Positions 1 to 34,556 of a stretch of 34,556 nt of DNA are shown here, in pieces (position 1 is the stretch's first letter; each line of letters starts with the position of its first letter). Both the position numbers and the translations under genes were made by a program. The notes below the pieces were generated by a model. The model had not been told where the DNA came from and did no database searches. It worked only from the letters and a program-made list of their open reading frames with translations. This DNA is from Chloroflexota bacterium (GTDB lineage Bacteria; Chloroflexota; Dehalococcoidia; Lucifugimonadales; UBA1127), in the NCBI GenBank assembly GCA_028873745.1, contig JAPPNT010000027.1, positions 10,793-45,348 on the forward strand. Direction: 5' to 3'.

Positions 1-570
1 GCGCCAGTCGACGTCTTCATCGCGGCGGGTCCCGGCCCCATGGACGTCCTGGAGGCCGAGGGCCTGGTCGCCCCGCGCACCCGCTTCGACCTCGTCGGCA
101 ACTCGCTCGTGCTCGCCGTGCCGGTCGAACTGGAGGACGAGATCGCGCACCCCGAGGACCTGCTGCGCGACGATGTCTCCCGATTCTCGATGGGTGACCC
201 CGCTCTTGCCCCCTCCGGCGTGTACACGCAGGAGGCGCTGGAGGGGCTGGGTCTCTGGGAGGACCTGTTGCCCAAGCGGCTCCTTGGCGCCAACGTGCGG
301 ACAGCGCTCATGTACATAACGTCGGGCACAGCGGACGCGGCTATCGTCTACTCTTCCGACGCGCTGGGCGTGCCGGACGTCCGCGTGGTCTGGCGCTTCC
401 CCGACGACAGCCATTCGCCCGTGCGCTATCCGGCCGCAGCCCTCGCCGGCGCCGACAATCCCGAGGGCGCGGCCTCATTCCTCGCGTTCCTGCGGACGGA
501 GGAGGCGCAGGCCCCCTTCCGCGCCGAGGGCTTCCGGCCCGCCCCGGACGGGGCGTCTTCGTCCCCGTAG
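1..570 (+). CDS. modA: Molybdate ABC transporter substrate-binding protein, C-terminal part (5' end lies outside the window)
   Basis: Frame 1 is open from base 1 (APVDVFIAAGPGPMDVLEAEGL...). The stretch ...GDPALAPSGVYTQEALEGLGLW...NVRTALMYITSGTADAAIVYSSDA... looks like ModA. modB and modC follow directly. Stop TAG at 568-570. Confidence 0.85.
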   Translation, partial: APVDVFIAAGPGPMDVLEAEGLVAPRTRFDLVGNSLVLAVPVELEDEIAHPEDLLRDDVSRFSMGDPALAPSGVYTQEALEGLGLWEDLLPKRLLGANVRTALMYITSGTADAAIVYSSDALGVPDVRVVWRFPDDSHSPVRYPAAALAGADNPEGAASFLAFLRTEEAQAPFRAEGFRPAPDGASSSP

Positions 571-656
571 GAGCCTTGCGCCACAGACCTCCGCCTTGGC
601 ACGGACACCCGCACCCGCTACCATTTGTGCATCCCCCGGCGAAAGGGTGTCTCGTA

Positions 657-1325
657 TTGCCAACGCCTGAAGAGTATTCCGTCCTCTTCCTCTCGGTGCG
701 CGTGGCCCTCGTTGGCACGCTCCTTGGCCTGCCCATCGGGCTCGCGGTGGCGTGGGCGCTGGCGAAGACCGCAATGCGCGGCAAGGTTGTGCTGGACACC
801 CTCGTGTCCTTTCCCCTCGTCCTTCCGCCCGTCGTGACCGGCTACGCGCTGCTCCTCTTCCTCGGGCGCAACGGCCCGCTGGCGGGGTTGCAGGAGAGCC
901 TCGACGTCGAGCTCCTCTTTACGTGGTTCGCCGCCGCGATGGCTGCGGGACTCGTCGCGCTGCCGCTCATGGTGCGCTCGATGGAGGTCGCGATGGCCGG
1001 GGTCGACCCGCGCCTCGAGACCGCCGCCCGCACCCTCGGCGCGAGCCGGTGGAAGGTCTTCACCGGCGTCACCGTGCCCCTCGCCTTCCGCGGCATCACG
1101 GCGGGCACGCTGCTGGCCTTCGCCCGCGGCCTCGGCGAGTTCGGCGCGACCATCGTCGTCGCGGGCAACATCCCCGGCTCGACGCAGACGCTCCCCCTCG
1201 CCATCTACACCAACCTGCAGACCGGCAATGACGACGCGGCCGTGCGCTTCATCGTCTTCTCCCTCGCGCTGGCGCTAGCCGCCCTGCTCGTCCACCGCTG
1301 GCTGCTGAGAAAGGCGGCGGTGTAA
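657..1325 (+). CDS. modB: Molybdate ABC transporter permease
   Basis: Polytopic membrane protein with the ABC-permease EAA-like region (...ETAARTLGASRWKVFTGVTVPLAFRGI...), sitting between modA and modC. The track ORF starts at TTG 576, but the first 27 residues are His/Pro-rich and not ModB-like. TTG 657 (MPTPEEYSVLFLSVRVA...) gives a typical length of about 222 aa. The start is uncertain. Confidence 0.8.
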   Translation: MPTPEEYSVLFLSVRVALVGTLLGLPIGLAVAWALAKTAMRGKVVLDTLVSFPLVLPPVVTGYALLLFLGRNGPLAGLQESLDVELLFTWFAAAMAAGLVALPLMVRSMEVAMAGVDPRLETAARTLGASRWKVFTGVTVPLAFRGITAGTLLAFARGLGEFGATIVVAGNIPGSTQTLPLAIYTNLQTGNDDAAVRFIVFSLALALAALLVHRWLLRKAAV

Positions 1326-1327
1326 CT

Positions 1328-2419
1328 ATGGGCGAGCCGTTTCTGGAGCTGCACTTCCGCAAGAGCTACCCGGACTTCACCTTGGAGCTCGACGCCTCGC
1401 TGACCGCGGGCATCACCGCCGTTTTCGGGCCGTCCGGCAGCGGCAAGAGCACGACGCTGAACTGCATCGCGGGCACGACGCGGCCGGACTCGGGCACGCT
1501 CCACCTCTGGGACCGCACCCTCTTCTCGAAGGAGAACCGATTCCTGCCCGTCAACCGGCCGCCGGAGAAACGGCGCGTCGGGTACGTGCACCAGGACGGG
1601 CTCCTCTTCCCGCATCTGCGCGTGCGAGAAAACATTCTCTACGGCTACAACCACACGCCCAGGCACCGGCGTTACCTGCAGCCCAACGACCTCGTCCGGA
1701 TCCTGGAGGTCGAGCCGCTGCTGCACCGCATGCCCGCCACGCTGTCTGGCGGGGAGCGGCAGCGCGTCGCCCTGGCCCGCGCGCTGGCGGCGTCGCCGGA
1801 GGTGCTCCTGCTCGACGAGCCCCTTGCCTCCCTCGACCTGCCGTCGCGGGGGCGGATCCTGCGCCGGCTGCGCGCCGTCCACAACCAGACGGGCATTCCG
1901 ATGGTCTACGTCTCGCACGCGCTCTCGGAGGTGACGGCCATCGCGGAGCAGGCCCTCGTGCTCGACCGTGGCCGGCAGGTCGCCCTCGACGCGCCGAGGC
2001 GCGTGCTCCACCAGCAGCCCGTGCTGCCCCTGCTGGAGCCCGCGCACATGGAGACGCTGCTGGAGGGACGGGTAGTGGGACAGCACACCGAGAGCGGGCT
2101 GACGGAGGCGTCCTTTGCGGGTTTCACACTGTGGCTGCCAGCGGTCGACCGCGAGAAGGGCGAGGAGATCGCCGTCGCCGTGCCCGCGTCCGACGTCATG
2201 GTCGCCGCGGAGCCGCCGCACGGCCTCAGCGCCCGCAACGTCCCCCGCGCGACTGTGCCCGCACTCGACCGGGTGGGGGACAGCGTGCTGGTGGCGGCGG
2301 AGGCGGGCGCGACGATCCTCGCGGCGGTCTCGCCGGAGGCGTCGTCGTCGCTGGAGCTGCGGCCCGGCTCGGAGGTGAGCCTTGTGCTCAAGTCCAGCAG
2401 CATCATCGTGCTGGGCTAG
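1328..2419 (+). CDS. modC: Molybdate ABC transporter ATP-binding protein with C-terminal TOBE/Mop-like domain
   Basis: Walker A GPSGSGKST, ABC signature LSGGERQRVALARAL, Walker B LLLDEP. A C-terminal extension of about 120 aa is typical of ModC. ATG lies 2 nt after the modB stop. Confidence 0.85.
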   Translation: MGEPFLELHFRKSYPDFTLELDASLTAGITAVFGPSGSGKSTTLNCIAGTTRPDSGTLHLWDRTLFSKENRFLPVNRPPEKRRVGYVHQDGLLFPHLRVRENILYGYNHTPRHRRYLQPNDLVRILEVEPLLHRMPATLSGGERQRVALARALAASPEVLLLDEPLASLDLPSRGRILRRLRAVHNQTGIPMVYVSHALSEVTAIAEQALVLDRGRQVALDAPRRVLHQQPVLPLLEPAHMETLLEGRVVGQHTESGLTEASFAGFTLWLPAVDREKGEEIAVAVPASDVMVAAEPPHGLSARNVPRATVPALDRVGDSVLVAAEAGATILAAVSPEASSSLELRPGSEVSLVLKSSSIIVLG

Positions 2420-2422
2420 ACG

Positions 2423-2638
2423 CTAGGCTCCCGTGCGCCGGCCCGCGACGCCCTCGGTGAAGAAGTAGACCGTGAGTCCGAAACCCATCATCATCAGCCC
2501 AACGCCGCCCATGACGTAAATGATCCCCGGACGCCCCTCGGCGATGACCGCGATGAGCACGGCCAGTCCGAACAACGCTCCCCCGAGGGACAGCAGGAAG
2601 CGGGGCGCGTACTTCAGGATGTCTTCCGGCTGTATCAC
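2423..2638 (-). CDS. Small hypothetical membrane protein (two predicted TM helices)
   Basis: 71 aa with two hydrophobic stretches (FLLSLGGALFGLAVLIAVIA; VMGGVGLMMMGFGLTVYFF). The GTG start overlaps the hemQ stop as GTGA, which indicates translational coupling. No family recognised. Confidence 0.5.
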   Translation of the reverse strand: MIQPEDILKYAPRFLLSLGGALFGLAVLIAVIAEGRPGIIYVMGGVGLMMMGFGLTVYFFTEGVAGRRTGA

Positions 2639-3345
2639 CCGATTCCTCGCAGGATGTCGTCCAGCCCCCGGGCGATGCAGGTGAATATGGGCGTGTCCCG
2701 CTCCGTGTACGGCCGGGCCTCCGCTTCACGCAGCTCCATCAGCAGGTCCAGGAACTCGTCGATGTTGGACACGTCGAAGGCCACCACGTGCTCCTGGTCG
2801 TCGATGCCGAAAGAGTACGTCGTGTTGTTGCGCACGCCCGGGTACTTGTGCCCGATGGCGAAGTGCTGGTTCATCATCTCCTGCCGCCGCTCCAGCGGAA
2901 GCTGGTACCACTCAGCCGTCTTCACGAAGGGGTAGACGACAAGGTACGGGTGGTCGGGGCTCTGCGGCCGGATCGCCTTCGCGCGCCCCTCCTGCCCCGC
3001 GTGCACGTGGTCGTCAACGTACGGCGACGGCCGTGTCAGCGAGAGGTACGAGTGTGCCGTCCGCAGGTATTTTCCGAGGCCCGTGCCGTTCACCGCCGCC
3101 GCAAACTCCTGCATGCCGTCGAGCGTCCACCCAAGCAGCCACAGCAGGAAGTCGGCGTCTCTGCGCAACCCCACCAGCGAATACGTGCGCACCTCTATGC
3201 GGTCGGAGAACTCGCCCACCATGGCGGAGAACTCGCGGCGGTGGTCGTCGCGCTCGGCGTCGGACAGGCGGCGCCATGCGGGGTCCACCTGGTAGAAGTT
3301 GTACTTCACCACCTGCCGGCGCATCGTGGGCTGTGCCTCGGTCAT
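2635..3345 (-). CDS. hemQ: Chlorite-dismutase-family protein, probable coproheme decarboxylase
   Basis: ...KYNFYQVDPAWRRL...LVVYPFVKTAEWYQLPLERRQEMMNQHFAIGHKYPGVRNNTTYSFGIDDQEHVVAFD... is typical of HemQ/ChdC. I chose ATG 3345 (MTEAQPTMRRQ...) because GGAGGG lies 5-10 nt upstream. The 57 residues further upstream in the track ORF are not family-like. Confidence 0.8.
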   Translation of the reverse strand: MTEAQPTMRRQVVKYNFYQVDPAWRRLSDAERDDHRREFSAMVGEFSDRIEVRTYSLVGLRRDADFLLWLLGWTLDGMQEFAAAVNGTGLGKYLRTAHSYLSLTRPSPYVDDHVHAGQEGRAKAIRPQSPDHPYLVVYPFVKTAEWYQLPLERRQEMMNQHFAIGHKYPGVRNNTTYSFGIDDQEHVVAFDVSNIDEFLDLLMELREAEARPYTERDTPIFTCIARGLDDILRGIG

Positions 3346-3434
3346 CCCGCCCTCCAGTGGATGCCTGCCCTCGCGGGCAGGGTCGGCTACCATTATAGCT
3401 GCTGGCGGCAATCGCCCGCGCAATTGGTCATCGC

Positions 3435-3463
3435 TTGACACGCCAGCTACGGAACCATAGACT
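3435..3463 (+). promoter_or_regulatory. Sigma-70-type promoter: TTGACA, 17 nt spacer, TAGACT
   Basis: TTGACA at 3435-3440, exact 17-nt spacer, TAGACT at 3458-3463. It lies in the hemQ/sir divergent intergenic region and points toward sir. Confidence 0.45.
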
Positions 3464-3472
3464 AGCGGCACT

Positions 3473-3523
3473 ATGGTGACTGCACCAGTCAACAACTGTT
3501 GCCGCCGACTGCACACGGGGTAG
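3473..3523 (+). CDS. Candidate leader peptide MVTAPVNNCCRRLHTG (tandem Cys codons)
   Basis: ATG at 3473 lies 9 nt after the -10 hexamer and has no SD, so it is near-leaderless. Codons 9-10 are TGT TGC (3497-3502). Stop TAG at 3521-3523, 22 nt before an intrinsic terminator. Too short for coding statistics, so the call rests on context only. Confidence 0.35.
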   Translation: MVTAPVNNCCRRLHTG

Positions 3524-3545
3524 CCGAAATCCGATTCCGGTGCAG

Positions 3546-3581
3546 CCCCGCTCGCCGATGATCTGAGCGGGGTTTTGTTTT
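3546..3581 (+). terminator. Intrinsic terminator/attenuator hairpin inside the sir 5' leader
   Basis: CCCCGCTC (3546-3553), 11-nt loop, GAGCGGGG (3565-3572), then TTTTGTTTT (3573-3581). It sits between the promoter at 3435-3463 and the sir ATG at 3603. It is not oriented as a terminator for any minus-strand gene. Confidence 0.55.
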
Positions 3582-3602
3582 GGAGGCCATTGAGGAGGGA
3601 CC

Positions 3603-5369
3603 ATGACCACGACAGACAGCCGATGGAAGCCCAACGTCATCATCCCCGTGCTTCCTGAGGAGATCGACCACTTCGACAACGAGGCCAAGCGCTTCCGCTC
3701 CGGCGACCTCGACGCCGCCGAGTTCCGCGCCTTCCGCCTGCGCCAGGGCGTCTACGGCCAGCGCCAGCCCGACAACCAGATGATGCGCGTCAAGGTGCCC
3801 CTCGGCCGCATGACGCCCGACCAGCTCGAGTCCCTTGGCCGCATTGCCCGGGACTACACGCCGCTCAAGCGCGGCCACATCACCACTCGCGAGAACGTCC
3901 AGTACCACTTCCTCAACCTGGACGACGCCGCGGAAGTCATGCGCACGCTGGGCTCGACGGGCCTCGGCAGCCGCGAGGCGTGCGGCAACACCGTCCGCAA
4001 TGTCACGAGCTGCCCCCTGACCGGCGTCTGCCCGGAGGAGGTCTTTGACCCCAGCCCGTACGCCGTCGCCTACGTTCGCAACTTTGTGCGCCGCGACTTC
4101 ACCAACAACATGCCCCGCAAGTGGAAGACGGCCTTTTCCGGCTGCACCCACGACTGGGTGATGACCGCCATCCACGACATCGGCTTCCACGCGGTCATTC
4201 GCGAGGTGGACGGCGTCGAGCGCAAGGGCTTCCGCATCGTCGTTGGCGGCGGCACCAGCATCCAGCCGCTCATCGCCCAGGAGCTCTACGAGTTCGTGCC
4301 CGTCGAGGACTTCCTCAAGGTCTCTGAGGCGTGCCTGCGGGTATTCAACGCCGCGGACGAGCTCCGCAAGAACAAGATGAAGGCCCGCGTCAAGGTCCTC
4401 ATCAACCGCATCGGCATCGACGCCTTCCGTGAGATGGTCGAGAAGGTCATGGAAGAGGAGCTCGCCGACGTCACTTACGACCTGGATGAGCTGTCCGCCG
4501 GTGAGTACGAGGACCCGACTCCTCCGCCGCCCGCCGACTACCCGCCCTTCCCGAATGACGACCCCGCCTTCGAGCGCTGGCTGGGCAGCAATGTCATCGC
4601 GCAGAAGCAGGACGGCTACAGCGCGGTGTTCATCAAGCTGCGCCTCGGCAACGTCACCGACGAGCAGTTCTTCCAGCTTGCGGACATCTCCCGCGACCTC
4701 GCCGGCAGCATCCGCATGACGTTGCGGCAGGACATGACGCTGCAGTGGGTGCCCAACAACGCCCTCCACGCCCTGTACGAGAAGCTCGCCGCCGTCGGCA
4801 TGGCCGAGCCCGGCGCCAACGAGCTCTCCGACGTCGTATCCTGCCCCGGCACCGAGAGCTGCTCGCTTGGCATCACCTCGTCGCAGGGCTTGGCCGGCAA
4901 TCTTTGGGACGCCCTGAGTGAGTACAAGTCCCACGACGAGCTTGCCCGCAACATCCGCATCAACATCTCCGGTTGCCCGGACGGCTGCGGTCAGCACCAC
5001 CTCGGCAACATCGGCTTCCACGGCGCCGCCATCAAGGTCGGCAGCGCCCAGGTGCCCGCCTACGAGGTCTACATCGGCGGCAGCCAGATCAAGCCCGTCC
5101 GCATCGGCCAGCACCTGCGCGTGAAGGTCCCCTCCAAGCGCATCGAGGAGGCCATCAAGCTCATCGTCGACGACTACGTGGAGAACCGGAACGACGGCGA
5201 GATCTTCAACGACTACGTCGACCGCATCGGCGCTGCGTCCTACGAGGATCTCCTGAAGCCCGTCTCCACCGTCCCCGAGCTCGGCCGCGAGACCATCCAC
5301 TACTACATCGACTGGAACCGCGACGTCCTCTACAAGGTGGAGCGCGGCGAGGGTGAGTGCGCGGCGTAG
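3603..5369 (+). CDS. Ferredoxin-dependent sulfite/nitrite reductase (siroheme/4Fe-4S, SirA/NirA family)
   Basis: 588 aa with two nitrite/sulfite reductase repeats. Cluster/siroheme cysteine motifs SCPGTESCSLG and ISGCPDGCGQHHLGNIGFHG. SD GAGGAGGGA upstream of the ATG. Sulfite is favoured over nitrite only by the Cys-codon leader context. Confidence 0.85.
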   Translation: MTTTDSRWKPNVIIPVLPEEIDHFDNEAKRFRSGDLDAAEFRAFRLRQGVYGQRQPDNQMMRVKVPLGRMTPDQLESLGRIARDYTPLKRGHITTRENVQYHFLNLDDAAEVMRTLGSTGLGSREACGNTVRNVTSCPLTGVCPEEVFDPSPYAVAYVRNFVRRDFTNNMPRKWKTAFSGCTHDWVMTAIHDIGFHAVIREVDGVERKGFRIVVGGGTSIQPLIAQELYEFVPVEDFLKVSEACLRVFNAADELRKNKMKARVKVLINRIGIDAFREMVEKVMEEELADVTYDLDELSAGEYEDPTPPPPADYPPFPNDDPAFERWLGSNVIAQKQDGYSAVFIKLRLGNVTDEQFFQLADISRDLAGSIRMTLRQDMTLQWVPNNALHALYEKLAAVGMAEPGANELSDVVSCPGTESCSLGITSSQGLAGNLWDALSEYKSHDELARNIRINISGCPDGCGQHHLGNIGFHGAAIKVGSAQVPAYEVYIGGSQIKPVRIGQHLRVKVPSKRIEEAIKLIVDDYVENRNDGEIFNDYVDRIGAASYEDLLKPVSTVPELGRETIHYYIDWNRDVLYKVERGEGECAA

Positions 5370-5388
5370 CCTCGTCTCCAGGAAAAGC

Positions 5389-5420
5389 GAAGAGGGTCCC
5401 CTCCACAGGGGACCCTCTTC
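5389..5420. terminator. Bidirectional intrinsic terminator between convergent genes
   Basis: Perfect 14-bp stem GAAGAGGGTCCCCT / AGGGGACCCTCTTC with loop CCAC. Flanked by GGAAAAGC upstream and ATTTCT downstream, so it has a U-rich tail on either strand. Confidence 0.65.
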
Positions 5421-5439
5421 ATTTCTGCATTGTCGGTGG

Positions 5440-5817
5440 CTACCGGCGGAAGCGCCGCGTCAGCTTGTCCCAGAACGACGGCCCGCCGGGCGGCGAGTCG
5501 TACTCCACCGGCTTGCCGCGCCAGTGCAGCTTGTTGTCGGCCCGGTCGGCACGGACGAAGAAGAACGCGTACCCGATCACGCCGGCGACAAGCGCGGACC
5601 ACAGAAAGGCGGTCGCGAGCGTGCCGTCGAAGATGAGCGCGAAGGTGAGCAGGAGAGCCACGGCAGCGATGATGATGCGGCCGGGCGTGATGAGGTTGCC
5701 CGTGCCGGCGGGGCGCTCGGTCTTTGGCCGCCCCGAGCGCCTGGGCCGGGAGTGCGGGGCCTGCGCCTCGGACTGCTCCAGGATCTCTTCGATCTCTTGC
5801 TGGAATCGCTCTGGCAT
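5440..5817 (-). CDS. Hypothetical membrane protein (charged N-terminus, two TM helices)
   Basis: MPERFQQEIEEILEQSEAQ..., then IIIAAVALLLTFALIF and AFLWSALVAGVIGYAFFFV. ATG 5817 is preceded by GGGGGTGG. The track start at 5868 is also possible. No family recognised. Confidence 0.5.
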   Translation of the reverse strand: MPERFQQEIEEILEQSEAQAPHSRPRRSGRPKTERPAGTGNLITPGRIIIAAVALLLTFALIFDGTLATAFLWSALVAGVIGYAFFFVRADRADNKLHWRGKPVEYDSPPGGPSFWDKLTRRFRR

Positions 5818-5953
5818 CGCCCACCCCCTGGGCTCCGCACCTGTGCCATTGTCCCCGGAGCCCTGCAATTGCGAAGACGCCGGATGGGAAGATAGTAGAA
5901 GCGCTGCTCCCTGAGTTTGCGCCGCCGCCCGCCACGAGCAGCGGTGCCTATAC

Positions 5954-5963
5954 CCGAATCGTA
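5954..5963 (-). repeat. Partial inverted copy (CTACGATTCG) of the 14-mer repeat ACAGCTACGATTCG
   Basis: The plus strand reads CGAATCGTAG, the reverse complement of the 10-nt core found at 7689-7698, 7745-7754 and 21024-21033. Intergenic. A single 10-mer match is weak on its own. Confidence 0.3.
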
Positions 5964-6130
5964 GTCACAATAGGCGTCAAGTGTCAAGATTTTGTATAAC
6001 CCCATATGCATGTTGCGGCAGGTGCGAAACAAGAGAGTTTGGCCCAAACCGTGACGCCGCTTCCAACGCAAGCCAGACGCCTGTCGAGTACACTGGGCGC
6101 ATCCACATCGCAAACCACCGGGAAGGAAGC

Positions 6131-7543
6131 ATGGCGACTGACCAGGCCGCATTTGCACGCCGCGTTTACCCCCTTGATCCACGGGAGGTCTCCGAGGAGG
6201 AGCTTGCCGTCGTCTTCGCCATGACATCGCGCCGCCCCGAGCCCTTCGACGAGATCAAGGAGATGGTGACGGCCGAGAAGGCGTCGGACTTCCACGAGCG
6301 CTGGGTTCTCGGCTACGGCCACGCCTCCGTCGCCGAGCATGCCGTCGTCCACCTGGCCGTGGAGAACGTCTCCCGGCTCGCGTGTGACACACTGGAGGAC
6401 AACCGACTCGCCTCCTACACGGAGAAGTCCTCCCGCTACCAGGTGCTGGAGCGTGACGCCTTCTACACGCCGCCCGAGCTCGATGACGCGCCCGACCTCC
6501 GCGAGTCCTACACCGCGGCCTGCCGCCGTCTGTTCGACGTCTACCACGACCTCGTCGAGCGCACGCAGGAATACCTCGCCTCTGTGCACCCGCAGCGCGA
6601 GGGTGAGCGCGACGGCGGGTACCGCCTCCGCCTCCGCCGCATCGCCACCGATGCCTGCCGCTTCGTGCTCCCCGCCTCGACGCTGACCAACGTCGGCGTC
6701 ACTATGAACACGCGCTCCCTGGAGCACGCCGTCCGCAAGCTCCTCTCCTCCGACCTGCAGGAGGAGCGCGAGCTCGGCGAGGAGCTGAAGGAACAGGCTA
6801 GGACGATCACGCCAACCCTCGTTCGCTACGCCGACCGCAACGAGTACATCGTCCGCAACCGCGAGGCCCTGCAGGCGCAATCGGCTGTCCTGCAACCGGC
6901 GTCCTCGGCCCCGGCCGCCGGCGCCCGCTCCGTCGAGGCCCGCCTCGTCGACTACCCACGCGACGCCGAGGACCGCATCGTCGCCGCCCTCCTGTACCGC
7001 AATGCCCGCGAGCCGTACGAGACCGTCCGCGCCCGCGCCGAGGCCCTCTCCTCCGGGGAGCGCGAGGCCGTCATCGCCGCCGCCCTCGATTCGCTCGGCC
7101 CCCACGACGCCACGGTGCGGGAGCTGGAGCAGGTGGAGTATACCTTCGAATACCTGATGGACTACGGCGCCTACCGCGAGTTCAAGCGCCACCGCATGCA
7201 GTCATACCTCCCGCAGCCCCTCACCGTCGCCGAGGGGTACGTGGAGCCGGAGCTCTTCCCCGAGAGCGGCCTCTCGGACGCCCACCGTGAGGCAATGGAC
7301 GTGTCCGCAGAGGCGTACGCCTGCGTCGCGGCCCTGTCGCCCCGCCTCGCCGAGTACGTCGTCACCCACGCCCATCTGCGGCGCGTCGTCACGCGCATGA
7401 ACCTGCGCGAGTGCTATCACTACTTCAAGCTCCGCACGCAGCCGCAGGCGCACTTCACCATCCGCGAGGCGGCGCAGCAGGCCATGGACGCCGTCCGGGA
7501 GGTCCACCCGCTGCTCCTTCAGTTCATCAACCTGCGGGAGTGA
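6131..7543 (+). CDS. thyX: FAD-dependent thymidylate synthase, tandem (two Thy1-like halves) form
   Basis: The N-half has GYGHASVAEH and ...NRLASYTEKSSRYQ. The C-half has ...YREFKRHRMQSY... 470 aa is about twice a canonical ThyX. ATG 6131 is preceded by GGAAGGAAG. The upstream 50 residues of the track ORF are not family-like. Confidence 0.8.
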   Translation: MATDQAAFARRVYPLDPREVSEEELAVVFAMTSRRPEPFDEIKEMVTAEKASDFHERWVLGYGHASVAEHAVVHLAVENVSRLACDTLEDNRLASYTEKSSRYQVLERDAFYTPPELDDAPDLRESYTAACRRLFDVYHDLVERTQEYLASVHPQREGERDGGYRLRLRRIATDACRFVLPASTLTNVGVTMNTRSLEHAVRKLLSSDLQEERELGEELKEQARTITPTLVRYADRNEYIVRNREALQAQSAVLQPASSAPAAGARSVEARLVDYPRDAEDRIVAALLYRNAREPYETVRARAEALSSGEREAVIAAALDSLGPHDATVRELEQVEYTFEYLMDYGAYREFKRHRMQSYLPQPLTVAEGYVEPELFPESGLSDAHREAMDVSAEAYACVAALSPRLAEYVVTHAHLRRVVTRMNLRECYHYFKLRTQPQAHFTIREAAQQAMDAVREVHPLLLQFINLRE

Positions 7544-7563
7544 GCGTCCCGCCACCCCTTCCC

Positions 7564-7609
7564 CTCTGACACCCTCCCATTGCGCCCCCGTTTTCCCCCC
7601 GCTACCCTC
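7564..7609 (+). repeat. Repeat block CTCTGACACC-(25 nt)-CCGCTACCCTC, paralogous to 20822-20868
   Basis: Both 10- and 11-nt anchors recur in the same order at 20822-20868. Start-to-start spacing is 35 nt here and 36 nt there. Both copies are intergenic. Confidence 0.6.
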
Positions 7610-7684
7610 GTCCTGTGAACAGGCAGCGCCACCAACCCGGCATGCGGCGGGGGCGGGTTCCGACGATGCTCACGGCGCACCGGT

Positions 7685-7728
7685 ACAGCTACGATTCGTT
7701 TCAAAAATTTTTGCAAAAATCGTAGCTG
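7685..7728. repeat. 14-mer copy 1 (ACAGCTACGATTCG, 7685-7698) embedded in a ~42-nt AT-rich near-palindrome
   Basis: CAGCTACGATT (7687-7697) pairs with AATCGTAGCTG (7718-7728). The centre contains the perfect palindrome CAAAAATTTTTG. Confidence 0.7.
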
Positions 7729-7740
7729 CAAACCCCCGCA

Positions 7741-7771
7741 ACAGCTACGATTCGATTTTGGAAGTCGAATC
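7741..7771 (+). repeat. 14-mer copy 2 (ACAGCTACGATTCG, 7741-7754) plus GATTCGA/TCGAATC inverted repeat
   Basis: Exact 14-mer. GATTCGA at 7749-7755 and TCGAATC at 7765-7771 form a 7-bp inverted repeat. Confidence 0.65.
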
Positions 7772-7795
7772 CCCCCACCCCGAGGAAAATCGAAG

Positions 7796-7841
7796 CCTAT
7801 CCTGAGGCACTCGAAGGGCCTATCCCGAGGCTCTCGAAGGG
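7796..7841 (+). repeat. Tandem direct repeat, 2 x 23 nt (CCTATCCYGAGGCWCTCGAAGGG)
   Basis: 7796-7818 and 7819-7841 differ at 2 positions. A partial third unit (TCGAAG at 7790-7795) precedes them. The repeat ends 36 nt before the sfsA ATG. Confidence 0.7.
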
Positions 7842-7876
7842 GGTGAACACCCCCCAACTGGCAGCCAGGAGAACCC

Positions 7877-8632
7877 ATGCGCTTTCCCCCACTCGTCGAG
7901 GCCCGCTTTGTCCAGCGGCTGAACCGCTTTGCCGCGACGGTTGAGCTCGACGGCCGCGAAGTCACCGTCCACGTCGCTAACTCCGGGCGGATGCACGAGT
8001 TGCTGCAACCGGGAAACCTCTGCTATTTGACCGAGCAACCCGCCGCACACCGCAAGACTGCCTACGATCTCACCCTCGTGGCCATCGACCGCATTGGCAC
8101 GGGCAGTGTCCGCGAGCCCTCAACCCCCTACGCCGGCGACCGTGAGCCTGCCGCCTCGTACGCCCTCGTGTCCGCTGACGCCCGCCTGCCCAACGCCCTT
8201 GTGTGGGAGGCATGGCGCGAGGGTACTCTGCCGCACCTCGGCGGCTACCCCTCCGCCCGTCGCGAAGTCTCGTACCACGACAGCCGCCTGGACCTCGTGC
8301 TGGAGTCGCAGGACAGTAAGTGCTACGTAGAGGTGAAAGCCGTCACGCTGGTGCAGGAAGGCATCGCCCGGTTCCCGGACGCGCCAACCGAACGCGGCCG
8401 CAAACACGTCTCGACGCTCGTCCGCGCCGTCAAGGAGGGCCACCGCGCCGCGGCTGTCTTCGTCGTCCAGCGTGATGACGCGGTCGCGCTCTCGCCCTAC
8501 GACGCCAACGACCCCGACTTCGGCGAGGCTTTGCGGGAGGCCGTCTCGGCCGGTGTGGAGGCCTACGCCTTCACCTGCGCCGTCAGCCGGGAGTCCATCT
8601 CGCTGGCCGGAGAGGCGCCGGTGTTGCTGTAA
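7877..8632 (+). CDS. sfsA: SfsA family protein (sugar fermentation stimulation / nuclease-fold DNA-binding protein)
   Basis: MRFPPLVEARFVQRLNRFAATVELDGREVTVHVANSGRM...YVEVKAVTLV...FPDAPTERGRKHV... matches SfsA. SD AGGAG lies 5 nt before the ATG. Confidence 0.85.
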   Translation: MRFPPLVEARFVQRLNRFAATVELDGREVTVHVANSGRMHELLQPGNLCYLTEQPAAHRKTAYDLTLVAIDRIGTGSVREPSTPYAGDREPAASYALVSADARLPNALVWEAWREGTLPHLGGYPSARREVSYHDSRLDLVLESQDSKCYVEVKAVTLVQEGIARFPDAPTERGRKHVSTLVRAVKEGHRAAAVFVVQRDDAVALSPYDANDPDFGEALREAVSAGVEAYAFTCAVSRESISLAGEAPVLL

Positions 8633-8633
8633 G

Positions 8634-9512
8634 ATGGAGGACATGCCGGTCGCACCCCACATCCAGCGCCTGCACGAACTGGCGCGCACGCGGCGCATGG
8701 TCTTCATCGCCGGTTTACCGGGCGTGGGGAAGAGTCTCTGGCTTCGTGAACTGGCGGAGGCGGCCCACAGCTACGGGCGGCGCGTCTCTCTGTTGCAGTG
8801 GGACGTCGCCCGTCAGCCTTTCGACGCCGCCGTGCTGCTGGCCCGCTACCCGGAGGTGGACGGCATTACCCACGCCGTGCTTCGTAATGCGGCTGGCCTC
8901 TGGGCCCGCGATGCGGTCGTGTCCTGGGACGCGCAACATCGGGACGACGACGCACTGCTGGCGGGCGAAACGCCCCTCATCGGGCACCGATTCGTCGAGC
9001 TGGCAAGGCATGCGGATGACGACGCGGAGCCCGCCCTCGCAGCAGACACGACTCGTTTCGTCGTGCCTGTGCCGAGCGTCGAGGTGCGGCGCGCCATCGA
9101 GGACGCCCGCGCCGCGACGACCGCGAGCCCACGCCATGAGCGGGAGCGCGCCGACGCCGTACCCAACGTACTCCGCCTCCTCTGGGGCGAACTCCTCGAC
9201 GCCGCCGCGCAACTCGCCGCCGAGCGTGGAGAAGCGCCGCCCGTTGACATCGGCTACGACCCCAACACGTATCTCGCCGTCTTCTCCTGGGCGCTGGGCG
9301 AACGCAATTGGGAGCCGTTGCCCGTCGAGGTTGTCCTGCCTTCCCAGCCCCGCTCGGTGTACGACATCGACGCGCCGGTCGTGGACCTCGCGCCGACGGA
9401 GTCCGAGGCGGAGGCGTACGTGGCCCGCGTGGAGCGCGAATACCCGGATCTCGAGGCGCTGCGGCGCGAGACTGCCGCATGGTGGCGGTCTGCCATGAGG
9501 GGGCAGCAGTGA
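8634..9512 (+). CDS. Hypothetical P-loop NTPase/kinase-like protein
   Basis: Walker A FIAGLPGVGKS near the N-terminus. The rest of the ~292 aa is not recognised. ATG 8634 follows the sfsA TAA by 1 nt (TAAGATG). The track extension back to 8472 overlaps sfsA and was not used. Confidence 0.6.
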   Translation: MEDMPVAPHIQRLHELARTRRMVFIAGLPGVGKSLWLRELAEAAHSYGRRVSLLQWDVARQPFDAAVLLARYPEVDGITHAVLRNAAGLWARDAVVSWDAQHRDDDALLAGETPLIGHRFVELARHADDDAEPALAADTTRFVVPVPSVEVRRAIEDARAATTASPRHERERADAVPNVLRLLWGELLDAAAQLAAERGEAPPVDIGYDPNTYLAVFSWALGERNWEPLPVEVVLPSQPRSVYDIDAPVVDLAPTESEAEAYVARVEREYPDLEALRRETAAWWRSAMRGQQ

Positions 9513-10195
9513 CCCGCGCGACGCCCGAGTTTCTTATGCAGGTCTATGACCGGCTCTTCGATGCCTATGGCCCGCAGGGTTGGTGGCCCGGCGCGGAGAG
9601 CCCAATTGAGGTGTGCGTCGGCGCTATCCTGACGCAGTCGGCCGCGTGGACCAACGTGGAGAAGGCGCTGGCACGGCTCAAAGAGGCCGGGGCGCTCTCC
9701 CTTGAGGCCATCCACGCCATGTCGCAGGAAGAGCTTGCCGAGCTTGTCCACGCCTCCGGCTACTTCAACGTCAAGGCAAGGAAGCTCAAGGCCTTCGCGC
9801 AGCACGTCCACGAGCGGCACGGCGGCGACCTCGACGCGATGCTCGCGCAGCCGTGGGAGGCGCTGCGGGCGGAGCTGCTCGGTGTCTACGGCATCGGAGA
9901 GGAGACGGCGGACGACATCGTTCTGTACGCCGCGGGCGCGCCCAGCTTCGTCATGGACGCCTACACGCGCCGCATCCTGTCGCGCCTCGGCGTCGAGGCG
10001 GCTGACGAACGCTACGAGAGCTACCGCCGCCTCTTTATGGACGCGCTCCCGCCGGACGCGCGGATGTTCAACGAGTACCACGCGCTGTTGGACAAGCTGG
10101 CCAAGGACGTATGCCGGAAGCGCGGCCCTCGGTGCGGCGAGTGCCCGCTGCTGGACCTGTGCCCCACGGGACTGGGCGAGGTCGAGGCGGACTAG
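9509..10195 (+). CDS. Endonuclease III-related HhH-GPD protein with C-terminal 4Fe-4S cluster loop (COG2231-like)
   Basis: ...YGPQGWWPG...ILTQSAAWTNVEKAL...IYGIGEETADDIVLYA... and C-x7-C-x2-C-x5-C (CRKRGPRCGECPLLDLC). GTG 9509 overlaps the upstream stop as GTGA. ATG 9536 is an alternative start. Confidence 0.75.
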   Translation: MTRATPEFLMQVYDRLFDAYGPQGWWPGAESPIEVCVGAILTQSAAWTNVEKALARLKEAGALSLEAIHAMSQEELAELVHASGYFNVKARKLKAFAQHVHERHGGDLDAMLAQPWEALRAELLGVYGIGEETADDIVLYAAGAPSFVMDAYTRRILSRLGVEAADERYESYRRLFMDALPPDARMFNEYHALLDKLAKDVCRKRGPRCGECPLLDLCPTGLGEVEAD

Positions 10196-10581
10196 CCCAG
10201 CAAACTGCCTACCGCCATGTGGAACGACTCCGGCGCTATCTCGAAGAGCCAATGATTGTTGAAGCGGATATTAGCTAGCTTGGCCGCGTCGCGAGGCTCG
10301 AAGAGGAAGCGCAGGTCCTCCAGCGCCACCGCCCGCGACAGCGGCTCGTAGTCGTAGCGGAAGGACTGCTGCGTGTGATCCACCTCCGTCACCACGCCGA
10401 CGCCGGGCACGCTCTTGGGGTACCGGGCGTAGCCGCCCGTGCAGTACAGGAGCACCAGGTCGCCCGGCGCGATGCCGTCCGGCCAGCCAGCGTTTACGCC
10501 AAAGTGGCCTTCCTCGACGGTCACGTGGCCGGGGAGCCAGGGGTTGCCAAAGACGGCGAAGTAGTAGCGCGGCTCCTTCAT
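10192..10581 (-). CDS. Hypothetical protein, possibly EVE/PUA-like fold
   Basis: 129 aa with native codon usage. ...GDLVLLYCTG...GVGVVTEV... and the C-terminal ...ALEDLRF...NHWLFEIAPESF... loosely resemble EVE-domain proteins. The family call is low confidence. The stop overlaps the EndoIII-like stop by 4 bp. Confidence 0.45.
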   Translation of the reverse strand: MKEPRYYFAVFGNPWLPGHVTVEEGHFGVNAGWPDGIAPGDLVLLYCTGGYARYPKSVPGVGVVTEVDHTQQSFRYDYEPLSRAVALEDLRFLFEPRDAAKLANIRFNNHWLFEIAPESFHMAVGSLLG

Positions 10582-10659
10582 GGCATTCGACTATAGCAGC
10601 CCTGCTGTCCGGCGGGGCCTTCGACAGGCTCAGGCCGAACGGTGGGAGAGGGGCGAGGA

Positions 10660-11496
10660 CTAGTCTGTCGTGAGCGCCGTGTCCTCGCGGTTGGCCCACT
10701 CGCCCATGGAGCCGTCGTAGTTGCGGACATTGTCGTAGCCCACCAGCCGCAGTGTCAGCAGTCCGTGCGCCGCACGGATGCCGCCTTGTCAGTAGGTGAT
10801 GACTTCCTTGTCCGGCGTCACCCCCGCCGCGTCCAGCAGCGCCCGGATCTCCTCCGCCGACTTCCACGAGCGGTTCGGCTCCGGGTTCATGAAGTTCGTC
10901 CACTCCAGGTGGACCGACCCGGGCACGTGGCCGATGCGCTTGTTCCCGCGCGAGTTCTCTCCCGTCCACTCACCGTCGGAGCGGACGTCAAGGAAAATGA
11001 CGCCCTCGTCGCCGACACGCGATATGCCGTAGTCGAGAGGGCACAGGACGCTGTCATCGACGACGGGGGTGAACGTCGCCGCAGCCGGGCTTGGGATGTC
11101 GCGGGAGATTGGCCGGCCCTCGTGGAACCAGCGCTCCCAGCCGCCGTTGAGCACCTTCGCATTGGTGTGGCCGTAGTGGTTGAGCACCCACCACATCCGG
11201 CACGCCGGCACGCCGCCCGCCGTGTCATACGACACCACCGTCGTGTCCGGCCCGACGCCCAGGTCGCCCATCAGCTTGGCGAACTGGTCCGGCGGCATGA
11301 CGTGCAGCGGGTCGTTGGCGTCCTTGATGAACGGGTTGACCCGAAGCCCGACGGCGCCCTTGATATGGGCCTTCTGGTACAGGTCAAACGTGGCACAGTC
11401 GATGATGCGCACGTTGGGGTCGTCCAGGTGTGCCTCCAGCCAGTCCGGCTCCGCAAGGAGCTCCGGCCTGACGTATCCCGCGGATGACTGCGTCAT
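10660..11496 (-). CDS. Two-domain rhodanese (thiosulfate/3-mercaptopyruvate sulfurtransferase type) with in-frame TGA at the catalytic Cys position; candidate selenoprotein, otherwise a nonsense pseudogene
   Basis: N-terminal domain ...VRIIDC...YQKAHIKGAV... and C-terminal domain ...FLDVRSDGEW...GHVPGSVHLEW... The ORF halts at TGA (10789-10791) after ...DKEVITY. The same frame then continues QGGIRAAHGLLTLRLVGYDNVRNYDGSMGEWANREDTALTTD to TAG at 10660-10662. That gives Y-[TGA]-QGGIR, the rhodanese C-x-x-G-x-R active-site loop. ATG 11496 is preceded by GGGGAGG with a 6-nt spacer. Confidence 0.6.
10756..10783 (-). promoter_or_regulatory. SECIS-like mRNA hairpin immediately 3' of the in-frame UGA
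   Basis: The mRNA reads CGGCAUCCGUGC-GGC-GCACGGACUGCUG. This forms a stem of 12 pairs (one G-U) with one bulged C and an apical GGC at about +21 to +23 from the U of UGA. Folded by eye only. Confidence 0.4.
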
Positions 11497-11615
11497 AAGG
11501 CGCCTCCCCTTGGTTTCCCGCCAGTATACTCCACACGCATCGCGCTCATGCACTATCATAGAGGTGCGAATGCAATGGCGGCCGGCAGGCCGTGGCCAAA
11601 AGGCTGGGAGGATTC

Positions 11616-12275
11616 ATGCTCTTCGACTTTCACACCCACACGTTTCTCAGCGACGGCGTGCTCTCGCCGATCGAGCTCATCCGGCGCGCGGTCTCGAACG
11701 GCTACACGACCATCGCCGTCACCGACCACGCGGGCATCAACGACCAGGAGCGCGTGCTCGACATTCTGGTCAAGGAGTGCGCCGAGGCCACGGAGAACAT
11801 GGGCATCACCGCCCTCCCCGGCGTCGAGCTCACGCACGTCCCGCCGCACCGCATCGCAGAGGCGGCCCGCCGGGCGAAGGCCAACGGCGCCAGGATCGTC
11901 CTGGTGCACGGCGAGACCATCAAGGAGCCCGTCGCCGGCGGCACGAACCGCGCCGCCCTCGAAAGCCCCGACGTGGACATCCTTGTGCACCCGGGCATGA
12001 TTACTGAGGAGGAGGCCGATATTGCGCGGCAGGCGGGCATCTACCTCGAGCTCTCGGCCCGCGCCGGCCACAGCCTCACCAACGGCCACGTCGCCCGCGT
12101 GGCGATGGAGGCCGGCGCCAAGCTGGTCGTCGACTCCGACGGCCACGCTCCCGGCGACCTGCTGACAGAGGAGCTGGCCCGGCAGATCGTCATCGGCGCA
12201 GGGCTGTCGAAGGGCGACTTCGGCGACATCCTCGAGACCAATCCGAAGGCAGTGCTCGACAAGGTCATGGGCTAG
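11616..12275 (+). CDS. PHP-domain (histidinol-phosphatase-like) metal-dependent phosphoesterase
   Basis: MLFDFHTHTFLSDG...IAVTDHAG...GVELTH...VLVHGE...VDSDGHAPGD contains PHP His/Asp motifs. GGGAGGA lies 3 nt before ATG 11616. The track start GTG 11592 is an alternative. Confidence 0.75.
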   Translation: MLFDFHTHTFLSDGVLSPIELIRRAVSNGYTTIAVTDHAGINDQERVLDILVKECAEATENMGITALPGVELTHVPPHRIAEAARRAKANGARIVLVHGETIKEPVAGGTNRAALESPDVDILVHPGMITEEEADIARQAGIYLELSARAGHSLTNGHVARVAMEAGAKLVVDSDGHAPGDLLTEELARQIVIGAGLSKGDFGDILETNPKAVLDKVMG

Positions 12276-12307
12276 ACATAAAGTCCGGACGATTCACGAT
12301 CAAGCGG

Positions 12308-12332
12308 CGGCGGCTCATTGTAGCGGCCGCCG
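12308..12332 (+). terminator. Possible terminator hairpin after the PHP gene
   Basis: CGGCGGCT (12308-12315) pairs with GGCCGCCG (12325-12332) across a 9-nt loop, followed by TTCT. The U-tract is weak. Confidence 0.35.
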
Positions 12333-12405
12333 TTCTGCGTCGAAAATGCGGCCAGCGAGCGGGCCTCAGGCCGGCCTCGTCACGGCGGCTTGGGCGAAAT
12401 CCAGT

Positions 12406-12433
12406 TTGACATTTGCGCCCACGCCGGTATACT
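12406..12433 (+). promoter_or_regulatory. Sigma-70-type promoter: TTGACA, 16 nt spacer, TATACT
   Basis: TTGACA at 12406-12411 and TATACT at 12428-12433, about 90 nt upstream of the 12526 ATG. Confidence 0.45.
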
Positions 12434-12525
12434 CATTTCAGCAGGCTAGGATACTGTGCTAGCCGGAATTGCCGCGCACGGGCCCTCCGTGACGCGCCAA
12501 TGGGTCAAGTAGATAGGAGGCTGTT

Positions 12526-13008
12526 ATGCAGCAGACCCGTGAATCCGCTTTTTCCCGTTCTCATGGCTCGTCCACCCTCTTTGCCAACCGCCCCCCGGTG
12601 GAGCGATTGGTCGAGGAAATGGAGCAGGAGGCGGCCCCCGTCCATGAGGAGCCGTCGATTGGCGCTGACCGACGCTACCGCTCGCAGCTCCAGCCGCCGC
12701 GCCCCAACACGGACTGGTCGGACTGGGCCGTCAAGTCGTACCGCGTCCAGGAGCGTCTCGCCTCCAACCTGGAGCAGCTCATCTGGGGCAGCATCGGCGC
12801 TTTGACGGGCACGGCGTTGGCCGCCCTCCCCGTGCTGTTCGAGGCGACGCGGACCGGGTACCCGTTCGTGCTTTACCAGCCCCTGGGCGCCGCCATCGGC
12901 GCGACGCTCGCCATCTGCACGCTGGCCATCGCCGGAAAGAGCCGACAGCGGGAGAACACGCCCTCGCCCTCCGGGTGGACGACGGCTCGTCCCGACCGCA
13001 CACGCTAG
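12526..13008 (+). CDS. Hypothetical membrane protein (two C-terminal TM helices)
   Basis: SD GGAGG lies 5 nt before the ATG. Charged N-terminal half, then IWGSIGALTGTALAALPVLF and LGAAIGATLAICTLAIAG. No family recognised. Confidence 0.5.
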   Translation: MQQTRESAFSRSHGSSTLFANRPPVERLVEEMEQEAAPVHEEPSIGADRRYRSQLQPPRPNTDWSDWAVKSYRVQERLASNLEQLIWGSIGALTGTALAALPVLFEATRTGYPFVLYQPLGAAIGATLAICTLAIAGKSRQRENTPSPSGWTTARPDRTR

Positions 13009-13060
13009 CTGAGCGCGGTCGCAGACGCTGAAGGGACAACTCGAGAGGCCGGAGGGGACG

Positions 13061-13609
13061 TCACCGGGGAAGGTCGTCGGCCATCTCCTTGTGATAGCCG
13101 TTGGTGCGCACGCACTGGTGGCCCTCCGGCCCCATCGGCGTGCCGCACAGCGGGCAGCGCGGCCGCCCCGCCGCGCACACAACCAGCGCTTGCTCCGAGA
13201 GCGCCTTGAGCTGGCCGATGTCGACCAGCGTGCCCACCGTCGCCTCCGGGCTGTCGGCGTCCTCCTGGTTCTTCGCGAGCAGGTTCAGGATGGGCCCGCG
13301 TACGTCCTCGGAGATCATCAGGCGCCCGACCTGGAACTCGTGGAACGCGTCGCTGGACTGCGCCGGCAGCGAGGTGGGCTCGTCCGTTGGGGGCGCGTCC
13401 ATCGTCGATAGCAGTTGCTGGATGGCGACGGCGAGTTGGAAGAGCTGTTCCTTTTCGAGCCACAGGCACGCGCCGCCCTGTTGCGCCTCGACAAGCAGGC
13501 GGAAGCGCCGGCTGCCCGGCTCCCCGACGGCGTCCGCCGTCAACGAGATAGCGCGGCCCAGGTCGTTCTTCGGTCCAGGCAAACCGCCCCTCCGTGCAAG
13601 TGGCTGCAC
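13061..13609 (-). CDS. DUF3090-like conserved hypothetical protein (C-terminal Cys/His knuckle)
   Basis: ...ADAVGEPGSRRFRLLVEA...ACLWLEKEQL...CAAGRPRCPLCGTPMGPEGHQC resembles the DUF3090 family of Actinobacteria/Chloroflexi as I remember it. GTG start. Confidence 0.55.
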   Translation of the reverse strand: MQPLARRGGLPGPKNDLGRAISLTADAVGEPGSRRFRLLVEAQQGGACLWLEKEQLFQLAVAIQQLLSTMDAPPTDEPTSLPAQSSDAFHEFQVGRLMISEDVRGPILNLLAKNQEDADSPEATVGTLVDIGQLKALSEQALVVCAAGRPRCPLCGTPMGPEGHQCVRTNGYHKEMADDLPR

Positions 13610-13842
13610 GTGCAGGATGCATCATAGCATAGCTAGCGTCGGGCGAGTTGCCGGATGGTCCTTGCCGCCGGGGCGCCGAATCGCCCGCCGCTCGATTCCG
13701 CAAACGGCTGCCCGAGCCACCTGAACGCCCAAAATCGGCTGCCGACGAAATCCGCAGCAGCGACTTCGCCGGAGATAAATCACGCTCCGACGAAAATCGT
13801 CACCACGCCATGTTTGTGAAGCTGTGCACATACGAATTTGTG

Positions 13843-13871
13843 TTGACACGCACTCTTCACAATGGTACTTT
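13843..13871 (+). promoter_or_regulatory. Possible promoter: TTGACA, 17 nt spacer, TACTTT, for korAB
   Basis: TTGACA at 13843-13848 and TACTTT at 13866-13871, in an AT-richer patch. It implies a leader of about 150 nt before korA. Confidence 0.35.
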
Positions 13872-14028
13872 GACTGTTGGATTTCATTCAGGCTTACGCC
13901 TTTTGGTGTTCACTGAGCGGCGGCGCTCCGCCAGTGAAAGGCGCTCTGGAAACGCCCGGTCCCCTTCATCTTTGGCACGCGGCAGGTCGCGGGGCGGACA
14001 TGAGTGCGGCAGCGCATGGGAGGTCCAA

Positions 14029-15744
14029 TTGAAGCGGGACGACTTCATCATCCGATTCGCGGGAGAGGGCGGCCAGGGCATGGTCACGTCCGCCGACGGT
14101 CTGGCCCAGGCGGCGTCCATGGCCGGATTCCACGTCCAGACGTTCTCCACTTTCCCGTCGCAGATTCTCGGCGGTCCCACGTGGACCCAGACGCGCATCT
14201 CCACCAGCCCCGTGCGCAGCTCCGGCGACCAGATCGACGTGCTGGTGTGCTTCAACCGCGAGGCGTACGACACGCACAAGGATGAAGTGGCCGCGGACGG
14301 CGTCATCATCTACAACCTTGGCGACTTCCAGTTGGAGGGCGACGGTCAGAGCTTCGGCATACCCTTTGAGGAGCTCGCCAAGTCAACGGGCAACTCCCGC
14401 GCCGAAAACATGGTGGTCATCGGCGCCTTCGCGCACCTGGTCAACATGCCGCAGGAGTTCCTGGACGAGTTTGTGACCAAGCGCTTCTCCCGCGGCCGCG
14501 CCGGTGACGAGGAGATCATCCGCTCCAACATCGAGGCGATGCTCCTCGGACGAAGCCACGCCGCCGCCACCGGATTCACGCTGGCCGAGCTGTCGCCGCC
14601 TGTGAAGCCGGAGTATCCACAGATTCTCATCAAGGGCAACGAGGCCGTGTCGGCAGGCGCACTCGCCGCTGGCATCAACTTCTATGTCGGCTACCCTATC
14701 TCCCCCGCGACGCCCATCCTGGTCTTCATGGAGCGCAACCTCGTCGGCGACGGCAACTTCGCCTACCAGGCAAGCTCGGAGATCGAGGCCATCAACGCCG
14801 TGGCGGGCGCCGGCTACTCAGGCCAGAAGGCCATGACGGCGACCAGCGGCCCCGGCCTCTCGCTGATGAGCGAGGCCATCGGCATGGCCTGGATGACGGA
14901 GATCCCCTTCGTCGTCGTCAACGTGCAGCGCGGGGGCCCCGCCACCGGCCTGCCAACCAAGACGGAGCAGTCGGACTTCCAGGTGGCCCTCCACCCGGCG
15001 CACGGCGACTCGGCCATCCCGGTCATCGCCCCCGGCACCGTGGAGGAGTGCTTCTACGCCACCGTCAGCGCCTTCAACTGGGCCGAGCGATACCAGGGCC
15101 CGGTCATCATGCTCAGCGAGCAAATGCTGGCCGAGCGGGCTCAGAACATCCCGCGGCCGGACGTCAGCAAGGTCCACGTCGAGGACCGCGAGGTCTACCA
15201 GGGCGACAACGGCTACCTCCGATACGAGGCCCGCGAGCTCTCCCCGATGCCCATCCCCGGCGGCCCCGGCCCCTACGTCGCCAACGCCAGCGAGCACGAC
15301 CCCTTCGGCGACACGACCCACCTCCCCCACCGCCACGTCCACATGATGGAGCGCCGGTTCTCCAAGCTGAAGCTGCTGGAGGACGGCGAGTACGAGGCCC
15401 ACAACACGGACTCCCCCGTCGCAGTCATGCCGTGGGGCGGCTCCAAGGGTCCCACAGAGGAGGCCTACGAGGTCCTGCAGGGCTACGGCCTCAACGTTGC
15501 CTGGTACTACACCATGTACTTGCACCCACTGCCAGCCAAGCTCCTGGAGGAGCTGCTGCAGAAGGACCTGGTAATTGTCCCGGAGCTGAACTTCCAGGGT
15601 CAGTTCTCCAGCTACCTCCGGTCCCTGGGCGTCAAGGCGGAGTCCATCACCCAGTACACTGGGCTCCCGTTCAATGTAAGCAACCTGGCCAGGCGGCTGG
15701 AGGAGCGGCTTGGCGCAGGCGCGAGAGGAGCGGTGAACGTATGA
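14029..15744 (+). CDS. korA: 2-oxoacid:ferredoxin oxidoreductase, alpha subunit
   Basis: ...DDFIIRFAGEGGQGMVTSADGLAQAA...KGNEAVSAGALAAGINFYVGYPISPAT... is KorA/OorA-like. Start assigned to TTG 14029, with GGGAGG 5 nt upstream. The 127 upstream residues of the track ORF are Arg/Ser/Pro-rich and not family-like. Confidence 0.85.
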   Translation: MKRDDFIIRFAGEGGQGMVTSADGLAQAASMAGFHVQTFSTFPSQILGGPTWTQTRISTSPVRSSGDQIDVLVCFNREAYDTHKDEVAADGVIIYNLGDFQLEGDGQSFGIPFEELAKSTGNSRAENMVVIGAFAHLVNMPQEFLDEFVTKRFSRGRAGDEEIIRSNIEAMLLGRSHAAATGFTLAELSPPVKPEYPQILIKGNEAVSAGALAAGINFYVGYPISPATPILVFMERNLVGDGNFAYQASSEIEAINAVAGAGYSGQKAMTATSGPGLSLMSEAIGMAWMTEIPFVVVNVQRGGPATGLPTKTEQSDFQVALHPAHGDSAIPVIAPGTVEECFYATVSAFNWAERYQGPVIMLSEQMLAERAQNIPRPDVSKVHVEDREVYQGDNGYLRYEARELSPMPIPGGPGPYVANASEHDPFGDTTHLPHRHVHMMERRFSKLKLLEDGEYEAHNTDSPVAVMPWGGSKGPTEEAYEVLQGYGLNVAWYYTMYLHPLPAKLLEELLQKDLVIVPELNFQGQFSSYLRSLGVKAESITQYTGLPFNVSNLARRLEERLGAGARGAVNV

Positions 15745-16607
15745 GCAAGAAAAACCCGGAATACGACTTCAAGTGGTGCCCCGGCTGCGGCGACTTCGGC
15801 GTCCGCCGGGCGCTTGAGATGGCGATGCAACGGTGGACCGTCAAGACCGAGCAGCCCATCGAGCAGAACGTCGTCGTGGCGGGCATCGGCTGCTCCGGCA
15901 ACCTCGTGCACCTGCTGGAGGGCCAGCAGCCCTTCGGCTTCCACGGCATTCACGGCCGCTCGCTGCCCCTCGCCCTCGGCGTGAAGATGGGCAACCCGGA
16001 GCTGAACGTGGTCGTCGTCGCCGGCGATGGCGACTTCCTCAGCATCGGCGGCGAGCACATCGCGCCGCAGGCGGCCCGCAACCTGAACGTCTGCGTCGTC
16101 GTCATGGACAACGGCGTGTACGGCCTCACCAAGGGCCAGAGCTCCCCGACGACCGTCGAGGGCACCGTCACCTCCTCCACCCCTTACGGCAAGATGGAGG
16201 CCCAGGTCAGCCCCCTGCACCTCTACATGACCCTGGGCGTGTCCTTCGTCGCGTCGGGCTTCTCCTCCAAGGTGCGGGAGATGGCGGACCTCATCATGCA
16301 GGGCATGGAGCACCCCGGCTTCGCCATCGTCCACGTGCAGTCGCCGTGCACGACCTACAACAATACCTACGATGTCCTGAAGGGCGACCCGGCAAAGGGC
16401 ATCGCCCCCGTCATCTACGACATTCCGGACGAGCACGACCCCGCCGACCGGTCCGCGGCGATGGCCATGGTCGACTCACCCGGCCTGCCGCTCGGGCTCA
16501 TCTACCAGGATCCCGGCTCCGTCCCGCTGGAGCAGCGGCTCGCCACGGCCACCGTGAACGCGAGGAGCCGCAAGGCGGAGGACGTCTTCGACTCTCTCAT
16601 GATCTAG
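15741..16607 (+). CDS. korB: 2-oxoacid:ferredoxin oxidoreductase, beta subunit (TPP-binding)
   Basis: MSKKNPEYDFKWCPGCGDFG...VVAGDGDFLSIGGEH... is KorB-like. The ATG overlaps the korA stop (ATGA). Confidence 0.85.
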   Translation: MSKKNPEYDFKWCPGCGDFGVRRALEMAMQRWTVKTEQPIEQNVVVAGIGCSGNLVHLLEGQQPFGFHGIHGRSLPLALGVKMGNPELNVVVVAGDGDFLSIGGEHIAPQAARNLNVCVVVMDNGVYGLTKGQSSPTTVEGTVTSSTPYGKMEAQVSPLHLYMTLGVSFVASGFSSKVREMADLIMQGMEHPGFAIVHVQSPCTTYNNTYDVLKGDPAKGIAPVIYDIPDEHDPADRSAAMAMVDSPGLPLGLIYQDPGSVPLEQRLATATVNARSRKAEDVFDSLMI

Positions 16608-16632
16608 CTCGGACGCGGCCAGCAGAATTGAA

Positions 16633-16667
16633 GCGGGGCGCCCATCATGGGTGCCCCGCTCGTCTTT
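16633..16667. terminator. Terminator hairpin between convergent korB and the vWA gene
   Basis: GCGGGGCGCCCA (16633-16644), loop TCA, TGGGTGCCCCGC (16648-16659, one G-U pair), then TCGTCTTT. Confidence 0.6.
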
Positions 16668-16682
16668 GCCTAGCCGGCAGGA

Positions 16683-18695
16683 CTACGCCGCCACTCGCTT
16701 CCGGCGGTTGTTGATGTAGTCCACCAGCACGTACTCGCCGAGCTGGTACGGGCTCGTGTAGAACGCGCGCCCCCGGTTGATGCGCGTCATCTTGTCGACG
16801 AAGTCCAGCAGGTAGGGGTTGGACTCCAGCATGAAGGTGTTGATGGTGACGCCCTCCTGCGTGCACCGCCGCACCTCCTTCAGCGTCTCCTGCATCGTCC
16901 GGAAGCTCGGCGGGTAGCTGAAGGCGGCGTAGTCGCCCTCCATGTGCGCCGTAGGCTCGCCGTCCGTAATCATGATGACCTGCCGCGTCGCGCCCTTGTG
17001 GCTGCTCAACAGCTTCCGGGACATCATCAGCGCGTGCTGCATGTTGGTGCCGGATACCCACGCGTTCCACGACGTCTCCGGCAGGTCCTCCTCCTTTATG
17101 CGCCGGCCGTAGTCCGAAAAGCCGATGAGGTAGATGGCGTCGCGCGGGAACTTGCTCCGCACCAGCGCGATTAGCGCCAGCGCCACCTTCTTCGCCGACG
17201 ACCAGCTCCCCCAATGCCCCATCGAGCGGCTCTGGTCCAGCAGCACGCACGTGGCTGCCTGCGTCGCCTGCTCCCGCTCGACGAGCTCGAAGTCGCTGGG
17301 GTGCATGCGCACGGGCGTGCCCGGCCCGTTGCGGACGATGGCGTTGCTCAGCGTCTTCTGCAGGGAGATGTCGAACGGGTCGCCGAACTGGTGCTGCCGC
17401 GTTGCGCCGGAGAGATCGCCCTGCAGGCCCGCCTCGTAGATCTCGTGGTTGGCGAGCCGGTCCTTCTTCAGGTTGGCGAAGACCTCCTTGAGGGCCTTCT
17501 GTCCAATCTTGCGGATGCCGCGCGGCGTCAGCTCCATCCGGTCGCCGTTGCGGCGGATGAAGCCCGCCTCCTCCAGCATCCGCGCGATGTCGCGGAGCTG
17601 CTCCAGGTTGCGCCGCGCCTCCTCGCCGAGCAGCCGCTCGATCTCGTCCAGATCAAGGTCGTCGAAGTTGCCGCGCCGGGCGACCTCCTGAATCTGCTTC
17701 TCCAACTGGTCCATGTCCTGCAGCTCAGCCATGAGCTGCATCGCCTGCTGCAGGTCGAGCGGGTCGTCGCCCATGAACGGGTAGCGCTGGCCCATCTCGT
17801 CGGGGGGCAGGTACTGCGCCATGAGCTGCGCCAGCCGCGCGAGCTCCTGCGCAGTCTCGTCGTCCATCAGCGACTGCATCAGGTCCATGAGCTCTTGCCG
17901 CTGCTCCTCCGACATGGAGTTCATCAGCGACTCCATCTGCGCCATCTGCTGGCGCATGTGCTCCAGCAACTCCTGGAAGTTCTGGGGCGGGTTGGGCCCG
18001 AACATGCCGCCGTAGCGGTCCATGAACTCCTGGAAGTTGGGCTCGCCGCCTGACTCCAGCATGTCGTTCAGGTCGCGCAGCATCTGCCGCAGCGCCGACA
18101 TGTCTCCGGGGGTCATGTTCTCCAGGTTCTGGCGCATGTTCTGCACCATGTTGTTGGCCATCTGCCCGCGCAGCTCATCCATGAGCTCCTGGAACTTGCG
18201 GGCCGCCTCCGGGTCCATGAACTCGTACTCGTTCAGCTCGCGGATCGCCCCGCCGAGGCTCTCCGGCAGGTTGTCCAGCGTCTCCTTGTTGCGCTCCACC
18301 TGCCTGCGCAGGTTCTCGAGGAGCTGGTCCTTCGTGGGGTCCTGTCCGGGCTCGCCGACGCGCTCCTCCGTCTCCTGCACGCGCCGGTCCATGCCCTCGC
18401 GCTCCGTGTCGAGGATGTCGTCGAGCTTCTCCTTGATGCCCTCCATGGTGTTTTCCATGTTGTAGCGCTGGAGCTGCTGCTGGCGCTGGCGGCGGAGGCG
18501 CTCCATCAGGTCGCGAAGGCCGTCGAGGCGCTGGCCGCCGGGCATCTGCATGCCGCGCCGCATCATGTCTCGCAGCGCGCGGTTGATGTCGCCGTGCTCC
18601 ATCAGGTCCTCGGCGAGCGCTTCCATGAGCTCGTCCTGGTCCGGATCGAACACCTGCTGCGAGCCGTCCCACTGCGAGTACCGGAACGTGAGCAT
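16683..18695 (-). CDS. Large von Willebrand factor A (vWA) domain protein with long acidic coiled-coil-like N-terminal region
   Basis: The C-terminal third has a MIDAS motif (VLLDQSRSMG...) and ...VIMITDGEPTAH. The N-terminal ~400 aa are rich in E/D/Q/R/L/M heptad-like sequence. SD GAAGGGGG. No AAA+/MoxR partner gene is adjacent. Confidence 0.75.
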   Translation of the reverse strand: MLTFRYSQWDGSQQVFDPDQDELMEALAEDLMEHGDINRALRDMMRRGMQMPGGQRLDGLRDLMERLRRQRQQQLQRYNMENTMEGIKEKLDDILDTEREGMDRRVQETEERVGEPGQDPTKDQLLENLRRQVERNKETLDNLPESLGGAIRELNEYEFMDPEAARKFQELMDELRGQMANNMVQNMRQNLENMTPGDMSALRQMLRDLNDMLESGGEPNFQEFMDRYGGMFGPNPPQNFQELLEHMRQQMAQMESLMNSMSEEQRQELMDLMQSLMDDETAQELARLAQLMAQYLPPDEMGQRYPFMGDDPLDLQQAMQLMAELQDMDQLEKQIQEVARRGNFDDLDLDEIERLLGEEARRNLEQLRDIARMLEEAGFIRRNGDRMELTPRGIRKIGQKALKEVFANLKKDRLANHEIYEAGLQGDLSGATRQHQFGDPFDISLQKTLSNAIVRNGPGTPVRMHPSDFELVEREQATQAATCVLLDQSRSMGHWGSWSSAKKVALALIALVRSKFPRDAIYLIGFSDYGRRIKEEDLPETSWNAWVSGTNMQHALMMSRKLLSSHKGATRQVIMITDGEPTAHMEGDYAAFSYPPSFRTMQETLKEVRRCTQEGVTINTFMLESNPYLLDFVDKMTRINRGRAFYTSPYQLGEYVLVDYINNRRKRVAA

Positions 18696-18942
18696 CGCGC
18701 CCCCTTCGGCTTGCGGCTTGATGGACTGGGGTGGGCCTGTTGGAGGTTTGGCCTAGCCTAGACGCCGCCGCGTGGAGTGTCAATGCGGGCCGTCTCCCGC
18801 CCGCACTCTTTGCGGTGAACACTTGAAAGGCAGAGTCAGCGGATTCAGTGCAATCACGCTGAATGAGGCAAGAGTTACAGAAGATGATGGAATATCCGGC
18901 AAAAGTTATACTTTGGCCACACAAAAATGGATGGACTTGCCT

Positions 18943-18948
18943 TATAAT
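18943..18948 (+). promoter_or_regulatory. Consensus -10 (TATAAT) placed for a leaderless transcript of the lipoprotein gene
   Basis: TATAAT at 18943-18948, then 6 nt, then ATG 18955, so the expected +1 is the A of the ATG. No SD. No convincing -35. Confidence 0.4.
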
Positions 18949-18954
18949 GTTTCC

Positions 18955-20736
18955 ATGTCCGATGAAAGCCTGATTCTGGCGGGAAAGCCGAGGGGTGGCC
19001 CTGGGCGGCTCGGCCTGTCTTCAACGCGGGTACTGCTGCTCACCATAGCGCTTGGGCTGCTGGTCGGCTGTGTCGACCCCGCGGCAACGCCAACACAGAC
19101 GCCATCCTTCAGCGCGCCGACGTCCACGCCGGTCCTAATGGCCACGCCGATAGCCACGGTTGCGCACCCTGCTGTGCCCCCGGCTCCTGGCATGCCGACA
19201 GCCACGGCTGCACCGACGCTGATGTCCCCAGATCCCGACACGCCGACACCCTCGGCTGCCGACCCTTTCGCGAAGTGGAACGAGATGTTGGCGCCGCAAC
19301 ACTGGTGGAGGGACTCCGAACCCTACACGTGCCTGGCTCCGCCGAAGGACACATCCCCCTGGATCGAGGCCGGCATGACTGACCTTGGCGGCTCCGACGC
19401 GCTGTCGCTCATCCGGTACTTCGGCAACGGCAGCTACCTGCGCTACGGCTTCATGGGTTTCGAAGGCTGTACGCCGGTCAAGAAGTATGTTGGGGAGCCA
19501 GGCCCGGTCACCACGCACCTGGACCCGCCGGTCGACCCAACGTACTACTCCCTCGGCGACCTGGACATCACGGTTGACATCGCCCGTGTGCCGCCGGACG
19601 CGCCGGGATGGTTCGAGGACGACGGGATGCGGGAGACGATGACGATGGCGGAGGCGGTGGGCATCCTGAACACGCACGTCGCCCCCTATTACGAGAAGAT
19701 CTCGGAGGGCAAGCTCAGGATCCGCTTCCTTGCGGGGAACGACTTCGCATTGGAGGGAGAGGGTTCACCCGATGACGTATTCGGCCAGAAGCTGCGGCTT
19801 GCAGGGGTGATGGACTGCCGTGGGGATGCCGCCGAAAACTACCCATGCAATCAGGGCGCTCCGGGCGCCCTGAACCGCATCCTGCTGACCGATGTGACGA
19901 CCGACAGTGGTGGTGATGCGTACAACGGCGATGCCCGATTCGGCCTCGTGAGTCTGCGCGAGGCGAACATGGAAACGCTGGTGCATGAGATGGGCCATGC
20001 CTGGATGAGCTGGCCCCACTCCTATACGGAACTTCTGTGGTATCCGTCCGGCGCTCAGGCGAACGGAGAAGCCGACCTTCCCAACCCGTACAGCAATATC
20101 CTGGACTTCATGTCGGGCCTTGCCCTGTCGCCGGTGCTGGGCTGGCATCAGGACATGCCTTCCACCCTCGCGGTGAACCGCTACACAGCGGGGTGGATCG
20201 ACCCCGAGGAAGTCGCGCTGCACCTGAGCGACTCCGGAACATATACGCTGCGTCCTCCGCGCGAGAGGGGCTACCAGTTCCTCGTGATCTCGTCCGGAAG
20301 GAAGTACGCATTCACGACGGTCGAGGTGCTGGACGAGCGCAATCCCGTTTACGTGGAAGAGACGCCCACCGTGTACGACCCCTCATCGCCCGGAGGTCTG
20401 CGCCCGTTTCGATACAGCGGGGTGCTGGTGAGCCGCTACGACCAGACCACGGGCACGGGAACGTCCGCACGCTTCGGCCCCGCGCTGTACGACGAGCGCA
20501 ACCCCAACTTCGCTTCGGACGTGGGCTGGGGCAGGGACGACTACTCGGTCATGCACGACGGCGAGGCCCGCGACATCGGCGGCGGCGTTCGACTCCAGGT
20601 ATCGCGCAACGAGGACGGGAGCTACCAGGTCTCCGTGACCGGGGGCAGGGTTGCGGAGTTCAAGCCCTGGTGCAGAGGCATGTGGTTCGACCGGGAGGAG
20701 TATGACACGGGATGCGCCCTGGATGACGCCAAATAG
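18955..20736 (+). CDS. Putative secreted lipoprotein with HExxH zinc-metallopeptidase motif
   Basis: Signal peptide plus lipobox (LLLTIALGLLVG-C), a Thr/Pro/Ala-rich linker, and LVHEMGHAWMSWPHSY (HExxH plus a downstream His). There are visibly more A/T-ending codons than in neighbouring genes. ATG 18931 is an alternative start. The peptidase family is not recognised. Confidence 0.6.
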   Translation: MSDESLILAGKPRGGPGRLGLSSTRVLLLTIALGLLVGCVDPAATPTQTPSFSAPTSTPVLMATPIATVAHPAVPPAPGMPTATAAPTLMSPDPDTPTPSAADPFAKWNEMLAPQHWWRDSEPYTCLAPPKDTSPWIEAGMTDLGGSDALSLIRYFGNGSYLRYGFMGFEGCTPVKKYVGEPGPVTTHLDPPVDPTYYSLGDLDITVDIARVPPDAPGWFEDDGMRETMTMAEAVGILNTHVAPYYEKISEGKLRIRFLAGNDFALEGEGSPDDVFGQKLRLAGVMDCRGDAAENYPCNQGAPGALNRILLTDVTTDSGGDAYNGDARFGLVSLREANMETLVHEMGHAWMSWPHSYTELLWYPSGAQANGEADLPNPYSNILDFMSGLALSPVLGWHQDMPSTLAVNRYTAGWIDPEEVALHLSDSGTYTLRPPRERGYQFLVISSGRKYAFTTVEVLDERNPVYVEETPTVYDPSSPGGLRPFRYSGVLVSRYDQTTGTGTSARFGPALYDERNPNFASDVGWGRDDYSVMHDGEARDIGGGVRLQVSRNEDGSYQVSVTGGRVAEFKPWCRGMWFDREEYDTGCALDDAK

Positions 20737-20765
20737 GGCGCCCATCACGTTGCCGCGCAGAGCCT

Positions 20766-20787
20766 GCCCCGTACTCCGATACGGGGC
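20766..20787 (+). terminator. Possible terminator hairpin after the lipoprotein gene
   Basis: GCCCCGTA, loop CTCCGA, TACGGGGC: a perfect 8-bp stem. No U-tract follows. Confidence 0.3.
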
Positions 20788-20821
20788 GGGAACCCAGGGG
20801 GGCAGGGAGAGGAGGGGGCAC

Positions 20822-20868
20822 CTCTGACACCAACCCCTCGCGCCAAAGCCCCGCAACCCGCTACCCTC
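20822..20868 (+). repeat. Repeat block CTCTGACACC-(26 nt)-CCGCTACCCTC, paralogous to 7564-7609
   Basis: Same two anchors, same order and near-identical spacing as the copy downstream of thyX. Confidence 0.6.
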
Positions 20869-20930
20869 TCCCCATAAAGACCGCACCCGCTTGCGCACGA
20901 AGCTCGCCGGAGTTGTTTGGACACCCGGCA

Positions 20931-20987
20931 CAGATAGGATTCGAGCACCGGAACGATTCGTATTTGAAAGGGTTCGAATCCTATCTG
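20931..20987. repeat. 14-bp perfect inverted repeat CAGATAGGATTCGA ... TCGAATCCTATCTG (29-nt spacer)
   Basis: Left arm at 20931-20944, right arm at 20974-20987. The spacer contains ACGATTCG (20953-20960), the 3' core of the 14-mer repeat. Confidence 0.7.
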
Positions 20988-21019
20988 GAGAGAGAATCTT
21001 CATTCGTTTGCCTATCTAG

Positions 21020-21033
21020 ACAGCTACGATTCG
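21020..21033 (+). repeat. 14-mer copy 3 (ACAGCTACGATTCG)
   Basis: Exact match to 7685-7698 and 7741-7754. A degenerate copy (CAGCTATCATTCG) follows at 21055-21067. Confidence 0.65.
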
Positions 21034-21139
21034 TCCCCCGGATTCGTTCCCTTTCAGCTATCATTCGTTGACCCCATGCTTGCCAACCGCAACTATCGAC
21101 GGTAGCCCACGGACAGGGAGCGGCAGCCCCGCCCCGTCC

Positions 21140-21169
21140 TTGCCCGCGCGTAGCTGCCGAACGTATACT
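21140..21169 (+). promoter_or_regulatory. Possible gatB promoter: TTGCCC, 18 nt spacer, TATACT
   Basis: TTGCCC at 21140-21145 and TATACT at 21164-21169. Confidence 0.3.
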
Positions 21170-21222
21170 TGAAACACTGCATTGCGCCGTGAATGACACT
21201 TGCGGCGCGGGGAGCGCTCCAC

Positions 21223-22698
21223 GTGGAATGGGAACCCGTCATCGGCCTCGAGGTGCACGCGCAGCTGCTCACCAAGAGCAAGATGTTCTGCTCGTGCCCC
21301 GCGGACTACCAGGAGAATGAACCCAATACCGGCGTCTGCCCGGTCTGCCTCGCCATGCCGGGCGTGCTGCCCGTCATCAACAAGCAGGCCGTGGAGCACG
21401 TCATCCGCACGGGCCTTGCGCTCAACTGCTCCATCGGCGAGTTCGCGCAGTTCGACCGCAAGAACTACTCCTACCCGGACCTGATGAAGGGCTACCAGAT
21501 CTCGCAGTATGAGAACCCCATCTCCTACGGCGGATGGATGACCATCGACAGCGACGGCGAGCCCCGACAGGTCGGCATCACGCGCGCCCACCTGGAGGAG
21601 GACGTCGCCAAGCTCCAGCACGCGCGCGACGGCGCGGGGGCAGGCTACGCGCTGATGGACGTCAACCGCGCCGGCGTGCCCCTCATGGAGGTTGTCGGCG
21701 AGCCCGACCTCCGCAGCCCGGAGGAGGCGCGACAGTACCTCACCAAGCTCCGATCCATCCTCCAGTACATCGGCGTGTCGACGGCCGACATGGAGCAGGG
21801 CAGCTTCCGCTGCGACGCCAACGTCTCTATCCGCCCCAAGGGCTCGACGGAGTACGGCACCAAGGTGGAAGTCAAGAACATGAACAGCCTGCGCGCCGTC
21901 GTCCGCTCCCTGGAGTACGAGATTCAGCGACAGACCGAGCTGCTGGAGAGCGGCGGCTCGGTGTCGCAGGAGACGCGCGGCTGGCTGGAGGACCGGGGGG
22001 TGACCGTCTCGCAGCGCTCCAAGGAGTACGCGAACGACTACCGCTACCTGCCCGAGCCCGACCTGCCGCCCCTGCTCATCTCCCGCGAGTGGGTCGACGA
22101 GGTCCGAGAGAGCCTCCCGGAGCTGCCGGACGAGCGTCTCGAACGGCTGCAGCGCGACTACGGCCTCTCGGCGTACGACGCCGCGCTGCTGACGGCCAAC
22201 CGCCGCACCGCCGACTACTTCGAGGAGGCCGTCGCCGCGAAGGCGTTGGAGGGCGAGGCACTCCAGGCGCGCGCCAAGGCCATCGCGAACCTGATCAACT
22301 CGGAGCTCGCCAGGCTGCTGAACATGGCGGGCATCGAGCTATGGGAGAGCAAGGTCGCCGCGCCCGCGCTGTCGGAGCTCGTCGACCTCATCGATGACCG
22401 AACCGTGAGCTCCACACAGGCCAAGCAGGTGCTGGAGGAGGTGTTCGAGACCGGCGACAGGCCGCGAAAGGTCGTCGAGGCGAAGGGGCTCTCGCAGGTC
22501 ACCGACGAGGGCGCGATCCTCGACGCCGTGCGGGAGGCCCTCGACAGCAACCCGCAGGCCGTCGAGGACTACCTGGGCGGCAAGGAGAACGCGGCCAAGT
22601 TCTTGGTGGGACAGGTGATGAAGGTGACGAGGGGCCGCGCCGCCCCAGCAGTCGTCAACCAGCTTCTCGAGGAGCAGCTGGCCGCAAGAAAGCTATAG
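21223..22698 (+). CDS. gatB: Asp/Glu-tRNA(Asn/Gln) amidotransferase subunit B
   Basis: ...[28 protein letters not shown]...PGVLPVINK...GatB-type C-terminal YqeY-like tail. GTG 21223 has GGGGAG 8 nt upstream and gives the usual short N-terminus. ATG 21193 (track) is the alternative start. Confidence 0.9.
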
Positions 22699-22773
22699 TC
22701 GAGACCGGCCGTCCTGCGCGACAATAGAGGGCGCCGGGAATCAAGGGACCACGAAAGGGAGCAGGGCAAACAC

Positions 22774-22995
22774 ATGGGACCGTTCTTGAACGCAACGCTC
22801 ATCCTGGTGTCAATCCTGCTGATTGGCATCATCCTCCTGCAGGTGCGCGGAGAGGGCTCCGGCGCCTTTGGCCAGGCGCAGAGCACCTTCCGCGTCCGGC
22901 GCGGCATGGAACTGCTCCTCTTCCGCTTCACCATCGGCCTCATTGTGCTTTTTGTCGGGCTCGCCATCCTGAGCGCGCGCTTCCACGACCTGTAG
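22774..22995 (+). CDS. secG: Preprotein translocase subunit SecG
   Basis: 73 aa with two TM helices flanking LLQVRGEGSGAFGQAQ, typical of SecG. Confidence 0.8.
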   Translation: MGPFLNATLILVSILLIGIILLQVRGEGSGAFGQAQSTFRVRRGMELLLFRFTIGLIVLFVGLAILSARFHDL

Positions 22996-23001
22996 GCCGC
23001 G

Positions 23002-23814
23002 ATGGCCGCCCCGGTCATCGCGCTCCTCACCGATTTCGGCCTCATCGACACCTACGTCGGCGAGCTCAAGGGCGCAGTCCTCACCGTCAACTCTGACACC
23101 ACAATTGTGGACATAACACACCACGTTCCGCCCCAGGGCGTCGACGCCGGCGCCTTCCTCCTCGGCAACGCCGCCGATGCGTTTCCCTCCGGCACGGTCT
23201 TCATCGCCGTCGTCGACCCGGGGGTCGGCAGTGAACGGAGACCGCTCCTCGTTGAGACGCCCCGCGCCGCCTTTGTTGGTCCCGACAACGGCCTCTTCAC
23301 CCGCGTCGTGTGGCCCGGAACCGTCGACGGTCCCGCAACCCCTGTCCTCGCGTCGCTTCCGCCTGGCGTGCGGGCGTGGCGGCTCACCAACCCCGCTTAC
23401 TGGCGCGAGCACGTCAGCAACACCTTCCACGGCCGTGACGTCTTCGCGCCCGTCGCCGCCCACTACGCCTCCGGTGTCGCCGCGGGGACGCTCGGCGAGC
23501 GCGTCGACGCGATCTGGCGGCTGCCGGTGCCGCAACCCACGGCGCGGGATGGCGTCGTCACCGGCGAGGTCGTCTACGTCGATCACTACGGCAACCTCGT
23601 GACCAACATCCCCGTCACGATTCTGCCAACTGCTGCGGTGGTGGAAGTTGGGGAGCAGCGCATTGAGGGACTGAGCATGCACTACGACGCGGAACGCCCG
23701 CTCGTCGCAATCGTCGGCAGCCATGACACGCTGGAGATCGCGGTGCCGGGGAGCAGCGCGGCTGAGGCGCTTGGCGTGGGGCGAGGGGTGCAGGTGCGGG
23801 TTGCGCCCGCTTAG
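23002..23814 (+). CDS. SAM hydrolase / SAM-dependent halogenase family protein (DUF62, S-adenosyl-L-methionine hydroxide adenosyltransferase-like)
   Basis: IALLTDFGLIDTYVGELKGAV...VVDPGVGSERRP...GPDNGLFT...FHGRDVFAPVAAH...VDHYGNLVTNI are hallmark motifs of the family. Confidence 0.8.
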   Translation: MAAPVIALLTDFGLIDTYVGELKGAVLTVNSDTTIVDITHHVPPQGVDAGAFLLGNAADAFPSGTVFIAVVDPGVGSERRPLLVETPRAAFVGPDNGLFTRVVWPGTVDGPATPVLASLPPGVRAWRLTNPAYWREHVSNTFHGRDVFAPVAAHYASGVAAGTLGERVDAIWRLPVPQPTARDGVVTGEVVYVDHYGNLVTNIPVTILPTAAVVEVGEQRIEGLSMHYDAERPLVAIVGSHDTLEIAVPGSSAAEALGVGRGVQVRVAPA

Positions 23815-24173
23815 TCGTCCAGCAGTGCGCCCAGCCTGTCCACCAACTCCGAGACTTGGGACAGGCCGTCTCTCACCAATCGGGGAGACATCCATCCCTC
23901 GTAGAAGTTAATGTGCAGGGAATTGGCCGCATGAAAGAGGATGCCCAGCCTGCGGTCTCCGGCCTCCTCAGCCAAGCGGTCGATCACTGTGAAGAGAGAC
24001 TGGTGGCTCCTGTGCTGCCATCTCCGTCGATGCGCCACGCACTTGACCATCTGGGCTGCGGCCCCCCATCCCTTTTCCGAGGCTTGACGCAAGTCACCAT
24101 CGGCCAAGTAGTCCCATGCTCTGGCCATGAAGTCCCTGCCGGTAGACTGGTACCGCTCCACTTGCGTGGTCAT
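23811..24173 (-). CDS. PaREP1-like / HEPN-superfamily-like small helical protein
   Basis: ...ARAWDYLADGDLRQASEKGWGAAAQMVKCVA...SLHINFYEG... resembles the PaREP1 family as I remember it. Contains RRRWQH (an R-x4-H pattern). SD AGGAG lies 7 nt before the ATG. Many rare codons (TTG, AGG, AGA, CAA, TCT) and a TAA stop, unlike neighbouring genes. Confidence 0.5.
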   Translation of the reverse strand: MTTQVERYQSTGRDFMARAWDYLADGDLRQASEKGWGAAAQMVKCVAHRRRWQHRSHQSLFTVIDRLAEEAGDRRLGILFHAANSLHINFYEGWMSPRLVRDGLSQVSELVDRLGALLDD

Positions 24174-24192
24174 GTGCGATCTCCTTAAGGGG

Positions 24193-24201
24193 ATTCTAGC
24201 A
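24193..24201 (-). promoter_or_regulatory. Extended -10 promoter element TGCTAGAAT for the PaREP1-like gene
   Basis: The minus strand reads TGCTAGAAT (TGn plus TAGAAT), 19 nt upstream of the ATG at 24173. It lies in the 55-nt gap after the FAD-oxidase stop. Confidence 0.4.
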
Positions 24202-24228
24202 TGCCGGCAGACTGGGGGATATGTGCGC

Positions 24229-25644
24229 CTAGAGGTCCAGGTTCCCGGGGTTGAGCACCCGCTGCGGGTCGAGCGCCTGCTTCACGCGGCGGAGCGCCTC
24301 CAGGCCAGCATCGCCGCGGTCCCGGCGCATCAGGTGCGTCAGCTTGAGCCCGACGCCGTGGCAGTACTCCATCGAGCCGCCCAAGTCCTGCGCTGCTGAG
24401 AGGATGTCGTCAACCGCGCGGCCCATCAACGCCGCATCGGGCCGGTCCGCCGGCGACGGGTCGGATATGAGCAGCGAGAAGTACTCAGGCCGGCCCCACA
24501 GCGACCACTCGCGCACCGGGATGCCCCGCCCCGCCAGCAGCCGGCGGCAGTAGTCGTGGTACTCGGGCACCGCCGAGGCCGGGATGGCGACGTGCAGGTA
24601 GTCCATGCGCCACGGCCGGCGCTGGCGCCGCGCCGCATGCCCGTGCTCCAGCACCTCGCGCTTGTACCGCTCCGCCGACGAGTGCCGTCCGCGCCAGAAT
24701 TCCTCCACCTCCTCGGTGGGGAGCAGCTCGCCGCCCGACGCGACGCAGATGCGGTGGCCGCGGTCGACCTGGGCCGCCACCTCCTCGCGGTAGCCCTCGA
24801 AGGAGAGGTACAGCGTCGTTTCGCTCTCGTCCGGCTGCGACAGGCCGTCGCGGGGGAACTCCTCGTCGAAGTCGATCATGGCGGGGCGCAGGCCGATGGC
24901 GTGCATCTCCTGGACGGCGCTGTAGCCCGCCATGAAGCCGTTGAAGCGGTAGGCGCTCAGGTGACGCTCCTCCGGCTGCGGGTGGGCGATAAGCGTGGCG
25001 CGGGTGATGATGCCCATGGCCCCTTCAGCGCCGACGAACAGGCTGTCCACATCCGGCCCCGCCACCTTGGGCACGCCCGGCGTCTCGATGACATCTCCGT
25101 TGCCGAGGACCACCTGCAGCCCAAGCACCTGCTCGCCCATGCTGCCGTACTTACCCGCGAGGTAGCCCATGCCGTTCGTTGAGATTGCTCCGCCGACGGT
25201 CGCGATGGGCCTGCTCCACGGGTCGTGCCCCAGCAGCAGTCCCTGCCGCACGAGCGCGTCTTCCACGTCATCGAGGATGGCCCCGGCGCCGACGGTCGCG
25301 CGGCGGCCCTCTCGGTCGATGTCGTGCACGGCGTCCAACCCGCGCAGCTCGACGACGATGGCGCCCTCGACGGGCACGGCGCCGCCCATGACGCCCGTGC
25401 CACCGCCGCGCGGCACGAGGGGGATGCCCCGCTCCGAGGCGTACGCCGCCACGGCCGAGACCTCCTCGACGCACGTGGGCGATACCAGTGCCGCCGGAAG
25501 CACCTCGACGCCGCCCGTGCGCTGGAACGCGCGGTAGGCCGCCAGCGCGTCGCCGGAGACCCGCGACAGCTCGTCGGCGTCGACGGACACGCGTTGCGGG
25601 GGGAGCAGGAGGGACAGGTCGGTGATGATTGAGGTGGCCGTCAC
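24229..25644 (-). CDS. FAD-linked oxidase (PCMH-type FAD-binding domain, GlcD/D-lactate dehydrogenase-like)
   Basis: ...ERGIPLVPRGGGTGVMGGAVP...VGAGAILDDV...GHDPWS...TVGGAISTNGMGY... plus a C-terminal FAD-oxidase_C-like region. GTG start. Confidence 0.8.
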   Translation of the reverse strand: MTATSIITDLSLLLPPQRVSVDADELSRVSGDALAAYRAFQRTGGVEVLPAALVSPTCVEEVSAVAAYASERGIPLVPRGGGTGVMGGAVPVEGAIVVELRGLDAVHDIDREGRRATVGAGAILDDVEDALVRQGLLLGHDPWSRPIATVGGAISTNGMGYLAGKYGSMGEQVLGLQVVLGNGDVIETPGVPKVAGPDVDSLFVGAEGAMGIITRATLIAHPQPEERHLSAYRFNGFMAGYSAVQEMHAIGLRPAMIDFDEEFPRDGLSQPDESETTLYLSFEGYREEVAAQVDRGHRICVASGGELLPTEEVEEFWRGRHSSAERYKREVLEHGHAARRQRRPWRMDYLHVAIPASAVPEYHDYCRRLLAGRGIPVREWSLWGRPEYFSLLISDPSPADRPDAALMGRAVDDILSAAQDLGGSMEYCHGVGLKLTHLMRRDRGDAGLEALRRVKQALDPQRVLNPGNLDL

Positions 25645-25690
25645 GTAAGCCTCGCTCGGTCCGGGAGGGAGAGTGGGTCTGAAAGCATGG

Positions 25691-27054
<1,364 letters not shown>

Positions 27055-27058
<4 letters not shown>

Positions 27059-27531
27059 GGGGTTTCCTCCAGGAGGGCCACGGCATGCACGGCGATGCCC
27101 TCGCCGCCGCCGATGGCCCCGAGGCCGTCATTGGTCTTGGCCTTGACGTTTATCTGCTCCGGTCTGGCCGACAGGCACTCCGCTATGCACGCTTGCATGG
27201 GCGCCAGGTGCGGCTTCATCACGGGCTTTTCAGCTATGATTGTAGCATCCAGATTGACCAGCCTCCAACCGCTGCCGCCCACCAGCGCCGCCACGCGCCG
27301 GAGCAGCTCCCGGCTGTCCGCGTCCTTGTACGCCGGATCGCTGGAGGGGAACTGGCCGCCGATGTCGCCGAGGCCGGCGGCGCCCAGCAGCGCGTCGATG
27401 ACGGCGTGCAGCAACGCGTCGCCGTCGCTGTGGCCCAGCAGGCCGCGGTCGTGGGGGATGGTGACGCCGCCGAGCACCAGGGGACGGCCCTCGACCAGGC
27501 GGTGAATGTCGTACCCGTTCCCTATGCGGAT
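27055..27531 (-). CDS. ispF: 2-C-methyl-D-erythritol 2,4-cyclodiphosphate synthase; start assigned to a non-canonical ATC
   Basis: IRIGNGYDIHRLVEGRPLVLGGVTIPHDRGLLGHSDGDALLHAVIDALLGAAGLGDIG...DSRELL... aligns along its length with IspF (E. coli MRIGHGFDVHAF...). The first in-frame ATG/GTG/TTG is GTG 27477, which would delete the Zn-binding D/H motif. ATC 27531-27529 aligns with Met1 and has GGAGG (27543-27539) 7 nt upstream. Confidence 0.8.
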
Positions 27532-28223
27532 GGCGACACCTCCGCCATACCGCGGGCGGCGAGGATGGCCTCGGCCATCGCCAGGTCCTGCGGCGTGGTG
27601 ACCTTCAGGTTGCCGTAGTCGCCTTGAAAGACGCGGACGTCGTGCCCCAGCCGCTCCAGCATGGTGGCCTCGTCCGTAACGTCGTCATTCGACTGCGCGA
27701 AGGCCCGTTCGAGCAGATCGCGGCGGAACACCTGCGGCGTCTGCACGGCCCACAGCCGCGAGCGGTCCAGTGTCTCGACGACGCGGTCGCCGTCTTCCAC
27801 GACCTTCACCGTGTCCGTCACCGGCACCGCAGCAACGGCCACGCCTGTCGCCTTCGCCGCCTCCAACCCGCGGTAGACCATCGAGCGCCCGACGCACGGC
27901 CGCGCGACATCGTGGATGACGACCCATTCCACCTTCGGCAGCCGCTCCAGCCCGCGTCGGACCGAGTCTTGGCGTCGCTCGCCGCCGGTGCAGATGCTCC
28001 AACCGACGGACCACCCACGCCGCATGAGCACGTACTGTCCCTGCTCCAGGTTGCGCTCAGACACGACGATCATGCCGGCGGCCACCTCCGGCACCGACGC
28101 CATCACGCCGAGGCAGTGGTCGAGGATGGGGCGACCGCGTAGATTGGCGAACACCTTGTCGATGCCCTCCATACGGCGGCTCTCGCCCGCCCCCACCAGA
28201 ATGACGCCAATGTGGCCCGGCAA
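27522..28223 (-). CDS. ispD: 2-C-methyl-D-erythritol 4-phosphate cytidylyltransferase
   Basis: ...GVILVGAGESRRMEGIDKVF...VIHDVARP...VPVTDTVK... is IspD-like. TTG start preceded by GGAGAAG. The 3' end overlaps the inferred ispF start by 10 nt. Confidence 0.85.
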   Translation of the reverse strand: MPGHIGVILVGAGESRRMEGIDKVFANLRGRPILDHCLGVMASVPEVAAGMIVVSERNLEQGQYVLMRRGWSVGWSICTGGERRQDSVRRGLERLPKVEWVVIHDVARPCVGRSMVYRGLEAAKATGVAVAAVPVTDTVKVVEDGDRVVETLDRSRLWAVQTPQVFRRDLLERAFAQSNDDVTDEATMLERLGHDVRVFQGDYGNLKVTTPQDLAMAEAILAARGMAEVSPSA

Positions 28224-28347
28224 CTGTCTTCTCCGCGACTGAAATTGCTCTACGCGCTGGGAGTCAAGAGGGCAAGGTGCGCATTGCGAATCTCAGCATA
28301 GCATAGGGCAGATAGCCGAAAAAGCTGCGCCCCGCCTTTGGGGACGG

Positions 28348-28953
28348 CTACCCGGCCCGGACGTACCGCTCCAACGCCGCGCGGTAGTCCTCAAGGGTGT
28401 TGATGTCGAGGCGCACCATGGGGTCGCCGAGCTCCACGCGCTGCAGGCTGTCCAGGTGCCGGCCCACGACCTCGCGGATGCCCTGGCGCTCCTCGGAGAT
28501 GGCCAGCAATTCCGCCCGCAGCGAGGCGTGGAAGACGATGGGGTGCCCGCCACGGCCCTCGTAGGTGGGGTGCGTCACGTGGGCGTTGCCCGCCAGGTGT
28601 ACTTCAATGACGCTGCGGATGATCGCGGGCGTGCGCGGTTGGTCGACGGCCAGCAGCAGGATGCTGTCTGCGTCGGCGTCGACGTGCGACACGCCCAGCC
28701 GCACCGAGGTGGTCTTGCCCTCCGGCGCGCGCTGGTTGACCACGGTGCGGACGTTTGAGATGTCCGTAACGCAGGCCTCCGCGTCGAGCGTGGTCGGCCC
28801 GAGCACGACCACGATGGGGGCGGCTCCCGATTCCGCCAACGACTCGACTTGGTAGCGCACGAGAGGAACGTCGCCCCACAGCAGCAGGGGTTTGGGTTGG
28901 CCCATTCGTGAGGACTCGCCCGCGGCGAGCAGGACAGCGGCGACGCCGGGCAC
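28348..28953 (-). CDS. mocA: MobA-like NTP transferase, probable molybdenum cofactor cytidylyltransferase
   Basis: AAVLLAAGESSRMGQPKPLL...VVNQRAPEGKTTSVRLG...LLLAVDQP... GTG start 2 nt after the xdhC-like stop, with AGGAG 6 nt upstream. Confidence 0.7.
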   Translation of the reverse strand: MPGVAAVLLAAGESSRMGQPKPLLLWGDVPLVRYQVESLAESGAAPIVVVLGPTTLDAEACVTDISNVRTVVNQRAPEGKTTSVRLGVSHVDADADSILLLAVDQPRTPAIIRSVIEVHLAGNAHVTHPTYEGRGGHPIVFHASLRAELLAISEERQGIREVVGRHLDSLQRVELGDPMVRLDINTLEDYRAALERYVRAG

Positions 28954-28955
28954 GC

Positions 28956-30089
28956 CTAGCTCCTGCCGGGGACTGCCGTGCCCTTTTCGCGGGCGATGCC
29001 GAAGAGGCGGTTGTCCATCTGCAGCGCGGAGCCGCTGGCGCCATGCCTGAGCGCCACGATCTCCGACATGATGCTGAGCGCGATCTCCTCCGGCGTCCGG
29101 CCGCCCAGGTCAAGGCCAACGGGCGCGCGCACGGCGCGGATGCGCTCCTCCGGGATGCCTTTGCGGAAGAGCTCCTCGAAGATCATGAGGTTCTTGCGCT
29201 TGCTGCCCAGGATGCCGACGTAGCTCGCTTTGGAGCGCACGGCCGCTTCCGCGGCCATGTCGTCATAGCGGTGGCCGCGCGTCGCGACGACGACGGCCGT
29301 GTTGGGCGTGATGGGGATGCTCTCAAGGCCCTTGTCGTACTCCGCGACGATGGTCTCCACCGCGTCCGGGAACCGCTCGGGGTTCGCGAACTCCGGGCGG
29401 TCGTCCACGACGTAATACTGGTACCCCAGCGGGCCCGCCAGGGTGGTGAGCGCCTTGGAGATGTGGCCGCCGCCCATGACGACCAGCGTCGGCGGGAGGG
29501 TGAACGCCTCGATGAACAACTGGAAGCCCTCGTCCGTCGTGTGGTGCTCGCACTTGCCGTAGTCCAGCAGCAGCTCGATGCGGTCGATGGCCTGCGCGTC
29601 GAGCGTCTCGCTGCTGAGGGTGCCCTTTGTATTACGGGCCGCGTCCAAGTACAGCTTCGTGCCGACGGCCAGCGACGAGCCCTCCGGCGCGCCCACGAGC
29701 GTCGCGATGCCGATTGCCGTGTCGCCGTCGTAGGCCCGCTCTACCTTGCGGAGCTCCGGGAGCACGTCAACCGGCTCGCGGATGGGGTCGAGCAGGAAGT
29801 GCATGGTGCCGCCGCAGATGAGACCGTCCCGCGCGGCCAGCTCCTCGGTGAGCTCGTAGTCGCGCACCTCTGCGGGGCCGCCGCCGCGCAGCAGCATCTT
29901 GGCCGCGAACCAGATGTCGCCCTCGACGCAGCCGCCGCCCAGCGTCCCGACGCCGCTGCCGTCGGCGCGCACGAGGAGCTTGGCGCCGGGCTTCTGCGGC
30001 GTGGAGCCCTCCGTCTGGATGACGGTGACCAACACGCAGGGGTCACCGGCCTCCAGGGCCTTGACGGTCTCATGAAACACGTGCTGCAT
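28956..30089 (-). CDS. XdhC/CoxI family molybdenum-hydroxylase accessory protein
   Basis: MQHVFHETVKALEAGDPCVLVTVIQTEGSTPQKPGAKLLV...GGGCVEGD... (XdhC_CoxI N domain) and ...LVVMGGGHISKAL... (Rossmann-like C domain). ATG 30089 is preceded by GGAGG. The 76 upstream residues of the track ORF were not used. Confidence 0.75.
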   Translation of the reverse strand: MQHVFHETVKALEAGDPCVLVTVIQTEGSTPQKPGAKLLVRADGSGVGTLGGGCVEGDIWFAAKMLLRGGGPAEVRDYELTEELAARDGLICGGTMHFLLDPIREPVDVLPELRKVERAYDGDTAIGIATLVGAPEGSSLAVGTKLYLDAARNTKGTLSSETLDAQAIDRIELLLDYGKCEHHTTDEGFQLFIEAFTLPPTLVVMGGGHISKALTTLAGPLGYQYYVVDDRPEFANPERFPDAVETIVAEYDKGLESIPITPNTAVVVATRGHRYDDMAAEAAVRSKASYVGILGSKRKNLMIFEELFRKGIPEERIRAVRAPVGLDLGGRTPEEIALSIMSEIVALRHGASGSALQMDNRLFGIAREKGTAVPGRS

Positions 30090-30176
30090 GTCTGCGCGAC
30101 CTCCACGCGGCTGGCACCATTCTACCGCAGCGCCCCAAGCCGTGCAGCCCTGCACTGCTTCGGCTTCCAAATGAGA

Positions 30177-30204
30177 CAGCGCCTCGGCTCTCGCCGGGGC
30201 GCTG
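30177..30204 (-). terminator. Terminator hairpin after the ABC transporter operon
   Basis: 12-bp stem (CAGCGCCYCGGC / GCCGGGGCGCTG, one G-U pair) with a 4-nt loop. On the minus strand it is followed by TCTCATTT. Lies between the oppF-like stop (30227) and the xdhC-like start (30089). Confidence 0.5.
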
Positions 30205-30226
30205 CCATGCGTCGCTTCGTTGGTTT

Positions 30227-31198
30227 CTAGTACAGGTGGCAGTTCACGAAGTGGCCGGGGGCCATCTCCTTGCGCACCGGGATCTCCTGTGAGCAGATGT
30301 CCATCGCGTACGGGCACCGGACGTGGAACCGGCAGCCGGAGGGCGGGTTGATGGGGCTGGGGACCTCACCGCGCAGGATGATCTCCTCCCGCTGTGAGTC
30401 CGGGTTCGCAGTCAGCGCCGCCGAGAATAGGGCCTTCGTGTACGGGTGGAGCGTGTTGTCGTACAGCTCGTTCGTCTCGGCCTGCTCCACAATCTCGCCG
30501 AGGTACATGACCGCCACCTCGTTGGCGAGGTAGCGGACGGTGGCGAGGTTGTGGGCCACGAGCAGGTAACCGACACCGAACGACTCCTGCAGGTCCTTCA
30601 GCAGGTTGATGATCTGCGCCTGAATGGACACGTCCAGAGCCGAAACCGGCTCGTCCAGGCAGATCAGCTTGGGGTTGCCCACCAGCGCCGCCGCGAGGGC
30701 CAGCCTCTGCCGCTGGCCGCCGCTGAACTCGTGCGGGTACAGGGTGGACTGCTGCGTGCGAAGCCCCACCTGCGTCAGCAGGTAGTCGACGCGGTCATAG
30801 GCTTCGACCTTGGTCACCTTCTGGTTGACCACCAGCGCCTCGGAGATGATGTCGCGCACGCGCATGCGGGGGCTGAGGGAGCTCCACGGGTCCTGGAAGA
30901 CCGCTTGGACGTCCGTGTGGTACTGCTTCAGCTCCTCGCCCTCCATCTGGTGGACGTCCGAGTTCTCAAGCGAGATCTGGCCGGTAGTCGGACGCTCCAG
31001 CCGGAGGATGAGTTTTGCGGTGGTCGTCTTGCCGCACCCGGACTCCCCCACCAGCGCGAGCGTCTCGCCCCGCCGGATGGTGAAGTTGATGTGGTCGACC
31101 GCCTGCACCCAGCCGATGATCTTCTGGAGCACGAGCCCCTTGGTCACCGGGAAGTACTTCGTCAGGTCTGTAGCCCGGAGCAGGACGTCCTGTTCCAT
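30227..31198 (-). CDS. Peptide/nickel-type ABC transporter ATP-binding protein (OppF/DppF-like)
   Basis: Walker A GESGCGKTT, signature FSGGQRQRLALA, Walker B LICLDEP, and the C-terminal oligopeptide-transporter extension with Cys residues. ATG 31198 is preceded by GGAGG. Confidence 0.8.
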   Translation of the reverse strand: MEQDVLLRATDLTKYFPVTKGLVLQKIIGWVQAVDHINFTIRRGETLALVGESGCGKTTTAKLILRLERPTTGQISLENSDVHQMEGEELKQYHTDVQAVFQDPWSSLSPRMRVRDIISEALVVNQKVTKVEAYDRVDYLLTQVGLRTQQSTLYPHEFSGGQRQRLALAAALVGNPKLICLDEPVSALDVSIQAQIINLLKDLQESFGVGYLLVAHNLATVRYLANEVAVMYLGEIVEQAETNELYDNTLHPYTKALFSAALTANPDSQREEIILRGEVPSPINPPSGCRFHVRCPYAMDICSQEIPVRKEMAPGHFVNCHLY

Positions 31199-31217
31199 GA
31201 TGCCTCCAATTAGCCTG

Positions 31218-32273
31218 TTATACGGCGGCTTCCGCCACCTTGTGCCACTCCGACTGCCCTTCCAGCAGCCAGCAATCGGCCGTGTGGCCCTGATCATCGG
31301 AGAAGGAGGACGGGTATGCCTCCAGACACTTGTCCGTCACGAACTCGCACCGGTTGGCGAACCGGCACCCGACGGGCAGATCGAACAGCGCCGGCGGCTG
31401 CCCCTCGATCGAGTACAGCTTATCGACGTGCTTCTCCTCCATGGAGGGCACCGAGGCCATCAGGGCCTTGGTGTACGGGTGGGAGGGGTTCTTGAACAGC
31501 GTACGAATCTCGCCCTGCTCCACCACACGGCCGGCGTACATGACCAGCACCCTGTCGCACATCTTGGCCACCACGCCCATGTCGTGCGTGATGAAGATGA
31601 TGGAGACGCCGGACTCCGCCTGCACCTGCTTCAGCAGGCGGAGGTACTGGGCCTGAATCGTCACGTCGAGCGCCGTGGTGGGCTCGTCGCAGATGAGCAC
31701 ACGCGGCGTGCCGGCGATGGCCATGGCGCCCACCACGCGCTGCTTCATGCCACCGCTCATCTGGTGGGGGAAGTCGTGGACCCGGCGCTCCGGCGCCGCC
31801 ACGCCCATCCTTCGCAGAATGTCGACGGCCCGCTCGCGCAGCCCCCGCTGCTGCTCCTCCTGGTAGTACATGCCCAGAGCTTCCACCATCTGGTTGCCGA
31901 CGGTGAACACGGGGTTCAGGGAGGTCATGGGGTCCTGCAAAATCATGGAGATCTTCTGGCCCCGGACGAAGCGCATCTCGTTCTCCGGCCGCTCAAGGAT
32001 GTTCTCCCCGTCCAGCCAGATCTCGCCGCTGACGATTCGCGCCGCCGGCTTGGGCGCAAGGCGAAGCAGCGTCAACGCCGTCATGCTCTTGCCACAGCCG
32101 GACTCGCCCACGATGCCAAGGGTCTCACCCTCACGCACCTGGAAGTTCAGGCCGTCCACTGCCTTGGTGATGCCCCAGCGCGTGTAGAGGTAGGTGCGCA
32201 GGTCCTTGACGTCGAGGACCACGTCGCCAATGTTCTTCTCCGGTTCCTGATAGACTTCCGACTGTGTGGTCAT
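31218..32273 (-). CDS. Peptide/nickel-type ABC transporter ATP-binding protein (OppD/DppD-like)
   Basis: Walker A GESGCGKS, signature MSGGMKQRV, Walker B LICDEPTTALD, and the OppD-type C-terminal extension. Confidence 0.8.
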   Translation of the reverse strand: MTTQSEVYQEPEKNIGDVVLDVKDLRTYLYTRWGITKAVDGLNFQVREGETLGIVGESGCGKSMTALTLLRLAPKPAARIVSGEIWLDGENILERPENEMRFVRGQKISMILQDPMTSLNPVFTVGNQMVEALGMYYQEEQQRGLRERAVDILRRMGVAAPERRVHDFPHQMSGGMKQRVVGAMAIAGTPRVLICDEPTTALDVTIQAQYLRLLKQVQAESGVSIIFITHDMGVVAKMCDRVLVMYAGRVVEQGEIRTLFKNPSHPYTKALMASVPSMEEKHVDKLYSIEGQPPALFDLPVGCRFANRCEFVTDKCLEAYPSSFSDDQGHTADCWLLEGQSEWHKVAEAAV

Positions 32274-32277
32274 AGCG

Positions 32278-33207
32278 TTACACCTGCCGCAGTTTCGGGT
32301 CCAACTTGTCGCGGAGCCAGTCGCCCATCATGTTCATGGAGAGCACCACGAACATGATTGCGAGACCGGGCATGACGGCGATCCACCAGGCGCTCGCGAT
32401 GTGGTCGCGCCCGTCCGCCACCATGACGCCCCACGCCGGGTTCGGCCGCGGAATGCCGGCGCCGAGGAAGCTCAGCGTGGCCTCCAGCAGGATGACGGTG
32501 CCCACCTGCAGCGTCGCCAGCACGATGAGCGTGTTCACCACGTTCGGGAAGACGTGCTTGACGATGATGCGCAGGTTGGAGCAACCGGCCACACGCGCAC
32601 GGGCCACGAAGTCCAGCGCCTTGATGGACAGGACCTCTGCGCGGATTTGGCGAGTGTATCTCGACCATAGGAGCACGGATATCACTCCAATGGCCGTATA
32701 GAAGCTTGGACCAAACACCGCCACAATCACCAAGGCCATCAAGATGAGCGGCAGCGCAAGGAAGGTGTCCACCACCCTCATGATGAGGTGGTCAACCCAC
32801 CTGCCAAAGTAACCGGAGACGAGGCCCAGTGTCGTTCCGATGGTGCCTCCAATCGCCAGCGCGGAGAGCGAGACCATCAGGGAGATGCGCGAGCCGTGCA
32901 TGATGCGGCTCAGGATGTCCCGGCCCTGCTTGTCGGTCCCCAGGATGTTGGTCCAGGTACCGGGCTTGTCCGGATTCCCCTGGTCCCACACCGGCGGGGT
33001 AAGCCGCTTGCTGAGCTGCTGCTTCAGCGGGTCATGGGGCGCGGTAAAGTCCGCCGTCAGCGCCGGAAAGACCAGCACCAGGAAGAGAATGGTCAGCCAA
33101 ACAACCGGATATTCCTTGAAGATGAGGGTGCCGAGGTTTCGCAACCTCGTTGGACTGTACCAGGGCAGCCTCTGCGGCAGTTGAAGAACGCTTCCCTCAG
33201 TTGCCAT
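32278..33207 (-). CDS. Peptide/nickel-type ABC transporter permease (OppC/DppC-like)
   Basis: Polytopic membrane protein with ...ILGTDKQGRDILSR... and the BPD-transporter EAA region (...ARVAGCSNLRIIVKHVFPN...). Confidence 0.8.
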   Translation of the reverse strand: MATEGSVLQLPQRLPWYSPTRLRNLGTLIFKEYPVVWLTILFLVLVFPALTADFTAPHDPLKQQLSKRLTPPVWDQGNPDKPGTWTNILGTDKQGRDILSRIMHGSRISLMVSLSALAIGGTIGTTLGLVSGYFGRWVDHLIMRVVDTFLALPLILMALVIVAVFGPSFYTAIGVISVLLWSRYTRQIRAEVLSIKALDFVARARVAGCSNLRIIVKHVFPNVVNTLIVLATLQVGTVILLEATLSFLGAGIPRPNPAWGVMVADGRDHIASAWWIAVMPGLAIMFVVLSMNMMGDWLRDKLDPKLRQV

Positions 33208-33257
33208 TGTCGGTACTCCCTATCCTTTCGATTAATCGGTCCAGCAGCGTCTCTCGC

Positions 33258-34178
33258 TTACGAGAACCTGATGCGTGGGTCGATGTATGCGTACAAGATG
33301 TCGATGAGCAGGTTCATGCCGATGAATAGCACTGAGATGAACATCGTCACGGCCTGGATGACCTGGTAGTCGCGGGCGTTCACCGCCTGCAGCGCCAGCA
33401 GGCCGACGCCCGGCCACGCGAACACCGTCTCGATGGTCACCGAGCCGGTCATCTGACCGACGACGATGGCGCCAAACACGGTCAGCGGGGGGATGGCGGC
33501 GTTCTTGAGGCCGTGCTTCCACACTACCTTCCACTCCGGAAGGCCCTTGATTCGAGCAAGCTTGATGTACTCGCTGTCAAGGACGTTCAGCATGGAAGAG
33601 CGCGTGAGGCGCATGAAGGACGCGACGGAGAACCACCCCAGCGCCACGGCCGGCAGCACCATGTTCGAGATGCCGCCTCGACCGGACGTGGGGAACCACC
33701 CAAGCTGGACGGCGAAAATCCAGATGAGCACGATGGCCAGCCAGAAGGAGGGAAGCGACTGCCCAAGCAGGGCGATCAGCTTCCCGATAGTATCGAGCAT
33801 CGTCCCCTTCTTCACAGCTGACATAACTCCGATGGGCACGGCTAACAGCACCGATACACCAATGGAGACTACCGCCAGCTGAAGGGTGGCCGGCAGGTGC
33901 AGGATCACCAGTTCCATCGCCGTGCGGCCCTGCCACTTGAAGGAGGGGCCGAACTCGCCACGCGACGCGTTCTTCACGAAGGTGAAGTACTGCACGTACC
34001 AGGGGTCGTTGAGGCCCCACAGCTCGCTGATGCGGATGAAGGTCTCGTCGTCTGCCTCATCGGGCAGGAGCACGTCGAGGGGGTTGCCCGACAAGCGGGC
34101 CAGGGAGAACACGATGATGCTCACCCCGATGAGGGTAAACACCGATTGGATCAGCCTGATGATGATGTATCGCTGCAT
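33258..34178 (-). CDS. Peptide/nickel-type ABC transporter permease (OppB/DppB-like)
   Basis: MQRYIIIRLIQSVFTLIGVSIIVF... is the characteristic DppB/OppB N-terminus. EAA region ...YIKLARIKGLPEWKVVWKHGLKNA... Confidence 0.8.
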   Translation of the reverse strand: MQRYIIIRLIQSVFTLIGVSIIVFSLARLSGNPLDVLLPDEADDETFIRISELWGLNDPWYVQYFTFVKNASRGEFGPSFKWQGRTAMELVILHLPATLQLAVVSIGVSVLLAVPIGVMSAVKKGTMLDTIGKLIALLGQSLPSFWLAIVLIWIFAVQLGWFPTSGRGGISNMVLPAVALGWFSVASFMRLTRSSMLNVLDSEYIKLARIKGLPEWKVVWKHGLKNAAIPPLTVFGAIVVGQMTGSVTIETVFAWPGVGLLALQAVNARDYQVIQAVTMFISVLFIGMNLLIDILYAYIDPRIRFS

Positions 34179-34233
34179 AGCCTCCTCAATTCTCCTGGGT
34201 GCTTTGGACTGACGCGGCTTACAGAGTGCGCAG

Positions 34234-34263
34234 ATTCTACCCCTAACGTCAATAATGCGCCAA
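34234..34263 (-). promoter_or_regulatory. Possible promoter for the ABC operon: TTGGCG, 18 nt spacer, TAGAAT
   Basis: On the minus strand, TTGGCG occupies 34263-34258 and TAGAAT occupies 34239-34234, about 55 nt upstream of the oppB-like ATG. Confidence 0.35.
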
Positions 34264-34397
34264 TGGTTCCACAGGGCCTTTGGGGGGGAACTGCCACGGA
34301 GGGCGCAACTTATCCCTCCCCCCGGGCACCGACTGAGATTTGAAAATAAGTATCATATCGGTCGTTCAACTGTCAAGCTGTTGAACCCACTTGTGAG

Positions 34398-34429
34398 CAA
34401 TGTCGCACCCGCGCGCGGGTGCGACATTG
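34398..34429. terminator. 32-nt perfect palindrome (CAATGTCGCACCCGCG|CGCGGGTGCGACATTG), probable terminator of the upstream minus-strand gene
   Basis: A perfect 16+16 nt palindrome, 17 nt after the TAA of the partial CDS at the window edge. No clear U-tract follows. Confidence 0.5.
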
Positions 34430-34445
34430 CAACAACTTATTCTCC

Positions 34446-34556
34446 TTATGGCCAGTGCCGCATCCGACCCTGTTCCGCCGCCCACAGGCCGAAATGCAGC
34501 AGTCCACGAAGCCCCATCGGCCGGCCAAGGATGCTCGACTCGTACCACCGCTTGCG
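34446..34556 (-). CDS. 3' end of an unidentified CDS (5' part outside the window)
   Basis: The frame is open from the window edge: ...RKRWYESSILGRPMGLRGLLHFGLWAAEQGRMRHWP, then TAA at 34446-34448. High GC at third positions and followed by the palindromic hairpin. Too short to identify. Confidence 0.25.
   Translation of the reverse strand, partial: RKRWYESSILGRPMGLRGLLHFGLWAAEQGRMRHWP

Follow-up and report, generated by a model that had tools for sequence, protein, structure and literature searches.

A predicted cysteine-sensing transcription attenuator in the leader of a Dehalococcoidia sulfite reductase gene (sir)

The sir gene was found in a 34.5-kb window (the whole stretch of DNA that was analysed, 34,556 nucleotides from a Chloroflexota bacterium), and its 130-nt leader was found to contain a mini-ORF with two adjacent Cys codons followed by a hairpin and a U-tract. 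The window opens with an ABC transporter, which was found to be the molybdate transporter ModABC and not a sulfate transporter. The promoter, the reading frames and the Shine-Dalgarno sequence of the locus were located as follows.

3435 to 3440, plus strand: -35 hexamer TTGACA (promoter scan), invariant in 17 of 17 promoter-proximal family members.
3458 to 3463, plus strand: -10 hexamer TAGACT (TAnnnT; promoter scan), with a spacer of 17 nt in the window and of 16-18 nt in the relatives.
3470, plus strand: putative transcription start, giving a 3-nt leader (promoter geometry: an A after a C, the seventh nucleotide past the -10).
3473 to 3523, plus strand: leader mini-ORF MVTAPVNNCCRRLHTG of 16 codons with the stop codon TAG at 3521-3523 and no Shine-Dalgarno sequence, kept open in the relatives.
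3497 to 3502, plus strand: putative regulatory Cys codons TGT (3497-3499) and TGC (3500-3502), 20 nt upstream of GGGG, recognised by the Cys enrichment across the family.
3592 to 3599, plus strand: Shine-Dalgarno sequence of sir, GAGGAGGG, conserved in alignment A1.
3603 to 5369, plus strand: sir, ferredoxin-type sulfite/nitrite reductase (Pfam NIR_SIR and NIR_SIR_ferr), apparently monocistronic.

The promoter had been read from the sequence alone as TTGACA, a 17-nt spacer and TAGACT, and was recovered with a score of 10/12 over both hexamers as one of two matches in a promoter scan over 4 kb, in which shuffled sequences are expected to give 0.3. The gap between the -10 hexamer and the ATG of the mini-ORF was found to be 9 nt in the window (AGCGGCACT) and contained no GGAGG-like motif. 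The promoter-proximal copies were found to contain TTGACA, 16-18 nt, TAnnnT, 7-10 nt and ATG in this order and no Shine-Dalgarno sequence, and the 7-10 nt gap was present in all 17 of them, followed in alignment A1 by an invariant CA at the position of 3470. Such a gap implies an mRNA leader of 0-4 nt and hence a leaderless or near-leaderless mini-ORF, counted from the predicted 5′ end; the earlier term "near-leaderless" is thus apt on promoter geometry, the start itself being a predicted one.

The mini-ORF was found where the sequence-only reading had placed it, with the two adjacent Cys codons and without a Shine-Dalgarno sequence. No other intergenic ATG mini-ORF of the 34.5-kb window contained CC or CxC, and a scan of 795 kb for short ORFs with at least two Cys codons in the last nine, followed by a strong terminator, matched only sir-linked leaders. 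A chance ORF was considered and rejected, as only one such ORF was present in the intergenic DNA of the window and it was conserved. The scan of the window for intergenic mini-ORFs found no Cys mini-ORF upstream of cysS (25691-27058, minus strand) or of the rhodanese gene (10789-11559, minus strand).

The same architecture was found in 18 distinct leaders, at all of the sampled loci whose sir protein was 55-97% identical, the orthologue locus P0018 being left out of the leader comparison. The genomes compared were all MAGs of uncultured bacteria, and the named sources of the leaders were all Dehalococcoidia or Chloroflexi MAGs. The mini-ORF, the Cys run, the GGGG beside the stop codon and the terminator were kept in 18 of 18 leaders, and the rest of the peptide and the inner hairpins were found to change. 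In the sequence-only reading a search among relatives had been named as a check and a lack of conservation as a refutation, and the Cys mini-ORF with its terminator was found to be kept in sir leaders down to 55% identity.

The leader peptides were MVTAPVNNCCRRLHTG, MLTHLINNPCCCTPLG, MSIAISTFCCCCPP, MSINISSFRCCCA, MLTRHSVNCCCT, MSINYSFNCCCSL, MVTRRQSDICCCT, MEITVYAYTCACPERL, MSRTNNRPRCGCRSGP, MLMYNSTFCYCWCA and others; their sequence was near-wholly divergent, and the Cys run, located 2-8 codons before the stop codon, was the sole conserved peptide feature. Cys accounted for 48 of 266 leader codons (18%) across the family against 0.89% in the proteins of the window, with TGT and TGC in a ratio of 24:24, and TGY was much rarer in the remaining two frames of the leader ORFs (5.6% and 1.5%). 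At least two Cys codons were present among the last nine codons in 17 of 18 leaders, the first lying 4-11 codons and the last 2-7 codons before the stop. The first Cys codon, counted by hand, was located 15-24 nt upstream of the GGGG, which places the GGGG just past the 3′ edge of a ribosome. Two observations count against a cysteine reading: the leader L007 contained a single Cys codon (HWCS), and in two relatives the Cys codons were not adjacent (CAC, CGC).

The sir orthologues of 56-57% identity were found to head sir-cysH-cysC-sat operons. In L139 the attenuator preceded sir-cysH-cysC-sat and in L010 it headed a YeiH-like-sORF-sir operon, and in both a second Cys-rich sORF was present after the attenuator. 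In L014 the element was duplicated in tandem, and the internal second copy (L014b) contained a GGAGG-rich Shine-Dalgarno sequence. The tandem copies and the second Cys-rich sORFs suggest a two-stage cysteine sensor. The marine relative L140 (52% identical) kept the promoter and the leaderless sORF but contained no Cys codons and no terminator, which counts against the attenuator.

Between the Cys codons and sir, the leader was found to contain the following elements.

3509 to 3514, plus strand: CUGCAC, possibly an anti-antiterminator strand and restricted to this lineage; the MFE of the full leader pairs it with GUGCAG (3540-3545).
3517 to 3521, plus strand: antiterminator 5′ strand GGGGU, in or adjoining the stop codon TAG 3521-3523 (folding; GGGG invariant in the family).
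3523 to 3541, plus strand: antiterminator inner hairpin GCCG (3523-3526) with CGGU (3538-3541), 11-nt loop (folding).
3545 to 3554, plus strand: shared segment G-CCCCGCUCG, serving as antiterminator 3′ strand (3545-3549) or terminator 5′ arm (3546-3554) (folding).
3546 to 3553, plus strand: terminator 5′ arm CCCCGCTC, followed by an 11-nt loop, GAGCGGGG (3565-3572) and TTTTGTTTT (3573-3581).
3564 to 3581, plus strand: terminator 3′ arm UGAGCGGGG (3564-3572) and U-tract UUUUGUUUU (3573-3581) (folding, dG -15.4).

The terminator had been described earlier with its stem, 11-nt loop and U-tract, and the stem was also folded by ViennaRNA as a 9-bp helix of -15.4 kcal/mol that ends, with its U-tract, 21 nt before sir; a terminator scan missed it because its loop limit was 8 nt. 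Across 15 sequences the terminator contained 98.3% paired cells with compensatory changes in 3 of 8 pairs, better than shuffled and slid controls. The hairpins of the family contained a GC-rich stem of 8-11 bp followed directly by 5-9 U, and the U-tract was present in all members. The hairpin and U-tract might instead be no terminator at all, with a ribosome on the poly-Cys sORF exposing or hiding the ribosome-binding site of sir, and the closest described Cys system, the mycobacterial polycysteine sORFs, does act on translation and not on termination (bioRxiv 10.1101/834739). Such translational control is very improbable here, as the sir Shine-Dalgarno sequence, located 10 nt past the U-tract, paired with neither the Cys codons (3497-3502) nor the terminator arms in any fold, and the hairpin has the form of a textbook intrinsic terminator with compensatory changes and a U-tract kept throughout.

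The computed optimum of the antiterminator was found to contain GGGGU 3517-3521 paired with GCCCC 3545-3549 around the inner GCCG:CGGU stem (dG -11.8). A pairing of CGGGGUAGC (3516-3524) with GCAGCCCCG (3542-3550) had been put forward earlier; its core is present in this optimum, and the inner register was found to be slightly different. The terminator and the antiterminator are mutually exclusive since both need CCCC 3546-3549. The stop codon abutted the GGGG (UAG-GGGG) or directly followed it (GGGG-UAG) in every leader. The antiterminator of the window has only a modest stability (dG -11.8, where the terminator reaches -15.4), which counts against the switch, and its inner stem of 4 bp was no better than shuffles (z = -0.4); in divergent clades the inner hairpins were more stable than shuffles (z -2 to -4).

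MAFFT and RNAalifold misaligned the inner helices of the antiterminator segment and gave only three invariant pairs, and a covariance-model alignment was used in their place; at E up to 1 the copies of L010 and L139 escaped the model, and three spurious weak matches were excluded. This alignment was 92.9% paired, with compensatory changes in 5 of 10 pairs and an inner helix kept while its sequence differed among relatives; slid controls were 32-57% paired. The covariation score was 0.298 against 0.141 for shuffled alignments (0/500), a count that leans towards structure because the alignment was fitted to the model. The outer GGGG:CCCC helix is invariant and so contributes no covariation signal.

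The GGGG and the CCCCGCUC/GAGCGGGG blocks show an invariance that is unusual in a plain terminator, as might be expected if the RNA were bound by a protein or a small ligand in the manner of a riboswitch, or if the Cys-rich product were a functional micropeptide and the link with stalling a coincidence. These readings have a very low probability. No conserved unpaired core or junction was found, and the segment between GGGG and CCCC varied freely in sequence and length among the relatives. No Rfam family, among them the SAM and other sulfur-related riboswitches, the T-box and the amino-acid leaders, came close to its gathering score in 3200-3800 (E up to 10), and the whole window gave no match. 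The reading frame, the start 7-10 nt after the -10 and the stop codon at GGGG were kept in 18 of 18 leaders whereas the peptide outside the Cys run was not conserved, which argues against a peptide function and against a non-coding reading alike.

The leaders were also folded as transcripts ended before the terminator 3′ arm, with a ribosome mask from -15 to +12 of the A site, in 15 leaders. With the ribosome at the stop codon the antiterminator was formed in 0 of 15 leaders, and with the ribosome stalled at a Cys codon in 15 of 15, at one or more Cys positions in each. In the window the antiterminator was always formed with the stall at the second Cys codon; at the first it was formed if the 3′ edge was placed at +13 or beyond, and was otherwise within 0.7 kcal/mol of the MFE. 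Complete leaders with the full terminator, with or without ribosome masks, always favoured the terminator thermodynamically and were non-discriminating, so the switch would rest on co-transcriptional kinetics, mimicked here only by the shortened transcripts. Folding of the leader alternatives had been proposed as a check in the sequence-only reading, and under these modelled constraints it gave the predicted switch. The conserved architecture of mini-ORF, GGGG and terminator and the constrained folding both support the earlier proposal that a stall at Cys frees the GGGG and that a ribosome at the stop codon masks it.

The default fold of the untranslated leader was the antiterminator in 12 of 15 leaders, which makes read-through the default unless a ribosome reaches the stop codon and would also suit an attenuator of general translation or coupling status, in which any slowing of the lead ribosome gives read-through and the Cys codons are incidental or merely slow. 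L007, if it works at all, does so on one Cys codon, and this points in the same direction. Sensing of general status is nevertheless very unlikely, given the 20-fold enrichment of Cys codons, their place as the sole conserved peptide feature, their fixed spacing from the stop, with two or more of them in 17 of 18 leaders, and the regulated gene, which in relatives is a whole operon and is a source of sulfide for cysteine synthesis.

The sir leader is therefore, with good though not complete confidence from sequence comparison and modelled folding, taken to be a ribosome-mediated transcription attenuator that senses how much Cys-tRNA(Cys) is available, and we infer that it responds to cysteine. 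We infer the chain of events, from transcription start and translation of the mini-ORF to stalling at the Cys codons and termination or read-through in vivo, to be as follows. Transcription would begin about 0-4 nt before the AUG of the 16-codon leader ORF, which lacks a Shine-Dalgarno sequence but would still be translated. With ample Cys-tRNA, the first ribosome would reach the UAG at 3521-3523 and cover GGGG 3517-3520; CCCC 3546-3549, left without an upstream partner, would pair with GGGG 3569-3572 to form the terminator, and RNA polymerase would halt in the U-tract, at about 3573-3581, after some 110 nt of transcript. Under a shortage of Cys-tRNA, UGU or UGC (3497-3502) in the A site would hold the ribosome up, and roughly 7 nt would separate its 3′ edge from the GGGG. 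The hairpin of GGGGU, inner stem and GCCCC would then form once CCCC has been transcribed, the terminator would be pre-empted and the polymerase would enter sir.

The trp-type logic first proposed for this leader is supported, on conservation and folding, for the antiterminator masked by the ribosome, and not for the four-segment layout. CUGCACC (3480-3486) and CUGCAC (3509-3514) are both present, the latter pairing as described, and their complementarity to GGUGCAG had been noted in the sequence-only reading; these pairings were found only in the window and in its closest relative, L001, and were rejected as a core element. No conserved pause or 1:2 hairpin that would synchronise the ribosome and the polymerase was found across the family. 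The restriction of the CUGCAC pairings to two leaders and the default antiterminator of most untranslated leaders make the element a three-element attenuator and not a four-segment copy of trp. Since the stop codon lies directly on the antiterminator 5′ strand, the terminating ribosome would be the sole anti-antiterminator and the untranslated RNA would be ON.

Classical attenuators of the leader-peptide type control the enterobacterial trp, his, leu, thr, ilv and pheA operons, and a segment 1:2 hairpin is typical of trp and not required for the class. [quoted passage not shown] It differs in its predicted sensing of cysteine, in its lineage (Chloroflexota, Dehalococcoidia), and in a leader ORF without a Shine-Dalgarno sequence 0-4 nt from the putative 5′ end. 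Unlike the trp type, the family has no conserved segment-1:segment-2 pause or anti-antiterminator hairpin, and untranslated RNA of most members would thus default to read-through.

The attenuator was also sought before other genes with the metagenome pattern TAGGGG-N18-40-CCCCGCY-N8-20-RGCGGGGNNTT, which matched at least 120 loci. Among the matches listed, no Cys sORF was found; they were generic terminators and some branched-chain-type leader peptides, for example one ending in LVVVLVAVSDAP before the stop. These branched-chain-type leaders contained the same geometry of stop codon and GGGG as the sir leader and serve as an internal control.

Leaderless polycysteine sORFs are known from mycobacteria (Ms5788A/Rv0815A, and Rv2334A upstream of cysK1-cysE; Canestrari et al. 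2020, bioRxiv 10.1101/834739 / Mol Microbiol 114:93), and, as stated in the sequence-only reading, they are cysteine-responsive and lie upstream of sulfur genes. The sir mini-ORF likewise has a Cys run near its stop codon and precedes a gene of sulfur metabolism, and it is predicted to lie, as they do, at or near the 5′ end of the mRNA. The mycobacterial sORFs respond to cysteine by ribosome stalling, as is predicted for the sir leader. The mycobacterial Cys tract pairs with the Shine-Dalgarno sequence of the gene that follows, control is translational and there is no intrinsic terminator (bioRxiv 10.1101/834739), whereas the sir leader contains a terminator and an antiterminator between the sORF and the gene and its Shine-Dalgarno sequence is uninvolved. 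The two belong to different phyla and have no sequence similarity; the sir leader would work on the same signal and is not a member of that family.

The uORFC-8-2 motif upstream of cysS in Rhodobacterales, a predicted ribosome-mediated attenuator (Brewer et al. 2021, PMC8632094), likewise has a uORF with a tandem pair of Cys codons, after which come a stem and a U-run. Unlike the sir leader, it controls cysteinyl-tRNA synthetase in Alphaproteobacteria, has its Cys codons at positions 14-15 inside the first stem and is not described as leaderless. Candidate Cys leader peptides of Actinobacteria upstream of cys/cbs operons (Seliverstov et al. 2005, PMC1262725) are also short ORFs with Cys runs near the stop, ahead of sulfate-assimilation or cysteine genes; no terminator hairpin could be detected in them and they were suggested to depend on Rho, whereas the sir leader contains a strong conserved intrinsic terminator. 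No description of such an attenuator was found in the literature for sir or for the Dehalococcoidia lineage.

In Dehalococcoidia (Chloroflexota) the leaders probably make up a family of cysteine attenuators that has not been described before, minimal in layout and of three elements, with a leaderless or near-leaderless poly-Cys mini-ORF, a stop codon on the antiterminator 5′ strand, the terminating ribosome as sole anti-antiterminator and an untranslated RNA that is ON, combining sensing of the mycobacterial type with intrinsic termination of the enterobacterial style. Sulfur assimilation in this large uncultured group would thereby receive its first proposed mechanism of regulation. The attenuator would also be independent functional evidence that the NirA/Sir-type enzyme reduces sulfite for assimilation and does not serve as a nitrite reductase. 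Cysteine, previously represented only by the mycobacterial translational variant and the predicted cysS motif of Rhodobacterales, would join the amino acids under classical terminator-based leader-peptide attenuation, and the logic of attenuation would operate on an mRNA without a Shine-Dalgarno sequence. With a length of only about 110 nt and a rule of design that can be stated outright (a GGGG abutting the stop codon, and Cys codons 15-24 nt ahead of this GGGG), the element would be easy to test and may be used as a model when metagenomes are searched for regulatory sORFs that have escaped annotation.

The leader of sir, the gene of a ferredoxin-type sulfite/nitrite reductase, is best supported as a ribosome-mediated transcription attenuator, which on sequence and folding would report the availability of Cys-tRNA.

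Features of the sir leader and its surroundings in the window
2635-3345, minus strand: chlorite-dismutase/HemQ-family gene, divergent, upstream of sir (annotation)
3435-3440, plus strand: -35 box TTGACA (read from sequence), followed by a 17-nt spacer to the -10 box
3458-3463, plus strand: -10 box TAGACT (read from sequence)
3473-3523, plus strand: mini-ORF MVTAPVNNCCRRLHTG, ATG GTG ACT GCA CCA GTC AAC AAC TGT TGC CGC CGA CTG CAC ACG GGG TAG (read from sequence)
3517-3521 with 3545-3549: outer antiterminator stem, GGGGU with GCCCC; inner stem GCCG 3523-3526 with CGGU 3538-3541; dG -11.8
3546-3553, plus strand: terminator 5′ arm CCCCGCTC (read from sequence), followed by an 11-nt loop
3565-3572, plus strand: terminator 3′ arm GAGCGGGG (read from sequence)
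3573-3581, plus strand: U-tract TTTTGTTTT (read from sequence)
3592-3599, plus strand: GAGGAGGG ahead of sir (read from sequence)
3603, plus strand: sir start ATG (read from sequence)
3603-5369, plus strand: sir, two NIR_SIR and two NIR_SIR_ferr domains (domain matches)

The promoter, mini-ORF, terminator, sir Shine-Dalgarno sequence and start codon, which the sequence-only reading had named, were all located by direct reading. The -10 box and the mini-ORF ATG (3473) were separated by 9 nt without any GGAGG-like motif. The promoter scored 10/12 in the promoter scan and was one of two matches in 4 kb, against 0.3 from shuffles, and among the window's intergenic ATG ORFs of 5-40 codons, the mini-ORF alone contained CC or CxC. 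The terminator was found to form a 9-bp stem of -15.4 kcal/mol (ViennaRNA), and was unlisted by the terminator scan solely because its 11-nt loop exceeds the 8-nt limit of that tool. The leader had no Rfam family match at E up to 10, and the whole window none at gathering score.

The sir gene of the window appears monocistronic, and a long hairpin (5388-5421, 15 bp) was found between it and a convergent hypothetical gene; both convergent genes could end transcription there. The hypothetical protein (5440-5868, minus strand; ~130-142 aa) had no Pfam or NCBIfam match, and comparably sized and placed genes (125-131 aa) follow sir in the relatives' loci L007, L008, L011, L013, L015 and marine L140, the L011 copy being 32% identical (E 1e-11). 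Beyond it lies a ThyX homologue (5981-7543, plus strand) with two Thy1 matches; at 520 aa (472 aa in L007) it is roughly double the usual length and seems to be a tandem fusion of flavin-dependent thymidylate synthase. A HemQ-family gene adjoins sir in L009, L013 and L143 as it does in the window, where the molybdate transporter modABC lies before it. In the region 3346-3400 (minus strand), the HemQ-family gene of the window has an exact minus-strand TATAAT (plus-strand CATTATAGC, ~3391-3399), kept in several relatives, and its 5′ UTR contains the inverted repeat GCCTGCCC-TCGC-GGGCAGG (3363-3384). An ispD-ispF then cysS gene string without a Cys mini-ORF ahead was found at 25691-28223 (minus strand); in P0018, a relative with a sir orthologue, this string is immediately divergent from sir.

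Orthologues of sir were gathered directly from one genome per species and by protein search with contig look-ups. All genomes compared were MAGs, those closest to the window being labelled Dehalococcoidia. Conservation of the mini-ORF, its Cys codons and the terminator, the check proposed with the sequence-only reading, was borne out: the same architecture was found at all sampled loci with sir 55-97% identical, in 18 distinct leaders.

Leader peptides of sir orthologues by sir identity to the window
100%: window, MVTAPVNNCCRRLHTG
90-97%: L001-L006, MVTVLVNNCCCRLHTG, MVTVSFNNGCCRPA, MMTLHNTVCCCRPTMG, MVTILSNNGCCRPA, MVNVSVNNGCCRPA, MLTIPVNICCCRPA
82%: L143/L144, MLTHLINNPCCCTPLG
82%: L007, MSTQLTNNHWCSTP (one Cys only, clade outlier)
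68%: L008, MSIAISTFCCCCPP
66%: L014, two tandem copies, MLMYNSTFCYCWCA and MQEGMAHLMMCKAHPCGCCRT
64%: L009, MSINISSFRCCCA
60%: L010, MLTRHSVNCCCT
57%: L011, MSINYSFNCCCSL
56%: L139, MVTRRQSDICCCT
55%: L013 and L015, MEITVYAYTCACPERL, MSRTNNRPRCGCRSGP

The leader peptides were not conserved outside the Cys run. Of 266 leader codons 48 were Cys (18.0%), the share in window proteins (5,987 residues) being 0.89%, and TGY was far less frequent in the other two leader frames (5.6% and 1.5%). TGT and TGC were used equally (24:24) and were exchanged between orthologues, which points to a constraint on the tRNA read and not on the nucleotides. The first Cys codon was found 4-11 codons and the last 2-7 codons ahead of the stop, followed by the presence of an invariant GGGG 15-24 nt downstream of the first Cys codon. 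In 14 leaders the stop is immediately followed by this GGGG (UAG-GGGG); in four (window, L001, L003, L143) the GGGG forms the last sense codon. In L007 (106-150) the run reads HWCS (TGG TGT AGT) against CCC (TGC TGT TGT) in its sister L143; its hairpins are intact and the run is decayed or weakened.

Promoter-adjacent leaders contained an invariant -35 TTGACA, a 16-18-nt spacer and a -10 TAnnnT followed by ATG 7-10 nt on, with no Shine-Dalgarno sequence. This spacing suggests an RNA leader of 0-4 nt; TAnnnT boxes near start codons are an accepted signature of leaderless genes, reported in Chloroflexi (PMC3160421). Each tandem copy in L014 (2160-2500) has its own terminator. The first is promoter-adjacent without Shine-Dalgarno sequence (MLMYNSTFCYCWCA 2202-2246, terminator to ~2312). 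The second, L014b (MQEGMAHLMMCKAHPCGCCRT 2329-2394, terminator to ~2460), lies 3′ of the first terminator and is the single copy not adjoining a promoter; it carries a GGAGG-rich Shine-Dalgarno sequence instead, as would be expected if translation of the mini-ORF matters. The nearly identical antiterminator sequences of the two copies suggest a recent duplication and a sharper two-step response.

The sole negative was the AT-rich marine relative (L140-L142, sir 52%; L140:2790-3000), which contained a 31-codon ORF without Cys and no terminator. It retains TTGACA-18-TAGACT-9-ATG; either the attenuator was lost or the leaderless ORF has another role.

The terminator was present in all family members. 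In a 15-sequence alignment, 98.3% of cells were paired, above shuffled and slid controls, with compensatory changes at 3/8 pairs (G-C to U-A, C-G to U-A, U-A to C-G). The antiterminator hairpin joins the stop-codon GGGG to the CCCC with which the terminator 5′ arm begins, and encloses an inner stem; the pairing of the GGGG segment with that arm, proposed earlier, was recovered by computation. The outer GGGG:CCCC never varies and is therefore uninformative by covariation. The inner stem differs in almost every clade (AGCCG/CGGCU, AGGCGC/GCGCUU, UGUGCUCCC/GGGGGCACA, UAGCG/CGCUG, ACGCC/GGCGU, CGGUGA/UCACCG and GCGCUCU/AGAGCGC, for example) and could not be aligned by MAFFT. A covariance-model alignment, biased towards the structure of its model, gave 92.9% of cells paired, compensatory changes at 5/10 pairs and a covariation score of 0.298 against 0.141 +/- 0.025 shuffled (0/500), and slid controls paired 32-57%. 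By an alignment-free check, inner segments of divergent clades were more stable than dinucleotide shuffles (z -2 to -4.2), and those of the window clade were no better (z about -0.4 to -1.2); distant relatives have stronger antiterminators than the window.

The complete leader folded to the terminator under every ribosome mask, as full-length folding of known attenuators always does, so the decision must be kinetic. Fifteen leaders were therefore folded with the transcript ending one base before the terminator 3′ arm and positions -15 to +12 around the A site forced unpaired. With the A site placed on Cys, every leader (15/15) formed GGGG:CCCC for one or more of its Cys positions; the pairing formed in 0/15 with the stop codon in the A site, and in 12/15 without a ribosome. 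This supports the earlier proposal that stalling at Cys frees the antiterminator segment and a ribosome at the stop masks it. In the window the antiterminator always formed with the ribosome at the second Cys codon; at the first it was the MFE structure if the footprint edge was at least +13, and otherwise within 0.7 kcal/mol of it. The competitor there was CUGCAC (3509-3514) with GUGCAG (3540-3545), a pairing also noted earlier, which exists in window folding but was found only in the window and L001, and is thus a lineage-specific addition outside the conserved mechanism.

The evidence is computational throughout: it shows the anatomy of the leader, its conservation, the compensatory changes and the folding behaviour, and we infer the transcription start, mini-ORF translation, stalling and termination as follows. 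With ample cysteine, the lead ribosome would reach the stop codon and cover GGGG; CCCC would pair downstream and transcription would stop in the U-tract (~3573-3581). With scarce cysteine, the ribosome would stall 15-24 nt upstream of GGGG, the GGGG...CCCC hairpin would form first and polymerase would proceed into sir. The terminating ribosome would be the sole barrier to antitermination.

Unlike trp, the sir leaders contain no conserved 1:2 hairpin. Mycobacterial polycysteine leaderless sORFs would share the sensing principle and leaderless layout with them; the mycobacterial elements sequester a downstream Shine-Dalgarno sequence and have no terminator; their authors described uORF-mediated cysteine attenuation as previously undescribed (10.1101/834739). 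Earlier actinobacterial Cys leader peptides likewise lack terminators (PMC1262725), unlike the sir leader. In Rhodobacterales, cysS is predicted to be preceded by the uORFC-8-2 motif, which has tandem Cys codons and a terminator (PMC8632094). Full-text literature searches that combined either Chloroflexi or sulfite reductase with cysteine, leader peptide or attenuator turned up no account of the element described here. The sir leader has every defining feature of the leader-peptide attenuator class testable in silico and lacks the Cys-tract:Shine-Dalgarno pairing that defines the mycobacterial family. On these grounds it is placed in the classical class, of which it would be a variant (leaderless, three elements, cysteine).

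A metagenome pattern scan for a wider regulon gave no further Cys leaders among the matches listed. Among these (L026, L042, L067, L101, L130, L133), short ORFs ending in Val/Leu runs (...VLLVVVLVAVSDAP, ...LVLVVVMVVVTDAP) with TAGGGG and a terminator directly after look like branched-chain amino-acid leader peptides of the same stop codon/GGGG geometry.

Second Cys-rich ORFs with Shine-Dalgarno sequences were found between the attenuator terminator and the next gene in L010 (740-850, MPTPSGFTRHRMGETQESSSSLLLTVVLSPCSCACT*) and L139 (2605-2817, 70 aa, 9 Cys in 17 residues, CFCTCRCTCSEQGCCAC); each may act as an additional Cys sensor, working at translation, or encode a small protein rich in Cys. 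In L010 the attenuator does not lie immediately 5′ of sir; the operon behind it comprises a putative sulfate exporter (YeiH family), a small ORF and then sir. The L139 attenuator lies ahead of sir-cysH-APS kinase-ATP sulfurylase. These two contexts support sulfite reductase as the identity of the sir enzyme and tie the element to sulfate assimilation.

Follow-up and report, generated by a model that had tools for sequence, protein, structure and literature searches.

A rhodanese gene with an in-frame TGA codon

The stretch of DNA analysed here (34,556 nt; hereafter, the window) comes from a sponge-associated Dehalococcoidia bacterium and carries on its minus strand, at 10660..11496, what appears to be a complete selenoprotein gene. 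The gene is 837 nt long, with its ATG at 11494-11496, its putative Sec codon at position 236 and its TAG stop at 10660-10662. Judging from the translation, from matches to PF00581 and from the structurally solved relatives 1UAR and 1E0C, it would encode a two-domain rhodanese-type sulfurtransferase of 278 residues. A Shine-Dalgarno-like element, AAGGGGAGG, can be read 6 nt 5' of the ATG (11503..11511, minus strand), and the same ATG serves as the start in public gene calls (P0128, 235-aa product). Translation of the minus strand gives 235 residues ending in ...DKEVITY, followed by TGA (10789-10791), then by QGGIRAAHGLLTLRLVGYDNVRNYDGSMGEWANREDTALTTD, and then by TAG. An earlier note on this DNA had described just this arrangement, a rhodanese frame that stops at TGA after DKEVITY and then runs on for 42 undisrupted codons to the TAG. 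Both points hold on translation, and the tail, which contains the peptide NYDGSMGEWANR, proves to be conserved.

With Cys substituted for the stop, the protein matches the Pfam Rhodanese family PF00581 in two stretches (E = 2.3e-38), and its closest solved structures, by full-length alignment, are 1UAR (6.8e-50) and 1E0C. The N-terminal rhodanese domain comprises residues ~8-131 (11104..11475, minus strand), with approximate limits that we took from the Pfam stretches and from aligning the whole protein with 1UAR and 1E0C. This N-terminal repeat of the two-domain rhodanese fold is non-catalytic. The C-terminal catalytic domain (residues 160-269; 10690..11019, minus strand) spans the UGA and corresponds to the best Pfam stretch, which aligns with profile positions 8-101 of 102. 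The predicted protein has two tandem rhodanese domains (PF00581 x2, COG2897-type), and the active-site loop of the C-terminal one begins with the catalytic residue. In this it resembles the rhodaneses of Thermus thermophilus (1UAR), Azotobacter vinelandii (RhdA, 1E0C) and cow (1RHD), which likewise have tandem domains and, at the start of a six-residue loop in the C-terminal one, the catalytic residue. In the solved enzymes, however, that residue is Cys, and the loops read CRIAERS (1UAR) and CQTHHRS (RhdA), compared to UQGGIRA here.

The best NCBIfam match of the window protein is PRK11493, and we therefore assign it to the two-domain SseA/COG2897 type. Against the SseA equivalog model NF008557 it scores 123.6 bits, short of the cut-off of 250. 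The active-site loop of SseA we take to be of the CG[ST]GVT type, and the UQGGIR loop encoded here, with Arg at +5, is nearer to thiosulfate-type loops than to the SseA type. NF041203 (rhodanese_LYCAU, 'rhodanese-related (seleno)protein', form 3) also describes a rhodanese-fold selenoprotein, but one with a single domain, ~126 residues and a CxU motif. The window protein, which is of another architecture, reaches 33.6 bits against its cut-off of 115 and is not a member.

The TGA occupies the position of the catalytic cysteine

The in-frame TGA (10789..10791, minus strand), a candidate selenocysteine codon (U236), falls on the catalytic Cys in the alignments to both 1UAR and 1E0C, so that the placement of the TGA at the active-site Cys in the earlier note is borne out. 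The same alignment column is Cys in the TYCQGGIRAAH motif of at least 76 Cys homologues. Based on the alignment of these homologues and on the overlap with the hairpin described below, the active-site loop codons U-Q-G-G-I-R-A (10771..10791, minus strand) double as the spacer and 5' arm of the putative SECIS. A product ending at the TGA would lack the active site, as had been pointed out, and the public gene calls found for this protein and its relatives are all truncations of this kind (232-239 residues), named 'thiosulfate/3-mercaptopyruvate sulfurtransferase' where the source gives any name. Reconstructions of metabolism in Dehalococcoidia, SAR202 and Binatia consequently include a broken enzyme and count too few selenoproteins.

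Cys/Sec pairs with conservation continuing 3' of the TGA, for which the earlier note had suggested searching among orthologues, were readily found: codon 236 is TGA, followed by an intact in-frame tail, in 110 homologues and TGC or TGT in 48. TGA with an intact in-frame tail was seen in 80/80 of the best loci, one per species-representative genome, these best 80 species-level homologues coming from Dehalococcoidia, SAR202 and Binatia. A further 29 metagenome loci likewise have TGA and such a tail. In the tree, the window sequence sits inside a clade of ~100 sequences, all of which are Sec forms. Cys orthologues from Dehalococcoidia (the Tepidiforma flava sulfurtransferase P0061, and P0010/P0013) align over the full length at 54-62% identity, and the TY-C/U-QGGIRAAH loop and the NYDGSM.EWANR tail are common to both groups.

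We then compared substitution rates on the two sides of the UGA. For tail codons +10 to +40, dN/dS was 0.13 across all pairs and 0.083 within the window clade, versus 0.24 and 0.10, respectively, upstream of the UGA; dS was ~1 for all pairs. All 81 tails in this test (81/81) are in frame, with no frameshifts and no extra stops, and the decay in close relatives that the earlier note would have taken as the mark of a pseudogene is not seen in them. These data provide evidence that coding continues 3' of the UGA under purifying selection. As far as substitution patterns can tell, the 42 codons 3' of the UGA are translated and conserved.

A hairpin downstream of the UGA is conserved beyond the needs of the protein

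The earlier note had drawn a hairpin 3' of the UGA as a stem of 12 pairs with one bulge and an apical GG at about +21 to +23. Such a stem does fold in silico: in the MFE structure, 12-13 pairs make up an extended stem (10756..10783, minus strand) from which a single C, at 10761, bulges out, and the surrounding 66-nt stretch has an MFE of -29.5 kcal/mol (z = -3.45), with 0/200 shuffles as stable. Only its upper 6-7 pairs (10762-10778), however, are conserved in relatives. The extended stem is present in the window and in L001-L008 only, and the lower helix shows no covariation across the family. A consensus lower helix (UGA+4..+11 with +35..+42) was also considered; it pairs in 79% of cells, again lacks covariation and does no better than shuffles, and RNAalifold retains the core helix alone. 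We rejected the lower helix as a family-wide feature and regard the long stem as specific to the window's clade.

The conserved core of the putative SECIS (10762..10778, minus strand) has 6-7 bp, with the arms CCGUGC and GCACGG enclosing a GGC loop and flanked by U on the 5' side and A on the 3' side, and is near-invariant in the 110 Sec forms. It begins 10-11 nt past the UGA, and its GGC loop (10769-10771) lies at +21 to +23. Standard pairs occupy 97.4% of the core pair cells in these 110 sequences. At one core pair, a compensatory change from C-G to A-U occurs in three sequences (L149, L150 and L151), which fall in two separate parts of the tree; this change comes at the cost of a Gly-to-Val substitution. 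Because the core helix is almost invariant, classical covariation rests on this single pair.

Synonymous variation also points to selection on the RNA. When 100 conserved degenerate codon columns are ranked by synonymous entropy, the bottom five, and the only ones with an entropy close to 0, are the I-R-A-A-H codons of the hairpin, which are consecutive (ATC 81/81, CGT 77/81, GCG 81/81, GCG 81/81 and CAC 81/81); the chance of the five lowest-entropy columns being consecutive is ~1.3e-6. In the 48 Cys forms, by contrast, the I-R-A-A-H codons vary at synonymous sites, as they do in the Dehalococcoidia Cys orthologues, where codon 236 is TGC or TGT. CGT is used in 105/109 Sec versus 4/48 Cys forms (P = 2e-29, Fisher test) and GCG in 109/109 versus 22/48, although Fisher tests of this kind ignore phylogenetic relatedness. 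Since these codons vary, and since the next residue is usually Ala rather than Gly, the Cys orthologues lack the hairpin; L081 is the exception, a Cys form that still has it. The 15-mer CCGTGCGGCGCACGG is absent elsewhere in the ~2 Mb of fetched DNA, bar one Cys form, and represents a very specific marker. As gauged by this codon usage, selection holds the hairpin sequence constant to a degree that the protein alone would not demand. The same 17 nucleotides serve both the SECIS arm and the catalytic loop, making this a clean case of overlapping RNA and protein constraints.

Like the SECIS of E. coli fdhF, the hairpin is part of the coding region, follows closely on the UGA and has a G-rich loop. 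Its distance from the UGA is also similar, the apical loop being at +22 to +25 in fdhF (NC_000913.3) and at +21 to +23 here, in agreement with the earlier note, which had put the two positions close to each other. The elements differ in that the loop here reads GGC, or CGGCG with the closing pair open, and contains no U, compared to GGUC in fdhF, and in that the upper stem here is without a bulged U. A search of Rfam gave no match, either for the whole window at gathering thresholds or for 10600-10900 at E values up to 10. This null result is uninformative, because it shows only that no curated family fits the hairpin.

Alternative explanations for the UGA codon

Could the TGA simply mark a dead gene? 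A nonsense change from TGC or TGT to TGA would truncate the enzyme before its active site and leave the tail as decaying non-coding sequence, an idea weighed in the earlier note and one that might seem favoured by the fact that all public gene callers end at the TGA (235-239-aa products) and that a related contig (P0009) is frameshifted. Such decay is hard to square with TGA in 110 homologues, with the uninterrupted tails and with a tail dN/dS that is low at dS ~1, and it is not believable that one codon should have acquired nonsense mutations independently in ~100 species. These data exclude a pseudogene to within a very small residual chance. Nor is the codon likely to be an error of sequencing or assembly, the other possibility raised there. 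While the scaffold that holds the window was assembled from short metagenome reads, the 837-nt gene shows zero mismatches, also at the TGA, across four assemblies, two from ENA (different samples, SAMN13943215 and SAMN13943214) and two from Logan (separate runs), and TGA stands at the same codon in complete chromosomes such as OZ220679.1, which encodes a 97% identical protein in a syntenic setting. We regard an error as excluded, with hardly any probability left to it.

Two further explanations accept that the codon is read. If UGA were reassigned to sense throughout the genome, as in code 4 and code 25 organisms, it should not serve as a stop in the neighbourhood, but at least five other window genes (chlorite-dismutase-like, ThyX, DUF3090, POR and IspF) end in TGA, with Pfam matches reaching the C-termini of their products. 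The GC content is 66.5%, and to our knowledge neither this value nor the Chloroflexota lineage is typical of known recoded lineages; reassignment is extremely improbable. Alternatively, the UGA might be read through as something other than Sec, by near-cognate or suppressor insertion of Trp or Cys, or with Cys carried on tRNA(Sec) at low selenium. Here it must be granted that both the Sec machinery of this genome and the incorporation of selenium are predictions. Several lines of evidence nevertheless point away from this explanation, which we consider improbable: the residue is the catalytic nucleophile, a role that in rhodaneses only Cys or Sec can fill; a near-invariant hairpin, spaced from the UGA much as in fdhF, is the hallmark of recoding by SelB; and SelA and SelB have been reported in a genome with an orthologue (SAR202 bin90, see below). 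Occasional insertion of Cys via the Sec machinery would in any case complement decoding as Sec rather than replace it.

Predicted function and distribution of the probable selenoprotein

The rhodanese gene of this Dehalococcoidia bacterium is thus very probably selenocysteine-encoding, by way of an in-frame UGA and a conserved RNA hairpin. This is what the earlier note had proposed, and the comparative evidence, with synonymous invariance confined to the Sec forms, supports it. We put at roughly 0.9 the probability that the gene encodes a selenocysteine-containing two-domain rhodanese, i.e. a thiosulfate/3-mercaptopyruvate-type sulfurtransferase. Following the E. coli fdhF paradigm, SelB with Sec-tRNA(Sec) would bind the hairpin when a ribosome stands at the UGA codon, and Sec would be inserted in place of termination. 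In the finished enzyme, Sec would be residue 1 of the six-residue active-site loop U-Q-G-G-I-R. The rhodanese mechanism with Cys is a persulfide relay. By analogy, Sec may take the sulfane sulfur from a donor to give an Se-S intermediate, which would then hand the sulfur to a thiophilic acceptor. We know of no Sec-rhodanese that has been solved or assayed. Natural Sec/Cys pairs, including the hairpin-bearing Cys form L081, allow a direct test of the contribution of selenium to sulfane-sulfur transfer. Our understanding of how Sec is decoded is unchanged by these findings.

A predicted selenoprotein family annotated as 'rhodanese-related sulfurtransferase' (COG2897 / cd01449) was first reported from the Sargasso Sea in 2005 (PMC1088965), and again from Olavius symbionts in 2007 and from the GOS data in 2008. 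A table in a 2026 review lists the COG2897-type UxxG Sec-rhodanese as not experimentally verified, with MCY3690685.1 as its representative, and by the same table experimental verification is lacking for every Sec-containing rhodanese. The remark in the earlier note that rhodanese selenoproteins have been predicted and are poorly characterised agrees with the 2005 survey and with this table. By the domain and motif definition, the window gene is a member of this already predicted family ('form 4'), its predicted product having a PF00581 domain, a single Sec and a UxxG motif (here, U-Q-G-G). It has in common with the family predicted in 2005 the PF00581 fold, one Sec at the catalytic position and an origin in marine or symbiont metagenomes. 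The early surveys found only 1-8 Sec-rhodanese sequences compared to thousands of Cys homologues, whereas Sec here is the majority state of a ~100-species clade (Dehalococcoidia, SAR202 and Binatia).

That clade takes in Dehalococcoidia and SAR202, plus genomes labelled Binatia, Deltaproteobacteria and Thermodesulfobacteriota. One tentative reading, to which we give well under even odds, is that Sec rather than Cys is the fixed nucleophile across these ~100 species, with the SECIS frozen by its position within the catalytic-loop codons themselves. The protein would then rank, formate dehydrogenase apart, among the most widespread and evolutionarily stable selenoproteins of bacteria, and its Se-S relay might be irreplaceable by Cys in these marine and sponge-associated bacteria.

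Genomic context and other selenoprotein candidates

In a comparison of gene neighbourhoods, no neighbour gene was common to the whole family. An arylsulfotransferase-like gene follows the rhodanese gene in 30/81 loci, and a link to organosulfur metabolism is possible for this reason.

Searches by tblastn with E. coli SelA, SelB and SelD, covering the window and the first 160 loci fetched (1.93 Mb), found no selA, selB or selD, the sole match being to an EF-Tu (in L029). ARAGORN detected no tRNA-Sec in the window or in L001-L080, and the 10 kb beyond the window, reached via an edge protein, contained no sel genes. The sel genes are not linked to the rhodanese locus. For SAR202 bin90, the record to which one of the TGA forms belongs (L019), a published table gives COG1921 SelA (3) and COG3276 SelB (1), and the BSepDB paper describes Dehalococcoidia MAGs with 46-49 selenoproteins.

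We also looked across ~1.9 Mb for other in-frame TGA candidates, in which a TGA is matched by Cys or by another TGA at a different locus. Most of these were rejected as artefacts of GC-rich genes, namely out-of-frame sequences rich in Arg and Pro. After a composition filter, the sole convincing other candidate was a Trx-like UxxC selenoprotein, encoded nearby in seven relatives.

Rhodanese gene with UGA at the catalytic codon

On the minus strand of the window, an ORF opens with ATG at 11494-11496, which we read from the sequence as lying 6 nt 3' of AAGGGGAGG. It runs for 235 codons, ending ...DKEVITY, to an in-frame TGA at 10789-10791, and the same frame then continues for another 42 codons, QGGIRAAHGLLTLRLVGYDNVRNYDGSMGEWANREDTALTTD, to TAG at 10660-10662. 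Reading the stop as Cys gives a product of 278 residues with two stretches of match to Pfam Rhodanese (PF00581; E = 2.3e-38), and the catalytic domain (residues 160-269) extends across the TGA. Among solved proteins, two rhodaneses of the two-domain type are nearest, 1UAR (E = 6.8e-50) and RhdA (1E0C). In alignments to both, the TGA position falls on the catalytic cysteine; hence translation and alignment bear out the earlier reading of an in-frame TGA at this residue followed by a 42-codon tail. The active-site loop, UQGGIR, carries Arg at +5, like thiosulfate-type loops. The product scores 123.6 bits, below the SseA equivalog cut-off of 250 bits, and the CxU rhodanese form (NF041203) was excluded by profile comparison. 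We put the probability that this UGA encodes selenocysteine (Sec) at about 0.9.

The UGA recurs among relatives and the tail is conserved

The earlier note had set against Sec a sequencing error or a nonsense change giving a pseudogene. The window comes from an ENA sponge-metagenome scaffold (ROBB21-1_SAMN13943215 scaffold_1985, 40,081 bp), and the 837-nt gene, TGA and tail included, shows zero mismatches across four assemblies, two from ENA (different samples) and two from Logan (separate runs), which disposes of sequencing error. For homologues, we scanned one genome per GTDB species and took the best 80 loci, labelled Dehalococcoidia, SAR202, Chloroflexota, Candidatus Binatia and, in a few cases, Deltaproteobacteria or Thermodesulfobacteriota. 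All 80 have TGA at the catalytic codon, then continue in frame with QGGIRAAHG...NYDGSMGEWANR and reach a stop 41-46 codons on; the top locus, on a 2.59-Mb chromosome (OZ220679.1), encodes a protein 97% identical to that of the window. A nonsense change is hard to square with this recurrence and with the substitution pattern of the tail. Among 81 genome-derived genes, dN/dS (Nei-Gojobori) upstream of the UGA was 0.24 for all pairs and 0.10 within the window clade (the window plus loci L001-L008), and for tail codons +10 to +40 the values were 0.13 and 0.083. Since dS was ∼1 over all pairs, these sites had ample time for change, and a tail dN/dS of 0.13, unlike that of sequence beyond a true stop, rules out the pseudogene reading. 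These data indicate that the tail downstream of the UGA is translated. Genome-wide reassignment of UGA would also allow read-through, but five window genes whose Pfam matches reach the C-terminus (chlorite-dismutase-like, ThyX, DUF3090, POR and IspF) end in TGA, so UGA serves them as an ordinary stop and reassignment is excluded.

Comparison of orthologues, suggested in the earlier note, yielded Cys/Sec pairs at the TGA column, with conservation continuing 3' of it in 80/80 loci. Among protein-database entries, truncation at ...[TS]Y is seen in all of the eight nearest clusters (76-89% identity) and of eleven remoter ones, and at least 76 among the 120 matches listed are full-length Cys forms with TYCQGGIRAAH. 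A metagenome scan seeded with Cys forms returned 48 Cys codons (46 TGC, 2 TGT) and 29 more TGA forms, 28 by the first count and one (L090) by a relaxed pattern. On a neighbour-joining tree, the window lies within an all-Sec clade of ∼100 sequences, the Cys forms make up a separate clade, and about six Sec/Cys switches are inferred. Judged from these codons, a large clade made up of Dehalococcoidia, SAR202 and genomes labelled Binatia has Sec as its fixed state.

In one close relative, an ENA contig entry (P0009, 282 aa), identity is 91% across the initial 70% of the query and the reading is out of frame from about residue 194, reflecting either an assembly frameshift error or a genuine pseudogene copy in that sample.

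Catalytic-loop codons encode a conserved hairpin

The RNA 3' of the UGA folds at -29.5 kcal/mol (z = -3.45), and none of 200 shuffles folded equally well. Synonymous codon entropy was compared over 100 alignment columns, each holding a degenerate amino acid at ≥90% conservation. The lowest five entropies belong to the consecutive codons I240-R-A-A-H244 (ATC 81/81, CGT 77/81, GCG 81/81, GCG 81/81 and CAC 81/81), an arrangement with a probability of ∼1.3e-6; in other parts of these genes, Arg is rarely encoded by CGT. Q237 comes next (normalised entropy 0.17), and the remaining columns are all ≥0.29. Together the five codons spell U CCGUGC GGC GCACGG A.

As a control we used the 48 Cys forms, in which I-R-A-A-H is likewise encoded, but by variable codons. 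Ile is ATC in 106/109 Sec forms versus 35/48 Cys forms (12 others being ATT and one GTA, Val; P = 1.5e-5), Arg is CGT in 105/109 versus 4/48 (P = 1.7e-29), the first Ala is GCG in 109/109 versus 22/48 (P = 8e-17) and His is CAC in 109/109 versus 35/48 (P = 5.7e-8), these Fisher values ignoring shared ancestry. The contrast persists at each of several points of the tree at which Sec and Cys forms are intermixed. After His, Sec forms have Gly, its GGN codon completing the 3' arm, and Cys forms mostly have Ala.

The seven-pair helix has 97.4% of its positions paired across 110 Sec forms, with four pairs invariant. Three Sec forms (L149:1196-1255, L150:1494-1553 and L151:887-946) have AUACGUGCGGCGCACGU(N), in which the C-G pair second from the base has become A-U through AUC->AUA plus GGN->GUN, the latter replacing Gly with Val in the protein. 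The observed covariation score was reached by none of 500 shuffles. As L150 falls inside the Cys clade and L149 and L151 inside the Sec clade, the double change probably arose twice. The 15-mer CCGTGCGGCGCACGG occurs 108 times in ∼2 Mb of fetched DNA, 107 of these 11 nt after a rhodanese TGA. These patterns argue that the hairpin is under selection as RNA, with the arm of the predicted SECIS encoded by catalytic-loop codons and frozen. We consider it very likely that the gene does encode a selenoprotein and has a well-defined SECIS core.

The remaining copy of the 15-mer belongs to L081 (3700-3740, contig Ga0101943_1000111), a Cys form (TGC) in which the ATCCGTGCGGCGCACGGA hairpin is still intact. 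It has the look of a recent switch from Sec to Cys that left a fossil SECIS behind, and it offers a natural control for experiments. Four Sec forms (L011, L030, L037 and L042) have CGC rather than CGT as the Arg codon at +5 after the TGA, placing midway along an otherwise invariant helix a C-A mismatch that may be tolerated or form a protonated wobble pair. The Tyr codon 5' of the UGA (codon 235, 10792-10794) is UAU in 78/109 Sec forms versus 13/48 Cys forms, while in the Sec-form genes examined the remaining conserved Tyr columns favour UAC; the UAU preference may reflect an influence of codon context on Sec insertion. In the window clade this codon is UAC.

The earlier note had described a SECIS-like hairpin with a 12-pair stem. 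The fold itself held up, but the long stem of 12-13 pairs is confined to the window clade; in other clades the lower part has a different pairing or none. A consensus lower helix showed no covariation and was no better than shuffled controls, and RNAalifold retained the core hairpin only. Because the lower helix lacks conservation and covariation, we take the predicted functional element to be the upper hairpin, as in E. coli. In E. coli K-12 fdhF (NC_000913.3; UGA at codon 140), the GGUC apical loop spans positions 22-25, numbered from the U of UGA, compared to 21-23 for the GGC loop of the window, whose core stem starts at 14-15. The UGA-to-loop spacing thus matches, in line with the resemblance noted earlier. 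Unlike fdhF, the window hairpin has no U in its loop and no bulged U. No Rfam family matched it.

Predicted Sec insertion and a second candidate

By analogy with the bacterial SelA/SelB/SelC/SelD pathway, SelB carrying Sec-tRNA(Sec) would bind the hairpin during decoding of the UGA, which lies 10-11 nt before the stem, and Sec would be inserted. In rhodaneses such as the bovine enzyme and RhdA, the residue heading the six-residue loop carries sulfane sulfur as a persulfide; Sec there would be expected to form a Se-S intermediate. The usual rationale for Sec is that a selenol has a lower pKa, is more nucleophilic and recovers more easily from oxidation.

No homologue of tRNA-Sec, SelA, SelB or SelD was found in the window, in 10 kb past one end or in the other fetched loci. 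One TGA rhodanese (L019) comes from 'SAR202 cluster bacterium bin90' (contig MPND01000034.1). In Table S4 of the bin90 paper, this bin has three hits to SelA (COG1921) and one to SelB (COG3276), and the paper reports both together in most sponge-symbiont bins. In seven SAR202-like loci, a second candidate selenoprotein gene lies ∼7.7 kb upstream of the Sec-rhodanese (L019:1962-2648), with an in-frame TGA in 7/7 (L019:2334, L031:2335, L044:2354, L048:2217, L056:3403, L063:1148 and L073:2251). Its product, AhpC-TSA/thioredoxin-like and of a secreted or lipoprotein type, bears the motif FHATW-U-G(T/S)C; ∼12 nt past the UGA there is a small hairpin. According to the BSepDB paper, two Dehalococcoidia metagenome-assembled genomes, with 46 and 49 selenoproteins, are among the richest bacteria.

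Relation to predicted rhodanese selenoproteins

A COG2897-type 'rhodanese-related sulfurtransferase' selenoprotein was predicted from three sequences in the 2005 Sargasso Sea survey (PMC1088965), and forms designated 'Sulfurtransferase COG2897' and cd01449 appear again in surveys of Olavius symbionts and of GOS, the latter with 1-8 Sec sequences versus thousands of Cys homologues. A 2026 review table places its Sec-rhodanese UxxG entry outside the 'Experimentally verified' block, which agrees with the earlier remark that such proteins are predicted yet little characterised. The window gene shares the fold, the U-Q-G-G motif and the single Sec of this computationally predicted family and on these features is a new member of it. 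Beyond membership, the analysis adds predicted Sec fixed in a large clade, a putative SECIS frozen into catalytic-loop codons and uniform truncation in gene calls. Public gene calls all cut the protein short, with loss of the active site, a systematic mis-annotation of the family. In the clusters of P0001, P0004, P0060, P0143 and P0158, hundreds of entries are 232-239-residue truncations, called, where named, 'thiosulfate/3-mercaptopyruvate sulfurtransferase'.

Gene neighbourhood

Across 81 loci, no neighbour is common to the whole family. In 30/81 loci (e.g. L071:10865-11986) the gene that comes next on the same strand, opening ∼50 nt past the rhodanese stop, is arylsulfotransferase (ASST, PF05935/PF14269)-like with ∼373 residues, and an EamA transporter takes its place in 13 others; both are absent from the window clade. 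In the window, the rhodanese is followed on the same strand, after a gap of 78 nt, by a 129-residue ORF (10192-10581, minus strand). The coding bias of this ORF is strong (GC3 0.88); it has no Pfam match and is conserved in the window clade only. The window also holds, none of them adjacent to the rhodanese, a molybdate-type ABC transporter (40-2419; SBP_bac_11, permease and ATPase with TOBE domain), MobA-like and XdhC genes for molybdenum-cofactor handling (28348-30317) and a NIR_SIR sulfite/nitrite reductase adjoining the chlorite-dismutase-like gene (2635-5369). ThyX is usually about half as long as the ThyX ORF at 5981-7543 (plus strand; 470-520 residues), which has two Thy1 (PF02511) stretches and looks like a flavin-dependent thymidylate synthase fused in tandem.
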